From positions 1 through 43,118 of the forward strand of contig JAZROU010000073.1 in assembly GCA_045648865.1 (NCBI GenBank): a stretch of 43,118 bases of DNA. The letters run 5' to 3'. Made by a program: the position numbers and the translations under genes. The notes under the pieces are model-generated. The model had not been told where the DNA came from, made no database searches, and saw nothing but the letters and a program-made list of their open reading frames with translations. Origin of the DNA: Candidatus Enterousia sp. (GTDB lineage Bacteria > Pseudomonadota > Alphaproteobacteria > Rs-D84). Numbering within the stretch: position 1 is the stretch's first letter; each line of letters opens with the position of its first letter. Shown piece by piece: positions 1 through 43,118 of this stretch.

Positions 1-10
1 CAACTATGCC

Positions 11-38
11 TTGCAATTTGCCAATCATTTGTTATCCT
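11..38 (+). promoter_or_regulatory. candidate sigma70-type promoter upstream of yebC
   Basis: TTGCAA (11-16), 16-nt spacer, TATCCT (33-38). Hexamer match by eye only. Confidence 0.3.
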
Positions 39-78
39 TTTGGGGTAATTTTAATCTAAATAAATAAAAAGGTCAAAT

Positions 79-795
79 ATGAGTGGACACAGTAAATGGC
101 ATAATATTCAGCATAAAAAAGGCGCGGCCGACGCAGCACGCAGTGGACTGTTCACAAAACTGGCACGTGAAATTACCATGGCGGCCAAGTTGGGTGATAA
201 AAACCCAGATAACAATCCACGTTTGCGTTTGGCAATTCTGACCGCGCGCAAGGCGTCTATGCCGAACGACAATATTAAACGCGCAATTGACAAGGCTTCG
301 GGGGCGAATACTGAAAATTACGAAGCGGTTCGTTACGAGGGGTATGGACCAGGTGCGGTGCCAGTGATTGTAGAGGCGTTGACCGATAATCCACGTCGCA
401 CTGTGCCGGAAATTCGCAACATCTTTGGCAAAAATGGCGGAAATATGGGCGAAGAAGGTTCTGTTGTGTTCATGTTTACACGCGCAGGTCAGATTATGTA
501 TCCCGCATCCATCGGTAAAACCGAAGATGAAATGATGGAAATTATTATGGAGGCCAATGCCGATAATCTGGAAACGTCCGAAGAAGGCTTTATAATCACT
601 ATCAAACCAGAAGATTTTGTGAACGCGCAAAAATATTTGGCGGACAAACTGGGTGAACCAGAACAGGCCGAATTGACCTGGTTGCCAAATATGCCAATGG
701 ATCTGGACGATGAAGCGTATGCGAAGTTAGAAAAGTTGGTGGATGCGCTGGATGCGAATGACGATGTGCAGAAGGTTTTCACCGCCGCAGAATAA
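79..795 (+). CDS. yebC: YebC/PmpR family DNA-binding transcriptional regulator
   Basis: 238-aa ORF. N-terminus MSGHSKWHNIQHKKG and the length are typical of the YebC family. ATG at 79. Confidence 0.9.
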   Translation: MSGHSKWHNIQHKKGAADAARSGLFTKLAREITMAAKLGDKNPDNNPRLRLAILTARKASMPNDNIKRAIDKASGANTENYEAVRYEGYGPGAVPVIVEALTDNPRRTVPEIRNIFGKNGGNMGEEGSVVFMFTRAGQIMYPASIGKTEDEMMEIIMEANADNLETSEEGFIITIKPEDFVNAQKYLADKLGEPEQAELTWLPNMPMDLDDEAYAKLEKLVDALDANDDVQKVFTAAE

Positions 796-800
796 ACAAA

Positions 801-870
801 AATAATTCATCTAAAAACAAAACCGACAACTTATGTAGCTTCTGTACACTGCGTTGTCGGTTTTGTTTTT
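801..870 (+). repeat. 70-nt hairpin repeat, copy A (probable intrinsic terminator of yebC)
   Basis: Perfect 13-bp stem 818-830/853-865, 22-nt loop, T5 tail. The 16-nt 5' flank AATAATTCATCTAAAA and 19/22 loop positions are identical to copy B at 6257-6326. Confidence 0.8.
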
Positions 871-912
871 GTCTGAAACATTTTTGTTTATTCTGTTTCA
901 GGTGCAAGGGGC

Positions 913-941
913 TTGACTTTTTATATGTAAAGGAATAACAT
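913..941 (+). promoter_or_regulatory. candidate promoter TTGACT-17-TAACAT
   Basis: -35 at 913-918 and -10 at 936-941. The predicted start site falls at about 948-949, on the ATG of the Thr-rich mini-ORF, so the transcript could be leaderless. Confidence 0.35.
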
Positions 942-948
942 TGCCTTT

Positions 949-1005
949 ATGAAAATGTTTGGTTTGTTTTTTACAACAACTACTACAACCCCGTTGGGGG
1001 TATAA
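949..1005 (+). CDS. 18-codon Thr-rich leader-peptide-like ORF (MKMFGLFFTTTTTTPLGV)
   Basis: ATG 949, TAA 1003-1005. Six consecutive Thr codons (aca aca act act aca acc, 973-990). Lies 78 nt upstream of thrS. Too short for the supplied ORF track. Confidence 0.5.
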   Translation: MKMFGLFFTTTTTTPLGV

Positions 1006-1011
1006 ATTCTA

Positions 1012-1040
1012 TTGCGGTGCGTGGCACAAATTCTTATAAT
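1012..1040 (+). promoter_or_regulatory. candidate promoter TTGCGG-17-TATAAT directly upstream of thrS
   Basis: -35 at 1012-1017 and a perfect -10 at 1035-1040. It competes with the attenuation reading of the upstream mini-ORF. Confidence 0.4.
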
Positions 1041-1082
1041 CAAACAGTTAATCAAATTTAAAAAATATAAAAGGCATTTATT

Positions 1083-2816
1083 ATGGCATATGATATTGAA
1101 TTAATACGTCATTCGTTGGCACACGTTATGGCGGCAGCGGTGAAAAAATTACACCCAGATGTTAAATTCGCAGGGGGACCCGCGATTGAAAATGGGTTCT
1201 ATTATGATTTTGATACAGAATATCGTTTTTCCGAAGAAGATTTTGCAAAAATTGAAAAAGAAATGCGGGATTTGATTAAATCAAATGGACGCTTTGAACA
1301 GAAAATTGTATCCCTGGACGCGGCCAAAGAAATCTTTGCCGACCAGCCATATAAAATGGAATGGTTGAATGAATATGATGCCGCAGGCGAGGCATTGTCA
1401 ATCTATACTTTCCGTGATTTTACGGATTTGTGTCGTGGGCCACATGTGGAAAGTTCCAAAGATTTGCCACGGGACGCGTTTAAAATTCGCAGTGTGGCCG
1501 GTGCATACTGGAAGGGGGATGCGAAAAATAAAATGTTACAACGTATCTATGTCGATGCGTTCGCCAGCAAGGAAGAATTGGATAATTTCCTGAAAATGCA
1601 GGAAGAAGCCGCCGCGCGTGATAATCGTAAACTGGGTAAGGATATGGATTTGTTCCATTTCGAACCTGAATATGCGCCGGGGTCGGTGTTCTGGCACGAC
1701 AAGGGGTACAAAATTTATCGTCGCCTGATTGAATATGTACGTCATCGTCAGGAATTAGCAGGATACCAAGAAATTTCAACGCCGGCCGTTATGGACAGGT
1801 GTTTGTGGGAACGGTCAGGCCATTGGGCAAAGTATGGGGAACACAACTATTCAGGAAAAACCCAGGATGGCAAGGTGTTCTGTATTAAGCCTATGTCATG
1901 TCCTGGTGGAATGTTGGTGTTTGGGCATGGACTTCGTTCGTACAAGGATTTGCCACTGTATATGGCGGAATTTGGCAAGGTGCATCGCTATGAGGCGGCA
2001 GGTGGTTTATCGGGCCTGATGCGTGTGCGCGAATTTACCCAGGACGATGCGCATATTTTTTGTACCGAAGAACAATTGGAAGAAGAAGTTGTTAAAATCC
2101 TGCGATTTATCAAGGATATTTATGGCAAGTTTGGATTCGATAAAATTACCATGAAATTAGCCACGCGCAAGGAATCTGAGTTCCGTATCGGGTCTGACGA
2201 AATCTGGGACAAGGCCGAGGGGGCATTAAAGCATGCGCTGGATGCAAATGGTATCGAATATGAAATTGCCGAAGGTGATGCAGCGTTCTATGGGCCGAAA
2301 ATCGATAACTATCTGCGCGATTCAATGGGGCGCGTGTGGCAGTGTGGTACCGTGCAATTGGATATGAATTTGCCAGAACGATTCGATTTGTCTTATGTTG
2401 GCGAAGATGGTGAAAAGCATCGGCCGATTATGTTGCATCGTGCAATGTTGGGGTCGATTGAGCGGTTTATGGGAATCTTGCTGGAATCAACAGGTGGTAA
2501 TTTGCCACTGTGGTTGTCGCCAGAGCCTGTTGTGGTGACGCCAATTTCGCAAAAGCATGCAGAGTATGCAAACGAAGTTGTGGCGGCATTGCGGTCGGCC
2601 GGCGTTAATGCACGTGCCGATTTAAGGGATGAAAAAGTAAACTATAAAATCCGTGAACTGTCGTTGGCAAAAACACCAATCATTGCAGTTGTTGGTGAAA
2701 AAGAAATGGCAGAAAAAAATGTCACGTTGCGTCGGTTGGGTGTGGAAAAACAGGAATCTGTGCCAATGGCGGATTTCGTTGAAATGATGAAAAATAGTGT
2801 GAAAATGCCGTTGTAA
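1083..2816 (+). CDS. thrS: threonine--tRNA ligase (lacks the N-terminal TGS domain)
   Basis: 577 aa. Has the HSLAH editing-domain motif. Zinc-ligand contexts MSCPGG, DDAHIF and MLHRA are present. It aligns from memory to E. coli ThrRS starting at about residue 65. Confidence 0.93.
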   Translation: MAYDIELIRHSLAHVMAAAVKKLHPDVKFAGGPAIENGFYYDFDTEYRFSEEDFAKIEKEMRDLIKSNGRFEQKIVSLDAAKEIFADQPYKMEWLNEYDAAGEALSIYTFRDFTDLCRGPHVESSKDLPRDAFKIRSVAGAYWKGDAKNKMLQRIYVDAFASKEELDNFLKMQEEAAARDNRKLGKDMDLFHFEPEYAPGSVFWHDKGYKIYRRLIEYVRHRQELAGYQEISTPAVMDRCLWERSGHWAKYGEHNYSGKTQDGKVFCIKPMSCPGGMLVFGHGLRSYKDLPLYMAEFGKVHRYEAAGGLSGLMRVREFTQDDAHIFCTEEQLEEEVVKILRFIKDIYGKFGFDKITMKLATRKESEFRIGSDEIWDKAEGALKHALDANGIEYEIAEGDAAFYGPKIDNYLRDSMGRVWQCGTVQLDMNLPERFDLSYVGEDGEKHRPIMLHRAMLGSIERFMGILLESTGGNLPLWLSPEPVVVTPISQKHAEYANEVVAALRSAGVNARADLRDEKVNYKIRELSLAKTPIIAVVGEKEMAEKNVTLRRLGVEKQESVPMADFVEMMKNSVKMPL

Positions 2817-2833
2817 GTCAAGGGGGATAGAAT

Positions 2834-2977
2834 ATGAGAAAAACTATGTTGTTGTTGGCGGTGATGGCGTTGCCATGCGTTGTGGCGGCGTGCGCAAAAA
2901 AGTGCGAGGTGGAACCAATTGTTGAACAAAATCAAAAGCTGATTGTGCCACCAAACTTTGGAAATATGCCAAAGTAA
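2834..2977 (+). CDS. small lipoprotein (47 aa, MRKTMLLLAVMALPCVVAACAKKCEVEPIVEQNQKLIVPPNFGNMPK)
   Basis: RBS GGGGGA 7 nt upstream. Signal peptide plus lipobox VAAC. Followed by a strong terminator. Not in the ORF track (<60 aa). Confidence 0.6.
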   Translation: MRKTMLLLAVMALPCVVAACAKKCEVEPIVEQNQKLIVPPNFGNMPK

Positions 2978-2985
2978 AAAATTAT

Positions 2986-3016
2986 GCCAAAGACATTTTG
3001 TCTTTGGCGTATTTTA
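2986..3016 (+). terminator. intrinsic terminator
   Basis: 9-bp stem GCCAAAGAC/GTCTTTGGC (2986-2994/3000-3008), loop ATTTT, T-rich tail. Confidence 0.7.
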
Positions 3017-3025
3017 TGATATAAT
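3017..3025 (+). promoter_or_regulatory. extended -10 element TGATATAAT
   Basis: TGn plus TATAAT sits 31 nt upstream of the ATG at 3056. RBS GAGGGAG at 3041-3047. Confidence 0.45.
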
Positions 3026-3055
3026 GTCCATAATGAACAAGAGGGAGATTTTATC

Positions 3056-3865
3056 ATGAATGATGATAATAATTTGGATTTACTGGATTTAGACGATAAT
3101 GGCGCAATGGATACATTGCCAGATGCGACGCCGTTCGCAGCGCCACGCCCGAAAAAACCGTGGCTGTTGTTGGGGGTGGGGTTGGTTGTTATCGTGTTGG
3201 CAACCTATGTCATCATTCGTGCAATTGGGGATGATTCTTCGTCTACGATAGAGGTGGATCTGGATGCCCCGGTGGTAGAGGCAGACGCAGGACAACCGGT
3301 GGATATGAATGTAATGCCACCAGTCGATCCGGTTCAGGTACAGCCACAACCTGTACAGGTGCAACCACAGCCTGCGCAACCACAGCCACAGCCGGTTGTG
3401 GCCCAGCCACAGCCAGTTGTTCCAACAGCCGGTGTGCCGGTGCGTGTTGTCGAAGAACGCAAGGAAGTGAAATTTAATCCTGTGGCAGAGGAAAAACCAG
3501 CTGCTAAACCACAGCCTGTGGCGGCGCCAGCAAAGGCCCCGGCGGCAAAACCTGCGGCAAAAAAAGTCGCAAAACCTGCAACCAAGCCGGCCGCAACAAA
3601 ACCAGTGGCAAAGCCTGTGGCGGGTGCATGGTATGTGCAGTTCGGATCATATAGTACGCGTGCGTTGGCCGAAAGTGCCCAGCGTCAGATTCAAAATGCA
3701 CACAAGAGTTTGTTCGAAGGACATCAGTTTGTTATCTTGGCGGCGCAATTAAAGGATGGTAAAACAACATATCGTTTGCGTGTCGCGTTTAAGACAGCTG
3801 CAGATGCAAATGGGTTCTGTCGCAATGCGAAATCTGATGGACTGGATTGTTATGTTGCAAAATAA
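3056..3865 (+). CDS. SPOR domain-containing membrane protein
   Basis: TM segment WLLLGVGLVVIVLATYVII. PQ-repeat and A/K/P-rich linker. C-terminal SPOR-like domain (WYVQFGSYSTRALAE...TTYRLRV). Confidence 0.8.
   Translation: MNDDNNLDLLDLDDNGAMDTLPDATPFAAPRPKKPWLLLGVGLVVIVLATYVIIRAIGDDSSSTIEVDLDAPVVEADAGQPVDMNVMPPVDPVQVQPQPVQVQPQPAQPQPQPVVAQPQPVVPTAGVPVRVVEERKEVKFNPVAEEKPAAKPQPVAAPAKAPAAKPAAKKVAKPATKPAATKPVAKPVAGAWYVQFGSYSTRALAESAQRQIQNAHKSLFEGHQFVILAAQLKDGKTTYRLRVAFKTAADANGFCRNAKSDGLDCYVAK
3329..3421 (+). repeat. in-frame CAGCCACAR-type repeat encoding a (V)QPQP low-complexity tract
   Basis: Translation reads PVQVQPQPVQVQPQPAQPQPQPVVAQPQPVV. This is coding low complexity, not an array. Confidence 0.7.
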
Positions 3866-3884
3866 TTAATAAGGGGATAAAAAG

Positions 3885-4094
3885 ATGTTTGGACGTTTTG
3901 GATGGGCGGAAATCCTGGTCGTTGTTGTGTTGGTAGTTATACTGTTCGGGCATAACAAAATTCCAGGTATGATGAAAAATTTGGCCGATGGGTTAAATGT
4001 GTTTAAGAAAGAGTTGAAAACACAAAAAACAAAAACGTCGGAAAAGTCTGATAAGAAGGTTGTGCGAAAAAAAGCGGCAACTAAGAAGAAGTAA
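3885..4094 (+). CDS. tatA: twin-arginine translocase subunit TatA/E
   Basis: 69 aa. Hydrophobic N-terminus (WAEILVVVVLVVILFG) followed by an amphipathic, basic tail. RBS AAGGGGA. Confidence 0.85.
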   Translation: MFGRFGWAEILVVVVLVVILFGHNKIPGMMKNLADGLNVFKKELKTQKTKTSEKSDKKVVRKKAATKKK

Positions 4095-4101
4095 AATATA
4101 G

Positions 4102-4139
4102 ACCTGCATGAACTTTGTTTGTGCAGGTTTCTTGTTTTA
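4102..4139 (+). terminator. intrinsic terminator
   Basis: Stem ACCTGCA/TGCAGGT (4102-4108/4122-4128), 13-nt loop, T-rich tail. Confidence 0.6.
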
Positions 4140-4186
4140 TTAATGTTGCATAGGTTTTTTTTGTTCTTTTTTGTATGATTGAATTA

Positions 4187-4195
4187 TGGTATAAT
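4187..4195 (+). promoter_or_regulatory. extended -10 element TGGTATAAT
   Basis: TGn plus TATAAT (4190-4195), 25 nt upstream of the ATG at 4220. Confidence 0.45.
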
Positions 4196-4219
4196 TCGCT
4201 TTAAAAGGAGTTGTTTATT

Positions 4220-5437
4220 ATGAAAAAATCGTTATCTGTTATTTTTGGTGTGTTGGTGGCGCTGGGGGCGGTTGGTGCAGACGCTGCAACAAATTGGGGA
4301 ATGCGTGCAGGGTCCAGTGCAGATTTATCAAGTGCGCCGGCCACACGTACACGTGAAAAAGTTAACTATGAAAAATATCAGACGCGTACATTGACCAAGA
4401 CGTATGAGGTCAAAGATGCGGGTGATTTGTATTACACAAAACCACAAAATCGTAGTGCGCTGTATAAACAGTATGAAGGGGCGAATTCTTCGTCGGCGCG
4501 CGCGACAAAAACAACACAGCGCACAACGCGTTCTGAAAAAATTGTGAACAAAATGCGTCGTAAATATTTCTTGGCACATCCGTTCTATCAGCCGTTGGGC
4601 GGTATGTTCGGGTCGCATACTGATTTGTCTTATAATAACAGTTCGTATGATTTTGATATGAACTTGGGCGGAACAATTGGTGGTAAATGGGATATGACCG
4701 GATTTTCTATCAAGGAAGATTTCAGTTATGGTATCACAGATCGTATCGCGATTTTAGGAATGCTGCAGTATGATATGAATGAATACAAATTCGAATGGGA
4801 TGATAATTCGCCAGATGATAAAATGGACGATGATGGTCTGAATTTGTTTGGTTTTGGTGCGCAATGGCGTTTTGTTGATACGACCGAATGGATTGCAACG
4901 GCATCTGCGTATTTCCAGCATCAAAAAGATATTGCAAATAATTTCCTGATTGATTTAAAGGCGGGGTACAAGGTATCGTCATCCACAATATACGGTTTGG
5001 TGCGCGGTTGGTATGTTGATCTGGACGGGGATTCGTATGGTAATGCCGTTGTTGACGCGGATGTAAATGGTGCGGAACAGACGCTGTATATTCCATATCA
5101 GGTCGGGGACAGCAATGCAATGTATTTAGAGGCCGGGTTAGGTGTCTTCAGTGTTCTAAACGAAGATTGGACATTAAATGTAGAGGCGATCTTTGGTGAC
5201 TATGATTGGCATAATCAAGGCAATATCAAGGGGGCAATTGGTTGGCAACCAAATGACTGGTTTGCATTGAATTTGTATGTAAAGACCGCTTTCTATGACA
5301 GTGCCGATGGTAAAGAAAAATATGTTTGGTACAAGTCTGCAGATTTGGGATATCCAGAATGGACCGAAATTGGCACAGTTAAATTGGATAATGTTGCCGA
5401 AACCAAGATTGGTTTGCAGGTGATGTTCCAGTTCTAG
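4220..5437 (+). CDS. outer-membrane beta-barrel protein, unknown family
   Basis: RBS AAAGGAG at 4204-4210. Signal peptide MKKSLSVIFGVLVALGAVGADA. Aromatic-rich, alternating C-terminal half ending ...VMFQF (terminal Phe). The ORF-track start at 4211 is a TTG inside the RBS spacer. Confidence 0.65.
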   Translation: MKKSLSVIFGVLVALGAVGADAATNWGMRAGSSADLSSAPATRTREKVNYEKYQTRTLTKTYEVKDAGDLYYTKPQNRSALYKQYEGANSSSARATKTTQRTTRSEKIVNKMRRKYFLAHPFYQPLGGMFGSHTDLSYNNSSYDFDMNLGGTIGGKWDMTGFSIKEDFSYGITDRIAILGMLQYDMNEYKFEWDDNSPDDKMDDDGLNLFGFGAQWRFVDTTEWIATASAYFQHQKDIANNFLIDLKAGYKVSSSTIYGLVRGWYVDLDGDSYGNAVVDADVNGAEQTLYIPYQVGDSNAMYLEAGLGVFSVLNEDWTLNVEAIFGDYDWHNQGNIKGAIGWQPNDWFALNLYVKTAFYDSADGKEKYVWYKSADLGYPEWTEIGTVKLDNVAETKIGLQVMFQF

Positions 5438-5454
5438 AATTTACTAAATTAATA

Positions 5455-5484
5455 CGCCCCCGGGTATCTGGGGGCGGTGTTTAT
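5455..5484 (+). terminator. intrinsic terminator
   Basis: Stem CGCCCCC/GGGGGCG (5455-5461/5470-5476), T-rich tail. Confidence 0.65.
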
Positions 5485-5506
5485 ATGGGATGTAGGGAGA
5501 GATATT

Positions 5507-6244
5507 ATGCGTAAATTTTTATCGATTTTGGTTTTTTTGGGTGTGATGGCTACACCGTCGTTTGCGCGTGCAAATGATTTGGCAACCGATACGTCGGATC
5601 CGTTGTTTCTGCAGGGGGCAGAAGAAATTTTGTCACAGTCGTCTGTTTCATATTGGGATCATATTTTGCGTTTCGGACAATCGGTATCGTATGGGATGAA
5701 TAATCGGTTGGCAATTGGTGCAAATGTTCATTACCAGCATGACTTTAACGGAACCGAAGATGGGTTTTCTGCCATCGATTTGGGCGGTGCATATCGAATG
5801 GGAAATGCAGATGATAATGATGCGCGTATAATTTCAGATGTTTTGTTCGGTTTCAAGTTTGGGGGCAGTCATCGCGTGCGTACACCAGACTATGCGGATT
5901 CTACGTATTATGTGGGGGTGCGTATGGGGCGTCAATGGGCGGGTATGACATTGGCGGCAACCGTGAAATCAACATGGGTGTTTGATGATGAACGTGGGGT
6001 TGCGTTCCTGGATTTTACACCAGAATCATATTTCCGTATTGCGCCTGATTGGCGAATTGGGGCAGGTCTGACCATTCGCAAGGCAACGCACAAAGACCCA
6101 CAGACAGGTACAGATTATGACCAAGAATGGTTGCATATGAAATTGGTGCGTCAGTATGGTCGTACACAGTATGTGGGGCATATTGACTATGAGTTTGAAT
6201 CGGATGATGCGCAGGTTGGGGCGCGTGTCAACATTCTGTTCTAA
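5507..6244 (+). CDS. outer-membrane beta-barrel protein, unknown family
   Basis: RBS GGGAGAG, then ATG 5507. Signal peptide MRKFLSILVFLGVMATPSFA. Ends ...VNILF. The ORF-track start at 5477 overlaps the upstream terminator. Confidence 0.6.
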   Translation: MRKFLSILVFLGVMATPSFARANDLATDTSDPLFLQGAEEILSQSSVSYWDHILRFGQSVSYGMNNRLAIGANVHYQHDFNGTEDGFSAIDLGGAYRMGNADDNDARIISDVLFGFKFGGSHRVRTPDYADSTYYVGVRMGRQWAGMTLAATVKSTWVFDDERGVAFLDFTPESYFRIAPDWRIGAGLTIRKATHKDPQTGTDYDQEWLHMKLVRQYGRTQYVGHIDYEFESDDAQVGARVNILF

Positions 6245-6256
6245 CAAATAAATTAG

Positions 6257-6326
6257 AATAATTCATCTAAAATCAAATCAGGCATCTTATGTAGCGTCAG
6301 TACACTACGATGCCTGATTTGTTTTT
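6257..6326 (+). repeat. 70-nt hairpin repeat, copy B (probable intrinsic terminator)
   Basis: Perfect 13-bp stem 6274-6286/6309-6321, 22-nt loop, T5 tail. Same flank and loop as copy A. The stem differs at 4 positions, each compensated on the other arm. Confidence 0.8.
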
Positions 6327-6378
6327 ATCTATACCATTATCTTTTATTTTTTACCAAGCATGGGGCGTTGGATTTTGT

Positions 6379-6406
6379 TTGACAATATTTTATTTTGTGT
6401 TAGGTT
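6379..6406 (+). promoter_or_regulatory. candidate promoter TTGACA-16-(TGt)TAGGTT for fabD
   Basis: Consensus -35 at 6379-6384. Extended -10-like element at 6398-6406. The ATG at 6416 has no purine-rich RBS, so the leader is very short or absent. Confidence 0.4.
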
Positions 6407-6415
6407 GTTCTTGTT

Positions 6416-7378
6416 ATGCAAGATAAAATAATTTTTGTTTTTCCCGGTCAAGGTGCGCAATACGTTGGTATGGGCGCAGATGTTTTTAATGATTTTGCGG
6501 TGGCACGTTATGCCTTTGAACAAGTGTCAGATGTCGCAAAACGCGATATTGCAAAAATATCTTTTGAAGGTTCACAGTCTGAATTGAACAAGCCTGAAAA
6601 TACATCGCTGGCAACGTTTGCGCATTCTGTTGCAATTGCAAATGTGGTCGAAGCCGAATTTGGTGTGCCGCTGCATACCATTGCGTATGCAATGGCGGGG
6701 CATTCAATGGGACAGTATTCGGCACTGCATTGTGTGGGCAGTATGAATTTGGTCGATGCTGTACAAATGTTGGCGGCGCGTGCAATGTATATGCAGGATG
6801 TTGCCGGTGCCGGTGGAATGGCGGCAATTGTTGGATTAAACAAAGATGATGTTGAGCAATGTATGGTCGAAGCCGCGGGTAAGGGGTATGCACAGATTTC
6901 AAATCATAATGCACGTGATCAATTCGTTATCAGTGGACATGGAGCCGCATTGGATGCAATTGTAGAGTCGGCACAAAAGCATGGTGCACGTATCGCCAAG
7001 CGATTAAATGTTGCAGTGCCGGCACATTGTGCGTTGATGGCAGGTGCAGAAAAATTGTTGCGCGCACGAATGGAACGGATTCAATTCGATGCGCCTAAGA
7101 CAAACTGGTTTTCAAATCAGACAGCAAATTTTATGTCGAATCCACGTGATGTGCGTGATGCGTTGTGCAATCAGATGACGCATGGGGTGCGTTGGCTGGA
7201 TATTATGGAAACGTTTCCACAGTATAATATTACGCGTGCCTATGAATTGGGGCCGGGACGTACTTTGTCGGGTTTGATTAAGCGGGCAAATGTGGGCTGT
7301 GTCGCAAAAAGTACAGATTATTCGTGTAATGTGCGTGCGATGTTGCGTGAAATTGGCGAAATGATGATTGCGCGTTAG
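6416..7378 (+). CDS. fabD: ACP S-malonyltransferase
   Basis: 320 aa. FPGQGAQ motif and active-site GHSMGQYSA. Confidence 0.9.
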   Translation: MQDKIIFVFPGQGAQYVGMGADVFNDFAVARYAFEQVSDVAKRDIAKISFEGSQSELNKPENTSLATFAHSVAIANVVEAEFGVPLHTIAYAMAGHSMGQYSALHCVGSMNLVDAVQMLAARAMYMQDVAGAGGMAAIVGLNKDDVEQCMVEAAGKGYAQISNHNARDQFVISGHGAALDAIVESAQKHGARIAKRLNVAVPAHCALMAGAEKLLRARMERIQFDAPKTNWFSNQTANFMSNPRDVRDALCNQMTHGVRWLDIMETFPQYNITRAYELGPGRTLSGLIKRANVGCVAKSTDYSCNVRAMLREIGEMMIAR

Positions 7379-8646
7379 TTCGATTTGTTTAATTTTTCAC
7401 GTAAATTGTCCCAATAATCCAGACGCTTTTTTATTTCGCGTTCGAATCCGCGTTCGATGGGTTGGTAAAATTTTTGACGGCCCATAGATTCTGGGAAACA
7501 GTTTTGTCCAGAAAATCCGTTGGCGGTGTCAGGGTCGTAAATATAACCCGCATTATACCCCAGATTCTTCATCATTTTTGTCGGTGCGTTTAATATGTTT
7601 TTTGGAGGCATTAAACTGCCTGTTTCGCGGGCGGCGGCATAGGCAGCCTTTTGCGCGCGATAATTACCAATGCTTTTTGGGGCGGTACCCAGGTATATTA
7701 CCAATTGGGTCAAGGCCAGGTCGCCTTCGGGACTGCCCAATCTTTCGTATGCAGACCAGGCGGCAATCGCAACCTGCAATGCGTTTGGATCGGCCAGGCC
7801 CACATCTTCGACCGCAAAGCGGGTCAGGCGACGGAATATGTACATTGGATCTTGGCCAGATGTCATCATGCGTGCCGTCCAATAAAGGGCGGCGTCTGTA
7901 TCACTGGCACGCAGGGATTTGTGAACCGCAGATATCAGATTATAGTGTTCGTCGCCATGCCTGTCCGACAGGGGGGCGCGTTTTTGTACTGCGTTATTCA
8001 GTTCGTCGGGTGATAATGGTTTTTTAAAATTTGCGTTAAACAGGTATTCAACTGTGTTCAACAAAAATCGTGCGTCGCCATCTGCCATCTGGGCCAGGTG
8101 CGGACGGGTGTCGTTTTCAAGTGGTAATTTCTTACCAACGAATTCTTCGGCGCGTGTTATTAATGTCAATAAATCTGTGGTCGATAATGGCTGTAATACT
8201 CCGATATGACAACGTGATAATAACGCGTTGTTTAAATTAAAACTGGGGTTTTCGGTGGTTGCGCCGATAAATACCACAGTGCCATCTTCCAGGTAGGGCA
8301 GTAATGTATCCTGTTGTGTTTTGTTAAATCGGTGTATTTCATCAATAAACAGTAATGTGCCACGGCCAATGTCCCGGTTCATGCGGGCGGCATCCATTGC
8401 CTTTTTTATATCTGCGGTGCCAGAAAATACAGCCGACATTGGTACAAAGTCCATGTCAACAGAATTTGCCAATGCGCGGGCAATCGTGGTTTTGCCACAC
8501 CCGGGCGGGCCCCACAGAATTAAATTAGATAACTTGTTATTATCAACCATGCGGCGGACCAGGCCGTTTTCGCCCAACAGCGTCGTTTGTCCAATAACAT
8601 CATCAATTGTGTTTGGACGCATTAAATCGGCAAGTGGTCGTGTCAT
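7375..8646 (-). CDS. rarA: replication-associated recombination protein A (AAA+ ATPase)
   Basis: 423 aa. Walker A GPPGCGKTT, Walker B LFIDEIHRF, MgsA-type C-terminal domain. Its stop codon overlaps the fabD stop. Confidence 0.9.
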   Translation of the reverse strand: MTRPLADLMRPNTIDDVIGQTTLLGENGLVRRMVDNNKLSNLILWGPPGCGKTTIARALANSVDMDFVPMSAVFSGTADIKKAMDAARMNRDIGRGTLLFIDEIHRFNKTQQDTLLPYLEDGTVVFIGATTENPSFNLNNALLSRCHIGVLQPLSTTDLLTLITRAEEFVGKKLPLENDTRPHLAQMADGDARFLLNTVEYLFNANFKKPLSPDELNNAVQKRAPLSDRHGDEHYNLISAVHKSLRASDTDAALYWTARMMTSGQDPMYIFRRLTRFAVEDVGLADPNALQVAIAAWSAYERLGSPEGDLALTQLVIYLGTAPKSIGNYRAQKAAYAAARETGSLMPPKNILNAPTKMMKNLGYNAGYIYDPDTANGFSGQNCFPESMGRQKFYQPIERGFEREIKKRLDYWDNLREKLNKSN

Positions 8647-8676
8647 TTTATTTGGCTTTTATTTATGGTTCATTTG

Positions 8677-8685
8677 TGATATAAT
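8677..8685 (+). promoter_or_regulatory. extended -10 element TGATATAAT
   Basis: Lies in the 70-bp divergent gap between rarA and the MucR-like gene. Confidence 0.4.
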
Positions 8686-8716
8686 AATTCTATTAAAATA
8701 TAAAGGAAAGCGCAAG

Positions 8717-9073
8717 TTGGTAAATAAAAATTCTGAGTTTACATTGGCGGTGGCAAATCTGGCGGCGGCGGCAATTAATGCAAATCCAAAACTGACAATG
8801 GAAGAGGCTGTTAAGAACGCGCGCGAAATTTTGCGCGGAACATCAGTGACGCCACAGCAAATTGAAGATTCTGTGATGCCAGATAAAATTCAATGCCTGG
8901 AAGATGGTACGTGGCATGTAATGTTACGCAGATATATAAAACGACGCTTTAATCTGACACCGCAGGAGTATCGTGTAAAATGGGGATTGCCGGATGATTA
9001 TCCGTTTGTGGCGCCTGCGTATGCACGTAAACGTTCAAAAATAGCCAAGAAAAATGGTTTGGGGAGGAAGTAG
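8717..9073 (+). CDS. Ros/MucR family transcriptional regulator (zinc ligands mostly lost)
   Basis: C-terminal half reads CLEDGTWHVMLRRYIKRRFNLTPQEYRVKWGLPDDYPFVAPAYARKRSKIAKKNGLGRK, matching the MucR signature. Start proposed at TTG 8717 with RBS AAAGGAAAG. An alternative start is an ATG 72 nt downstream. Confidence 0.75.
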   Translation: MVNKNSEFTLAVANLAAAAINANPKLTMEEAVKNAREILRGTSVTPQQIEDSVMPDKIQCLEDGTWHVMLRRYIKRRFNLTPQEYRVKWGLPDDYPFVAPAYARKRSKIAKKNGLGRK

Positions 9074-10975
9074 ATGTCTGAAAAATTTCGTAAAATTGTT
9101 AACGCGCCACATAAGGCAGTTGGGCGTATAACCCAGGGAATAAAGCGTACACAGCCAAAAGGTGTGGTGGGAAATGTTGCAAAGGGGGCAGGAATGACTG
9201 TGACAGGGTTGTCGCAGTTTTTGTTGTGGATGGCAAAATATGTGACGCTGGATAATCATTTGTTGCGTGCGTGGGAACGGGCATTGGGTAAAATAAATGT
9301 TGGTAAAAATGAAAATGGTGAAAAAAATAAATTTCAAGAATTTATAAAACAAAATCCGAATCTGGCTGCGCATGTGATTTATTATATGATGACAGCTGCA
9401 ATTGTGTGGGGTGCAAAGCTGGGGTTGGATAATTCAGAACTGGCAGAGCTGGGGGATCAAATAAAGATAGAGCGCGAAATTAAAAAGGCTAAGGCGGGGA
9501 CGTATGCAGAATATCTGGATAAAATGAAACCGGTAGTGCCATATTTGGTCGCAGATTTAGTTGCGAAAGAGGGGGTTGTGACCAATGAAAATGGCGAACA
9601 TGTTCCTTATTTGGATGGTCAGGGGGTTTGGACAATTGGATTTGGTTCGACCGTGTTAAAAGATGGGACGCGTGTGAACAAAAATACACCGCCAATTACA
9701 ACACAACAGGCGTATGAATTGGCGTCTTGGCATATTGTTCAAAAAGAAACTTTGTTTAGGTTGTGGTGCTATGATGTCGCATTTGATAAGGTGGATATTA
9801 ATTCAGCAGCAGAACTGATTGCGCTGTCCGCGGCAACGTATAATGTTGGAACGGATTTAATAGAACAGCCACGCGTTGATGGAAAAAGAAATCGTGCGTA
9901 CAATGAAAGGTTCGCCGAATTGGATAAACTGCATAAAGAATATGGTAATGCAATTACGGCGGATATGGTGCGTGGTGTTTTTGCAAAATATCCTGTTAAA
10001 CATCCAACGTCGGTTGGAGAGGCGTGGTTGTATGGGAAAGATAAGGGAAAAATTGCAGATGCTTTGGGAAACTTTTTAAAGGGTGGAAACGGTTTGCGTT
10101 GGCGCAGATGGTTGGAAGCCCAGGTGATGAAAGGTAATATTAAACCAGAAGTTTTTTTGCAAATTCCCGTTGGGGCAATGTATGAATTTTATAATAAGAT
10201 TGGTGAAAAACGTGAAAACTGGTTTATTGAAAAAAAGGGACAACGGATTGTTAATGATAAAACGTTGCAAGAATTTTTAACGTGGGTAAAGAATCCAACG
10301 AATAAATCAGGACAGGCATTGACTGGTGCCAGATATAAACCTGTTATTGATTGGTTGCCAAAAGATGTTGCAAGCCAGTGTTTGGCCGGGAAATGTGAAA
10401 TTGGTGCCAGCGGTATTTGGGAAAATGTATTTGCGTCTAAGGAAAAAAGAAATGAATTAAAACAGGTCGAGATTAAGACATATGTCATAGGTTATGAAGA
10501 TCTGTATGCGGATGCAATCGGCAGCTTTAAGGCGGGCGATTATAATGCGGCCGCAAAAAAGTATGAAAAAATGATAGAACAATATCCAGATAATGCGTTG
10601 TTGCGTAATGATTTGGCTGCGACATATAACAAGTTGGGACGATATGATGACACGATTGTGCAGGCGCGCGAAGTGTTGAAAAGAATTGGCGATAGGTCGC
10701 AGTATGGTGCAGCGCAATATAATGCAGGATTTGCGTATGAGCAATTAGGTAACTTGCAAAAGGCGTTGGCGAATTATAAGTTGGCGTTGGCAAGTGGTAA
10801 TCGACGTGTGCAGCGTGATATTACACGTGTGGCTGAAAAAATGAAACAGGGCAAAAATGCTAAGATGGCATTCGGGGTCGGTAAACGACAAATTCAATCC
10901 AGGATAAAAAAATCGCAAAATAACAGGGGGGATTTGTTTGTTTATGGAAAAACCTATCAAGGAAATATGGCATAG
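9074..10975 (+). CDS. membrane-anchored GH24 (phage-type) lysozyme domain protein with C-terminal TPR repeats
   Basis: TM segment LAAHVIYYMMTAAIVWGAKLG. KEG...YLDGQGVWTIGFGST carries the Glu/Asp/Thr pattern of T4-type lysozymes. TPR-like segment YPDNALLRNDLAATYNKLGRYDD...AGFAYEQLGNLQKALANYKLAL. Confidence 0.7.
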   Translation: MSEKFRKIVNAPHKAVGRITQGIKRTQPKGVVGNVAKGAGMTVTGLSQFLLWMAKYVTLDNHLLRAWERALGKINVGKNENGEKNKFQEFIKQNPNLAAHVIYYMMTAAIVWGAKLGLDNSELAELGDQIKIEREIKKAKAGTYAEYLDKMKPVVPYLVADLVAKEGVVTNENGEHVPYLDGQGVWTIGFGSTVLKDGTRVNKNTPPITTQQAYELASWHIVQKETLFRLWCYDVAFDKVDINSAAELIALSAATYNVGTDLIEQPRVDGKRNRAYNERFAELDKLHKEYGNAITADMVRGVFAKYPVKHPTSVGEAWLYGKDKGKIADALGNFLKGGNGLRWRRWLEAQVMKGNIKPEVFLQIPVGAMYEFYNKIGEKRENWFIEKKGQRIVNDKTLQEFLTWVKNPTNKSGQALTGARYKPVIDWLPKDVASQCLAGKCEIGASGIWENVFASKEKRNELKQVEIKTYVIGYEDLYADAIGSFKAGDYNAAAKKYEKMIEQYPDNALLRNDLAATYNKLGRYDDTIVQAREVLKRIGDRSQYGAAQYNAGFAYEQLGNLQKALANYKLALASGNRRVQRDITRVAEKMKQGKNAKMAFGVGKRQIQSRIKKSQNNRGDLFVYGKTYQGNMA

Positions 10976-10991
10976 TGTGCCATTATAAAGA

Positions 10992-13004
10992 GTGGAAAAA
11001 ATGAAAATATATGTTGATGTTCATGATAGACGCTGGAACAAGTATAAGATTGATTTTGAAAAAATTGCTGCTTTGGTGGTTGGCGAAAAGTATAAAAATG
11101 CCGAAGTGTCAATAATTTTGACCAATGATTCGGAAATCCATGAAATCAATAAAACATATCGTAATGTTGACAGGCCGACAAATGTTCTGTCTTTTGAATT
11201 GGGCGATGATGTGTTGTTGGGCGATATTTATATATCGTATGATACTGTTATGCGTGAAGCAAAAGATGCAGACATTACATTTGCCGATCGTGTGGCGCAT
11301 ATGGTTGTTCATGGTATGTTTCATTTGTTGGGGTATGATCATTTAGATGATCAAGAAGCGGTGCTGATGGAAATGAAGGAAATTCGCGTGTTGAAAAAGT
11401 TGGGAATTAAAAATCCGTATGCAGATGAAGTGCTGGATGCTTGTCAGGATGGTGTTTGTTGCCCAGGTGGTGGATTAATTCGATTCGTGGGGCGATTTAA
11501 AATTCGCGAAAACGGATTTTGGCAATATGCGCTGTACGCACTGTTTGGTGGGGTTGCGTGTTTTGGGTTTGCGCCATTCTATCAGTGGTGGTGGACAATA
11601 ATTGGTATCGCTGGTGCGTATTGGTTGACCGTTCGTAACAAGAATATAGGTGGGTTTTGGAAAGCGTTGTTGCGTGTGTCGCCATTTGGTGCGATGTATG
11701 CATTGGCAAATTTTTGGTGGGTGTTGCATTCTATTTATGTGGTGCCAGAACTGGCGCAGCAGTTTGCAATTTGGACAATCCCAGGTGTGATTGGTTTGGC
11801 AATCGCGGGCGCGTTGATTTTTTCGTGGCCATTTATTGCGATTGCGCGTGTGCGCACATCAAATGCAGGTCGCGCGGTTTTGTTTGCCTGTGTTTGGGGT
11901 TTGGTGCTGTGGGCACGTGAATGGATGTTTACGGGGTTCCCATGGAATCCGGTCGCGAATATAACAATGCCGTTGCCAGTGTTGGCAAATTCAATGGCGC
12001 TGTGGGGTGCGTTGGGGTTGACGGTTGTTATTGTTGGTGCCGTGGCGATAATGGTTGAGGTTTTGCGCAACAGAAAATGCCGCAAGTGTTGGGCGATGAT
12101 GTGTGTGCTGGGGATTATTGGGTGTGTGGGTGTGTTTGTTGGCTATAAAAACATGCAATATTCTGATTTTGGTGCAGATTCAACAGGACCGATGATACGT
12201 ATCGTTCAGCCAGCAAATTCGCAGTTGCAAAAGTCGACTCATAATCGGGAACAGGTGTTGGCCAGGGCAGAATATAACATGCAACAGTTAATGCGTTTGG
12301 CGGCGCAGGGTGAAAGTGTGGATATTGTTATTTTTCCTGAAACAACATATCCGTTTGTGGTTGTGCCGGGGGATAAAATAGAAATTGCTGGGGGGGTGGG
12401 ACGGCCAGTGGTTATTGGTGCAAATACATTTGACGGAAAAAAATTGTCTAATTCTATGATCGTGACGGATGAATATGGAAATATTCAAATGGTTTACAAT
12501 AAATCGCATTTGGTTCCATTTGGCGAATATAGTCCATTGGGGCTTTTCCCGACGCCTGTGGATTTAGCGCCAGGTAGTGGGCCGGATTTAATTGCAATCG
12601 GTGATTTTATTTTTGCGCCGGCGGTGTGTTATGAGATTATTTTTTCTGATTCTTTGTTATTGGATTCTGGGGACGGTGACGTGCATGCGATTGTGAACAT
12701 AACAAATGATAATTGGTTTGGAAATACGCCGGGTACGTATCAGCATTTGGATATGGTGCGTCGGTATGCGATTGAATCAGGGCTGCCGATTATTCGGGCA
12801 AATTATTCTGGGATAAGTGCGTTTGTTGCGGCAGATGGCGCAGTAATATCGGCATTGCCTGTTGGTGCGGTGGGGACATTGGATGGTTTTGTTTGGGGTG
12901 CGCATAAGACGCCGTATCGTGCAATCGGTTTGAATGGATGGATGATAGTGATATTGGTTTTGTCTATTATTGGAATTCGACTGTGTGATGGTAAAAGGAA
13001 TTAG
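10992..13004 (+). CDS. fusion protein: YbeY endoribonuclease domain + apolipoprotein N-acyltransferase (Lnt)
   Basis: Residues 1-146 are YbeY-like (HMVVHGMFHLLGYDH). A Cys/Gly linker follows. Residues about 176-670 are Lnt-like: multi-TM N-terminus and a CN-hydrolase triad (FPET, NKSHLVPFGEY, VCYEIIF). The frame is continuous. GTG 10992 or ATG 11001 could be the start. Confidence 0.8.
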   Translation: MEKMKIYVDVHDRRWNKYKIDFEKIAALVVGEKYKNAEVSIILTNDSEIHEINKTYRNVDRPTNVLSFELGDDVLLGDIYISYDTVMREAKDADITFADRVAHMVVHGMFHLLGYDHLDDQEAVLMEMKEIRVLKKLGIKNPYADEVLDACQDGVCCPGGGLIRFVGRFKIRENGFWQYALYALFGGVACFGFAPFYQWWWTIIGIAGAYWLTVRNKNIGGFWKALLRVSPFGAMYALANFWWVLHSIYVVPELAQQFAIWTIPGVIGLAIAGALIFSWPFIAIARVRTSNAGRAVLFACVWGLVLWAREWMFTGFPWNPVANITMPLPVLANSMALWGALGLTVVIVGAVAIMVEVLRNRKCRKCWAMMCVLGIIGCVGVFVGYKNMQYSDFGADSTGPMIRIVQPANSQLQKSTHNREQVLARAEYNMQQLMRLAAQGESVDIVIFPETTYPFVVVPGDKIEIAGGVGRPVVIGANTFDGKKLSNSMIVTDEYGNIQMVYNKSHLVPFGEYSPLGLFPTPVDLAPGSGPDLIAIGDFIFAPAVCYEIIFSDSLLLDSGDGDVHAIVNITNDNWFGNTPGTYQHLDMVRRYAIESGLPIIRANYSGISAFVAADGAVISALPVGAVGTLDGFVWGAHKTPYRAIGLNGWMIVILVLSIIGIRLCDGKRN

Positions 13005-13059
13005 TTTTTTTACTTTTATCTGGGGGGCTTTTGTGTTAAAATTGTAGGCAAGAGAGAAT

Positions 13060-14970
13060 ATGAAGTTGTTTAAGCGAATTTTATTTCTGGCTTTGTGCGC
13101 AACCCCGGTGTTTGCGCATGCCCAGGTTGCAACAACATCGGGCAGTAATTTGACCGCATGGAATGGGAATGCAGGGGCGACAAATAACAATAATTGGAAC
13201 CAGTTGATGAACAGTCGTGCCATGGCATCTGGTGGGGCAGGTGGGGCGACTGCTGATTTTGGAAATTGTAATTCGCTGATTTTGCGTTGTGCGCAACCAA
13301 AGTGCGCCGGTTGTTCAACCATAGATGTGGCACGGCCAATTGTCGCAGGATGCGTTAACAGTAATGCGGCCTGCAAAAAACATGGTGATGAATTAATAGA
13401 TTTTATTTCTGCCCAGATGGTGTCAAATGCAAACAGCAAGGCACAGCAGGCACAGTTGGCCGTGCAACAGGCCGCCGCACAGAATGATGAGCAATTGAAA
13501 CAAATGCAGATGCAAATGGCGCAAATGCAGGAAGATATGCAGGCACAAAATGAACAACAAATGGCACAGATGCAGGCTGCATTAGAAGAACAAAAGGCAT
13601 TGGTTGCAGCCGCCACAGAACAAAAGAATCAGCAGACACAGGAAGCTGTTTCTGAAACTGGGACAGGTGGGGGGCAGACGGCTGAATTGTCTGATGAAAT
13701 GCGTAACGCCGCAGAAAATGGTGTCGATCCGGATATTTTAGTGCGAAAGCAAATTTCTGGTCAAATATTGACCAAAATAGAGGCGGCTGAAAACGCACTG
13801 AAGACATTAAAGGTTACAATGGACGAAGCGTTCGATTATGCCGGATGTGATTCGCGTGGCAATAATTGCGCAGGACCAAAGCGTGTCAAAACATTCAAGG
13901 AAAAGGCACATGCGTTCTTTGAACCATATGACGAAATCGTAGATGAAGCGTACGATGGGTTGGAAATGGCGTTGGCGGTTGGTGTGGATGTTTCTGATGT
14001 CATTATGATGTTAAGTGGGGCGTGCAACCAGTGGGGTAAATTTTTGTGTACAGGCGTCGGTGAAAAGCACGAAGTTGAATATTATACAAACGATACGTGC
14101 AAGAATGGACGGTCGGTAAAACGTGGTGTTGTTAAGGGCGGACAGGAATGTACGGTAAAGATGGCGGTGCCACCCCAGGATGATTCGCGGTGTACGTTGA
14201 CCCAATTGATTGCCGGTGGTGGTGATAATGATCCGGTGTTCCGTGAATGGTTAGATGAAAATTACGAAGGGGATCGATTGGTGCGTGTTGGTTGTGCGAC
14301 GTCATCGCTGGAATCAATCGCAATATTTGGACGTCGTAACAGCAAGAAAGGGGCGACGTTGGATTTGGACACGTTGGAACGTATTATCTTGCAGGATGCG
14401 CCAGAAACGGTCGGGGTAAACAGGTTTTCAAGTGCAAAGTATGATGCAGAAACAGAACGATTGAAATACTGTGCACTGACACCGACAGGGTATCAGAATT
14501 TGTTGACAGCGGTACAGTCTAAGAAATTACCGAAAAAGATTTGTGTAAAAAATGAACAGTTGGCACAAACATGGTACTATGGCGGGCCAATTGCATCAGG
14601 GGTAATTGATACAGGGTTGGACAATGGTAAAATTATAGCTGCCGCAGGTGAACAGGAAATCTGTGACAGGTGGAAGGCGCTGGCGCCAAGTGGTTGTGAG
14701 GTTGGATGGAATGAAACAGATAAGCGTTGCAAATTGACCAAGGGTGATTGTGTGTTTGTTGGCAATGATATATTGAGTAAAACCGAATATAACCAGCGTG
14801 AAAACGCCAGACTGGTAGAGCTTGAAAAGGATACTTATAAGGGAGTACATGAAGATTGTGATAATGCAGGTGGTGTCTTTAAGGTTGATGGTAAATGTTA
14901 TTGTGGTAATGTACATTTTAGAACAGATTTGTATAAATGTGACAAGGACAAGCATTTAGTTAATAAATAA
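13060..14970 (+). CDS. secreted Cys-rich coiled-coil protein, unknown function
   Basis: Signal peptide MKLFKRILFLALCATPVFAHA. About 28 Cys in the mature protein. Q/M-rich coiled-coil tract. C-terminal C-x-C clusters. I recognise no family. Confidence 0.7.
   Translation: MKLFKRILFLALCATPVFAHAQVATTSGSNLTAWNGNAGATNNNNWNQLMNSRAMASGGAGGATADFGNCNSLILRCAQPKCAGCSTIDVARPIVAGCVNSNAACKKHGDELIDFISAQMVSNANSKAQQAQLAVQQAAAQNDEQLKQMQMQMAQMQEDMQAQNEQQMAQMQAALEEQKALVAAATEQKNQQTQEAVSETGTGGGQTAELSDEMRNAAENGVDPDILVRKQISGQILTKIEAAENALKTLKVTMDEAFDYAGCDSRGNNCAGPKRVKTFKEKAHAFFEPYDEIVDEAYDGLEMALAVGVDVSDVIMMLSGACNQWGKFLCTGVGEKHEVEYYTNDTCKNGRSVKRGVVKGGQECTVKMAVPPQDDSRCTLTQLIAGGGDNDPVFREWLDENYEGDRLVRVGCATSSLESIAIFGRRNSKKGATLDLDTLERIILQDAPETVGVNRFSSAKYDAETERLKYCALTPTGYQNLLTAVQSKKLPKKICVKNEQLAQTWYYGGPIASGVIDTGLDNGKIIAAAGEQEICDRWKALAPSGCEVGWNETDKRCKLTKGDCVFVGNDILSKTEYNQRENARLVELEKDTYKGVHEDCDNAGGVFKVDGKCYCGNVHFRTDLYKCDKDKHLVNK
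13492..13587 (+). repeat. in-frame ATGCAR-type repeat encoding a Q/M-rich tract
   Basis: Translation reads QLKQMQMQMAQMQEDMQAQNEQQMAQMQAALE. It generates the spurious 279-aa antisense ORF 12777..13616. Confidence 0.7.
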
Positions 14971-14977
14971 AAAAGAA

Positions 14978-15730
14978 ATGAAAGTGTTGAAAAATATTTT
15001 GGCTGGGGTGTTTGCGGGACTGGTGTTGGTGACACCGGTGGTGGCGGATAATGGATGCGAAAATGATGAAAATGATGCAATTGTGGCGGAATTGGCGCTG
15101 TGTTCAACGCATGCCTATAATATTGGTGCAACAAAAAATCCAAGTGGTGCAGACAAGGAATTTATGCGTGATGTTATCGCAATGAAAACAACACTGATAA
15201 CACAGCAGATGTATCGGCAATATGAACAGATGGAATCTATGCTGCGCAGATTGAAAACACAATTGGAAAAAGCTGTGCTGACAACCAAATTAAATGCCGC
15301 AGGGGCAGTGGCCAGTTCAGGTGATTCAAGGAGCGCGTATGTAATTCCAGAAGATGGGTTCCAGTCGAATGACAGAAATATTCATATGGCAGATGTTAAG
15401 AATTGTAATAATGAACTGTTGCCGACAGATGTTTTACAGTGTCTGAATGATAACATGGGTGTGATATCAGAAAAAACAGGTAATGCAGATAACGTTAATT
15501 CTGAGGTTGCAAAGCAATTGGCAAATGACTTTAAGTTGTTAAAGAGTGTTTCCGTTGCGAATGATGACAAGTGTGTATATAAGATAAGTGATAAAGATAC
15601 AGATGACACATGTTTGGATGATAAGCTGATTCGTAAAAAGAAAAATTTTCGAACCTGTTTTGATAATATGCGTAATTGTTTGCGTAATAAAATGTATATA
15701 GTGTCGCAGAACGAAAGAAAAGCAAAGTAG
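14978..15730 (+). CDS. secreted Cys-containing coiled-coil protein, unknown function
   Basis: Starts 8 nt after the preceding gene. Signal peptide MKVLKNILAGVFAGLVLVTPVVA. 9 Cys. The N-terminal module loosely resembles that of the upstream protein (LxLC...(D/K)E(L/F)(I/M)xD(F/V)I(S/A)). Confidence 0.65.
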   Translation: MKVLKNILAGVFAGLVLVTPVVADNGCENDENDAIVAELALCSTHAYNIGATKNPSGADKEFMRDVIAMKTTLITQQMYRQYEQMESMLRRLKTQLEKAVLTTKLNAAGAVASSGDSRSAYVIPEDGFQSNDRNIHMADVKNCNNELLPTDVLQCLNDNMGVISEKTGNADNVNSEVAKQLANDFKLLKSVSVANDDKCVYKISDKDTDDTCLDDKLIRKKKNFRTCFDNMRNCLRNKMYIVSQNERKAK

Positions 15731-15745
15731 AGATTAAAAAATATT

Positions 15746-15769
15746 GGCCCGCAATGCGGGCTGATTTAT
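15746..15769. terminator. bidirectional hairpin between convergent genes
   Basis: Stem GCCCGC/GCGGGC (15747-15752/15756-15761), loop AAT. Overlaps the stop codon of the RHH gene. Confidence 0.6.
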
Positions 15770-15987
15770 TGACATGGGGCAATGCGCAGTATCATTTGGT
15801 TCAATACCCATACGCGTACCGCAGATGATAAATTTTTGTCGGGTGTGCGTGTTTGATCAATTTCATTTATTATTTGGGCAATTGGTTTGCCGGCGCGTGC
15901 AGCCAACGCATGCAGCGCGTCTATAAATTCTGGTTCCAGGGTTATGCTGGTTTGATGACCAGACAAAGATACTGATAATTTTTTCAT
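15766..15987 (-). CDS. ribbon-helix-helix (RHH_4-like) DNA-binding protein
   Basis: MKKLSVSLSGHQTSITLEPEFIDALHALAARAGKPIAQIINEID...NLSSAVRVWVL matches the alphaproteobacterial RHH_4 pattern. ATG 15987 has RBS AGGAAAG. Starts 4 nt after the upstream stop. Confidence 0.7.
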   Translation of the reverse strand: MKKLSVSLSGHQTSITLEPEFIDALHALAARAGKPIAQIINEIDQTRTPDKNLSSAVRVWVLNQMILRIAPCQ

Positions 15988-15991
15988 GGTT

Positions 15992-16426
15992 TTATATCTT
16001 TCCTGCAATTAAACAATCGGTCAGTGCACGATACGGATCGTCGTATTTGCGCAATGGTGACAGGGTCAGGTTGTCCAACATATAGCATACGCCAAATGCG
16101 TCAAAGGCAAACCAGAATAAATCATTGCGACCAAATATTGTTTTGCCAATTGTTTGTGAAATCGATGATATGTCTTCGTTTACCTTGGTTATCGATGGAA
16201 TTGGAAAACGTAGTCCCTGGGGGATTTCGTTTGGACCAAAAATACATCCGTTGCCCAGAATAATGCCGCCGGTTCTGGTGTACAATTCGGACATAAATGC
16301 AGGTAACATTGCACGACGACGCTGTTGCAGTGCGGTATTGGTCAGGCCAATTTGGCTGGGCGTAATGGCAGGGGAAAATTGCGCCCCGCGTGATTTTATG
16401 TGTGCCAAAAATTCGTCTGTTGTCAT
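15992..16426 (-). CDS. SUKH/SMI1-KNR4-like protein (putative immunity protein)
   Basis: 144 aa from ATG 16426. The pattern LPAFMSELYTRTGG...IFG...GKTIFGRNDLFWFAFDAFGVCYMLD...YDDPYRALTDCL fits the SUKH-1 layout from memory. The upstream part of the ORF-track entry is R-rich junk. Confidence 0.55.
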   Translation of the reverse strand: MTTDEFLAHIKSRGAQFSPAITPSQIGLTNTALQQRRRAMLPAFMSELYTRTGGIILGNGCIFGPNEIPQGLRFPIPSITKVNEDISSISQTIGKTIFGRNDLFWFAFDAFGVCYMLDNLTLSPLRKYDDPYRALTDCLIAGKI

Positions 16427-16443
16427 TGTGTTGTCCGTCTTGT

Positions 16444-16947
16444 TCAGATGTCGCGATTGCCTGCGATTTGTGCGCCGATTTGCGCCAGGCGATCTTCTGT
16501 CGCATTTCCACCATCGCCACCGCCGGCGGTGTGTGCGGGTAGATATATCTTCTTGGTTGGGTTGGGTAACCATATGCTGGGGGCGCCAGACTGCATTATT
16601 ATAAATCGATCCATGTTATATGAATGCGGATATGTCCAGCACATAAATAAATTGTCTGTTTCCAGACGGCCACCCCACATCAAGGGGACGCGAAAACGGA
16701 TGGATATGTTCTGGGGTAGATCGCGCCCAGTTATTATATTCATAAATTCATCCTGGCCAAGGTTCATAAATGCCAATGTTTCAACAGAATCCGTTAAAGA
16801 TGACATAAATTCATGGCATAATGTCTTATAGCGGGAAAACCAGTCTGATGGTACATGGGATGGGGTGGGGCGAACCTCGGTCAGGGGCAGGTCTGACATC
16901 CCCATATCTGAAATTAATTTTTCTGCGGTGCTCGCGTTTAATTGCAT
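16444..16947 (-). CDS. hypothetical protein with degenerate HNH-like (beta-beta-alpha-Me) core
   Basis: 167 aa. IRFRVPLMWGGRLETDNLFMCWTYPH matches HNH spacing (P-x3-GG-x4-DN-L-x7-H), but Arg-Phe sits where His-His is expected. Its ATG overlaps the upstream stop (TAATG). Confidence 0.5.
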   Translation of the reverse strand: MQLNASTAEKLISDMGMSDLPLTEVRPTPSHVPSDWFSRYKTLCHEFMSSLTDSVETLAFMNLGQDEFMNIITGRDLPQNISIRFRVPLMWGGRLETDNLFMCWTYPHSYNMDRFIIMQSGAPSIWLPNPTKKIYLPAHTAGGGDGGNATEDRLAQIGAQIAGNRDI

Positions 16948-17837
16948 TAAATCTTTCCAATGTAATCTATTACGGTTGATATATAGGCCGAGAATGCATC
17001 AAAGTTTTCGATGTCTTCTGTGCCCAGTGGTGGATTTTTATGTTCATTCATATATTGCCGTAATGCGCCGGGGGTGTCAAATGTTAATATTTGGGGGGCG
17101 CTGGGGGCGGACATGTCAGGGGGAAATACGACAAAGCCGTTGATATTTATTACAATATCGTCCAATGTGTCGGAAAATATTTGGCCGATGGTATCAATCG
17201 CGGTTTGCATGGCAGATGTGGGAACACCAACGGCACCAATCCATAATGTTTCATTTGTGCCAATCGCAAACAGTGATGTTTGCAGATTGCCGATTTTTGG
17301 TGTGGACTTTAACGTATAACCCGTGGATTCAAAAATTTCACGAATTTCAGGCCAGTCAGATGTGCCTGATGTGGCGGATGACTGGGGGGTGGTGGTTGGG
17401 GCACTGTATAATTGTGGTGTGACAGATATGTTTAAGCGCGGCGGACGTGACAGTCCAGGTGTGTCGGTTTGTGGCGCAGGTGTGGGTTCTGGGGTCGGGG
17501 TGGGTGTTTGTGCCGGCGCAGGTGTCGGGGGCTGTGGCGTAGATGTGGGCTTTTTCGGGCGTGAATACAGGTTTCGTATGGGCATTTTAAATTTCTTAAA
17601 ACGTGGGCGTAGTAATATGTGTAGACCAAGCATAACAATTGCTACGGCCATAACCATGGATATGTAAAATGCGGGTGCAACAGGATTTTGCGATGCCTGC
17701 ATGTATGCCAGATGGCGCCAGTGTGCAGATGAAAATAGATTAAAACCAAAACGGATGTCGAACCAAAAACATGCCACAAGGGTTGATGCACATATCCATA
17801 AGGTTGCAAGTAAAAAGTTATTTAATCTGTCTTTCAT
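16947..17837 (-). CDS. membrane protein: 2 TM helices + Pro/Thr-rich linker + unknown C-terminal domain
   Basis: 296 aa. TM segments at residues about 8-26 and 55-76. PT-rich linker at residues 94-159. The roughly 135-aa C-terminal alpha/beta-looking domain is one I cannot place. Confidence 0.6.
   Translation of the reverse strand: MKDRLNNFLLATLWICASTLVACFWFDIRFGFNLFSSAHWRHLAYMQASQNPVAPAFYISMVMAVAIVMLGLHILLRPRFKKFKMPIRNLYSRPKKPTSTPQPPTPAPAQTPTPTPEPTPAPQTDTPGLSRPPRLNISVTPQLYSAPTTTPQSSATSGTSDWPEIREIFESTGYTLKSTPKIGNLQTSLFAIGTNETLWIGAVGVPTSAMQTAIDTIGQIFSDTLDDIVININGFVVFPPDMSAPSAPQILTFDTPGALRQYMNEHKNPPLGTEDIENFDAFSAYISTVIDYIGKI
17361..17558 (-). repeat. coding low-complexity Pro/Thr tract
   Basis: Translation reads PKKPTSTPQPPTPAPAQTPTPTPEPTPAPQTDTP...PTTTPQSSATSGTS. 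It generates the antisense Gly/Val-rich ORF 17323..17667. Confidence 0.7.
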
Positions 17838-17881
17838 AACGTTTTTAATTGTATCATATTTGTGATAAACTAAAAAGCATT

Positions 17882-18550
17882 ATGATTGATAAAAATGCTG
17901 TTTTTGATTTTATTGGTGTAAATGCCGCAGTTTGGTGCGGGGCTGATATGGATGCGACTGATTTAGCGAAAAGTGTACAGTTCGTAAATGAAAAAAAATT
18001 GTCAATGATTTCTGTTGCGCCAAATGTTGTACAGACTGTGTGGCCGTGGCTGGAAGCTGGCAATGTGAAAATTATGTCGCGATTTTATATGGAAAAAATC
18101 AACGAAGGTCAAATTTCGGATGTCACAGTAAGGATAAATTCTGCGCTGCGTCAGGGGGCGCATGGGGCACAAATATTTTTGCCATACAGGGTTTTGGCGG
18201 AATTGGTTGAACAAACACATGTCGTTCGTGATGATTTGTTCTTTAACAAGGATTTGGCAATCGGTATGGATATTGCCGATGTTGGACCGTTCGATTGGGA
18301 TGATGTGTTTGCTAATTTGCGAAAAATTAATGCGTCGTCTGTGATATTTGTTTTAACGAAAGATTCTGGTGATAAATCGGATTTTGTTGGGCGTTTGTAT
18401 GGGATGTTAAATGCCTGGGGAATGGATAATAAATTTAATCTGCATTTTGCATTTGGCCCGAATTTCATGCGTATAGAGCAGGCGCAACGTTTGGTGCAAC
18501 AGGTGCGTCCAATGCTGATGGATGGTTTGCGATTTTGGATTAATTTCTGA
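17882..18550 (+). CDS. hypothetical protein, weak DeoC/aldolase-like TIM-barrel resemblance
   Basis: ATG 17882 is preferred over TTG 17849. KKLSMISVAPNVVQTVWPWLEAGNVKIM and VLTKDSG loosely parallel the DeoC strands and the Schiff-base Lys region. This is pattern-level only. Confidence 0.35.
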   Translation: MIDKNAVFDFIGVNAAVWCGADMDATDLAKSVQFVNEKKLSMISVAPNVVQTVWPWLEAGNVKIMSRFYMEKINEGQISDVTVRINSALRQGAHGAQIFLPYRVLAELVEQTHVVRDDLFFNKDLAIGMDIADVGPFDWDDVFANLRKINASSVIFVLTKDSGDKSDFVGRLYGMLNAWGMDNKFNLHFAFGPNFMRIEQAQRLVQQVRPMLMDGLRFWINF

Positions 18551-19160
18551 GGATTAGGTATTTGGGTGCGGTTGTGCCGGCCTTGTTTTTATGCTGGTAC
18601 CGTGTTTGGATGATGTCCATGTCGGGTATTGATGCAGTCAGGTCTGTTGATTTGATTTGTTCCAGTATCCAGTCAAAATATTCCCAGTGATCTGTGCCGA
18701 TTATGATTTCACCGTCTGGGGACAGATGGTTTGACAGGGTGTCTAGAAAGTCTGCAGACAGCAGGCGACGTTTTTCATGCCGGGCCTTGGGCCAGGGGTC
18801 GGGATGCAGTACCCAAATCTGTTCAAATTTCGAATCGGTGGTTCGCAGAAAATCTCGGACGTCATCCGCCCAAATCCGAATACCGGTGTATTCGTCCATT
18901 ATCCGATTCGAATTTTGGTCGGTTATTGCAGACAGCAGAGATGCCACGCCGTTCATAAATGGTTCGGCGCCAATAATAATTTTCCCCGGATTTGTACGCG
19001 CTAGGTCACGCACGTGTTCGCCTGCGCCAAAGCCAATTTCCAGGATGTTGCCGTGCGTTGGGCGTAATGTCGGTAATATGTTTTCAACCAGCCAATTTTG
19101 GCGGGCGGATAATTTCTTGCCGTGACGGCGACCAAATGTTCTTATTTCTTGTTTTTCCAT
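18540..19160 (-). CDS. trmB: tRNA (guanine-N7)-methyltransferase
   Basis: 206 aa. SAM motif ILEIGFGAGEH and the HPDPWPKARHEKRRL signature. Confidence 0.85.
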   Translation of the reverse strand: MEKQEIRTFGRRHGKKLSARQNWLVENILPTLRPTHGNILEIGFGAGEHVRDLARTNPGKIIIGAEPFMNGVASLLSAITDQNSNRIMDEYTGIRIWADDVRDFLRTTDSKFEQIWVLHPDPWPKARHEKRRLLSADFLDTLSNHLSPDGEIIIGTDHWEYFDWILEQIKSTDLTASIPDMDIIQTRYQHKNKAGTTAPKYLILRN

Positions 19161-19204
19161 AGTTTTAGTATAGAATTGGACGTGTTAAAATACAAGGAAT
19201 ATAT

Positions 19205-19762
19205 GTGATGGTTGAATTTCCAAGACAAATCGATTGTGGAGATTTTGAATTGCGCAAGCCATTTCCCACGTTTCGATTGGCAATAGAATTGTTTGATGCG
19301 GTCGACAGAAATCGGCAATATCTGGAACCTTGGTTGGGGTGGGTCGATTATGTAAAACGCCCAGAAGATGAATTTAGTGTCGTGCAATCTGTGGCGCAAA
19401 AGGATACAGGGAAATATTTTATTGTTGTTAGTCAACGTATTTATGGAATGGTTGGCTTTGTTCAAGAGTATAGGTCAAAGCAAACCGTTGAAATTGGATA
19501 TTGGTTGGATAAAACTGCAAATGGGCGTGGGATTATGACGCGTGCGGTTGAAAAACTGACGGGGTTGGCATTTGATGTATGGGGGGCGAATCGGGTGGAA
19601 ATTCAGGCGGCGGTTGAAAATAAAAAATCATGTGCGATTCCGGAAAGATTGGGATTTAACCAGGATGGTGTTTTGCGTGCACGTGAAATTGTGCGACCAG
19701 GCGTCATCCAGGATGTTGTTATGTATTCAAAATTAAAATCAGAATGGGAAAAGGGAAAGTAA
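19205..19762 (+). CDS. GNAT family N-acetyltransferase (RimJ/RimL-like)
   Basis: 185 aa. EIGYWLDKTANGRGIMTRAV acetyl-CoA region. GTG 19205 or ATG 19208 could be the start. Stops 1 nt before gltX. Confidence 0.75.
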   Translation: MMVEFPRQIDCGDFELRKPFPTFRLAIELFDAVDRNRQYLEPWLGWVDYVKRPEDEFSVVQSVAQKDTGKYFIVVSQRIYGMVGFVQEYRSKQTVEIGYWLDKTANGRGIMTRAVEKLTGLAFDVWGANRVEIQAAVENKKSCAIPERLGFNQDGVLRAREIVRPGVIQDVVMYSKLKSEWEKGK

Positions 19763-19763
19763 T

Positions 19764-21353
19764 ATGAGGAATGGTTTATCAAAAGATTTAATTGCACGTG
19801 TTTTAGGTGGTGCGCCAAAGTATACAATTGAACAACTGGAAGAAAAGTTCCCCGCACGTACATTGCCAGACGGTGCAATGGTGACACGTGTGGCCCCCAG
19901 CCCAACGGGATTTATGCATTTGGGGACACTGTATCAAATGATGATAGCAAAAAAATTGGCCCAGCAGTCAGATGGCGTGTTTATGTTGCGCATTGAAGAT
20001 ACGGACACAAAACGTGAAGTGCAAGGCGCGGTTGATGTTATTTTAAAATGTGCGGACAGTTTTGGATTGCAGCCGGACGAAGGACCAACGTATGGTGGTG
20101 AATATGGGTCTTATTACCAATCAGAACGCAAGGATGTTTATCATAGTGTTGTGGCAGAATTACTGGAACGTGGGTTGGCATATCCGTGCTTTTTATCCGC
20201 CGAAGAAATGGAAGATATTCGTAATAAACAAAAGGCGGCAGGCTGGGCAACGGGTATCTATGGCGAATGGGCGCGCGACAGGGATTTGACCGAAGAAGAA
20301 ATCATTGCGCGTTTGGATAGTGGTATGGTGCCATCGATTCGTCTGTATTCAACGGGAAATAAAGATAACAAGATTTTTTATAATGATAAGGTGCGTGGCC
20401 GTCTGGCGTTTCCAGAAAATGATGAAGATATTGTTTTGATAAAATCAAATGATGGTTTACCAACGTATCACTTTGCGCATTTGTGTGATGATCACTTTAT
20501 GCACACAACACTGGTTCAGCGCGGTGAAGAATGGCTGTCTTCGTTGAATTTGCATCTGCAATTGTTCCGTATGATGGGCTGGCAAAATCCGGAATATGTG
20601 CATGTTGCAACAATTAATAAGTTAGATGAACAAACAGGAAATTCACGAAAGCTGTCTAAACGTACGGACCCAGAAGCAAATACAATGCATTATTTAATCG
20701 AAGGTTGGCCGGTTGAGGCGGTTTTAAACTATCTGTATAACATTGTGGCGTCGGGGTTTGAAGAAGAAAAAAATAAAAAAGCTGATACAACAATTTGGAA
20801 TTATCCATTGCGTATCAAAAAAATTCCAACCAGCAGTGCGCTGTTTAATACAGATAAACTGGAATGGTGGGCGAAGGAGTTTATTGGGGCACTGCCTGTG
20901 CCAGAATTGGTTGCGCGTGTCGCCCAATGGGCAAATGAATATGGTAATGACACACAGAAAATGCAGGTCGCAGATGAAACATATCTGACGGGTGTTTTGG
21001 GGATTGAACGCGATAATCCAAAACGTGTACGCAAGGATTTTATTACATGGTCCCAGACACTGGAAAATGTCGCGTTTTTCTGGGATGAATTGTTTGTTGA
21101 AAATACCGAATATGAATTTAATTCAGGTGCGTTGCGGGCATTCTTGGAAACATATAATCCGGCGGATGACAAAGACACATGGTGGGCAAAAATTGTTGCA
21201 GTTGCGCAATCATTAGGTATTAAAAATGGCGATGTGGCGATGAATTTGCGTGTGGCGTTGTCGGGACGCACAAATACGCCGGACCTGTATTCGATTATGT
21301 CAGTTATGGGCGGGGATAGAGTTATCAAACGAATCGAAGGGGCAATAAAATGA
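19764..21353 (+). CDS. gltX: glutamate--tRNA ligase
   Basis: 529 aa. HIGH-type PSPTGFMHLGT and KMSKS-type KLSKR. Confidence 0.9.
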   Translation: MRNGLSKDLIARVLGGAPKYTIEQLEEKFPARTLPDGAMVTRVAPSPTGFMHLGTLYQMMIAKKLAQQSDGVFMLRIEDTDTKREVQGAVDVILKCADSFGLQPDEGPTYGGEYGSYYQSERKDVYHSVVAELLERGLAYPCFLSAEEMEDIRNKQKAAGWATGIYGEWARDRDLTEEEIIARLDSGMVPSIRLYSTGNKDNKIFYNDKVRGRLAFPENDEDIVLIKSNDGLPTYHFAHLCDDHFMHTTLVQRGEEWLSSLNLHLQLFRMMGWQNPEYVHVATINKLDEQTGNSRKLSKRTDPEANTMHYLIEGWPVEAVLNYLYNIVASGFEEEKNKKADTTIWNYPLRIKKIPTSSALFNTDKLEWWAKEFIGALPVPELVARVAQWANEYGNDTQKMQVADETYLTGVLGIERDNPKRVRKDFITWSQTLENVAFFWDELFVENTEYEFNSGALRAFLETYNPADDKDTWWAKIVAVAQSLGIKNGDVAMNLRVALSGRTNTPDLYSIMSVMGGDRVIKRIEGAIK

Positions 21354-22087
21354 CAAAAGAAAAACGGGCGCGCATTCGTGCGGTTAAAAAAGACGAACAT
21401 GCATCAAAATTGTTAAAACTGTTGCGGGCAACGGGTCTGTTTCGTTGGGAAAAGCCCAGCACGCACGCCGAGGAAGTTGTAAATATTTTAACCCATGGAA
21501 TCGGTATTGGGTTGGCAATCGCGGCATTGACATTGCTGGTTGTGTTTGCAGGGATTAAGGGCGACGCGTGGGCGATTGTGTCGTGTGCTATTTTCGGTGT
21601 GACGATGATAACGCTGTATTTCGGGTCAACAATGTGTCATGCAACAATTGGCAAAAAGCATGAATGTTTTTTTGAGGTATGGGACAGCGTTGCAATTTAT
21701 GCATTGATTGCAGGAACCTATACGCCATTTTTGTTGGTGAATCTGCGTGGGATTGTCGGGTGGACAGTGTTCGGAATATTGTGGGCGATTGTGTTGTTCG
21801 GGTCGTATATGAAGATTAAAAATCCACGGCAACAGCCAAAGTGGATGGTTGGATTATATGTTGCGATGGGGTGGACGCTGTTGTTCATTTTACCAGCAAT
21901 GATTCGCAGCATCCCAGAACGTGGTTTGTGGTTTATTTTGGCGGGTGGATTGTCGTATACAATTGGTGTGATATTTTATCTGTGGCGACGGATGAAGTTT
22001 TCGCACGCGGTATGGCACCTGTTTGTGATTGGGGGAACGGTGTGTTTCTTTTTCGCAGTGCTGTTTGGGTGTATAATGGATTTATAA
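21350..22087 (+). CDS. hemolysin III / PAQR family membrane protein
   Basis: 245 aa, 7 predicted TM helices, His-containing motifs (NILTHGIG, FSHAVWHLFV). ATGA overlap with the gltX stop. Confidence 0.85.
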   Translation: MTKEKRARIRAVKKDEHASKLLKLLRATGLFRWEKPSTHAEEVVNILTHGIGIGLAIAALTLLVVFAGIKGDAWAIVSCAIFGVTMITLYFGSTMCHATIGKKHECFFEVWDSVAIYALIAGTYTPFLLVNLRGIVGWTVFGILWAIVLFGSYMKIKNPRQQPKWMVGLYVAMGWTLLFILPAMIRSIPERGLWFILAGGLSYTIGVIFYLWRRMKFSHAVWHLFVIGGTVCFFFAVLFGCIMDL

Positions 22088-22104
22088 ACGGTGCGATAAT
22101 AAGT

Positions 22105-22138
22105 AAAAAAATTCCCGCCAAACGGCGGGATTTTTTTT
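22105..22138. terminator. bidirectional intrinsic terminator
   Basis: A-run, stem TCCCGCC/GGCGGGA (22113-22119/22124-22130), T8 run. Lies between the convergent hlyIII-like and dksA genes. Confidence 0.8.
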
Positions 22139-22571
22139 AAGCTTTGCGGGCTTCGTATTCTTCTTGCTCCTCTACTGTCATGGTGGCAAGGGGGCGCGCC
22201 ATTAAACGCTGAATCCCAATTTCGTCGCCGGATACAACGCTGAAACCGTATGTGCCGTTTGCAATGCGGTCCAGGGCGGCGTGTATCTTTTGTAATAATT
22301 TGTTGTTTCGGTCAGATATGCGCAAATCCATTGTTATATCTTGGTTATATGTTGCGTTATCCGATTCGTCGCCAACACCAACTGATTCTGTTTTGTCGGC
22401 CAGACGAATTGCGTTTAATACAGAATTGCTGTTGCTTTGCAGTTCTTCGCGTTGGGTGTTAAGTATGCGATAAAAGTATGCCAATTGCATCGGGCACATG
22501 TATGGTTCCGATTTTTTTGGTTTATAATTTGCGGGCAATTCAATTGTTGTGTAATCGTTTGATTTTGCCAT
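22137..22571 (-). CDS. dksA: DksA-family RNA polymerase-binding regulator (Cys-less variant)
   Basis: 144 aa. Coiled-coil tip DESDNA (DxxDxA). C-terminal GFSVVSGDEIGIQRLMARPLATMTVEEQE aligns with the E. coli CxxC...CxxC region, but all four Cys are replaced. Confidence 0.8.
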   Translation of the reverse strand: MAKSNDYTTIELPANYKPKKSEPYMCPMQLAYFYRILNTQREELQSNSNSVLNAIRLADKTESVGVGDESDNATYNQDITMDLRISDRNNKLLQKIHAALDRIANGTYGFSVVSGDEIGIQRLMARPLATMTVEEQEEYEARKA

Positions 22572-22575
22572 TTTT

Positions 22576-22893
22576 TTAGCCTTTTAATTCTTGTATCCAT
22601 GATAGTAGTGTTTCTTCGTCCATTAGACCGGTGCGGGCCTCGACTAATTCGCCATTTTTAAATGCCAGTACAGATGGAATACTGCGAATACCATATTTTG
22701 CGGGGGTGCGTCGATTTGATTCGTCAATTTCAAATTTTACAAATTTTGCGTCAGATGTCTGGTCCGAGACAGATTCAAAAATTGGGCCAAACATACGACA
22801 TGGACCGCACCATGATGCCCAAAAATCAACCAATGTAATGCCAGCACCAATAAGTGTGTCAATTGTTGCGTCTGTTGCATGTGTAATAGCCAT
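22576..22893 (-). CDS. trxA: thioredoxin
   Basis: 105 aa from ATG 22893 (RBS AGGAG). WCGPC active site. Confidence 0.9.
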   Translation of the reverse strand: MAITHATDATIDTLIGAGITLVDFWASWCGPCRMFGPIFESVSDQTSDAKFVKFEIDESNRRTPAKYGIRSIPSVLAFKNGELVEARTGLMDEETLLSWIQELKG

Positions 22894-22912
22894 ATCTTTC
22901 TCCTTTCTGTTA

Positions 22913-22940
22913 TTGATATTCGGCAAAAGTGTATTATAAT
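22913..22940 (+). promoter_or_regulatory. candidate promoter TTGATA-16-TATAAT for the suf genes
   Basis: -35 at 22913-22918 and -10 at 22935-22940, in the trxA/sufS divergent gap. Confidence 0.5.
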
Positions 22941-22967
22941 CCACCCAAAATGCAAGAGAAATCATAA

Positions 22968-24056
22968 ATGAATAAAATCATATACTTAGATGCCGCGGCA
23001 AGCTATCAAAAGACGGATGCTGTAATTGATAGACAGGTGGATTTTTTGCGTAATGAATATGCAAATGCAGGACGTGGAATTTGTGCACGGGCGGCCTGTG
23101 TTGATGATATGTTGGCAGATGCGCGTCAGTGTGTTGCAGATTTTATGAATGCAGATGCAGGACAGATTGTTTTTACATCGGGTACAACTGGTTCGATGAA
23201 TATGATTGCCCGGATGTTGAATTTAAACCCTGAGATGGTGGTGGCTGTGTCTGATTTGGACCATCACAGTGCGCGATTGCCGTTTGAACAATCGGGCGCA
23301 CAGGTGGTTGTTATGCCACTGGATTCGGATTTTAATATTGATTTAAATGGCGTGCCATGTGTTGATGTGTTGGTGTTGACAGCCATGTCGAATGTTTTGG
23401 GTGTTGTTCAAAAAATCCCGGAAATAGTGCGTATAGCGCGAAATAAAAATCCAAATGTAGTTGTTGTTGTTGATGCAGCGCAGTGTGTCGTGCATGATGA
23501 AATTGATGTGATTGAATGGGGGGCTGATTTTGTGGCGTGGTCTGCGCATAAAATTGGGGCAGATACCGGGTTGGGGATTATGTATGTAAAGAATCCAGAT
23601 ATATATTTGCCGGTTAATTTTGGTGGTGGGATGATCAGAAAAATTGTGGGAGATGAATTGCTCTTGGCGCACGGGGCGGAAAAGTTCGAGGCGGGTACGT
23701 TGCCATTGACACAGATAGCAGGCTTGGCGGTGGCAATCAGACAGCTGAAAAAAAATCGCCCAAATTTGGATTTGATAAAATTTATGTATGACGAGCTGAT
23801 TCAATTACATCGTGTTAAAATTTTAACGTCACGTGATGCGGCGATGTTGTCTTTTGTGATTGATGGCATGCATGTGTTGGATTTTGGTGCGATGATGGGG
23901 GCGCATAATGTTTGTGTGCGCGTTGGTAATATGTGTGCGTCATGGGTTCATAATTTGTTAGGGGTGCCGGGGTCTGTTCGGGTGTCTGTGGGGGGATATA
24001 ATACGATGGATGATGTGCGGTGTGCCGTGCAGGTGATAAAAGATATTATAAAATGA
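22968..24056 (+). CDS. sufS: cysteine desulfurase (class V aminotransferase, compact SufS/CsdA-like)
   Basis: 362 aa. PLP-Lys context SAHKIG, DLDHHSA, and a candidate catalytic Cys in VRVGNMCASW. Confidence 0.8.
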   Translation: MNKIIYLDAAASYQKTDAVIDRQVDFLRNEYANAGRGICARAACVDDMLADARQCVADFMNADAGQIVFTSGTTGSMNMIARMLNLNPEMVVAVSDLDHHSARLPFEQSGAQVVVMPLDSDFNIDLNGVPCVDVLVLTAMSNVLGVVQKIPEIVRIARNKNPNVVVVVDAAQCVVHDEIDVIEWGADFVAWSAHKIGADTGLGIMYVKNPDIYLPVNFGGGMIRKIVGDELLLAHGAEKFEAGTLPLTQIAGLAVAIRQLKKNRPNLDLIKFMYDELIQLHRVKILTSRDAAMLSFVIDGMHVLDFGAMMGAHNVCVRVGNMCASWVHNLLGVPGSVRVSVGGYNTMDDVRCAVQVIKDIIK

Positions 24057-24367
24057 TGTTTACAAAAGATAATATTATTGCAGCGTTAAAGACAATATAT
24101 GACCCAGAAATACCTGTGAATATTTGGGATATGGGGCTGATTTATGATATTGATATTCAGGAAAGCGGGGTCATAATAAAAATGACGTTTACCAGTCCAA
24201 CATGTCCGATGATGGAAGAATTGTTGGAACAGGTTCGGTCAACGGTTCAGGTTGTGGCAGGTGATGTGCCGGTGCGCGTAGATTTGGTTTGGGACCCGCC
24301 ATGGGATTTGTCGCGTATGTCAGATGTGGCGCGTTTGGAATTAGATTTGACAAATGAAGGCTGGTAG
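24053..24367 (+). CDS. sufT: SufT/DUF59 family Fe-S assembly protein
   Basis: DPEIPVNIWDMGLIY and TSPTCP motifs. ATGA overlap with the sufS stop. Confidence 0.7.
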   Translation: MMFTKDNIIAALKTIYDPEIPVNIWDMGLIYDIDIQESGVIIKMTFTSPTCPMMEELLEQVRSTVQVVAGDVPVRVDLVWDPPWDLSRMSDVARLELDLTNEGW

Positions 24368-24372
24368 AAAAT

Positions 24373-24735
24373 ATGACTTATGCAGATATGAAGAACATGT
24401 TAATAATGACGGACGATCCAGTTATGCGTTTGGAAATGGTGATGGATTTTGGCCGAAATTTGGCGCCTGTGCCAGATGATGCAGAATGTAGCGAAATTGT
24501 CGGTTGTGCGTCGTTTGTGCAGATTTGTCGACGGGGAAATCGTTTTTATGGGGTGGCAGATTCGGCATTGGTCCGGGGAATCGTTGCAATTATTGTTGCA
24601 ATGGTTGATGGAAAAAGGCGCGACGAAATAAAAAATATGGATATCGCAGGTGAATTTAATCAGCTGAATTTGAATCTGGGGGCAGGGCGTATGAACGGTT
24701 TGAATTCTATGATTAGTTTTTTACAGAATTTGTGA
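24373..24735 (+). CDS. sufE: SufE/CsdE-like sulfur acceptor
   Basis: 120 aa. VGCASFVQI contains the conserved acceptor Cys context. Confidence 0.75.
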   Translation: MTYADMKNMLIMTDDPVMRLEMVMDFGRNLAPVPDDAECSEIVGCASFVQICRRGNRFYGVADSALVRGIVAIIVAMVDGKRRDEIKNMDIAGEFNQLNLNLGAGRMNGLNSMISFLQNL

Positions 24736-24775
24736 TAAAATGCCTTTAGGCGTGTTGTTGTATGGGGGGGGATTT

Positions 24776-25069
24776 ATGCAAGACGATGAAAAGATGTTTC
24801 AAATTGGTGTGTGGTCTGTTGGGGTTGTGTTGTTGATGACCGTTATTTTACAGGTGGCATTTCGTACACAAAATCGTCAAATAAATCGTGTCAGACGTGA
24901 AATTGTTGAAACGCAACAACAAATCGCAATTGCAGAGGCAAACTTTGCGGCATATGTTCGGCCAGAGATTTTGCGTAATTTGGTTATTAGCGTAACCCCA
25001 ACGGCAGAGGCAGTAAGTTTTAATAAGTCTGTTCAGGTAAATGATTTGAAATTTAAAGAAGTATTATAA
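24776..25069 (+). CDS. ftsL: cell division protein FtsL-like
   Basis: G-rich RBS, then ATG 24776. Single TM (IGVWSVGVVLLMTVILQVAF) followed by a coiled coil. Lies directly 5' of ftsI. Confidence 0.6.
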   Translation: MQDDEKMFQIGVWSVGVVLLMTVILQVAFRTQNRQINRVRREIVETQQQIAIAEANFAAYVRPEILRNLVISVTPTAEAVSFNKSVQVNDLKFKEVL

Positions 25070-26701
25070 ATGTTTGAGGTTGGCAAAGATATTTTCAAAT
25101 ATGGATTTTCTGGCGCCCGTGGCGATGGTGTTGGGCGTAAACGGTTGCGTGTGATGTATACCGTGTTCTTGATTGCGTTTATGATATTTATTGGGCGTAC
25201 GTTGCAGTTGGGGTTTCAGGGAACAGATCGTACGCGTTTGGCCGGCGCAGATGGGCAATGGGATGTTCAACGGGCGGATATTGTCGATAGAAATGGTGAC
25301 ATTTTGGCAAAAAATGTTGCGTCTGGGCATATAATTTTGCGAAATCGAGCCGTAAAAGAACAGGATAGAGATGCGGTTGCGCAGACAATTCATGCGGCGT
25401 TACCGTATGAATATTCACTGGCAGATGCGATTGAATTGGTTAATTCAGATCGTCGATTTATTCGACTGAAAAAATATGCCAGTGATAAACAGCGCGAGAT
25501 TGTTCAGAATGCGCGCCTGGAAGGGTTAGAGGTTGAAAAAATTCAAACCAGAAAATATCCAAAACGCAGATTGTTTTCGCATGTTGTTGGCTTTGTTGGT
25601 GCCGAAGGACGTGGACTGGAGGGGGCAGAACGCGTATATGATAAATATCTGACAGAAAACAAGGACCCATTGCGATTGTCGGTCGATTCGCGTATACAGG
25701 CGGTGTTCTATGACCAGTTGTCGTTCGCGATGCAGAAATACGGTACACGGGCGGCGATGGGTATGCTGATGAATTCCAGAACCGGCGAGATTATTGCAAT
25801 GGTGTCTTTGCCGGATTATGACCCTGAAAATCTGTCCGCGGATCCAGTGGCGAATCGTTTGTTTAAGCCCATGCGCGGGGTCTTTGAATTGGGGTCTATA
25901 TTTAAGATATTTAATACTGCATTGGCGTTGGAAAATGGTATAAACAAAGAATACTATGTCAAAGAACCGTTCATTATTCCGGATAAGTTTGGACGGACGG
26001 CCGCGAAAATTACAGATGTGCGCAGTTTTAAACCGCCACGGCCATATTTAACAATCGAAGAAATTATGGTGCATTCTTGTAATGTGGGCAGTGCACAAAT
26101 TGCCCTGGATTTGCCAGATGGGGCACAAAAAGAATTCTTTGAACGGCTGCATTTTGACGAGTCGTTGGACCTGGAATTTGGACGCACAGAAAAGCCCCTG
26201 ATGCCGAATAAGTGGGGACCGGTCGAACGCGCAACACGTTCGTATGGGCATGGTATTTCTGTTACGCCAATGCATCTGATGTTGGCGGTTAATGCAGTTA
26301 CAAATGGTGGTATTTATATATATCCAACATTGCAAAAAAGAAATATCGGTGTTGTGCGGGGTGAACGTGTGCTGAAAGATGAAATATCGGCAAAGTTGCG
26401 ACCGATTATGTTGCGTGTCGCAGAAGAAACCAGTGGTAAGCAGGCACGTGTCGCCGGTGTTCAAATTGGTGGAAAAACAGCAACTGCGGTTAAGTATACA
26501 AATGGCAAGGTTGACCATAAACGAAATGTGACGGCGTTTGTGGGAATATTTCCTGTGAATGCACCGCAGTATACGATATTGGTTGTTTTGGATGAGCCAC
26601 AGGGAACAAAAGAATCCTGGGGATGGCGTACGGCGGCGTGGAATGCTGTGCCGACAACAGGAAAAATTTTGGACAGTATACTGCCGTTGCTATTTGAATA
26701 A
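25070..26701 (+). CDS. ftsI: peptidoglycan D,D-transpeptidase FtsI (class B PBP)
   Basis: 543 aa. N-terminal TM. SxxK = SIFK and SxN = SCN. The KTG box reads KTA. Confidence 0.85.
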   Translation: MFEVGKDIFKYGFSGARGDGVGRKRLRVMYTVFLIAFMIFIGRTLQLGFQGTDRTRLAGADGQWDVQRADIVDRNGDILAKNVASGHIILRNRAVKEQDRDAVAQTIHAALPYEYSLADAIELVNSDRRFIRLKKYASDKQREIVQNARLEGLEVEKIQTRKYPKRRLFSHVVGFVGAEGRGLEGAERVYDKYLTENKDPLRLSVDSRIQAVFYDQLSFAMQKYGTRAAMGMLMNSRTGEIIAMVSLPDYDPENLSADPVANRLFKPMRGVFELGSIFKIFNTALALENGINKEYYVKEPFIIPDKFGRTAAKITDVRSFKPPRPYLTIEEIMVHSCNVGSAQIALDLPDGAQKEFFERLHFDESLDLEFGRTEKPLMPNKWGPVERATRSYGHGISVTPMHLMLAVNAVTNGGIYIYPTLQKRNIGVVRGERVLKDEISAKLRPIMLRVAEETSGKQARVAGVQIGGKTATAVKYTNGKVDHKRNVTAFVGIFPVNAPQYTILVVLDEPQGTKESWGWRTAAWNAVPTTGKILDSILPLLFE

Positions 26702-26703
26702 AT

Positions 26704-28479
26704 TTGAATTATAATGCACTTGATAATAAAAAAAAGAGAAGTGCGTTGAGTCGGATAGTAGAGAAGTCCATGCTGGGCAAAGCATGGGTTATGGCTGGTG
26801 GTGTTGGTGATGTAAATTCAGACGATCTGGTGAAAAAAATTTTGGCCGGACGTGGAATTGTTGCTGATGCCGAAGTGAAAAAATTTTTAAATCCTTCGAT
26901 TAAAGAATATATGCCGGATCCGTCTGTATTGGCTGATATGGATGTGGCAGCGGGGGTTATTGCAGATGCGATTGTGGCGGGACATAAAATCGCAATTTAT
27001 GGCGATTATGATGTCGATGGAATAACATCAACGGCAATTTTTGTAAAGTATCTGCGTGCGGTAAATGCAAATGTTATTTGGCATTTGCCAACCCGCGAGG
27101 GGGAAGGGTACGGCCTGAATAATGATGCAATTGATGAAATTGTAAAAAGTGGTGCAAATCTGCTGGTGACGGTTGATTGTGGTATCAGTGGCGCGGACGA
27201 GGTTGCGCATGCACGTGAAATGGGGCTGCGGGTGGTTGTGACAGATCATCATTCGCCGGATTGTGTGTTGCCTGTGGCGGACGCGGTTGTTAATCCAAAA
27301 CGTATGGATGATACGTCGAATATGACGTATTTGGCGGGTGTTGGGGTGGCGTTTTTGGCGCTGGTTGCGTTGAATCGCGAATTGAAAAGTCGTGGTTTAG
27401 GATTGGAAAATTCCGAACTGATGAATTATATGGATTTGGTCGCGCTGGGGACGATTTGCGATACCATGCCGTTGATAGGATTAAATCGCGCCTTTGTTGC
27501 GACGGGACTGAAAGTTTTAGGGTTGCGACAAAACCTGGGGTTGCGTGTGTTGATGGATGTTGCAGGGATTAAGCAACCGTCTGTTTATGCGGCGGGGTTT
27601 GCGTTGGGGCCACGTTTGAATGCAGCGGGACGATAGGATTCTGCGGCGCCTGCGTTGGATTTGTTGTTGACAGATAATCCGCTGATTGCAAATGACCTGG
27701 CGAATAAATTGCATGCGATGAATCAGGAACGTATCGATATTCAAAACGCGATTATGTTGCGGGCGTGTGAAATGGCAGAAGATTGTTGTAAGTCTGGTCG
27801 GTGCAGTCTGTTTGTTTGTGGTGAAAATTGGCATGGTGGTGTGATGGGGATTATCGCAGGCCGGTTGAAGGATAAGTATAATTTGCCGTCTTGTGTGGCA
27901 ACTAAATCTGATGGGGTTATAAATGGGTCTGGACGTTCAATCCCAGGGGTAGATTTGGGAAAAATTATTCATGATGCGTTGGCCGCGGGCGTTATTAGCG
28001 AAGGTGGCGGACACGCAGCCGCCGCTGGGTTTTCGTTGAACGTGGAAAATGAAGGCAGATTTTGTGAATTTTTAGAACGGGCGGTGATAGAACAACTGAA
28101 CGGGGAAATGCCGGCGCCAGAAATCTTGGTCGATGCGGAAATAGATGCAGGTGGGGCGAATATGAGGCTGGTTAAGAATATGTCACAATTGGCGCCGTTT
28201 GGTCAGGGAAATCCAGAACCAACGCTGGTTCTGCGGGGTGGGGTATTAAGATATGCGTCTGTTATGGGGGGCGGGGCACATTTGCGTGGTGCAATTACCA
28301 CCAGTTTGGGCAACCAGTTGTCTTTTGTTGGGTTTAATTTAGTTGGAACACCGGTTGGTGATTTTTTGCTGGACGATGCAAACATAAATACTAAAATAAT
28401 GCTGTTGGGCAAATTAAAAGAAAATGAGTATAATGGGCGTGTTAGTGCACAGTTCTTTGTAGAAGATGTCGCGATATAA
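26704..28479 (+). pseudogene. recJ: recJ single-stranded-DNA exonuclease interrupted by one in-frame TAG (27634-27636)
   Basis: The two ORFs 26704..27636 and 27655..28479 are in the same frame. DHH motifs GDYDVDG, TVDCG and VVVTDHH are present. The stop falls inside the conserved GPRLNAAGR-[L] motif. DHHA1 motif GGGHAAAAG lies downstream. Confidence 0.8.
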
Positions 28480-28490
28480 AGTTGGTGTAT

Positions 28491-29441
28491 ATGGAACAAA
28501 ATATAAAAGATTTTTTCCAGCGCGTGCAGGCTGCAAAATCAATCGCAATTATGGGACATAAAAATCCAGATGGCGATTCGTTGTGCAGTGTGCTGGCGTT
28601 GGCACATTTGATAGAGGAAAACTTTGGTGTCAGTCCGGTTTGCTTATATGATGGTAATATTCCAGAAAATTTGACAAATGTGCCGCTGCGTTCGCGTATA
28701 AAGTATTTTGAACGTGTCGATATGACACAGGTGTTCGATTTGGCCATCGTGATGGATTATGGAAATCCAGTACATATTGGTGGGCCAAAGATACTGGTTG
28801 ATAATGCAAAGTTTGTAATAGAAATAGATCACCATAAAAATGAAAATAATATTGGCGATTTATGTATAAATGATGATACGGCGCCTGCGACGGCCGTAAT
28901 TGTGTATCGTATATTGCGCGCGGGTGGTTTGGTAATGGATGCACGTACAGCGGATTTGTTGGCGTTGGCAATTTTAACAGATACGGGTAATTTTAAATTT
29001 GTGCGCAATGGTGATGCGTTGCGTATAATGGCAGACCTGGTGGATACAGGCGTCAATATTCGAAATCTGATAGAATTGATGAACGATAAACCACGAAAGG
29101 CTGTGCAGTTGGAGGCACGAACAACAGCAAATGCAGAATTTTTCTATCACGGGCGTTTGGCGTTGGCGACAATCGAGAAAAAGGATTATAAGCATCTGGA
29201 TGGACGTGGTGAAACAGTGCTAAGTTTGTTAGGGCAGATTCATGGGGTGGATTATGTCGTTTTGCTGAAAGAGCAAAAGCCAGAACAAATAGGTATTTCT
29301 ATTCGCAGTCGTAAAAAACCGATTGATAAAATTGCAGTGGCGCTGGGGGGCGGTGGGCATGAACGTGCCGCCGGTGCAATTGTGCGGGATAATTTGCAAA
29401 ATGTGCGGGCCCGCGTCTTGGAATTATTTAAGGGAGAATGA
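28491..29441 (+). CDS. nrnA: DHH/DHHA1 phosphoesterase (NrnA-like oligoribonuclease/pAp phosphatase)
   Basis: GHKNPDGDSLCS, EIDHHKN and GGGGHERAAG motifs. ATG 28491 is preferred over TTG 28482. Confidence 0.75.
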   Translation: MEQNIKDFFQRVQAAKSIAIMGHKNPDGDSLCSVLALAHLIEENFGVSPVCLYDGNIPENLTNVPLRSRIKYFERVDMTQVFDLAIVMDYGNPVHIGGPKILVDNAKFVIEIDHHKNENNIGDLCINDDTAPATAVIVYRILRAGGLVMDARTADLLALAILTDTGNFKFVRNGDALRIMADLVDTGVNIRNLIELMNDKPRKAVQLEARTTANAEFFYHGRLALATIEKKDYKHLDGRGETVLSLLGQIHGVDYVVLLKEQKPEQIGISIRSRKKPIDKIAVALGGGGHERAAGAIVRDNLQNVRARVLELFKGE

Positions 29442-29446
29442 TAAAA

Positions 29447-30061
29447 ATGAAAAAATTATTGGTCGCAATAGTTTGCAGTTTGATGTCGTCAATAGGGCAG
29501 GCGGCTGTGGATGATGGATTGGTAAAGCAGGCAGAAAAATATTTGAATTCTATTACTGGGCTGACGGGCGGGTTTGTTCAGACCGCAAATGCAAAGCAAC
29601 AGGCAGGCGATTTTTTTATGTTGCGACCGGGGCGTGTGCGCCTGGATTATGATGATATGCCTGTGCAGCTGATTTCGGATGGTCAGGATTTGTATTTCTT
29701 TGATAAATCGTTGGATCAAATTACAACGGTTCCTATTTCCAGTACGCCAGCAGGTATTCTGATCAGAAAAAATATTGATTTGGTTAATGCTGATATTAAT
29801 GTTATTGAAACACAGGATTGGAAGAATTCTTTTGCGTTAAAGATGAATTTGCGGGGGCAAGAAGGGTTAGGGCATATGACGGTCGTTTTCGATAAGAAAC
29901 CCCTGAAACTGAATTCGTGGACTGTTGTTGATGCAACTGGGGCCAAGACAGATGTCGCGTTTCGTGGTTTGAAAGAAAAAACGAATTTTGGTAAAAATTT
30001 TTTCCAAATTCAGCGACACAAAACGGTTAGCACCAGTGGTGGTGATGAATATTATGACTAG
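29447..30061 (+). CDS. lolA: outer-membrane lipoprotein carrier protein LolA
   Basis: RBS AAGGGAG lies 10 nt upstream of ATG 29447. Signal peptide MKKLLVAIVCSLMSSIGQA. LolA-like LTGGFVQT and size. Confidence 0.7.
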   Translation: MKKLLVAIVCSLMSSIGQAAVDDGLVKQAEKYLNSITGLTGGFVQTANAKQQAGDFFMLRPGRVRLDYDDMPVQLISDGQDLYFFDKSLDQITTVPISSTPAGILIRKNIDLVNADINVIETQDWKNSFALKMNLRGQEGLGHMTVVFDKKPLKLNSWTVVDATGAKTDVAFRGLKEKTNFGKNFFQIQRHKTVSTSGGDEYYD

Positions 30062-30068
30062 TTAAGAT

Positions 30069-30359
30069 ATGTTTGGAATTAGTTGGGCAGAATTTTTTGT
30101 AATTATACTGGTTGGTGTTATTGTTGTGCCGGCACGAATGTGGCCAGATGTGGCGCGTTTCTTGGCCCGTATGGTTAAGTTTGTGCGTGGTTTGGTCTGG
30201 AAAATAACAGATGCGTCTGAAAATTTAAAACAGCAAATTGAACTGGAAAAGCCAATCGATGATTTGATAAAAACAACAACAAATGATGTGTTGGATACTT
30301 TTTCGACTGTGATGGAAAAACCTAAAAAAACGATTCGAAAAAAGGCGCAAAAAAAATGA
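30069..30359 (+). CDS. tatB: twin-arginine translocase subunit TatB
   Basis: 96 aa. MFGISWAEFFVIILVGVIVV N-terminus plus an amphipathic helix. Overlaps tatC (ATGA). Confidence 0.75.
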   Translation: MFGISWAEFFVIILVGVIVVPARMWPDVARFLARMVKFVRGLVWKITDASENLKQQIELEKPIDDLIKTTTNDVLDTFSTVMEKPKKTIRKKAQKK

Positions 30360-31063
30360 AAAATATGACATTGTTGCAGCATTTTTCTGAATTGCGTCGG
30401 CGAATTTTATGGGTGGCCTTGATTTTCGTGGTCGCGTTTATAGGTGGATGGTATATGGCGCCGGTTTTGCAAGAATATTTAACGGGGCCGTTGTTGTCGG
30501 TGTGGGGTGATGGGGCGCTGATTTATACAGGGTTGACAGATGGGTTGATGATTCAGTTTTCTTTGGCGACGCTGTTTGCGCTGGTTATTATTATGCCAGT
30601 TGTGCTGTGGCATGTATGGGCATTCGTTGCGCCGGGATTAAAGAAAAATGAACGTGGATTGATTTTGCCAATGTTAATTATGTCACCGATATTGTTCTTG
30701 GCCGGTGCTGGGTTCGCATTTTATTTCTTGTTTCCGATTGTGTTCAAATTTTTTGTCGAACTGAATCAGGCGGCACCGGTCCCGGCGGTTGTGTTGCCGG
30801 CCGTGCGTGATTATTTGACATTTACAATTGGTTTGTTAAAGGTTTTTGGCGTGGCATTTCAATTGCCATTGGTTTTGGTGCTGTTGAATCGTGTTGGTGT
30901 TCTGGCGCGTTCAAGGGTTTTGAAAATGCGCAGATATGCGATTGTATTTATTGTGATTGTGGCGGCCGTTTTAACGCCACCTGATGTTGTCAGCCAGGTT
31001 CTGTTGGCGTTGCCAATGTGGTTGCTGTTTGAAATCAGTATTTTATTTATGCGTCGTGGTTGA
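30356..31063 (+). CDS. tatC: twin-arginine translocase subunit TatC
   Basis: 235 aa. HFSELRRRI N-terminal motif and 6 TM segments. Confidence 0.9.
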   Translation: MKNMTLLQHFSELRRRILWVALIFVVAFIGGWYMAPVLQEYLTGPLLSVWGDGALIYTGLTDGLMIQFSLATLFALVIIMPVVLWHVWAFVAPGLKKNERGLILPMLIMSPILFLAGAGFAFYFLFPIVFKFFVELNQAAPVPAVVLPAVRDYLTFTIGLLKVFGVAFQLPLVLVLLNRVGVLARSRVLKMRRYAIVFIVIVAAVLTPPDVVSQVLLALPMWLLFEISILFMRRG

Positions 31064-31068
31064 TTTTA

Positions 31069-31077
31069 TGGTATAAT
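31069..31077 (+). promoter_or_regulatory. extended -10 element TGGTATAAT, 6 nt upstream of the nlpD-like ATG
   Basis: TATAAT at 31072-31077. There is no purine-rich RBS before ATG 31084, so the mRNA may be leaderless. Confidence 0.35.
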
Positions 31078-31083
31078 TATTCC

Positions 31084-32328
31084 ATGAAAAAAATCTTTTG
31101 GATTTTATTTGGTGCGCTGTTCATGCAGACGGCATGTGATTTACAGCCCAAGGTTTTGTCGTTCCCAGATTCTGTTGGGGACTTTATTTCAGCGCGATAT
31201 CCAGCATTGTTGGCGGATCCAAACGCAAATCCAGAAATTTATAATTCGGCGGCAATGGATTATGGGGTCTATGCTTCGCCAGAGCTGTATGGGTCGGCAA
31301 CAAATGACGAATATGTGATGTATGCATCGGTAGATGATTATATTTTGCCACCACAAATGACAGATGTTGATGTGGATGATAATGCAGATGTGGCGGAAAG
31401 CGATAATGCGGAAAACAAGAATGTGGATGAACCATCGGTGGCAACGGTTGATGATTATATCTTGGTGCCGATGTATGGCGATACAGGTGCGCAAAGGGTG
31501 GAATACAAAAAAGACAGCGATGATTTGCTGTTGGTTAATAAGCCATATGTAGGGGCGCAAAGTACAACGCGGGTGGAATTAACCGATGTTGTGGTCGCGC
31601 GCGGTGATACGCTGTATTCTTTGTCGCGAAAATATTCTGTTCCGGTAAATGATTTGGCGGTTATGAATAATTTGTCGGCACCATTTGATTTGCGCGTCGG
31701 ACAAAAAATTCGTGTTCCAAATCTGGCGCGGGTACCGGTTGAAACAATTGATGCGCCTGTTGTAAAAGATGTAAAAAAATCCCAGAAAACCAGCGTACAG
31801 ACAAATAATGAAAAAGAAAAAAATGTCGCACAGAAAAAGGTAGATGCACAGAAGAAAGTAGAGGCGCCAAAGAAAGTCAGTGCAGAAAAACCCGTAAAAA
31901 AGATTTCATCAGATCCATCGACACGATTGCCAAAGATTAATGCACGTTCTTCGTCAAAGTTTTCATGGCCGGTGCGGGGAAAGATTCTGTCAAACTATGG
32001 CGCAAAATCAAATGGGTTATTTAATGATGGGATAAACATTAGTGCAAAAATTGGCGCGCCGGTTAAGGCAGCTGAAAATGGGGTTGTCGCATACGCTGGG
32101 AACGAGGTTAAAGGAATGGGAAATCTGGTGATTGTTCAGCATGATGCGGGATGGATGACGGTTTATGCGCATATGGGAACAATGACTGTAAGGCGTGGTA
32201 CCAGGGTTGCGGTTGGACAAAAAATAGGTACGGTTGGTAAAACAGGCAAGGTCGATGTGCCACAGTTGCATTTCGAAATTCGCAAGGGGACCAAGGCGTA
32301 TAATCCAACGCAATATTTGAAAAAATAG
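31084..32328 (+). CDS. LysM + M23 peptidase lipoprotein (NlpD-like)
   Basis: Lipobox FMQTAC. LysM segment VVARGDTLYSLSRKYSVPVNDLAVMNNL. M23 motifs GNLVIVQH and LHFEIRKG. Confidence 0.8.
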   Translation: MKKIFWILFGALFMQTACDLQPKVLSFPDSVGDFISARYPALLADPNANPEIYNSAAMDYGVYASPELYGSATNDEYVMYASVDDYILPPQMTDVDVDDNADVAESDNAENKNVDEPSVATVDDYILVPMYGDTGAQRVEYKKDSDDLLLVNKPYVGAQSTTRVELTDVVVARGDTLYSLSRKYSVPVNDLAVMNNLSAPFDLRVGQKIRVPNLARVPVETIDAPVVKDVKKSQKTSVQTNNEKEKNVAQKKVDAQKKVEAPKKVSAEKPVKKISSDPSTRLPKINARSSSKFSWPVRGKILSNYGAKSNGLFNDGINISAKIGAPVKAAENGVVAYAGNEVKGMGNLVIVQHDAGWMTVYAHMGTMTVRRGTRVAVGQKIGTVGKTGKVDVPQLHFEIRKGTKAYNPTQYLKK

Positions 32329-32418
32329 TTGTTTGTATCGTTACGTTGTGAATACTGTCAAATCAGTTTTTTTTGTGACTTCTGATATTCTGTGTAGAAA
32401 ATGGCAAGGGAGGAAGTT

Positions 32419-33618
32419 ATGAAAAGGCTGGTTTTTATTTTATCTGTTATTTTGGTTTTGTTGTTGATTGTGTGGTTGGTTGGGCGTATGAATCGCCAGT
32501 TGGCGCGTTCAGGGAATGAATATCAGGCATCAATACGTGATGAAAAAATTGTTATTTATGATATCGATGAATTGGAATCGCAGGTCGCAAAGATTATCCC
32601 AAGTGGTGGGTTCGATTATATTCGAGGGGGCGCCGAGACAGAAAATACTATGCGCCGAAATGAGGCCTCGTTTGATGCGGTTGATATTTATCCGCGTGTT
32701 TTGACCGGGGTGGATAAGCCAGATACACGTACGTCTGTGTTGGGGGTTGATATTTCTATGCCGATAATAGTGGCACCTGCGGCGGCGCATGGATTGGCGC
32801 ACGTTTCCGCCGAAGCCGGCAGTGCGCGTGGGGCGGCCGCCGCGGGAACAATTATGTCTGTCAGTACATATGCCAGTTCAACATTGGCAGAAGTCGCCGG
32901 TGCGGGTAATGGCGCACCACAATGGTTTCAGTTGTATTTAAGCAAGGATGATGAAACGAATCGGGCGCTGATTAAGTCTGCAGAAAAACTGGGGTATCGC
33001 GCGGTGATATTGACCGTCGATGCGCCAATCGGTGGAAATCGGCTGCGGGATGCGCGTAATAATTTTAAATTCCCGTTGGATTTGCCAAATGTGCCGCGTT
33101 CGGGCGGCCAAGGAATTGGCGCAATATTTGCAGCGGCGCAAAATGATTTGACCCCGTATGATGTTATGCGTGTAAAATCAATGACGCGGTTGCCAGTGAT
33201 TGTTAAGGGAATTCAGCACCCCGATGATGCTGAGGTCGCAATTGCCGCCGGCGCAGATGCAATTTGGGTTTCAAATCATGGGGGACGGCAATTAGATGGT
33301 GCACCAGCTGCGTTCGAGGTCTTGCCCGAAATCGCCATGCGTGTGAACAAGCGTGTGCCAATTATTTTTGATAGCGGTGTTCGTCGTGGTCAGCATGTTT
33401 TTAAAGCAATTGCAAGTGGGGCAGATGTTGTCGCAGTTGGGCGTCCTGTGATTTATGGGTTGGCGTTGGGTGGATGGCGCGGGGTGGAATCGGTGCTGGA
33501 ATACCTAAGAAATGATTTACAACGCGTTATGTGGTTGGCAGGGGCACAAACAGTGGATGAGATAAAGGATATAGAATTGCGTGAAAAATGTGTGGTGGGA
33601 CAAAGTTCTGAATTGTAA
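32419..33618 (+). CDS. FMN-dependent alpha-hydroxy acid oxidase/dehydrogenase (L-lactate oxidase-like) with N-terminal TM anchor
   Basis: RBS AGGGAGGAAG, then ATG 32419. TM segment LVFILSVILVLLLIVWLV. TVDAPIGGNRLRDARN and SNHGGRQLDG motifs. Confidence 0.75.
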   Translation: MKRLVFILSVILVLLLIVWLVGRMNRQLARSGNEYQASIRDEKIVIYDIDELESQVAKIIPSGGFDYIRGGAETENTMRRNEASFDAVDIYPRVLTGVDKPDTRTSVLGVDISMPIIVAPAAAHGLAHVSAEAGSARGAAAAGTIMSVSTYASSTLAEVAGAGNGAPQWFQLYLSKDDETNRALIKSAEKLGYRAVILTVDAPIGGNRLRDARNNFKFPLDLPNVPRSGGQGIGAIFAAAQNDLTPYDVMRVKSMTRLPVIVKGIQHPDDAEVAIAAGADAIWVSNHGGRQLDGAPAAFEVLPEIAMRVNKRVPIIFDSGVRRGQHVFKAIASGADVVAVGRPVIYGLALGGWRGVESVLEYLRNDLQRVMWLAGAQTVDEIKDIELREKCVVGQSSEL

Positions 33619-33626
33619 ACAAAAGC

Positions 33627-33655
33627 TTGCATTTTATGGATTTTATGTCTATAAT
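33627..33655 (+). promoter_or_regulatory. promoter TTGCAT-17-TATAAT for tRNA-Lys
   Basis: -35 at 33627-33632 and a perfect -10 at 33650-33655, 19 nt upstream of the mature tRNA 5' end. Confidence 0.6.
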
Positions 33656-33673
33656 TAGCCGCGTTACAGTTCT

Positions 33674-33749
33674 GGATGCGTAGCTCAGTTGGTAGAGCAA
33701 CTGACTCTTAATCAGTGGGTCCAGGGTTCGAGTCCCTGCGCGTCCACCA
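33674..33749 (+). tRNA. tRNA-Lys (anticodon CTT), CCA encoded
   Basis: Cloverleaf folded by hand. Acceptor GGATGCG/CGCGTCC (one G-U). D arm GCTC-AGTTGGTA-GAGC. Anticodon loop CTCTTAA. T arm CAGGG-TTCGAGT-CCCTG. Discriminator A plus CCA. 76 nt. Confidence 0.95.
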
Positions 33750-33756
33750 GAAATAA

Positions 33757-33782
33757 ACGACCGTTTTTCGGTCGTTTTTTAT
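33757..33782 (+). terminator. intrinsic terminator after tRNA-Lys
   Basis: Stem ACGACCG/CGGTCGT, loop TTTTT, T-run. Confidence 0.8.
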
Positions 33783-33859
33783 TTATTGTATTGTTTTTTG
33801 CCTTTTTCAGGGATTCATACCTATGTAAATATTTATATTGCCTTGATAGAATATGGGTG

Positions 33860-33889
33860 TTGACATGAAACTTTGGCATAACATAAAAA
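33860..33889 (+). promoter_or_regulatory. candidate promoter TTGACA-18-TAAAAA
   Basis: Consensus -35 at 33860-33865 and an A-rich -10-like hexamer at 33884-33889. Confidence 0.35.
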
Positions 33890-33906
33890 TACAAAAAGGA
33901 GAAAAA

Positions 33907-34521
33907 ATGAAAAAGTTAGCAATTTCAACACTGGCTGTGCTGATTGTGTGTCCTGCGTTCGCGATGAACCATCCAGATCAGGGCAGTAGTTGGCAGATGT
34001 GGGGTATGGATCCGTATGTTGGTTTGAGAGGTGGTATGAGTTATACAAACCTGAACTATAAATATGACGGGAATAAGGAATCTATGACAGATTATATTTT
34101 CCAGGGACGTGCCGCATTGGGGTTGGAGGTTTGTGATACTGTACGTTCGGAAATTGAATGGTCTTATTTTGGTAAGATGTCTGACAGTGAAAACTTTGGC
34201 GCGACTGTCGGTAAGATTGATGTAGAAACCAAAATGCAGACATTGTTGTGGAACAATTATTGGGAATTTGGTTCTTATCAAATTGTTCGTCCATTTGTAG
34301 GCTTGGGTGCTGGTATGGCGTTCACAGATGTTAAACGTGATGGTGATCTGGTGCCACGTCACAGTGAAAGCAAAACACGCTTTTCAGGTATGGGAACGAT
34401 GGGTGTGACATTTGATATGGAACGTTTTGCGGTTGATGTCGCGGCGCGTTATACATATGTTGATATCCAGTCAGGGTTGCATAACTTTGGTGGCGATGTC
34501 GGTATCAGATTTATGTTCTAG
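33907..34521 (+). CDS. small outer-membrane beta-barrel protein (OmpA-like/opacity-type 8-strand pattern)
   Basis: RBS AAAGGAGAA, then ATG 33907. Signal peptide MKKLAISTLAVLIVCPAFA. Alternating aromatic strands. Ends ...GIRFMF. Confidence 0.7.
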   Translation: MKKLAISTLAVLIVCPAFAMNHPDQGSSWQMWGMDPYVGLRGGMSYTNLNYKYDGNKESMTDYIFQGRAALGLEVCDTVRSEIEWSYFGKMSDSENFGATVGKIDVETKMQTLLWNNYWEFGSYQIVRPFVGLGAGMAFTDVKRDGDLVPRHSESKTRFSGMGTMGVTFDMERFAVDVAARYTYVDIQSGLHNFGGDVGIRFMF

Positions 34522-34523
34522 AG

Positions 34524-34552
34524 AAAAATCCCCCAAAACGGGGGATTTTTAT
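34524..34552 (+). terminator. intrinsic terminator
   Basis: Stem ATCCCCC/GGGGGAT (34528-34534/34540-34546) with flanking A- and T-runs. Confidence 0.8.
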
Positions 34553-34580
34553 TTGGCCCAAAAAATAAAAAAATTATAAT
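34553..34580 (+). promoter_or_regulatory. candidate promoter TTGGCC-16-TATAAT
   Basis: -35 at 34553-34558 and a perfect -10 at 34575-34580. It would give a roughly 90-nt 5' leader ahead of RBS GGGGTG and ATG 34676. Confidence 0.4.
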
Positions 34581-34741
34581 GTCCTGGCATTTTTAGGAAA
34601 TTAAATTAACAACGCGCAGTGCATGTAACACATAAGTCCAGTTGCAGGCACTGTTTTTTTTATAGGGGTGAAAATATGGCAAATATATATCCAAAGAATT
34701 TTTAGGAAGCAATTATTTCTGCAATTCCAAATTGTACAACA

Positions 34742-35128
34742 ATGGTGTTGGGTATGATGACAATGAATCTGTGGATTTATGGACATCTGTCATGGGCAAA
34801 CTTTTTTGCGGCATTGGGGCCAATATATTTAACTGCGTTTTGTTTGGATTTCTTTGTTGTTGGACCGTTGGTTTTGCGTTTTGTCAATGGGTTTAATATT
34901 CAAAAATATATGCCATTGTTCGGGGTGGGGATTATGGCGATGATATTGACGGGATTGGCGCCGGTTATTGAAACGGGGAATGCGCCGGGGGTGTCGCAAT
35001 ATTTAATGGCGTTGCCGCGTAATTACATTGTGGCACTGGTGTTGCAGGTGTTTGTCGCATACCGATTCGGATGCTGGACGTTGGGAAAATACAGATTACA
35101 GAAGGCGTCGGTTAACATCGCAAAATAA
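34742..35128 (+). CDS. DUF2798-like small membrane protein (apparent N-terminal truncation by an in-frame TAG at 34703)
   Basis: Two hydrophobic repeat units. A better-supported start (RBS GGGGTG + ATG 34676) lies upstream in the same frame and is separated by a single TAG. Confidence 0.5.
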   Translation: MVLGMMTMNLWIYGHLSWANFFAALGPIYLTAFCLDFFVVGPLVLRFVNGFNIQKYMPLFGVGIMAMILTGLAPVIETGNAPGVSQYLMALPRNYIVALVLQVFVAYRFGCWTLGKYRLQKASVNIAK

Positions 35129-35155
35129 AAATCCCCATTTCGGGGATTTTTTTTA
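35127..35155. terminator. bidirectional intrinsic terminator
   Basis: AAAAATCCCC / GGGGATTTTT hairpin followed by a T-run. Lies between convergent genes. Confidence 0.8.
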
Positions 35156-35509
35156 TGTCAATTTTGCCAGGGCTAGTTTATTTAGAAAGCCTTCTTCGAT
35201 TGCGCTGAGCAGAGAGTTTAGGCCTTCGTTTGTTTCGCCGTCGTTTTGTAATTCTTCTAGATGTGATATTATTGTCATGCACATTTTGACTAAATCTCGG
35301 TTGATGAATTTAGGATTTAAAATGTCCGGTTTGAAAACTTTTTTATTGTTGTCGGCCATAAAATAATTTTCAGCAATTGAATCGACCCATGTGTCAATGT
35401 CGCCGGTTAATCTGTCAAACAGCAGATGTTTTGAATAATTATCTGTGGACCAATGATTTATTTTGCAGGCGTATTTAAACGCGATTAAATATTGCATAAG
35501 TGTGTACAT
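35153..35509 (-). CDS. short Dps/ferritin-like four-helix-bundle protein (divergent)
   Basis: ATG 35509 with RBS GGGAGAG. YLIAFKYACKINHWSTDNYSKHLLFDRL...DSIAENY parallels the Dps HW-x-V-x-G...H...F...D..AER pattern. Only 118 aa. Confidence 0.45.
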   Translation of the reverse strand: MYTLMQYLIAFKYACKINHWSTDNYSKHLLFDRLTGDIDTWVDSIAENYFMADNNKKVFKPDILNPKFINRDLVKMCMTIISHLEELQNDGETNEGLNSLLSAIEEGFLNKLALAKLT

Positions 35510-35593
35510 GTTTTCTCTCCCTTGTGTTGCAGACGATATCATAAATGCTTTTATGTTGTTATAGGATTGGTTTCAAATTGCGCTGTACGCATA

Positions 35594-35617
35594 GAATCTA
35601 GGGATTCCTAGGGAATC
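35594..35617. promoter_or_regulatory. candidate operator: three alternating GAATC/GATTC half-sites (tandem CTAGGGAWTC)
   Basis: GAATC-TAGG-GATTC-C-TAGG-GAATC. Lies in the divergent gap between the Dps-like and SodC-like genes. Confidence 0.35.
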
Positions 35618-35693
35618 AAACCTGGGGCAAATGATGGCGTTTTATAGTAGACTGAATGTGTGTAAAAGCACGGAACAAAAAGGAGAAAATAAT

Positions 35694-36251
35694 ATGAAAA
35701 ACTTAACCAAAAAAAATTTCTTGTTCGCATCCATGCTGGGGGCGGCAGCATTGCTGGGGGGGTGTATGATGGAATGCCCAAGTAAAAAAACATATCATCA
35801 TAAGGCTGCACAGCGTGTTCAGCCAGTTGCTGTGGTCGAAGAAGTAGACGAGGTTGTTGTATATCAGACTTATGAAAATGCAGATGTAAATCACGTTTAT
35901 GCTAAAATGTATACCCACAGCAGTAATGGCGGTGAATCAAAAATGGGCCATATTAAATTCAAGGATACCGATAATGGGTTGAAAATGACGGTTGATTTAA
36001 AAGATCTGCGCCCAGGTGTACAATATAATGTAAAATTGTATCAGTGCAGTTCTTGTTATAATGATGCAAAGTGTTGCAATAATTCTAAGCAGGTAAATGT
36101 GAATTTGCCAATGTTACAGGCAGGGATGAGCCGTCATTTAAATCAGACATATATGATTCAGGGATTAAGTGCTGCACAATTGTATGGTGCAAATATCTAT
36201 CTGGAACGTGATGGTGGATATAAGGCCGGATGGGGTAAGTTAGAAAAGTAA
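35694..36251 (+). CDS. lipoprotein with Cu,Zn-superoxide-dismutase-like fold pattern but without the His metal ligands
   Basis: RBS AAAGGAGAA, then ATG 35694. Lipobox LLGGC. GHIKFKDTDNGLKMTVDLKDLRPGVQYNVKLYQCSSC parallels SodC G-x-V-x-F...GL-x-PG-x-HGFH-x-H-x-x-G-x-C, with YNVKLY replacing HGFHIH. Confidence 0.5.
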   Translation: MKNLTKKNFLFASMLGAAALLGGCMMECPSKKTYHHKAAQRVQPVAVVEEVDEVVVYQTYENADVNHVYAKMYTHSSNGGESKMGHIKFKDTDNGLKMTVDLKDLRPGVQYNVKLYQCSSCYNDAKCCNNSKQVNVNLPMLQAGMSRHLNQTYMIQGLSAAQLYGANIYLERDGGYKAGWGKLEK

Positions 36252-36272
36252 ACTGTACCACCATAGATGATG

Positions 36273-36305
36273 CACCCCGATGATGTCGGGGTGTTTATAT
36301 GTTTT
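36273..36305 (+). terminator. intrinsic terminator
   Basis: 8-bp stem CACCCCGA/TCGGGGTG, loop TGATG, T-rich tail. Confidence 0.7.
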
Positions 36306-36344
36306 TGCTTTAAGAATGTTTTCATATTTGATAGTCTGTAGAAG

Positions 36345-37877
36345 ATGAAGAGGTTCTGTAAAAGTCTATTTTGCTATATCTGTCTTGCGGTGGTGATTAT
36401 TGCCGATTCGTTTGCAGGTGATGTAATAACCGGCGCTTTGGATATAAATACTGATTTTGTTGTTTATGAAAACATGGCTTTTAACCCAGATGTGGTCTAT
36501 GTTGGCAGACCAATTGATTTTACAAATTATGGTGATGTTGATACGAAATTCGTGGTTTGTGATCGTTGTGATTTATATATTAAAAATCGTGGGAAATTTA
36601 AGGCAGAATTTGTCGTTGGAACAGCTGCAAATGTTTATCAGGTTGTATCAGATGCGGATGATGTTAACCCGATTGTCAGTAATGTGGAATATGCGATGCT
36701 GGTCGATGGGGCAAATGGCATCAATCTGGGCCGTGCATTAGATGGGACAATGGTCGGGACATTGGTTTTAAAGGATTCTGTCATTGACATTAATAATACA
36801 AGTTTTGATGGGGTTGGGTCTGTTATCTTGCGTGGGGATGTTGTGCTGATGCTGGATAATTTGGCCCAAGTGTATAATATCCCAATCTTTGATAATGTTT
36901 CAGGTGATGGGCGGGTGTATTTTAAAAACGATAAAGCTGATCCGTTATTTTCAGATGTTGCATATATCGATGATGAAAAATTATTTGTAAGGCGCGTGCG
37001 TGAAACGGACTATGCCAAGATTTTTGGAAATAATACGGGTAAATTGCTGAATGATTTGCGTAATAAAAATTTAAATGACAATTTGTTGGGTGCGCTGGAT
37101 TTGGCTGGGGATATGAATTCTGTTCGTGATATTATGGCACGTACGGCGCGATTTAATCCAAGTGTTCTGATGAAAACAGTGCGGGTTATAAATGCATTTG
37201 ATAGCCTGGGCGTTTTGGATAACGCAGATGGATGGGCGAAAACAGATTTTGTGTTTTCAGATGATTTTAATTCTGGGGATATAAATGCCGGTGTTAATTT
37301 TGGAATGGGACCGATAAAAGCTGGTTTGGGGATGCGTATAGGCGGGGTTGAGTATATGTCTGGGCTGGACGCGTTTGATGGCCTATACTATGGTATAAAT
37401 TTGTCAGCACAATATTTTATGCAGGATAATTTGTTTATACGTGGCATCGTTGGTGCGGACAGGTTTGACTTTAAAATTGGTGATGTGGTTTATAATGATG
37501 AATTTATTAATAATCCGTCGGTGCTGGCCATTGGCGGTGTTGTGGATTTTGGATATAAATATCGGTTGGGCGATTCATTTTATGTTGTGCCATTTGTTGG
37601 TATTGATGGGTATAAATATGTGATGGAAAACGTATCTGATGTTTTTGTGCGTGGACATACCGGTTTAGATGTGGAATATACGTATCAAATGCTGGGGATT
37701 AAATATGAATATGGTTTTGGACTGGGGGTAAATTCAGATGTCGCCATTATGGCAACGGGACGCATGGGATTTTGGTCCAACTATGATGGGGCAGGTGCAG
37801 ATATAAAACTGTCTGTTCTGCGGATGTTTGATATGTATTCATATCAGGTATCGATTGGTGGCAAGGTTTGTTTTTAA
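36345..37877 (+). CDS. autotransporter-like outer-membrane protein
   Basis: Signal peptide MKRFCKSLFCYICLAVVIIADSFA. Passenger region of about 230 aa. C-terminal segment of about 270 aa rich in G/Y/F alternating strands, ending ...IGGKVCF. Confidence 0.55.
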   Translation: MKRFCKSLFCYICLAVVIIADSFAGDVITGALDINTDFVVYENMAFNPDVVYVGRPIDFTNYGDVDTKFVVCDRCDLYIKNRGKFKAEFVVGTAANVYQVVSDADDVNPIVSNVEYAMLVDGANGINLGRALDGTMVGTLVLKDSVIDINNTSFDGVGSVILRGDVVLMLDNLAQVYNIPIFDNVSGDGRVYFKNDKADPLFSDVAYIDDEKLFVRRVRETDYAKIFGNNTGKLLNDLRNKNLNDNLLGALDLAGDMNSVRDIMARTARFNPSVLMKTVRVINAFDSLGVLDNADGWAKTDFVFSDDFNSGDINAGVNFGMGPIKAGLGMRIGGVEYMSGLDAFDGLYYGINLSAQYFMQDNLFIRGIVGADRFDFKIGDVVYNDEFINNPSVLAIGGVVDFGYKYRLGDSFYVVPFVGIDGYKYVMENVSDVFVRGHTGLDVEYTYQMLGIKYEYGFGLGVNSDVAIMATGRMGFWSNYDGAGADIKLSVLRMFDMYSYQVSIGGKVCF

Positions 37878-37878
37878 T

Positions 37879-39177
37879 TTAATCAATAATTTCACCGCGC
37901 AGTGATGCCTTGTTCGCAGCCGTGATTTTTATGTCAGCCAAATTGGGGGCGTTGTCACGATATGCCACGATACATTGTTGCATAAAAGGTGTACGATATA
38001 CTAAATGACGACCGGTTTTATCCGGGCCTTCTAACAGGCACGACAGTGTTTTGTCAATGCACGATTCGTTGAATTCACGTTGAACTTCGTTTAGATATGT
38101 GTCCAATTTTGCCAGGCGGGTGGCCTTGATGTTTTCTGGTATTTGGTCTGGCATCAGGGCCGCAGCCGTATGTGGACGTGGTGAATATTTGAACGAGTAT
38201 GAATTTATATATTTTATTCGTTCGGCAATACGCATTGTTTGTTCGAAATCATCATCCGTTTCGCCGGGAAAGCCGACAATAAAGTCAGATGAAATTTGAA
38301 TGTCAGGGCGTGCAGATTTTAATTTGTTTATAATGTCGCAATACAATTCCAGGCTGTATGGGCGGTTCATGCGGGTAAGTACATTGGGCGCGCCGCTTTG
38401 GATTGGCATGTTTAAAAATGGTAATAATTTCGATTCTGTTCTGAACATGTCAATCAGGTCGTCTGTCATTTCGGTTGGATAACTGGATGTAAAGCGTATA
38501 CGCATGATTTCTGGGATTTTTGCGGTTTCGCGAATTATGTCAGACAGGCGGTATGTCGTGCCGTTTGCGTCTGTGTATTTATATCCATTCACGTTTTGTC
38601 CCAAAAAGCAAATTTCAATCGCACCCGTTTTTGCCGCGTGCAGGGTTTCCGCCATTACTGATTCAAAAGAACGTGAAATTTCGCGGCCACGTGTATATGG
38701 AACAATGCAATATGTGCAGACGTGATTACAACCTTCTTGGATTGGAATATAGGTTACCAGTGGGGAATGTTCCATTTGGGGCAGGGAATCAAACTTTTCC
38801 AGCCCACCCAAATCAATGTTTAACAGGCGGGCGTCTGGGTTTTTTAAGATGTCTGGCAGTTTATGATAACTTTGTGGCCCCAGTACAAAGTTCAGGTCTG
38901 GTATGCGACGGAATGCGTCTGCACCCGATTCGCGCGCAACACAACCAACGATTCCGAACAGGGCGTCTGGCTTTTTCGCACGTCTGATACGCCCCAATGC
39001 AGAATAAACTTTATCAGTTGCCTTGGCACGAACAGCACATGTGTTCAGTATGATAATGTCTGCGTCTGGAATTTGTTCTGTACGCACAAATCCGTGGTGT
39101 TCCAGCAGACTGGCAATACGCCAACCGTCATACACATTCATTTGACAGCCAAAGGTTTGGATAAAGAATTTTTTCAT
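37879..39177 (-). CDS. miaB: tRNA-2-methylthio-N6-dimethylallyladenosine synthase
   Basis: 432 aa. N-terminal FIQTFGCQMN. Radical-SAM CNHVCTYC. TRAM-like C-terminus. Confidence 0.9.
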   Translation of the reverse strand: MKKFFIQTFGCQMNVYDGWRIASLLEHHGFVRTEQIPDADIIILNTCAVRAKATDKVYSALGRIRRAKKPDALFGIVGCVARESGADAFRRIPDLNFVLGPQSYHKLPDILKNPDARLLNIDLGGLEKFDSLPQMEHSPLVTYIPIQEGCNHVCTYCIVPYTRGREISRSFESVMAETLHAAKTGAIEICFLGQNVNGYKYTDANGTTYRLSDIIRETAKIPEIMRIRFTSSYPTEMTDDLIDMFRTESKLLPFLNMPIQSGAPNVLTRMNRPYSLELYCDIINKLKSARPDIQISSDFIVGFPGETDDDFEQTMRIAERIKYINSYSFKYSPRPHTAAALMPDQIPENIKATRLAKLDTYLNEVQREFNESCIDKTLSCLLEGPDKTGRHLVYRTPFMQQCIVAYRDNAPNLADIKITAANKASLRGEIID

Positions 39178-39182
39178 TTTTC

Positions 39183-39404
39183 TTACTTGTGTCTTGTTCG
39201 TTGAATTTGAACTTTTTTGTTGTTTATTTGTTTCTGTTTTGCGTTAAAAGCACGCATTGCATTTTGATGCATATATTTTTCTTCGCGTGCTTTTATTTTT
39301 GATTGCGCTTCGTGTTTTTTCATTTCGCGCACAATGGCAACAATATCTGCATACATTTTTTCACGAACCTGGGTAAAGAATGCTGTTAGGTAATAGTATA
39401 TCAT
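39183..39404 (-). CDS. hypothetical small basic protein
   Basis: The ORF 39183..39533 is trimmed to the first ATG downstream of the neighbouring ORF's stop. An alternative start is ATG 39356 (MYADIVAIVREMKK...). Lys/Gln-rich helical tail. No family recognised. Confidence 0.3.
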   Translation of the reverse strand: MIYYYLTAFFTQVREKMYADIVAIVREMKKHEAQSKIKAREEKYMHQNAMRAFNAKQKQINNKKVQIQRTRHK

Positions 39405-39417
39405 ATGTATTATTTTA

Positions 39418-39609
39418 TTATTTGTTTCTGGTTTTGTTGTTGCGCATTTTTTTAAGGGCGCTTTTCTTGGTTTGTTCGTATTTTTTGACGACATGTGGCA
39501 CGGGCAGTTTTTCAGATGGAACGGTGATTTCAACCAGACCGTATCTAATGCCTGTGATATGATTGTCGTCTATGATACCGATAACTTTGATTGTGTTTTT
39601 TTTACTCAT
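39418..39609 (-). CDS. hypothetical small protein (63 aa) downstream of gatB
   Basis: RBS AAAGGAAAA overlaps the gatB stop. Sequence MSKKNTIKVIGIIDDNHITGIRYGLVEITVP... followed by a Lys-rich tail. No family recognised. Confidence 0.4.
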   Translation of the reverse strand: MSKKNTIKVIGIIDDNHITGIRYGLVEITVPSEKLPVPHVVKKYEQTKKSALKKMRNNKTRNK

Positions 39610-39621
39610 GTCTTTTTTCCT

Positions 39622-41142
39622 TTAGGCTAGTTTTTGTTTTAAAATTTCGTTTACAACGGCTGGGTTTGCGGTGCCGCCAGTTTTCTTCATGACATTGCCA
39701 ACAAAGAATCCCAACAGTCCCACCTTGCCAGATTTATATTGTTCAACCTGGGATGGGTTGGTGGCGATAACTTCATCGACAATTGCTTCGATTGCGCCGG
39801 TGTCGGTCATTTGTTTCATGCCAAATTTGTCGGCAATATCACGTGGGGTGCCCGATTCACCGTCCAGCATTTTTATAAAGATTTCTTTGGCCTGTTTCCC
39901 GTTAATTGTTTTTTCACCAATCATGTCGACAAGTTCGGCCAGGTCGGATGGTGTGATAATGCGCATATCATCAACAATGCCGGATTTTTCATTTTTGACA
40001 TCCCAATTTTCTGGGTGCGCGAACAATTCAGATATCATCCAATTTGCGACGCCTTTGGCGCGTTTGGTGTTGCCGTTCACAGCGGTATCAAACCAGCGCG
40101 AAACGTCAACCGTTTCTGTTAAACGTGCCGCGTCATATTCAGACAGCCCGAAATCATGCGTATAGCGCGCGCGCGTTGCGGATGGTAATTCTGGCATGTT
40201 TTGGCGGATACGTTCGATTTGTTCGTCTGTGATAACGATTGGTAACAGGTCTGGATCTGGAAAATAACGATAATCCAGTGCGTCTTCTTTGCTGCGCATT
40301 ACTGATGTGGTGCCGTCACCTTGGTGAAAGCGCATTGTGTCTTGGGTGACGGTTCCGCCACTTTCATAGGTTTCGATTTGACGACGGGCTTCGTACTCGA
40401 TGGCGGTTTTTATAAACTTAAATGACACCATGTTTTTGGTTTCGGTGCGTGTGCGGAATTCGGTTGAACCCACAGGTCGGACAGAAACGTTAACGTCGGC
40501 ACGCATGGAACCTTCTTCCATATTTGCTTTGGAAACACCCAGGGCGCGTGCGATTTCGCGGATTTCACGCAAATAACGTTCTGCTTCGTCGGGTGACGTG
40601 ATATAAGAATTGTTTTCTGGATTTTTTGTGTCCAGATATGTAACGATTTCCAACAATGCGACCCCGGTACGATTATAGTCTGCAAATGATTTTGTTGGGT
40701 GGGCATCGTGCTTTAATTTTCCGGCGTCTTGTTCCAGGTGGGCGCGTTCAATTAAAATTTTCTTTGGGTTGCCATCATCGCCCATAATTTCAACCCAGCC
40801 ACGACCGACAACGGGCGCTTCGTCGGCCGGTTGCGATATCTGATATCCCTGGGGCAGGTCAGGGTAGAAATATTGTTTGCGGGCAAAACGACTGGTGCGG
40901 GATATTTCAGCGTTGATGCCCAGACCAAATTTAATCGCCTGTTCAACGCAGTGTTTATTCAGTACCGGTAACATTCCAGGCATGGCAACGTCCACCATTG
41001 ATACCTGGGTGTTTGGGGAAACAGTTGGGTTATAGTCTGCAGATGCGCCACTGAATAGTTTTGATTCGGACAGTACTTCTATGTGGGTTTCCAGCCCAAT
41101 TACCAATTCCCAATCACATGTTTTGCCTTTTATTATAAACAT
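39622..41142 (-). CDS. gatB: Asp-tRNA(Asn)/Glu-tRNA(Gln) amidotransferase subunit B
   Basis: 506 aa. WELVIGLETHIEV N-terminus and a GatB/YqeY C-terminal domain. Confidence 0.95.
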   Translation of the reverse strand: MFIIKGKTCDWELVIGLETHIEVLSESKLFSGASADYNPTVSPNTQVSMVDVAMPGMLPVLNKHCVEQAIKFGLGINAEISRTSRFARKQYFYPDLPQGYQISQPADEAPVVGRGWVEIMGDDGNPKKILIERAHLEQDAGKLKHDAHPTKSFADYNRTGVALLEIVTYLDTKNPENNSYITSPDEAERYLREIREIARALGVSKANMEEGSMRADVNVSVRPVGSTEFRTRTETKNMVSFKFIKTAIEYEARRQIETYESGGTVTQDTMRFHQGDGTTSVMRSKEDALDYRYFPDPDLLPIVITDEQIERIRQNMPELPSATRARYTHDFGLSEYDAARLTETVDVSRWFDTAVNGNTKRAKGVANWMISELFAHPENWDVKNEKSGIVDDMRIITPSDLAELVDMIGEKTINGKQAKEIFIKMLDGESGTPRDIADKFGMKQMTDTGAIEAIVDEVIATNPSQVEQYKSGKVGLLGFFVGNVMKKTGGTANPAVVNEILKQKLA

Positions 41143-41156
41143 TTTATCTTTTTCCC

Positions 41157-41185
41157 TTGCTTTTTTATTTTTCGTATCTTATTAT
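41157..41185 (+). promoter_or_regulatory. candidate promoter TTGCTT-17-TATTAT for tRNA-Phe
   Basis: -35 at 41157-41162 and -10 at 41180-41185, 13 nt upstream of the tRNA. Confidence 0.45.
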
Positions 41186-41197
41186 TGTCCTCGCGTT

Positions 41198-41273
41198 GGC
41201 TAGGTAGCTCAGTTGGTAGAGCAAGGGACTGAAAATCCCTGTGTCGGCGGTTCGATTCCGTCCCTAGCCACCA
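41198..41273 (+). tRNA. tRNA-Phe (anticodon GAA), CCA encoded
   Basis: Folded by hand. Acceptor GGCTAGG/CCTAGCC. D arm GCTC-AGTTGGTA-GAGC. Anticodon loop CTGAAAA. T arm GGCGG-TTCGATT-CCGTC. A plus CCA. 76 nt. Confidence 0.95.
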
Positions 41274-41290
41274 TCATCTCCTTTCTGAAT

Positions 41291-41313
41291 TCGACCGTGT
41301 GGTCGATTTTTTT
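41291..41313 (+). terminator. intrinsic terminator after tRNA-Phe
   Basis: Stem TCGACC/GGTCGA, loop GTGT, T7 run. Confidence 0.75.
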
Positions 41314-41343
41314 ATTACACAAAGAAGATAATATTGTTTCCAT

Positions 41344-42810
41344 TTATTTCCCCATAATTATTGTTGGGCGGTTGTCAATGTTTGCCGCGGTTTCAATGTG
41401 TCGGGCCAACTGCAGAACGCGCATGTCGTCAAAGCGCGCGCCTACAACCTGCATTCCCAATGGTAAACCGTTGCCGGCCAATCCACATGGTACACTGCAT
41501 GCAGGTACCCCCGCCAGGTTCATTGCAACCGTAAACAAATCCAGTGCATAATATTCCAATGGGGTTAAATCTGAATCCAATGGCATTGCGGTTCCCGCAG
41601 AAGATGGGCAGACGATTAAATCACATTGCTCAAAGGCTGCATTAAAACTGTCGGCAATCATGCGACGAACGCGTGCGGCCTGCATGAAATATACATCATA
41701 TGATTCACTGGATAATACGGCGGTGCCGATAATCATGCGGCGTTGAACTTCGTCGCCAAAGCCGGCCGCGCGTGTCTTTTTAAATGTGTCGTAAATATCA
41801 CGACCTTCGACACGCAGACCATAACGCATGCCATCATAGCGGGCGAGATTCGATGAAGCCTCGGCAGGGGCGATGATGTAATATGCCGCCAATGCGTCCA
41901 GGATGTTTGGAATAGACACTTCAACAATTTCTGCGCCCATGGATTTCAAATCAGAAATACGTTTTTCAAATAATGTTTTCATGTCATCAGAAACTTTGAC
42001 ATCTGAAAATTCTTTGATTATACCAACGCGTAATTTTTTGCCGTCGCCCAAGATTGGTTCCAGAGGTGTGTTGCAGGTAAATCCGTGCGTGCTACTCGTT
42101 GAATCCAGTGGGTCATGTCCCGCCATGGCGGCCAGCATTAATGCGGCGTCGTCAACAGTGCGTGCAATTGGACCCGGTGTGTCCAAAGAAGATGCAAATG
42201 CAACACAGCCCCAGCGCGAACACAATCCATATGTTGGTTTCATTCCGACCATACCGGTAATAGCCGCCGGAAAGCGAATTGAACCACCTGTATCGGTGCC
42301 TGTTGCGGCGATTGCCAGTCCGCCCGCCACAGCAGATGTTGAACCGCCAGAAGAACCACCCGCGGTTAATTTGCGTTCCATTTGCCATGGGTTGATGGGG
42401 GCGCCAAAAAATGATGTCTTGCTGAATGTTCCCATGGCGAATTCGTCCAGGTTTGCCTTGCCCAATAATACGGTGCCGGCGTCAATAAATTTCTGGGATA
42501 CGGTCGATTCATATTCAGGGACAAAATTTTCCAGCATGCGTGATGCCGCGGTTGTACGGATGCCGCGTGTGGCAAATAAATCCTTCATTGCAATTGGTGC
42601 GCCGTCCAGGAATTTTGCGTCACCCGCGGCACGACGTGCATCAGATGCGGCCGCGTCAGCCATTGCGCGTTCGGGGGTTGTGGTGATATAGCAATTTAGG
42701 TCAGTGCCATATTTTTCAATGCGATCCAGGTATGCGCGTGTTAATTCAACGGCGGAAATTTCACGGTTGTTCAGTTTCTTTAATGCTTCGGTTAATGTCA
42801 GGTTTATCAT
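41344..42810 (-). CDS. gatA: Asp-tRNA(Asn)/Glu-tRNA(Gln) amidotransferase subunit A
   Basis: 488 aa. Amidase signature GGSSGGSTSAVA...GTDTGGSIR. Confidence 0.95.
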   Translation of the reverse strand: MINLTLTEALKKLNNREISAVELTRAYLDRIEKYGTDLNCYITTTPERAMADAAASDARRAAGDAKFLDGAPIAMKDLFATRGIRTTAASRMLENFVPEYESTVSQKFIDAGTVLLGKANLDEFAMGTFSKTSFFGAPINPWQMERKLTAGGSSGGSTSAVAGGLAIAATGTDTGGSIRFPAAITGMVGMKPTYGLCSRWGCVAFASSLDTPGPIARTVDDAALMLAAMAGHDPLDSTSSTHGFTCNTPLEPILGDGKKLRVGIIKEFSDVKVSDDMKTLFEKRISDLKSMGAEIVEVSIPNILDALAAYYIIAPAEASSNLARYDGMRYGLRVEGRDIYDTFKKTRAAGFGDEVQRRMIIGTAVLSSESYDVYFMQAARVRRMIADSFNAAFEQCDLIVCPSSAGTAMPLDSDLTPLEYYALDLFTVAMNLAGVPACSVPCGLAGNGLPLGMQVVGARFDDMRVLQLARHIETAANIDNRPTIIMGK

Positions 42811-42874
42811 TTTTGTTTGCTCTTACTTCTGTTTGTCTTTTGCAGTAGTGTACTTTTTCCTAGATGGTGTGTTT

Positions 42875-43118
42875 TTATTCACCATCCATAACCTTAGGAA
42901 CCGCGAAATAGCCGCGGGATGTGCCAGCATTGTCGGGCGTGTTTGCCAATACTAAATCACGTATGTTGCCATCGGTGACGATGTCATCGCGTTGTGGTAG
43001 TTTGTGTTCAGCTGGATTTAACATAGGGATTATGTTGGTTGTATCAATTTTCTGTAATTTGTTCAGCCATTCAACCACAGAATCTATGTTCATTTCGGCT
43101 AATTTTTCATCAGAGATT
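42875..43118 (-). CDS. gatC: amidotransferase subunit C (5' end beyond the window)
   Basis: The reading frame stays open to the window edge (...ISDEKLAEMNIDSVVEWLNKLQKIDT...). GatC-like VDT/P motif region. The ATG at 43093 is probably internal. Confidence 0.85.
   Translation of the reverse strand, partial: ISDEKLAEMNIDSVVEWLNKLQKIDTTNIIPMLNPAEHKLPQRDDIVTDGNIRDLVLANTPDNAGTSRGYFAVPKVMDGE

What the first reader, a model, noticed from the sequence alone, without database searches (positions are those of the whole stretch)
801..870. 70-nt hairpin repeat with conserved loop and flank but covarying stem (copy A, after yebC)
Copy A is AATAATTCATCTAAAA-a-CAAAACCGACAAC-[TTATGTAGCTTCTGTACACTGC]-GTTGTCGGTTTTG-TTTTT. 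It aligns base-for-base with 6257-6326. The 16-nt 5' flank is identical, 19/22 loop positions are identical, and the T5 + TCT tail is identical. Within the perfect 13-bp stem, four positions differ, and each change is matched by a compensatory change on the other arm (stem positions 5, 7, 9 and 12). So 8 of the 13 differences across the alignment are compensatory pairs. That pattern indicates selection on structure plus selection on loop and flank sequence. Ordinary Rho-independent terminators do not require this. The loop also holds an inner TGTA/TACA mini-stem. Candidate explanations: a dispersed structured 3'-UTR/terminator element recognised by a protein or RNase, a small miniature repeat family, or a cruciform DNA site.
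Basis: seen in the sequence. Interest (0 to 1): 0.6.

Follow-up and report, generated by a model that had tools for sequence, protein, structure and literature searches.

The report
Mobile palindromic terminator-like repeat after stop codons
The two hairpins are copies of a roughly 110-base palindromic repeat that spreads through the small genomes of the uncultured gut genus Candidatus Enterousia. It always sits right after the stop codon of a gene on the G-rich (presumed leading) DNA strand and takes the place of the ordinary transcription terminator, and no known transposase is present.

Summary
The whole unit is about 110 nt and has these parts:
- an AT-rich outer stem (P1)
- a conserved ATCT on each side, in direct orientation, which gives a 2x2 mismatch
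- an 18-bp stem that varies a great deal but stays complementary (P2)
- a "loop" that is really TYA, a 4-5 bp mini-hairpin (P3) and CTRC

The window's genome holds 3 full copies and 1 decayed copy. A covariance model finds the family in 20 of 24 genus genomes searched, often as tandem arrays, and once in a neighbouring genus. Rfam has no such family.

Each element starts 0-2 nt after a stop codon and points the same way as that gene. In about 37 of 37 loci its top strand is the G-rich strand. Where it is present, the classic terminator is missing. Identical copies after unrelated genes show recent copy-paste. No Y1, DDE or rve transposase and no integron integrase was found.

Covariation is very strong. 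G:T mismatches are not clearly favoured over A:C, the loop flips in rare cases, and the outer arm tracks the last codons of yebC. DNA-level copying between the arms is therefore likely to contribute.

Best reading: a mobile palindromic cassette that replaces the terminator. How it moves and what reads the conserved unpaired bases are unknown.

The parts
787..896 (+). Copy A, whole palindromic element. It overlaps the last codons and the stop codon (793-795) of yebC.
   Evidence: RNA fold -50.3 kcal/mol, z = -11.5. CM R1 hit 783-900, 109.9 bits.
788..803 (+). Copy A, outer stem P1, 5' arm: CAGAATAAACAAAAAT
   Evidence: Pairs with 880-895. In L034 the coding end is GCATAG and the 3' arm has changed to match it.
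809..812 (+). Copy A, 5' ATCT word. It lies opposite the 3' GTCT/ATCT and forms a T.C/C.T internal loop.
   Evidence: Invariant column block in the 46-copy alignment A2.
813..830 (+). Copy A, variable stem P2, 5' arm: AAAAACAAAACCGACAAC
831..852 (+). Copy A, conserved apical region: TTA, mini-hairpin P3 (TGTA 834-837 with TACA 845-848, 7-nt loop), then CTGC
   Evidence: P3 is kept through compensatory changes: TGTC/GACA in L037 and L094, TGCAG/CTGCA in G002.
853..870 (+). Copy A, P2 3' arm: GTTGTCGGTTTTGTTTTT. The T-rich end looks like an intrinsic terminator.
871..874 (+). Copy A, 3' GTCT. This word is ATCT in nearly all other copies, including the near-identical G124 copy.
880..895 (+). Copy A, outer stem P1, 3' arm: ATTTTTGTTTATTCTG
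903..910 (+). Copy A, 3' tail GCAAGGGG. In tandem arrays this word replaces the 5' arm of the next unit.
6245..6352 (+). Copy B, whole element, starting right after the stop codon (6242-6244) of a beta-barrel outer-membrane protein gene. The flanks are a hybrid of two outer-stem types, so P1 is weak.
   Evidence: CM R1 hit 6239-6356, 108.1 bits. Fold.
6265..6330 (+). Copy B core: ATCT (6265-6268), P2 5' arm (6269-6286), apical region (6287-6308), P2 3' arm (6309-6326), ATCT (6327-6330)
6358..6365 (+). Copy B tail GCATGGGG. The fabD promoter-like TTGACA (6379-6384) follows.

Best explanation
The hairpin is the core of a ~110-nt palindromic, non-coding repeat family specific to Candidatus Enterousia (Alphaproteobacteria, order Rs-D84).

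Shown:
- The family is dispersed and often forms tandem arrays.
- Each unit (or the first unit of an array) begins 0-2 nt after the stop codon of a gene and has that gene's orientation.
- In every contig examined the top strand is the G-rich strand, taken here as the leading strand.
- Identical copies sit after unrelated genes in one genome, so the element has spread by copy-paste in recent times.
- The sequence-conserved parts are the unpaired ones (the ATCT/ATCT internal loop and TYA...CTRC), the small P3 hairpin and the helix lengths. The helices themselves vary freely but stay complementary.

Inferred:
1. The element is transcribed as the 3' end of the upstream mRNA and serves as that gene's terminator or 3'-end hairpin. 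Where it is present the classic GC-hairpin plus T-run terminator is missing, and where it is absent the classic terminator is there.
2. The conserved unpaired bases are read by some factor, which may be a protein or RNase acting on the RNA, or an enzyme acting on the folded single DNA strand.
3. Arm complementarity is kept at least partly by DNA-level copying of one arm from the other (template switching within the palindrome), not only by selection on RNA pairing.
4. Spread happens on the strand that is single-stranded during replication (the lagging-strand template), which would explain the strand rule. The enzyme is unknown.
For: Family and anatomy:
- Searches give the repeat alignment.
- RNAalifold predicts 32 pairs, 27 of them with compensatory changes.
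- The CM finds the family in 20/24 genus genomes and in none of the other nine genera of the order searched except G025.

Position:
- The upstream gene is co-oriented, with the loop 28-49 nt after its stop codon, in 22/23 independent loci.
- In four G088 loci, identity between copies starts 0-2 nt after TAA or TGA of four unrelated genes.

Strand:
- About 37 loci in G006, G018, G004, G020 and the window all lie on the G-rich strand, while only 62-65% of long ORFs do.
- The skew keeps its sign at third codon positions of genes on both strands.

Terminator substitution:
- Empty OMP-fabD sites have a classic terminator; filled sites have the element instead.
- 27/28 filled loci with a co-directional next gene have no classic terminator.
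- 26/37 (yebC) and 10/19 (OMP) empty loci have one within 75 nt of the stop codon.

Mobility:
- Identical stems occur at distant loci in G088, G093, G021 and G111.
- Different stem families occupy the same gene end in different species.

DNA-level copying:
- The loop is inverted between unchanged arms in L035/G044 and L095.
- The 3' outer arm mirrors the yebC coding end: GAATAA in the window against GCATAG in L034.
- The G:T excess over A:C is weak.
- Loop-proximal and distal stem modules are shuffled symmetrically on both arms.

Orientation of the apical region is held at about 297 forward to 1 inverted.
Against: - Termination and 3' ends are therefore untested.
- By eye, fewer than half of the copies have a T-run directly after P2. 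In the others the T-rich tract is the 3' arm of P1.
- A plain terminator needs neither the conserved unpaired bases nor a fixed orientation.
- A pure RNA role does not explain why genes on the other strand lack the element.
- No mobilising enzyme was found. Y1 transposase is missing from 41 genomes. rve and DDE_Tnp_1 are missing from 5 genomes. Reverse transcriptase and a third integrase are sporadic and unrelated to copy number.
- Housekeeping genes are enriched on the leading strand, which softens the strand statistic.
- The absence of a classic terminator could also mean read-through into the next gene.
Confidence: 0.5

Rival explanations
1. A purely selfish DNA element. The folded single strand, exposed on the lagging-strand template, is the substrate of an unidentified structure-specific recombinase or nuclease. 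This enzyme may be host-encoded, or carried on a plasmid or phage that was not binned. It inserts the hairpin next to stop codons or terminators. The conserved unpaired bases are the enzyme's recognition and cleavage sites, and the element has no role in the RNA.
For: - Strict strand rule.
- Recent copy-paste within genomes.
- New units appear to enter next to the stop codon, displacing the 5' half of older units (L080 and L047).
- Copy number varies from 0 to about 25 between species.
- The design, with conserved unpaired bases and free helices, matches how attC sites and IS200/IS605 ends are recognised (established knowledge).
Against: - No Y1 transposase, integron integrase, rve or DDE gene was found.
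- The element does not occur in viral contigs beyond one chance-level hit.
- The same gene ends are occupied across many species, and the unpaired bases have been conserved long enough for the stems to diverge fully. That points to host-level constraint.
- The classic terminator is lost where the element sits.
Confidence: 0.2
2. A regulatory RNA module in 3' UTRs. The long hairpin with its two conserved internal loops is a binding or cleavage site for an RNA-binding protein or an RNase, for example RNase III acting as at the phage T7 intercistronic processing signals. It would set mRNA 3'-end stability or operon polarity for a regulon of housekeeping genes. The covariation would be classical RNA-level selection.
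For: - Strong covariation in three helices.
- Constant helix lengths.
- Apical orientation held at about 297:1.
- Co-orientation with the upstream gene.
- RNase III and Rho are both encoded in the genome.
- The elements follow housekeeping genes such as rpoA, efp, dnaA, dnaN, ftsK and RNase J.
Against: - There is no clear wobble signature.
- It does not explain the absence after genes on the other strand.
- It does not explain tandem arrays whose inner units cannot fold.
- It does not explain large copy-number differences between sister species, with apparent absence in 4 of 24.
- It does not explain recent copy-paste.
- No matching RNA partner was found in the genome.
Confidence: 0.15
3. A replication signal on the lagging-strand template: a single-strand initiation (priming) hairpin like plasmid sso or ssi sites.
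For: - Exclusive orientation on the G-rich strand.
- The commonest loop variant contains TAGCGT, which from memory equals the CS-6 word of ssoA origins.
Against: - Copy number runs from 0 to about 25 and differs between sister species.
- Position is tied to stop codons rather than spaced along the replichore.
- The TAGCGT word is not conserved; TAACTT and TAGCAT variants occur.
Confidence: 0.03
4. Two ordinary terminators that look alike through chance or through a recent local duplication.
For: None remains after the checks.
Against: - The loop pattern is expected 0.01 times per window.
- Hundreds of copies follow unrelated genes in 65 of 151 genus genomes.
- The flanking coding sequences are unrelated.
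Confidence: 0.01

Closest known systems
REP / BIME elements with their RAYT (Y1) transposases
   Same: Short extragenic palindromes found mostly just after genes. They are transcribed into mRNA 3' ends, occur in clusters, and have an orientation bias expected for single-strand DNA chemistry. GTAG/CTAC words occur in the conserved part.
   Different: - In REPs the stem sequence is the conserved part. Here the stems are free and the unpaired bases are conserved.
- Clusters here are direct tandem arrays, not alternating inverted pairs.
- Copy number is tens, not hundreds.
- No RAYT or Y1 transposase gene was found in any of 41 genomes searched.
Bacterial MITEs such as Neisseria Correia/NEMIS elements
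   Same: Non-autonomous palindromic repeats of about 100-150 bp in intergenic DNA. They are co-transcribed with neighbouring genes, can act as terminators and RNase III substrates (established knowledge), and their copy number varies between strains.
   Different: - No fixed terminal inverted repeat sequence.
- No target-site duplication was seen.
- No parent IS or DDE transposase.
- Strict placement at the stop codon in a single orientation.
Integron attC sites
   Same: Imperfect palindromes of 57-141 nt directly after the stop codon of a gene and co-oriented with it. They are recognised through structure and a few unpaired bases rather than stem sequence, act as a folded single strand with strand bias, and new units enter at one end of an array.
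   Different: - No RYYYAAC/GTTRRRY boxes at the base of the hairpin.
- The elements follow core housekeeping genes scattered around the chromosome, not promoterless cassettes.
- No integron integrase. The genome has only XerC-like, XerD-like and one generic tyrosine recombinase.
Rho-independent (intrinsic) terminators
   Same: Located right after the stop codon, with a GC-containing hairpin flanked by an A-rich 5' side and a T-rich 3' side. Copies A, B and C have a T5 run directly after the stem. Their distribution is complementary to that of classic terminators.
   Different: - The hairpin is far longer, about 45 bp in three helices.
- It has conserved internal loops.
- It is repeated and mobile.
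- Many copies lack a T-run directly after the GC-rich stem.
Minute hairpin-loop inversions and quasi-palindrome template-switch mutation (plastid non-coding DNA; E. coli quasi-palindromes; established knowledge, cited from memory)
   Same: The loop flips between unchanged arms, and changes in one arm are copied to the other, giving 'compensatory' changes without selection.
   Different: Those are mutational processes acting on any palindrome, not an element family. Here the asymmetric parts (ATCT/ATCT and the apical orientation) resist symmetrisation, which implies selection.

Membership tests
REP/RAYT (REPIN) system | A cognate RAYT (Y1_Tnp, PF01797) gene in the genome | tested here: not met
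   0 of 41 Rs-D84 genomes match, including the own genome and those with most copies. The control genomes do match.
REP/RAYT (REPIN) system | Conserved palindromic stem sequence with a variable loop | tested here: not met
   The stems fall into at least 26 sequence clusters among 64 unique copies, while the apical region is conserved.
REP/RAYT (REPIN) system | Extragenic location, mostly at gene 3' ends | tested here: met
MITE (non-autonomous DDE transposon) | Fixed terminal inverted repeats shared with a parent IS, and a transposase somewhere in the genome | tested here: not met
   The outer arms are inverted repeats, but they covary and differ between copies. No rve or DDE_Tnp_1 was found in G000, G004, G006, G019 or G021. 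Other transposase families were not searched.
MITE (non-autonomous DDE transposon) | Target-site duplication flanking each copy | tested here: inconclusive
   At four G088 insertion sites the left edge abuts the stop codon. The right edges lie in arrays of different length, so no duplication could be read.
Integron attC | An integron integrase (IntI) in the genome | tested here: not met
   The three tyrosine recombinases score far below the IntI cut-offs of 265 and 435 bits (best 109.7 and 71.9 bits).
Integron attC | R''/R' core sites RYYYAAC...GTTRRRY at the base of the hairpin | tested here: not met
   The base of the hairpin is AAATAAA...TTTATTT, and the conserved words are ATCT/ATCT.
Intrinsic terminator | A stable hairpin immediately followed by a U-rich tract | tested here: inconclusive
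   Copies A, B and C have T5 after P2. Many other copies have ATCT plus a T-rich P1 arm instead. The simple scan does not call copies A or B as terminators; its rule allows loops of only 3-8 nt.
Intrinsic terminator | Produces transcript 3' ends | not testable with these tools
The only support is indirect: complementary distribution with classic terminators.
IS200/IS605-derived PATE | TnpA (Y1) supplied in trans, and subterminal hairpins with a fixed cleavage tetranucleotide | tested here: not met
   No Y1_Tnp. The strand bias resembles this family.
Any Rfam family | A match at the gathering score | tested here: not met
   Only sub-threshold hits to unrelated hairpin-shaped families such as miRNA precursors.

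The most novel reading that the evidence does not exclude
The element is a new kind of structure-specified mobile cassette, a self-propagating terminator. It would be recognised as a folded single strand on the lagging-strand template through its two conserved internal loops. An as yet unrecognised enzyme, or the replication machinery alone, would install it precisely at the stop codon of leading-strand genes. New units would enter next to the stop codon, as in an integron or CRISPR array.
Probability: 0.2. Interest if true: 0.8.

Novelty: new variant of a known kind. Interest (0 to 1): 0.58.

Why it matters
Interspersed palindromic repeats are usually explained by a cognate transposase (REP/RAYT, MITE/IS). 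This family has a very clean architecture: conserved unpaired bases, free helices and fixed lengths. It obeys two strict rules, starting at a stop codon and lying only on the G-rich strand. It replaces ordinary terminators in genomes of under 1 Mb where none of the transposase or integrase families searched for was found.

It therefore offers a compact system for two questions. The first is how terminators are gained and exchanged. The second is how much of the 'compensatory' evolution seen in hairpins comes from DNA-level copying rather than RNA-level selection.

On the practical side, the repeats lie at many contig ends in Enterousia MAGs. They also mark places where gene order differs between species.

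Tried and rejected
- Rfam, E-value mode, window 1-9000: only chance hairpin hits.
- Y1 transposase/RAYT: none in 41 genomes.
- rve and DDE_Tnp_1: none in 5 genomes.
- Integron integrase: not present.
- The third tyrosine recombinase (C10) and reverse transcriptases are sporadic in the genus and unrelated to element copy number.
- Viral contigs: one hit inside an ORF with no stem around it, about what chance predicts.
- Antisense partner of the loop elsewhere in the genome: none at up to 4 mismatches.
- Further partial copies in the own genome: none.
- CRISPR-like reading: rejected, because the variable parts are complementary to each other and fall into related families.
- Wobble test (G:T against A:C): inconclusive, 16:19, then 63:29 and 24:12, with strand-biased mutation as a confounder.
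- Single versus double changes among close copies: compensated doubles far exceed a rough chance estimate even at low divergence (26 observed against about 1-4 expected). This does not separate selection from conversion.
- Literature: no Enterousia paper mentions repeats, and a keyword search found no description of a similar element.

Full report
**1. The observation**

Copy A (window 801-870) and copy B (6257-6326) are exactly as described.
- The 16-nt flank is identical.
- 19 of 22 loop positions are identical.
- Both 13-bp stems are perfect.
- The four stem differences (positions 5, 7, 9 and 12) are each matched on the other arm.

The loop pattern occurs twice in the window, against 0.01 expected from shuffles. 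Rfam holds no such family.

**2. The organism**

The window is contig C73 of an 883,617-bp, 91-contig genome with 43% G+C. YebC orthologues of 92-98% amino-acid identity come from MAGs named Candidatus Enterousia sp. or Alphaproteobacteria bacterium, recovered from ruminant and other animal guts. The literature places the genus in the genome-reduced order Rs-D84 (PMC12306168).

**3. The true extent and anatomy**

A loop-anchored comparison of copies from many genomes and a MAFFT alignment of 46 copies (A2) show a unit of about 110 nt:
- 5' outer arm P1, for example AAATAAAATCTAATGGCAT or AAATTATAATAATTC
- ATCT
- 18-nt (17-19) arm P2
- 22-nt apical region
- complementary P2 arm
- ATCT
- 3' P1 arm, for example ATACCATTATCTTTTATTT
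- often, 8-11 nt further on, GCAAGGGG

The two ATCT words are direct repeats, not inverted, so in the hairpin they form a conserved T.C/C.T internal loop.

The 22-nt "loop" is TYA, a mini-hairpin P3 (TGTA-N7-TACA) and CTRC. P3 is kept through compensatory changes: TGTC/GACA in L037 and L094, and TGTAG/CTACA and TGCAG/CTGCA in a third subfamily.

In the window, copy A spans 787-896. Its outer arm CAGAATAAACAAAAAT (788-803) contains the last codons and the stop codon of yebC and pairs with 880-895. The RNA fold is -50.3 kcal/mol, z = -11.5. Copy B has a 5' flank of one outer-stem type and a 3' flank of another, so its P1 is weak.

**4. Covariation**

RNAalifold predicts 32 pairs, 27 of them with compensatory changes.

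On the structure-blind alignment A2:

| Measure | Observed | Control |
|---|---|---|
| Cells forming a pair | 94.3% | 70.5% in shuffles; about 40% with slid partners |
| Cells changed on both sides | 358 | 103 in shuffles |

Counted from the loop, P2 positions 1 (C-G) and 6-8 (G-C, C-G, C-G) are semi-conserved. Positions 2-5 and 9-18 vary, with all four pair types seen at some positions.

**5. Distribution**

- The own genome has only copies A and B, a full copy C (C45:6141-6259, after an autotransporter gene) and a decayed copy D next to it.
- The covariance model R1 finds the family in 20 of 24 genus genomes and in one other genus (G025, a weak but true homologue with ATCT-18-loop-18-ATCT). 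The other eight genera of the order that were searched have none.
- A strict pattern finds about 297 copies in 65 of 151 genus genomes.
- Many copies lie in tandem arrays with a period of about 88-105 nt. In these arrays the inner units carry GCAAGGGG... in place of the 5' arm and cannot fold well.
- Many copies lie at contig ends, so all counts are minima.

**6. Placement rules**

(a) Position relative to the upstream gene. In 22 of 23 independent loci the upstream gene has the element's orientation and its stop codon lies 28-49 nt before the loop, which puts it at the very start of P1. In G088, four loci with identical first units follow four unrelated genes, and identity between the copies begins 0-2 nt after TAA or TGA.

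(b) Strand.
- The contigs have a very strong GC skew, 0.2-0.34 in the window.
- The skew keeps its sign at third codon positions of genes on both strands, so it is a property of the replication strand.
- In G006, G018, G004, G020 and the window, all of about 37 independent loci have their top strand on the G-rich strand. Only 62-65% of long ORFs lie on that strand.
- Two reverse-oriented elements beside the OMP gene (L214, L215) coincide with a local skew near zero or negative.

(c) Upstream genes. They are diverse housekeeping genes: yebC, a beta-barrel OMP, an autotransporter, rpoA, rpsM, efp, dnaA, dnaN, ftsK, fabF, RNase J, a secretin, T2SS-F, an MFS transporter and a trxB-like gene. The same gene ends are occupied in several species.

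**7. Relation to terminators**

- Downstream of yebC, about half of 80 species carry the element. Those without it mostly have a classic GC hairpin plus T-run right after the stop codon.
- With OMP-fabD synteny conserved, empty sites read stop, classic terminator, TTGACA promoter. Filled sites have the element in place of the terminator.
- In numbers: 26/37 (yebC) and 10/19 (OMP) empty loci have a classic terminator within 75 nt. 27/28 filled loci with a co-directional next gene have none before that gene.
- Other genes in the window use classic terminators.
- RNase III and Rho are both encoded.

**8. Mobility and turnover**

- Identical stems occur at distant loci within one genome (G088, G093, G021, G111).
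- The same stem family follows different genes in different species, and one gene end carries different stem families in different species.
- L080 and L047 show a complete unit placed between the stop codon and the 3' half of an older unit.
- L083 looks like a copy that has lost its apical region and now resembles a plain terminator.

**9. Is the pairing kept at the RNA or the DNA level?**

- Mismatches show no clear wobble signature: G:T 16 against A:C 19 in one set. In a larger set the counts are 63:29 overall and 24:12 per stem cluster, with 19 other mismatches in the per-cluster count. Strand-biased mutation could by itself give a 2:1 excess.
- The apical region is found inverted between unchanged arms in the window's closest relative at the yebC locus (L035 = G044), and again in L095 compared with L098.
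- Across the genus, however, orientation is held at about 297:1.
- The 3' outer arm tracks the yebC coding end: CAGAATAAACAAAAAT with ATTTTTGTTTATTCTG in the window, against CAGCATAGGCAAATAT with ATATTTGCCTATGCTG in L034.
- Loop-proximal and distal stem modules recombine symmetrically on both arms.
- Among close copies, compensated double changes already far exceed a rough chance estimate, but single changes are commoner. This fits both selection and conversion.

My reading is that arm-to-arm copying at the DNA level contributes, while the asymmetric parts are kept by selection.

**10. Search for an enzyme**

- No Y1 transposase in 41 genomes.
- No rve or DDE_Tnp_1 in five genomes.
- No integron integrase.
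- A third tyrosine recombinase and reverse transcriptases are sporadic and unrelated to copy number.
- No presence in viral contigs beyond one chance-level hit.

**11. Conclusion**

The finding is real and is the visible tip of a genus-wide, mobile, palindromic element. It occupies the terminator position of genes on the G-rich strand.

The most likely function is that of a 3'-end or terminator hairpin. This is inferred from its position and its complementary distribution with classic terminators. Its conserved unpaired bases are probably read by an unknown factor. Its spread probably involves the single-stranded lagging-strand template, which is inferred from the strand rule.

It fails the defining tests for REP/RAYT, DDE-type MITEs, attC and IS200/IS605 derivatives. 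I class it as a new variant of the known kind "interspersed palindromic repeat".

Noticed in passing
window 949-1005 (+): An 18-codon ORF, MKMFGLFFTTTTTTPLGV*, with six consecutive Thr codons. It lies between a promoter-like site (913-941) and thrS (1083-2816) and overlaps a CCCC/GGGG hairpin. It is conserved in L034, L035, L041, L047, L048 and L080. It looks like a threonine leader peptide or attenuator for threonyl-tRNA synthetase.
   Followed up: partly
G000:C10:23486-24691: A 402-aa generic tyrosine recombinase is 100% identical in G019 and G016 but missing from most genus genomes. This suggests a recently moving island. It is unrelated to the repeat's copy number.
   Followed up: partly
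whole window and the relatives' contigs: GC skew is unusually strong, 0.2-0.34. It has the same sign at third codon positions of genes on both strands.
   Followed up: yes
G000:C79 around 2593 (-): After a trxB-like gene the sequence reads AAATTATAAAAATTCATTTAATTTAT followed by a classic terminator. This may be the scar of a lost element, since G006 has a full element at that gene end.
   Followed up: no
L032-L111, downstream of yebC: Gene order after yebC differs widely between species (thrS, ruvC and others), and the element sits at the breakpoint. The repeats may mediate rearrangements.
   Followed up: no
L083 about 2230-2300: A yebC-adjacent hairpin has element-like flanks and a P2-like stem but only a 7-nt loop. 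It looks like a copy that lost its apical region and now resembles a plain terminator.
   Followed up: no

What the first reader, a model, noticed from the sequence alone, without database searches (positions are those of the whole stretch)
913..1082. Thr-rich leader-peptide-like ORF (six consecutive Thr codons) immediately upstream of thrS
Seen in sequence: ATG 949 opens MKMFGLFFTTTTTTPLGV-stop, and thrS starts at 1083. Established knowledge: runs of cognate codons in short leader ORFs sense charged-tRNA supply in attenuation systems such as E. coli thrL (thr operon) and pheM (upstream of pheST). E. coli thrS itself uses translational autorepression, and Bacillus uses T-boxes. Inference: translation of the Thr run may couple thrS expression to Thr-tRNA charging. 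The TTGACT-17-TAACAT promoter would start transcription at the ATG, giving a leaderless peptide. Caveats: I find no convincing terminator/antiterminator pair downstream. There is only a CCCC/GGGG hairpin at the ORF end and a weak GTGC/GCAC hairpin with no U-tract. A good TTGCGG-17-TATAAT promoter lies between the mini-ORF and thrS. Any control might therefore be Rho-dependent or translational, or the ORF might be fortuitous.
Basis: partly seen in the sequence, partly recalled or inferred. Interest (0 to 1): 0.62.

Follow-up and report, generated by a model that had tools for sequence, protein, structure and literature searches.

The report
Threonine-codon leader gene before thrS
An 18-codon gene with six threonine codons in a row lies just before the threonyl-tRNA synthetase gene in every sampled species of this small-genome gut bacterium (Candidatus Enterousia), and it almost certainly lets ribosomes report the supply of charged threonine tRNA to that gene through an unusually stripped-down RNA switch.

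Summary
ORF 949-1005 reads MKMFGLFFTTTTTTPLGV-stop and thrS starts at 1083.

It is not fortuitous. All 51 aligned Enterousia species (ThrRS 77-96% identical) keep the same unit:
- Promoter P1 ends 6-10 nt before an ATG that has no Shine-Dalgarno, so the mRNA is leaderless.
- A 17-21-codon ORF carries 4-8 Thr codons that vary synonymously.
- An invariant hairpin, ACCCC-nnnn-GGGGU, is built from the last Thr-Pro-x-Gly-Val codons.
- A stop codon follows at once, then a U-rich stretch.
- A second real promoter, P2 (TTGCGN-16/17-TATAAT), carries a covarying RNA hairpin in its spacer.

A serine-codon twin (…SSSSSSPLGE-stop, hairpun UCCCC/GGGGA) precedes serS. The same Thr hairpin module precedes thrABC in many Bacteroidota and thrS in a Saccharibacteria MAG.

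No antiterminator, anti-Shine-Dalgarno pairing, T-box or tRNA mimic exists. Metatranscriptome contigs begin at the leader and run into thrS.

Best reading: a ribosome stalled on the Thr codons masks the hairpin, so more P1 transcripts reach thrS, while P2 gives a baseline. The sensing role is well supported. The output step is inferred.

It is a new variant of a known kind. Precedents are pheM-pheST and Streptomyces thrL-thrS.

The parts
801..870 (+). Long hairpin plus T-run after yebC (intrinsic terminator). It insulates the leader unit from upstream transcription.
   Evidence: Sequence. Only weak, sub-threshold Rfam hits. It shows that this organism does use canonical hairpin plus U-run terminators.
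913..918 (+). P1 -35 hexamer TTGACT
   Evidence: TTGAC/TTGAT-type hexamer in 51/51 relatives, with a 17-nt spacer in 49/51.
936..941 (+). P1 -10 hexamer TAACAT, 7 nt before the leader ATG
   Evidence: TAnnnT in 51/51. The distance to the ATG is 6-10 nt in 49/51, so transcription should start at or within about 3 nt of the AUG.
949..1005 (+). Leaderless leader ORF MKMFGLFFTTTTTTPLGV-stop (18 codons)
   Evidence: Conserved in all Enterousia loci, 17-21 codons, hydrophobic N-terminal part. An SD-like sequence is present upstream in only 1/51. RNA contigs begin at 950 and at ATG-1 in a relative.
973..990 (+). Run of six Thr codons (ACA ACA ACT ACT ACA ACC), the presumed sensing codons
   Evidence: Relatives have 4-8 Thr with synonymous variation. 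The three codons next to Pro are almost always Thr. In the serS twin the run is Ser.
988..1001 (+). Hairpin H1: ACCCC / GUUG loop / GGGGU, encoded by the Thr(ACC)-Pro-Leu-Gly(GGG)-Val codons
   Evidence: five pairs kept in 49-51 of 51 sequences, invariant. ACC 51/51 and GGG 51/51 show a constraint at nucleotide level. The outer pair A:U becomes U:A in the serS twin (UCCCC/GGGGA). The same hairpin occurs in Bacteroidota thr leaders.
1003..1013 (+). Stop codon TAA directly after H1, followed by a U-rich stretch (UAAAUUCUAUU). It is a possible weak terminator or pause tail and also the A+T-rich region upstream of the P2 -35.
   Evidence: The consensus R-UAA-UUUCUAUUU is conserved. The stop is UAA in 33 and UAG in 12 of the 49 sequences that fit the counting pattern.
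1012..1017 (+). P2 -35 hexamer TTGCGG
   Evidence: TTGCGN/TTGCAC starts 6-9 nt after the stop, except +13 in L009, in the 50 of 52 sequences that matched the P2 pattern.
1017..1027 (+). Hairpin H2 (GUGC-GUG-GCAC) inside the P2 -35/spacer. It is an RNA hairpin of P1 transcripts.
   Evidence: A hairpin is present in 51/51. Pairs covary (position 6: GC 22, CG 14, AU 6, UA 2, UG 3, GU 2). Loop 3-9 nt. Mean z -2.25 against spacer shuffles.
1035..1040 (+). P2 -10 hexamer TATAAT (proximal, probably constitutive thrS promoter)
   Evidence: the spacer is 16-17 nt in the 50 of 52 sequences that matched; wherever the hexamer is AATAAT it is preceded by TGn (extended -10), a compensatory pattern expected of a real promoter.
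1070..1074 (+). thrS Shine-Dalgarno (AAAGG) at the end of an A-rich, unstructured 5' UTR
   Evidence: An SD-like sequence precedes thrS in 49/51. There is no excess complementarity of this region to the leader.
1083..2816 (+). thrS, threonyl-tRNA synthetase, 577 aa, without the N-terminal TGS domain
   Evidence: Pfam (tRNA_SAD, tRNA-synt_2b, HGTP_anticodon). Relatives.

Best explanation
The region is a cis-acting, ribosome-read sensor of charged tRNA-Thr for thrS. It is built as a minimal leader-peptide attenuator.

Proposed sequence of events:
1. Promoter P1 starts transcription at, or within about 3 nt of, the leader AUG. A ribosome therefore loads on the 5' end without a Shine-Dalgarno.
2. 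After eight mostly hydrophobic codons the ribosome meets six Thr codons.
3. The last Thr codon (ACC) and the Pro codon form the 5' arm of a small GC hairpin (H1). The Gly and Val codons form its 3' arm, and the stop codon follows at once.
4. When Thr-tRNA is well charged, the ribosome runs to the stop and leaves. H1 then folds. Together with the following U-rich stretch it halts or ends most P1 transcripts before thrS.
5. When Thr-tRNA is scarce, the ribosome stays parked on the Thr codons and covers the 5' arm. H1 cannot form and P1 transcripts run on into thrS.
6. The ribosome itself is the only antiterminator. There is no alternative RNA helix.
7. The second promoter, P2, just behind the leader, gives the essential gene a constant baseline.

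What is shown:
- the anatomy;
- its conservation;
- codon-level and nucleotide-level selection;
- the Ser twin;
- RNA contigs that join the leader to thrS.

What is inferred:
- that stalling occurs;
- that H1 is the negative element;
- the direction of control;
- the role of H2, which remains unexplained.

My odds are about 0.85 that this is a Thr-tRNA-sensing leader. They are about 0.4-0.45 that the output is H1 masking of termination or pausing as described.
For: - **Conservation next to thrS.** The leader is present in 52/52 loci with ThrRS 77-96% identical, although upstream genes differ. It is also present in more distant alphaproteobacterial MAGs (ThrRS 47-69% identical to L128).
- **Selection for Thr as such.** Synonymous ACA/ACT/ACG/ACC turnover and a variable run length of 4-8.
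- **Selection for H1 at nucleotide level.** ACC 51/51, GGG 51/51, five invariant pairs. In some Bacteroidota and the Saccharibacteria MAG the stop codon lies in the hairpin loop, so the hairpin, not the peptide tail, is what is kept.
- **Placement of the cognate codons.** They sit where a stalled ribosome would cover the 5' arm: the three codons next to Pro are Thr in 47-51 of 51.
- **Codon identity tracks the synthetase.** Before serS the same scaffold carries Ser codons and the hairpin UCCCC/GGGGA, with the outer pair swapped A:U to U:A and the last residue changed from V to E.
- **Same module before thr biosynthesis genes.** It precedes thrA-thrB-thrC in dozens of Flavobacterium, Bacteroidales and Alistipes genomes, which must be switched on by Thr shortage. 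In Bacteroidales, Thr codons ACAAC pair with GUUGU after the stop and a U-run follows, that is, a canonical terminator whose 5' arm is the Thr codons.
- **Leaderless geometry**.
- **Hairpin extension.** In 34 of the 49 sequences that fit the counting pattern the Val codon is GUG, which lengthens H1 (UACA/UGUA) so that AUUUCUAUUU follows the stem directly.
- **RNA evidence.** Metatranscriptome contigs start at the leader and continue into thrS. X27 record 10 covers 950-1172. X27 record 14 starts 1 nt before the ATG of a relative. X25 record 1 (3242 nt, depth 18) starts in the Thr run and has no coverage upstream.
- **Precedents.** pheM-pheST (cited in PMC1262725), and leaderless thrL-thrS, leuL2-leuS, trpL2-trpS and alaL-alaS in Streptomyces lividans (PMC8079986).
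Against: - The consensus scan calls no canonical terminator. The tail after H1 is only moderately U-rich, and in the window itself (Val = GTA) the stem is only 5 bp.
- No antiterminator exists. The H1 3' arm has no excess complementarity to anything downstream (mean z 0.5), and the leader 5' part has none to the thrS ribosome-binding site (mean z 0.09).
- There is a kinetic problem. A ribosome that follows RNA polymerase closely would also cover H1 when Thr-tRNA is plentiful. A single hairpin therefore separates 'stalled' from 'passing' only if transcription and translation are loosely coupled or polymerase pauses. Nothing here shows that.
- H2 covaries, so it acts as RNA in P1 transcripts, yet the model gives it no necessary role. 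One relative (L233) keeps P2 and H2 without any Thr ORF.
- The Saccharibacteria example has no U-rich tail at all.
- The RNA evidence comes from assembled contigs of related strains. Contig ends can arise from strain branching, and DNA carry-over cannot be excluded.
- There are no experimental data for this organism, which is uncultured.
Confidence: 0.55

Rival explanations
1. The sensor is the same but the output differs. The ribosome stalled on the Thr run does not relieve termination at H1. It acts in one of three other ways:
- It protects the leaderless 5' end and so stabilises the whole P1-thrS mRNA, as a stalled ribosome stabilises erm mRNAs.
- It changes hairpin-dependent pausing of polymerase at H1/H2.
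- It changes how P1 traffic occludes the tightly abutting promoter P2 (transcriptional interference). In that case termination at H1 just before the P2 -35 would free P2.
For: - No canonical terminator and no alternative helix.
- Flavobacterium thrA leaders with the same H1 also lack a terminator and lack a significant 2:3 pairing.
- The Saccharibacteria leader has H1 only.
- P2 starts a conserved 6-9 nt after the stop (+13 in L009), and H2 lies inside it, which suggests functional coupling of leader and P2.
- H2 would place a hairpin-dependent pause on the P2 -10.
- RNA contigs show that read-through transcripts exist.
Against: - Bacteroidales versions do have a canonical terminator made from the Thr codons.
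- The interference version needs the stalled ribosome not to cover H1. Yet the conserved Thr codons are the ones that abut H1.
- Flavobacterium leaders have no second promoter, so interference cannot be the general mechanism.
- Nothing here measures stability.
Confidence: 0.25
2. The mini-ORF is an independent small-protein gene. It has its own promoter (P1) and its own hairpins (H1, H2) that act as terminator or 3'-end stabilisers. The peptide (hydrophobic head, poly-Thr, PLGV tail) has a function of its own, and thrS is served by P2 alone.
For: - It has its own conserved promoter, followed by two hairpins and then a separate complete promoter for thrS.
- Peptide length is conserved at 17-21 aa and the N-terminal part is hydrophobic.
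Against: - The peptide tail is dictated by the hairpin (ACC 51/51, GGG 51/51). It is dispensable where the stop lies in the loop.
- The N-terminal residues vary freely.
- The run changes to Ser exactly where the downstream gene is serS.
- The same module precedes thr biosynthesis genes in another phylum.
- RNA contigs join the leader to thrS.
Confidence: 0.08
3. The ORF is incidental. The conserved elements are only DNA or RNA signals (promoters, UP-like A+T stretch, hairpins), and the Thr run is a by-product of an ACA/ACT-rich sequence.
For: - H1 and the promoters are conserved at nucleotide level.
- The whole-leader fold is unremarkable.
Against: - The ATG, the reading frame and the stop are kept in 51/51.
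- The third positions of the Thr codons vary while positions 1-2 do not.
- Run length changes in steps of three.
- Homopolymer mini-ORFs of other residues are at background level.
- The Ser twin exists.
Confidence: 0.02
4. H1 or H2 is a ThrRS-binding operator that mimics the tRNA-Thr anticodon arm, as in E. coli thrS translational autorepression. Alternatively, the leader is a T-box-like tRNA sensor.
For: Two hairpins lie in the thrS leader, as in the E. coli operator (resemblance only).
Against: - The loops of H1 (GUUG, UUUG, UGCG, CACG, CGCG ...) and of H2 (3-9 nt, unrelated sequences) are not conserved and carry no anticodon-like NGU in a 7-nt loop.
- The hairpins lie 60-90 nt from the thrS ribosome-binding site.
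- No Rfam T-box or any other family is hit, even at E ≤ 10.
- This ThrRS lacks the N-terminal domain.
Confidence: 0.02

Closest known systems
pheM leader / pheST attenuator of Escherichia coli (leader-peptide attenuation of an aminoacyl-tRNA synthetase operon; cited in PMC1262725, details from my own knowledge)
   Same: A short upstream ORF rich in the cognate codons controls a synthetase gene by ribosome position. The logic is 'low charged tRNA gives more synthetase'.
   Different: pheM has a Shine-Dalgarno and a terminator with a mutually exclusive antiterminator. Here the mRNA is leaderless. The only conserved helix next to the codons is encoded in the last five codons of the ORF. No antiterminator exists, and a second promoter is nested behind the leader.
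Leaderless leader peptides before aaRS genes in Streptomyces lividans TK24: thrL-thrS (MKRVRPFLETTPGFVPAR), leuL2-leuS, trpL2-trpS, alaL-alaS (PMC8079986); predicted trpS/leuS attenuators (PMC1262725)
   Same: The leader ORF is leaderless and lies in front of thrS. One hairpin follows without a clear U-run. Even a T-T-P-G stretch is shared.
   Different: The Streptomyces peptide has only two Thr, and its conservation and mechanism were not analysed. There is no sequence relationship. The Enterousia unit has 4-8 Thr, an invariant hairpin fused to the run, a stop directly after it, a nested promoter with its own hairpin, and a Ser twin.
E. coli thr operon leader thrL (Rfam Thr_leader RF00506)
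   Same: A run of Thr codons overlaps the 5' arm of the first hairpin of the leader.
   Different: It controls biosynthesis genes, and it has the 1:2 / 2:3 / 3:4 alternative helices and a strong terminator. cmscan finds no match here.
Thr-codon leaders before thrA/thrB in Bacteroidota (found here in Flavobacterium, Alistipes and other Bacteroidales; not in Rfam; the only peptide leader reported for the phylum that I found is Bacteroid-trp, PMC2864571 supplement)
   Same: The core is identical: Thr run ending ACC, CCN, loop, GGG, GUN, with the stop in or right after the hairpin, followed by UAAUUU.
   Different: The ORFs are longer (about 33 codons) and the downstream genes differ (thrABC, not thrS). 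The promoters are of Bacteroidota type. There is no nested sigma-70 promoter, and the downstream conserved elements differ.
Polycysteine leaderless short ORFs of mycobacteria (bioRxiv 10.1101/834739) and the E. coli pyrBI attenuator (own knowledge)
   Same: The mycobacterial ORFs are leaderless sensing ORFs with runs of one codon. In pyrBI the terminator hairpin lies inside the leader ORF, so the ribosome itself prevents its folding.
   Different: The amino acid and the genes differ. pyrBI senses UTP through polymerase pausing, not tRNA charging.

Membership tests
Classical leader-peptide transcription attenuator (trpL, thrL, hisL, pheM type) | Short ORF with a run of codons cognate to the regulated gene, directly upstream and on the same strand | tested here: met
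   ORF 949-1005 with six Thr codons, 77 nt before thrS. Conserved in 52/52 close relatives. Ser twin before serS.
Classical leader-peptide transcription attenuator (trpL, thrL, hisL, pheM type) | Rho-independent terminator (GC hairpin directly followed by a U-run) between the leader ORF and the gene | tested here: inconclusive
   The scan finds none. H1 plus R-UAA-UUUCUAUUU is at best a weak terminator. It is lengthened to 8 bp where Val is GUG, in 34 of the 49 sequences that fit the counting pattern. Canonical versions exist in Bacteroidales and in L128.
Classical leader-peptide transcription attenuator (trpL, thrL, hisL, pheM type) | Antiterminator helix mutually exclusive with the terminator | tested here: not met
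   Constrained folds show no conserved alternative. Duplex energies of the H1 3' arm against downstream sequence are no better than shuffles (mean z 0.5).
Classical leader-peptide transcription attenuator (trpL, thrL, hisL, pheM type) | Read-through rises when the cognate charged tRNA falls | not testable with these tools
   The organism is uncultured. Only contigs of metatranscriptomes are on hand.
Rfam Thr_leader (RF00506) and every other Rfam 15 family | Match to the covariance model | tested here: not met
   cmscan of 600-1400 at E ≤ 10 gives only spurious sub-threshold hits on the yebC terminator and none on 913-1082. The Flavobacterium leader also gives none.
T-box riboswitch (usual control of thrS in Firmicutes) | Specifier loop, T-box sequence, terminator/antiterminator; leader of about 200 nt or more | tested here: not met
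   No Rfam T-box hit. Only 134 nt separate the P1 start from thrS.
E. coli thrS translational operator (tRNA-Thr anticodon-arm mimic) | Hairpin(s) with a conserved 7-nt anticodon-like loop next to the thrS ribosome-binding site | tested here: not met
   The loops of H1 and H2 vary in sequence and length. They lie more than 50 nt from the Shine-Dalgarno.
Leaderless leader ORFs before aaRS genes (Streptomyces thrL-thrS type, PMC8079986) | Transcription starts at the leader start codon | tested here: inconclusive
   Promoter geometry fits: the -10 ends 6-10 nt before the ATG in 49/51 and there is no SD in 50/51. RNA contigs start at ATG+1 and ATG-1. There is no true 5'-end mapping.
Leaderless leader ORFs before aaRS genes (Streptomyces thrL-thrS type, PMC8079986) | Cognate codons followed by a hairpin without a clear U-run, upstream of the cognate synthetase gene | tested here: met
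   There is no sequence homology to the Streptomyces leader, so this is likeness of design, not common descent.

The most novel reading that the evidence does not exclude
A portable, re-codable minimal attenuator. It consists of a leaderless ORF with a run of sensing codons. Its last five codons (ACC/UCC-CCN-NNN-GGG-GUN/GAN) encode the only regulatory hairpin, and the stop follows at once, so the ribosome itself is the sole antiterminator.

The same cassette has been re-coded from Thr to Ser within one genome (thrS, serS). It is also shared, by transfer or by convergence, between gut Alphaproteobacteria (thrS), Saccharibacteria (thrS) and Bacteroidota (thrABC).

In Enterousia it is in addition wired to a nested promoter whose spacer encodes a second, covarying RNA hairpin of unknown role. 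This may be a new way of coupling a ribosome sensor to promoter choice.
Probability: 0.4. Interest if true: 0.72.

Novelty: new variant of a known kind. Interest (0 to 1): 0.6.

Why it matters
- **Undescribed control of synthetase genes.** Textbook control of synthetase genes is by T-boxes (Firmicutes), by protein autorepression (E. coli thrS) or, rarely, by classical attenuators (pheST). This gut lineage, with a roughly 1-Mb genome, uses a much simpler ribosome-read device for at least two synthetases. I found it in neither Rfam nor the searched literature.
- **A question about the minimum needed for attenuation.** The device has no antiterminator. It therefore asks how little RNA is needed for amino-acid-specific attenuation, and how a single hairpin tells a stalled ribosome from a passing one.
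- **Possible spread or repeated invention.** The same hairpin-plus-codon-run core occurs before thr biosynthesis genes in Bacteroidota and before thrS in a Saccharibacteria MAG. A widespread uncatalogued leader class may exist that spreads or re-evolves easily.
- **Annotation value.** Such 17-21-codon ORFs are missed by gene callers. They mark genes whose expression reports tRNA charging in uncultured gut bacteria.

Tried and rejected
- **Rfam.** Scans of the window region and of a Flavobacterium leader gave no relevant family.
- **Whole-leader fold.** The MFE is not better than shuffles (z -0.18).
- **Anti-SD pairing.** The pairing of UGCCUUU (942-948) with the thrS Shine-Dalgarno in that fold lies upstream of the predicted transcript start. 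It is not supported in relatives.
- **Alternative helices.** I searched with the ribosome-covered part masked and with duplex energies against shuffles. Neither an antiterminator nor sequestration of the thrS ribosome-binding site was found.
- **Second ORF.** An ORF starting at the TTG of the P2 -35 (1012-1104, overlapping the thrS start) is not conserved; it is 2-26 codons in relatives.
- **tRNA-mimic operator.** Loops are not conserved.
- **H2 as a protein operator.** Arms covary and the arm spacing varies from 3 to 9 nt, which fits RNA and not a dimeric DNA-binding protein.
- **Flavobacterium 2:3 pairing.** The conserved UUUUCACAUAUAAUCC can pair with GGGGUAUA, but no better than shuffles (mean z -0.02).
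- **His-run mini-ORF.** One found in L121 is not before hisS and looks fortuitous.
- **Archaeal and Firmicute relatives.** These relatives of this ThrRS type show no Thr-run ORF by my criterion.
- **Miscounted pattern.** My first collection scan used a hairpin pattern with one base too many and found nothing. The corrected pattern worked.
- **Second RNA-run search.** A search with a rumen species gave only marginal holders.
- **Tools shut.** The twin was shown in the nearest relative's MAG (L287, the same assembly as L006).
Full report
**1. The observation.**
ATG 949 opens ATG AAA ATG TTT GGT TTG TTT TTT ACA ACA ACT ACT ACA ACC CCG TTG GGG GTA TAA, which is MKMFGLFFTTTTTTPLGV-stop (949-1005). 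thrS begins at 1083 and encodes a 577-aa ThrRS with tRNA_SAD, class II core and anticodon-binding domains but no TGS domain.

The distal promoter-like site is TTGACT(913-918)-17-TAACAT(936-941), and it ends 7 nt before the ATG. The proximal one is TTGCGG(1012-1017)-17-TATAAT(1035-1040). The 'CCCC/GGGG' hairpin is A988-C992 / G997-U1001 with loop GUUG. The 'GTGC/GCAC' hairpin is 1017-1027.

The consensus scan finds no canonical terminator. The whole leader folds no better than shuffles (z -0.18). Rfam has no match at E ≤ 10 on 913-1082. Upstream lies yebC (79-795) with a long canonical hairpin-plus-T-run terminator at about 801-870.

**2. Who it is and whether the ORF is conserved.**
ThrRS relatives in one genome per species identify the organism as Candidatus Enterousia, a gut alphaproteobacterium. 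One relative is a 958-kb circular chromosome.

Every locus with ThrRS 77-96% identical (52 of 52 with readable upstream DNA) has a mini-ORF of the same design 77-114 nt before thrS. In L053 the gap is 214 nt because of an inserted palindromic element. Typical peptides are MNLFKSFFTTTTTTPLGV, MKKYFIFFVTTTTTTPAGV and MKQIWFIFTTTTTTTTPAGVR. The next group (ThrRS about 60% identical, another gut alphaproteobacterial family) has none.

The genes upstream of the unit differ between species, so the ORF travels with thrS.

Codon statistics over 51 aligned sequences:
- The codon before Pro is ACC in 51/51.
- The next codons back are Thr in 51, 47, 43, 40 and 41 of 51, using ACA, ACT, ACG and ACC.
- Gly is GGG in 51/51.
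- Peptides are 17-21 residues long (one is 26), with 4-8 Thr.

Run length changes by whole codons. In a census of mini-ORFs with five or more identical residues in all held loci, Thr gives 145 hits and the next residue gives 11. The ORF is therefore under selection as a translated Thr run. Its last five codons are in addition under nucleotide-level selection.

**3. Anatomy conserved in the genus**.
- **(a) P1.** A TTGAC/TTGAT-type -35, a 17-nt spacer in 49/51 and a TAnnnT -10. The -10 ends 6-10 nt before the ATG in 49/51. An SD-like sequence precedes the leader ATG in 1/51, against 49/51 for thrS. This is the geometry of a leaderless mRNA.
- **(b) The ORF.**
- **(c) H1.** ACCCC-nnnn-GGGGU, five pairs kept in 49-51 of 51 sequences. 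It is invariant, so there is no covariation within the thrS set. In 34 of the 49 sequences that fit the counting pattern the Val codon is GUG. This adds UACA/UGUA with one bulged A.
- **(d) The stop.** UAA in 33 and UAG in 12 of those 49 sequences, directly after H1, then UUUCUAUUU.
- **(e) P2.** TTGCGN (or TTGCAC, TTGTGC) starts 6-9 nt after the stop in all but one species (L009, +13), with a 16-17-nt spacer in the 50 of 52 sequences that matched the pattern, then TATAAT. Wherever the hexamer is AATAAT it is preceded by TGn, an extended -10. This compensation argues that P2 is a real promoter.
- **(f) H2.** A 3-6-bp hairpin whose 5' arm starts inside the -35 hexamer. It is present in 51/51, the loop is 3-9 nt, and the total promoter spacing is kept. 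The arms covary: GCGG/CCGC, GCGA/UCGC, GCGC/GCGC, GCGU/ACGC, GCAC/GUGC and GUGC/GCAC. At 5'-arm position 6 the pairs are GC 22, CG 14, AU 6, UA 2, UG 3 and GU 2. Mean z is -2.25 against shuffles of the spacer. Covarying arms with variable spacing mean RNA, so P1 transcripts must reach at least this far.
- **(g) The 5' UTR.** A 40-56-nt A-rich stretch after the P2 -10 in most species, ending in a good Shine-Dalgarno.

**4. What is not there.**
With the ribosome-covered part masked, no conserved alternative helix appears. The H1 3' arm plus tail has no excess complementarity to downstream RNA (mean z 0.5). The 5' part of the leader has none to the thrS ribosome-binding site (mean z 0.09).

A second ORF starting at the TTG of P2 is not conserved. 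The loops of H1 and H2 are not conserved, so neither mimics a tRNA-Thr anticodon arm. There is no T-box.

**5. Evidence from elsewhere.**
The hits fall into three groups.
- **Enterousia and other alphaproteobacterial MAGs, always before thrS.** These include distant ones such as L128 (ThrRS 49% identical, MNKQFVLFTTTTTPLGV). There the second hairpin is followed by UUUUUCC and the proximal -35 is degenerate.
- **Dozens of Flavobacterium, other Flavobacteriales, Alistipes and other Bacteroidales, Marinilabiliaceae and Fluviicola genomes.** A roughly 33-codon ORF ending …TTSTTTTTPFGV-stop lies 62-190 nt before thrA (AA_kinase plus homoserine dehydrogenase) and thrB, or before thrB-thrC.
- **A Candidatus Saccharibacteria MAG (L175).** It has MRQGISFRITTTTP-stop, with the stop inside the hairpin loop, 54 nt before thrS.

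In three Bacteroidota the stop also lies in the loop. The hairpin, not the peptide tail, is therefore the conserved object. In Bacteroidales and Marinilabiliales the Thr codons ACAAC pair with GUUGU just after the stop and a U-run follows. This is a canonical terminator whose 5' arm is the sensing codons.

Rfam has no family for the Flavobacterium leader. Its conserved UUUUCACAUAUAAUCC can pair with GGGGUAUA, but no better than chance.

**6. The serine twin.**
Earlier notes of this scan said that Enterousia has a Ser-codon twin before serS. I tested this myself. A partial serS found in L002/L006 served as the query for serS loci.

Roughly half of the 79 species examined carry, 61-122 nt before serS, ORFs such as MKNRFVFFSSSSSSPLGE, MKRVFTFFSSSSSPLGE and MTLKFVFFSSSSSPFGE. 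L287, from the MAG that is the nearest relative of the window, has MKTGFVFFSSISSPLGE.

The scaffold is the same:
- its own promoter close to the ATG;
- a hydrophobic head;
- the codon run;
- the hairpin UCCCC-nnnn-GGGGA;
- UAA and a U-rich stretch;
- a TTGCGA…UCGCA hairpin inside a second promoter.

The outer pair of the hairpin changes from A:U (Thr ACC / Val GUN) to U:A (Ser UCC / Glu GAN). This is covariation between paralogous leaders. It explains why the last residue is V in one and E in the other. The identity of the run follows the identity of the synthetase. This is the strongest argument that the run is read as a measure of the cognate charged tRNA.

**7. RNA evidence (weak but consistent).**
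Only assembled contigs of gut metatranscriptomes were on hand, all from related strains.
- X27 record 10 covers window 950-1172 and begins at 950.
- On L003, X27 record 14 begins 1 nt before the leader ATG.
- X25 record 1 is a 3242-nt contig of depth 18. It begins in the Thr run, 29 nt after the ATG, and runs through the hairpin region into and beyond thrS. X25 has no coverage upstream.

So thrS mRNAs that include the leader exist. This speaks against 'all thrS transcripts start at P2'. Contig ends can also come from strain branching, and DNA carry-over cannot be excluded.

**8. Mechanism.**
The conserved Thr codons are the ones that abut and enter the 5' arm of H1. A ribosome waiting for Thr-tRNA on any of them would cover that arm, so starvation should mean 'H1 open'. 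The same core controls thr biosynthesis genes in Bacteroidota, which must be turned on by Thr shortage. Open H1 must therefore mean ON, and closed H1 must be the negative element.

The simplest reading is that H1, with its U-rich tail, is a weak terminator or pause signal for P1 transcripts, and that the ribosome is the only antiterminator. P2 supplies a baseline for an essential gene.

I commit to this reading, with stated doubts:
- The tail is a poor U-run in the window.
- A closely coupled ribosome would also mask H1 in plenty. Discrimination then needs loose coupling or polymerase pausing. The strong stop context UAAU right after the hairpin would at least clear the ribosome quickly.
- H2, which clearly acts as RNA, has no necessary role. 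L233 keeps it together with P2 where the Thr ORF is absent.

The rivals keep the sensor but change the output: mRNA stabilisation by the stalled ribosome, hairpin-dependent pausing, or interplay of P1 traffic with P2.

**9. Comparison with what is known.**
Leader-peptide control of synthetase genes is established for pheM-pheST. It has been predicted for Streptomyces trpS and leuS (PMC1262725) and for hisS paralogues in Bacillus (PMC2965389).

RNA-seq of S. lividans reported leaderless leaders before leuS, trpS, alaS and thrS. The thrS one is MKRVRPFLETTPGFVPAR, with two Thr, one hairpin and no U-run (PMC8079986). Leaderless polycysteine ORFs act as attenuators in mycobacteria (bioRxiv 10.1101/834739). 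For Bacteroidetes, the only peptide leader I found reported is Bacteroid-trp (PMC2864571, supplement).

The kind is therefore known. The following features are new as far as my searches reach:
- the design has no antiterminator;
- the hairpin is encoded in the ORF;
- the leader is leaderless;
- a promoter is nested behind it;
- it has been re-coded between Thr and Ser;
- its core is shared across phyla.

It fails the defining tests of the classical attenuator (no antiterminator, no clear terminator). I therefore file it as working like a leader-peptide attenuator, not as a member of the thrL or pheM families.

**10. Verdict.**
The mechanism is partly open. The finding is a new variant of a known kind. 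Interest is 0.6: a specialist would not be surprised that a synthetase has a leader peptide, but the minimal architecture, the Thr/Ser re-coding and the cross-phylum core are worth a bench test.

Noticed in passing
L357:1217-1273 (serS starts 1363); also L287, L279, L282, L285, L301, L303 and others: There is a serine-codon twin of the thrS leader in front of serS in many Enterousia species (MKNRFVFFSSSSSSPLGE-stop). It has the hairpin UCCCC-nnnn-GGGGA, its own close promoter, and a second promoter with a TTGCGA..TCGCA hairpin. Roughly half of the sampled species lack it.
   Followed up: yes
L081:2493-2597 (thrA starts 2673); likewise L084, L092, L098, L101, L104, L143, L150 and others: Bacteroidota thr operons (thrA-thrB, or thrB-thrC in Alistipes) are preceded by a roughly 33-codon ORF ending TTTTTPFGV-stop. 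It has exactly the same ACCCC-nnnn-GGGGU hairpin as the Enterousia thrS leader. There is no Rfam family for it. In Flavobacterium a 16-nt block, UUUUCACAUAUAAUCC, follows and is conserved for an unknown reason.
   Followed up: partly
L175:117-161 (thrS starts 216): A Candidatus Saccharibacteria MAG has a Thr-run mini-ORF (MRQGISFRITTTTP-stop) with the same hairpin, the stop codon in its loop and no U-rich tail, 54 nt before thrS. An apparent tRNA 3' end lies just upstream.
   Followed up: no
window:1083-2816: This ThrRS lacks the N-terminal TGS domain. Outside the Enterousia-like clade, the closest relatives of the clade's ThrRS (queried with the L128 protein) in the species-genome collection are Clostridia and Selenomonadales and DPANN archaea (Woesearchaeota, Nanoarchaeota) at 43-47% identity, not other Alphaproteobacteria. 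This hints at an acquired synthetase type.
   Followed up: no
L053: about 2330-2470 (between the proximal promoter and thrS): A palindromic insert of about 130 nt (GTCATTCCCGCGCAGGCGGGAATAGGG ... CCCTATTCCCGCCTGCGCGGGAATGAC), which looks like a miniature inverted-repeat element, has landed in the thrS 5' UTR of one species. The leader and both promoters are undisturbed.
   Followed up: no
L233: about 150-215 (thrS starts 240): One 'Rickettsiales bacterium' MAG keeps the proximal promoter with its spacer hairpin (TTGCGATTTTCTCGC...TATAAT) but has no Thr-run ORF or H1. Three others (L202, L204, L207) have no leader, and L210 and L234 have decayed runs (TKATT, TKTTT). The leader has been lost repeatedly.
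   Followed up: partly
window:801-870: There is a long perfect hairpin with a T-run directly after yebC. It gives only sub-threshold Rfam hits (miRNA and sRNA models) and is most simply an intrinsic terminator.
   Followed up: no

Follow-up and report, generated by a model that had tools for sequence, protein, structure and literature searches.

The four-gene operon described here probably encodes a non-catalytic, membrane-tethered complex that was exapted from a dead nuclease/immunity pair and is possibly linked to type IV secretion (a probability of about 0.6 for this reading as a whole). The operon lies in the window, a 43-kb stretch of DNA from Candidatus Enterousia (Alphaproteobacteria, order Rs-D84), a gut bacterium with genomes of less than 1 Mbp and of a lineage for which dependence on other cells has been predicted. 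As a rule, toxin/immunity pairs evolve fast, move between genomes and can be dispensed with, and genomes of less than 1 Mbp normally lose useless genes. With this operon, the change of a conflict system into a cellular component presents itself in a clean form that can be tested, and a literature search found no account of the module formed by its genes, g1 to g4. The families of g2 and g3 (402 and 714 sequence clusters), so far annotated “hypothetical protein”, gain names and a working hypothesis, and homologues placed time and again around virD4 suggest that uncultured, partner-dependent gut Alphaproteobacteria have an accessory of their type IV secretion systems (T4SS) that has yet to be characterised.

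All four genes are on the minus strand: g1 (16947-17837, 296 aa) encodes a predicted membrane-anchored protein, g2 (16444-16947, 167 aa) a putative HNH-derived protein, g3 (15992-16426, 144 aa, with the second ATG of a longer ORF taken as start) a SUKH-like protein and g4 (15766-15987, 73 aa, counted from an internal ATG of a TTG-started ORF) a predicted DNA-binding protein. They are packed as tightly as the preliminary description of this DNA had it: the stop codon of g1 and the start codon of g2 share 1 nt (TAATG), 17 nt separate g2 from g3 and 4 nt separate g3 from g4. The hairpin placed at one end of the operon was likewise found: a terminator-like element on the minus strand (15747-15761, GCCCGC-ATT-GCGGGC followed by a T-run) lies directly 3′ of the g4 stop, ends the operon and is common to the convergent upstream gene. 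The locus is chromosomal, with a constant position across the lineage between trmB and ybeY-lnt, and no mobile-element genes adjoin the operon within the window. Its description as embedded among housekeeping genes in a streamlined genome agrees with the neighbours seen in the window and with the reduced genome of Candidatus Enterousia (PMC12306168).

The arrangement is far beyond chance because gene order is identical at every informative locus, the g1/g2 overlap is mostly retained and each of the four genes has a dN/dS far below 1. A genome survey with a narrow g2 alignment (A4) found a g2 relative in 190 species genomes of Candidatus Enterousia and related MAGs. Eighty distinct genome loci were kept, titled Candidatus Enterousia or “Alphaproteobacteria bacterium” gut MAGs and including chromosomes of 0.72 and 0.96 Mb, and the operon is single-copy in each. 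Wherever there was enough sequence to be informative (81 of 81 loci), g1 to g4 and the divergent gene beside them stand in the same order, and the 1-nt overlap is retained in 68 of the 81. Median identity to the window is 43% for g1, 65% for g2, 62% for g3 and 67% for g4, compared with 71% for GltX and 59% for YbeY-Lnt; g2 and g3 thus evolve at rates like those of GltX or YbeY-Lnt. For unsaturated pairs, dN/dS was 0.12-0.21 (g1), 0.02-0.07 (g2), 0.05-0.12 (g3) and 0-0.29 (g4), values that indicate strong purifying selection on g2 and g3. In the preferred reading, and at the same level of confidence as the whole, the operon belongs to the core of the Candidatus Enterousia genome and is inherited vertically. 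The preliminary description had proposed a conflict or self-protection module with g2 as its toxin candidate; the invariant synteny, the purifying selection and the replacement of the HNH histidines in g2 at 81 of 81 loci argue against this. Replacement of g2 and g3 as a cassette, which it had suggested looking for among neighbourhoods, was not seen: the genes are syntenic in every relative examined, and orthologous g2 and g3 at 81 of 81 loci take the place of the variability of toxin/immunity cassettes. Nor is the distribution patchy and mobile as for toxin-antitoxin modules, the position at trmB/ybeY-lnt being constant. The other outcome that had been envisaged, a universally conserved syntenic block with a known function, holds for the conservation and not for the known function.

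The g2 protein is uniform in size. The 402 homologues listed are 151-170 aa long (nearly all 166-170) with 63-99% identity, and across all 81 loci the length is 166-172 aa. It has no match in Pfam, and a profile search of PDB sequences gave nothing. Its AlphaFold2 (AF2) model (pLDDT 79.7) places strands at residues 81-85 and 100-104 and a helix at 105-118, within a putative beta-beta-alpha core (about aa 78-119; 16591-16716, minus strand). Foldseek returned weak matches only (best E=0.27 in PDB and 0.31 in BFVD), many of them HNH domains (Cas8-HNH, ZRANB3, Gme HNH and phage HNH). Profile comparison is more telling: an alignment of g2 (A1) matches the HNH member of a plasmid-borne pair with a probability of 87.5% (hhalign, E=3.6e-6, 123 columns), and g2 relatives encoded next to virD4 serve as intermediates that match both the plasmid and integrative and conjugative element (ICE) HNH proteins (E=2.5e-20 to 8.5e-17) and nearly all Enterousia loci. 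By these alignments g2 is a homologue of bona fide HNH nucleases, within the His-Me finger superfamily. The HNH-like core proposed earlier for g2 stands as ancestry; all HNH histidines have been replaced. Where the general-base His is expected (“dHiiP”, end of strand 1), the window has F85, and the 81 sequences have F in 68, L in 10 and M in 3; the VirD4-linked relatives have I or L. From the metal-ligand set only the central Asn remains (N99, 81/81), the His sites being occupied by R84 (80/81), S109 (77/81) and D113 (81/81). Across the 81 sequences no His is invariant, and the general-base position never holds a Tyr. By the alignment, the nuclease catalytic residues are lost. When the His is missing from a His-Me finger and no Tyr stands in for it, PMC5714182 regards the protein as catalytically dead but still able to bind DNA or substrate. 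Deeply divergent HNH toxins may hide their active site (Tox-REHH preprint), and the invariant polar residues of g2 (N80, R84, R86, N99, D113, Q119, D152 and R153) could form a new one. Membership of Tox-REHH itself was rejected: that family has three conserved His and g2 has none. The protein also ends in an invariant motif, GG-x-GGN-x-T-x-DR (aa 143-154; 16486-16521, minus strand), which is missing from its enterobacterial HNH relatives. It is a stand-alone protein; by inspection of the sequences, a signal peptide and a carrier domain are absent.

Those enterobacterial relatives suggest where the pair came from. A g2-like domain occurs on 458 enterobacterial plasmids, 433 of them conjugative, in proteins that are annotated “HNH endonuclease”, carry the canonical VHHKIP...DNL...PYH and are followed by a gene of the YrhA family (for example WP_224379386.1 / WP_000654195.1 on IncHI2 NZ_CP067381.1); the same pair is found in an E. 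coli ICE (E. coli C5 ICE). About 120 aa are shared with g2, comprising a helical N-region, the beta-beta-alpha core and an “LWPxPxGxIY” strand, and in both settings the SUKH/YrhA gene lies immediately downstream. The enterobacterial pair is accompanied by type IV (conjugative) transfer genes. Unlike g2, the enterobacterial HNH proteins retain the canonical HH...N...H and match Pfam HNH (PF01844: E=2.6e-5, 24.7 bits, cut-off 21.4); they belong to mobile elements, have variable N-termini (191, 345 and 370 aa) and have no Gly-rich tail at the C-terminus. In Enterousia, by contrast, the pair is without the motif His, chromosomal and fixed, and is flanked by genes for a membrane NERD-like protein and an RHH_4 protein. 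As one part of the reading put at about 0.6, g2 and g3 probably go back to a nuclease/immunity pair, HNH with YrhA (SUKH), like those on enterobacterial conjugative plasmids and ICEs.

For g3, 714 homologues were found; among the 120 listed, lengths are 143-152 aa and nearly all are 144 aa. The AF2 model is of high confidence (pLDDT 91.8, pTM 0.86), and its top four Foldseek matches in PDB are 2PRV (YobK, the best structural match), 2ICG, 3D5P and 2PAG (E=3.8e-4 to 4.4e-2, probability 0.99-1.0, TM 0.55-0.68). The paper on the SUKH superfamily treats these four and Syd (3FFV) as homologous structures (PMC3113570). Judged from the model, g3 has the SUKH alpha/beta fold, as had been proposed for it. 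A profile search of PDB sequences with g3 gave nothing. Against the curated YrhA family (NF038335, cut-off 55 bits) the g3 of the window reaches 13.9 bits (E=0.038), and the partners of distant g2 relatives score 65.7 (L003), 57.3 (L090), 38.2 (L087) and 125 bits (plasmid). Since g3 is below the cut-off and yet matches the YrhA group in profile comparison (hhalign, probability 90.6%, E=1.3e-6), it is best classed as a distant relative of the YrhA family and a non-member under the curated rule. Scans of g1 to g3 against Pfam and NCBIfam gave nothing usable besides this weak YrhA hint, which later proved meaningful. The g3 gene begins 0-25 nt past g2 in 80 of 81 loci. After it comes, in 81 of 81 loci, g4, whose product matches PF13467 (RHH_4) with 75 bits (cut-off 25, E=5e-21, profile positions 2-66 of 67). 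The RHH_4 assignment made earlier is thus sound, and g4 is by this match a ribbon-helix-helix (RHH) DNA-binding protein; RHH_4 genes also occur in the distant modules L005, L090, L092 and L095.

The fourth component, g1, combines a membrane anchor with a degenerate domain. Hydropathy and composition agree with the two transmembrane helices and the Pro/Thr linker ascribed to it: there are two hydrophobic segments (centres at about aa 14-19 and 60-71), giving the predicted helices TM1 (about aa 8-26; 17760-17816) and TM2 (about aa 56-76; 17610-17672), followed by a basic segment and Pro/Thr linker (aa 77-160; 17358-17609) and a C-terminal domain (aa 161-296; 16950-17357), all on the minus strand. 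Residues 77-100 include nine K/R, and aa 94-160 are 78% P/T/S/Q/A. Within the linker R131-P132 is invariant, part of an RPPR(L) motif conserved in an alignment of 20 sequences (A5). The charge distribution and hydropathy predict a cytoplasmic location for the linker and the C-terminal domain. Compared by hhalign, A5 matches distant g1-like proteins with a probability of 94.5% (E=7.8e-8), and about 29 aa are deleted from Enterousia g1 at the core of the NERD domain. The distant proteins match NERD (PF08378) with E=0.0068 and 0.016 (17.3 and 16.1 bits, below the 22.1 cut-off). Neither the window g1 nor 19 of its 20 orthologues match PF08378, and a profile search of PDB sequences with g1-like proteins gave nothing. 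The best description of the C-terminal domain, resting on sub-threshold matches of distant orthologues, is a degenerate, internally deleted, NERD-like remnant. Formal NERD membership of Enterousia g1 was rejected, there being no Pfam match and about 29 aa missing at the nuclease core, D...(D/E)xK.

Homologues of g1, g2 and g3 are found next to type IV secretion genes in sister lineages. Four loci (L096, L097, L099 and L100) have the order g1-like, VirD4, g2-like, YrhA, and two more (L003 and L086) have the VirD4, g2-like, SUKH part of it. The VirD4-linked g2 relatives carry long N-terminal Pro/Gln-rich extensions together with a conserved C-terminal tail. At L095 the whole g1-g2-g3-RHH_4 module adjoins TrbL/VirB6-like genes (the TrbL match is weak), and at L090 the whole module is probably beside VirB6-like genes, by their homology to those of L095. 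L087 holds the g2-g3 pair alone, amid housekeeping genes. The adjacency was seen in the sister lineages and not at the Enterousia loci: no T4SS genes occur in the 43-kb window or near the Enterousia loci. Shared flanking genes and cluster names gave no placement of the VirD4-linked lineages relative to Enterousia.

In the proposed mechanism, g2 would bind nucleic acid or protein as a subunit without catalytic activity, and g3 would be its obligate binding partner. Translationally coupled to g2, g1 would tether the assembly to the inner membrane, on the cytoplasmic side, by means of its transmembrane hairpin, Pro/Thr linker and degenerate NERD-like domain, and g4 would either autoregulate the palindromic promoter or provide sequence-specific DNA binding. 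The product would most likely serve type IV secretion, or DNA handling at the membrane, as an accessory, an adaptor or a regulator, a role proposed because homologues of g1 to g3 flank VirD4 or adjoin VirB6-like arrays in sister lineages. The homologies, the loss of active-site residues, the conservation, the synteny and the T4SS linkage in relatives are findings, and from them we infer the formation of a complex, its topology, its DNA binding and a T4SS role in Enterousia. It is possible, though doubtful, that g1 to g3 more specifically form a module, not recognised before, that serves alphaproteobacterial type IV coupling proteins as an accessory, an adaptor or gate that would consist of a disarmed nuclease toxin, a former immunity protein and a membrane-anchored NERD remnant and that would be retained as a near-essential operon for DNA or protein exchange in the genome-reduced, partner-dependent Enterousia.

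There are three less probable explanations. The operon could be a working toxin/immunity or addiction module with an RHH regulator, a SUKH antitoxin and an HNH-derived toxin, laid out like omega-epsilon-zeta and, being impossible to lose, fixed in the lineage; its toxin would act non-canonically, for example by tight DNA binding or through a rebuilt active site. This is rather unlikely. A SUKH gene directly follows the HNH homologue in every context seen, the operon includes an RHH regulator, many polar residues of g2 are invariant, as is its C-terminal motif, and there is a report of a divergent HNH toxin whose active site is obscured (Tox-REHH preprint). However, g2 is without an invariant His and without a Tyr at the general-base position, toxin/immunity pairs typically diversify, the opposite of what the dN/dS of 0.02-0.12 shows, and the fixed synteny, the single copy in the 80 kept loci, the presence of a g2 relative in 190 species genomes and the absence of adjacent mobile-element genes in the window all speak against it.

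A nucleoid-membrane tether, or DNA handling unrelated to type IV secretion, is unlikely too; the repeated linkage of g1 to g3 homologues to VirD4 or VirB6-like genes in other lineages speaks against it. In such a tether the disarmed NERD-like, HNH-like and RHH folds, all of them DNA-associated, would hold chromosomal DNA at the inner membrane, for example in segregation, repair or regulation of the divergent gene; inactive His-Me fingers can keep DNA binding (PMC5714182), T4SS genes are absent near the Enterousia locus and the lone g2-g3 pair of L087 sits among housekeeping genes. Far less probable is that g2 is a secreted type IV effector directed against or acting on neighbouring cells, with g3 as its chaperone or immunity protein. 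The N-terminal Pro/Gln-rich extensions and conserved tail of the VirD4-linked relatives would suit an effector, as would the variable N-termini (191, 345 and 370 aa) of the relatives in enterobacterial conjugative elements and the predicted dependence of the lineage on other cells. With the catalytic residues gone from g2 there is no evident effector activity, and both the strongly purifying selection and the tight coupling of the pair to an inner-membrane protein with domains predicted to be cytoplasmic count against export.

The exapted complex favoured here can be set beside several known systems. In Bacillus subtilis, YobL-YobK is a polymorphic toxin system that combines an HNH-fold toxin with SUKH immunity (Zhang, Iyer & Aravind, 2011, PMC3113570). 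As in such systems, the SUKH gene g3 directly follows the HNH-derived gene g2; unlike them, g2-g3 has no large secreted carrier with a toxin domain at its C-terminus, no cassette polymorphism and no intact active site, and is under purifying rather than diversifying selection. Syd has a SUKH domain, binds SecY and has a non-immunity role at a membrane machine (PMC3113570). As a conserved chromosomal SUKH protein (SUKH-2, E. coli) at an inner-membrane machine it is a precedent for exaptation, although it belongs to another SUKH subgroup than g3 and has no nuclease-fold partner gene, so that the likeness is at superfamily level. The Smad MH1 domain and the nuclease-like domain of ENPP keep the beta-beta-alpha fold, putative in g2, and have lost, as g2 has, the general-base His and any Tyr in its place; both still serve in binding (PMC5714182). 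Unlike g2, they come from eukaryotes and from contexts unrelated to this one, where no partner of the immunity type accompanies them.

Regulators and adaptors offer further parallels. In omega-epsilon-zeta, the RHH regulator has a gene of its own next to those of an inhibitor/effector pair, and the loci are plasmid-borne and patchily distributed. The separate RHH gene is common to both, whereas the gene order is reversed and the protein families are unrelated; toxicity is unlikely for the Enterousia operon. VirD4-type ATPases act with small cytoplasmic proteins and RHH DNA binders whose genes lie next to theirs, for example the adaptors IcmS-IcmW-LvgA on DotL and relaxosome accessory proteins of the RHH type such as TraY/TrwA. 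Genes for g1-like, g2-like and YrhA proteins bracket virD4 in the relatives, a likeness to these coupling-protein adaptors that lies in gene neighbourhood only, and in sister lineages only, without kinship of sequence or fold to g1-g4.

Opposite g1 lies an orphan gene on the plus strand (17882-18550; 222 aa from the ATG at 17882) for which neither Pfam nor PDB sequences gave a match and no family was detectable. By tblastn it is present in 80 loci, and in 18 of 18 mapped orthologues it is syntenic, 40-60 nt from g1. In the ORF listing the frame reaches back to a TTG at 17849; the 44-bp divergent gap reported earlier holds if the gene begins at ATG 17882, as fits the MI(D/E) start shared by the 18 orthologues. 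Both start codons fall inside a 52-bp imperfect palindrome (17834-17885, both strands), whose arms (17834-17856 and 17863-17885) form an inverted repeat that is 78% complementary and whose core, TATCA-N6-TGATA (17852-17867), occurs in exact form only once in the window. Each arm supplies an extended -10 element with its TGnTA, the element for g1 being TGATACAAT and that for the divergent gene TGATAAAGT, and each element stops 10 nt before its own ATG. Most positions of the CTTTTT...CAAT promoter core are at least 90% conserved (78 loci). The region is thus a putative compact divergent promoter for g1 and the divergent gene, and its palindrome a candidate operator for the RHH protein g4. The core was at first taken as an RHH operator; two back-to-back extended -10 elements alone explain the palindrome, which gives no evidence for RHH binding. 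It is now read primarily in this way because the distant locus L005 follows, by eye, the same logic with another arm sequence and spacing.

Four genes on the minus strand lie head to tail in the window: g1 (16947-17837, 296 aa), g2 (16444-16947, 167 aa), g3 (15992-16426, 144 aa) and g4 (15766-15987, 73 aa). These are the positions given in the preliminary description, which read the group as a toxin/immunity-like conflict module. The stop codon of g1 and the start codon of g2 share one base (TAATG), the gaps between g2 and g3 and between g3 and g4 are 17 nt and 4 nt, and a GC-rich hairpin with a T-run (minus strand, 15761-15747) lies 3′ of g4. The remaining window is housekeeping (ThrRS, YebC, FabD, MgsA, YbeY-Lnt, TrmB, GltX, DksA, PBP2, RecJ, LolA, TatC, MiaB and GatB).

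A genome scan using one genome per GTDB species found a g2 relative in 190 genomes, and 80 loci were kept. These are titled Ca. Enterousia or “Alphaproteobacteria bacterium” gut MAGs (chicken, ruminants, horse, human), together with termite-type “Rickettsiales bacterium” bins, and chromosomes of 0.72 and 0.96 Mb are among them. Wherever there was enough sequence (81/81 loci), g1-g2-g3-g4 and a divergent gene on the other side of the g1 promoter stood in the same order, usually between trmB and ybeY-lnt; the 1-nt g1/g2 overlap was retained in 68 of the 81. Median identity to the window was 65% for g2 and 62% for g3, compared with 71% for GltX and 59% for YbeY-Lnt, and dN/dS for unsaturated pairs was 0.02-0.07 (g2), 0.05-0.12 (g3), 0.12-0.21 (g1) and 0-0.29 (g4). 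The four genes are not a variable cassette. Members of the order Rs-D84 have genomes under 1 Mbp and are predicted to rely on other cells (PMC12306168), and retention of the operon under this genome reduction argues that it serves a useful cellular function.

The HNH-like, SUKH-like and RHH_4 assignments made earlier for g2, g3 and g4 are right, given the family, structure, plasmid and profile-profile results. The simplest case is g4, which scores 75 bits on RHH_4 (cut-off 25) and clearly belongs to that family. For g3, a family scan gave no Pfam match and NCBIfam gave only a weak YrhA-family hint (E=0.038). AlphaFold models g3 with high confidence (pLDDT 91.8), and the best four PDB matches of that model (2PRV/YobK, 2ICG, 3D5P and 2PAG) are among the structures counted as homologous in the paper defining the SUKH superfamily (PMC3113570); in profile-profile comparison the g3 family matches the YrhA group (E=1.3e-6). 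Family scans of g2 (Pfam, NCBIfam) found no match, and a structure search with its model found no significant one. Its distant relatives emerged from an exhaustive profile search, and one of these, searched against plasmids, matched 458 enterobacterial plasmids, 433 of them conjugative. There the matched gene is labelled “HNH endonuclease” and is directly followed by a “YrhA family protein” gene (125 bits on NF038335, the NCBIfam YrhA family); an E. coli ICE has this pair too. Pfam recognises the plasmid protein as HNH, and its motif is the canonical VHHKIPLDDGG...DNL...PYH; it aligns with the Enterousia g2 family over 123 columns (profile-profile E=3.6e-6).

Aligned with the plasmid protein and the Pfam model, g2 has R84 in place of the first His, F85 in place of the general-base His, N99 at the central Asn, S109 at the next HNH His and D113 at the following helix position. 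Among 81 orthologues, R84 is R in 80, position 85 is F, L or M, S109 is kept in 77, and N99 and D113 are kept in all; the sole His near the motif, H108, varies (H58/Q9/Y5/N5). As judged from these residues, the HNH active site is gone. A systematic classification of His-Me fingers regards groups with neither the His nor a Tyr substitute as catalytically inactive, with DNA or substrate binding possibly retained (PMC5714182), and a recently reported “deeply divergent” HNH toxin still has three conserved His. In VirD4-linked alphaproteobacterial relatives the first His and the PFHxxIH helix are still present, and the general-base position is I or L. The g2 family has also gained something: a Gly-rich C-terminal motif, GGxGGNxTxDR, is invariant in the family, and the enterobacterial proteins are without it.

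The first gene encodes two hydrophobic segments, nine K/R in aa 77-100, a linker (aa 94-160) that is 78% P/T/S/Q/A, and an acidic C-terminal domain. By the positive-inside rule, linker and C-terminal domain are predicted to be cytoplasmic. Longer g1-like proteins of distant lineages are homologues of Enterousia g1 (hhalign E=7.8e-8), which is missing ~29 residues from the centre of its C-terminal domain. The longer proteins and the g1 orthologue of a distant relative, L005, match NERD below threshold (E=0.0068 and 0.016), and we label the domain a putative NERD-like remnant. Formal NERD membership was set aside, as neither the window protein nor 19/20 orthologues had a match.

Upstream of g1, the 44 bp that separate it from the divergent gene are nearly invariant across 78 loci, at which the encoded proteins are down to 40-65% identity. 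With the two start codons included, this gap forms an inverted repeat with 23-nt arms and a core, TATCA-N6-TGATA, that has one exact match in the window. Each arm of the core contributes TG-n-TA to an extended -10 element (TGATACAAT and TGATAAAGT) ending 10 nt 5′ of its ATG, which we read as two back-to-back promoters that would yield near-leaderless transcripts. L005 has a like design with TGCTATAAT and TGCTAGAAT at another spacing (by eye), so the symmetry, which would suit an RHH operator, does not by itself show one. The divergent gene (17882-18550, 222 aa) is an orphan that shares this palindromic promoter and is syntenic with the operon in 80 loci. It has no Pfam or PDB sequence match; C19, W54, W56 and E58 are invariant and an ISVAP motif is conserved.

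Beyond Enterousia, g2 and g3 are paired in every distant context examined. In three relatives (L090, L092 and L095) g2, g3 and RHH_4 occur together again, with a g1-like TM/linker/NERD-like protein upstream in L090, L095 and probably L092; the L095 module adjoins a run of genes for large proteins, one of which weakly matches TrbL (VirB6), and homologues of these are present in L090. Four others (L096, L097, L099 and L100) share the order TrbL-like, three or four ~320-360-aa proteins, VirD4, a g2-like protein with an N-terminal extension, and a YrhA-type SUKH protein. NCBI labels the SUKH partners in these VirD4-linked MAGs “YrhA family protein”. In L096 the gene immediately 5′ of VirD4 encodes a g1 homologue with a NERD-like domain (E=5e-12) and the same N-terminal FWF...HW-x-YLQ membrane motif as g1 (by eye). 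The catalytically intact enterobacterial relatives adjoin transfer genes as well (TraG_N and TrhH on the plasmid, TraI in the ICE). Given these neighbours of g1, g2 and g3 homologues, association with type IV machinery is recurrent in relatives. The tandem ~320-360-aa genes upstream of VirD4 (L097, 3144-7506; L099, 2420-6860) include at least one, the last in L096, that is g1-like in both membrane motif and NERD-like domain, a hint that T4SS loci carry paralogous membrane NERD-like proteins in an array. The VirD4 proteins of L096, L097, L003 and L086 are 92-95% identical on contigs that span 0.38-0.53 in GC content, and identity between the DUF1189 proteins encoded nearby is only 30-63%; this could reflect either extreme constraint or recent horizontal transfer of a VirD4/g2-like/YrhA unit.

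We think it fairly probable (roughly 60%) that the operon is an exapted, non-toxic module. The dead HNH domain of g2 would be bound by a former immunity protein, g3; g1, translationally coupled with g2, would tether the pair to the cytoplasmic face of the membrane; g4, a DNA binder, would be co-expressed with them; and a compact symmetric promoter would serve both operon and divergent gene. There are precedents for both elements: in Syd-SecY a SUKH domain is recruited to a membrane machine (PMC3113570), and in Smad MH1 and ENPP dead His-Me fingers still bind ligands (PMC5714182). The role that we favour, tentatively and from the relatives' gene neighbourhoods, is in type IV secretion or DNA handling, as an accessory or a regulator.

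An HNH fold with a SUKH partner and an RHH regulator is a known kind of system, and these genes could still form an active three-component toxin/antitoxin with a rebuilt active site. This seems unlikely to us: the toxin-cassette hypothesis is weakened by the invariant order in 81/81 loci, the low dN/dS and the loss of the HNH His. We also doubt that g1-g4 tether DNA or the nucleoid with no connection to T4SS; no type IV machinery genes are found at the Enterousia locus itself, as such a tether would have it, and the recurrent association in relatives points the other way. A secreted effector with its chaperone is very improbable, with g2 and g3 this closely coupled to an inner-membrane protein that is predicted to have its domains in the cytoplasm. 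A literature search found no description of such a system in disarmed form, fixed as a core operon and joined by a membrane NERD remnant, of the C-terminal motif of the g2 family, or of VirD4/VirB6 linkage, and family members are labelled only “hypothetical protein”. Both exaptation and the link to type IV secretion merit testing.

Other features of the window deserve mention. A variable spot adjoins the operon between g4 and ybeY-lnt, where two Cys-rich proteins (13060-14970 and 14978-15730) have signal-peptide-like N-termini and no family match was found; by tblastn the pair is at this site only in the window, L010 and L011, and is elsewhere or absent in other loci. One in-frame TAG (27634-27636) interrupts the recJ gene (26704-28479) within its conserved motif ...PRLNAAGR*D..., leaving two ORFs in one frame, DHH upstream and DHHA1 + RecJ_OB downstream; the TAG could be a nonsense pseudogene mutation, an assembly error or a read-through site. 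One 670-aa ORF (10992-13004) joins a YbeY endoribonuclease domain to the apolipoprotein N-acyltransferase domains LNT_N and CN_hydrolase; this fusion is also called in the relatives L001 (669 aa) and L005 (596 aa). Beside ybeY-lnt, and conserved there in relatives, a 633-aa protein (9074-10975) has a phage-lysozyme-type domain and, towards its C-terminus, TPR repeats, and may be a specialised cell-wall hydrolase.
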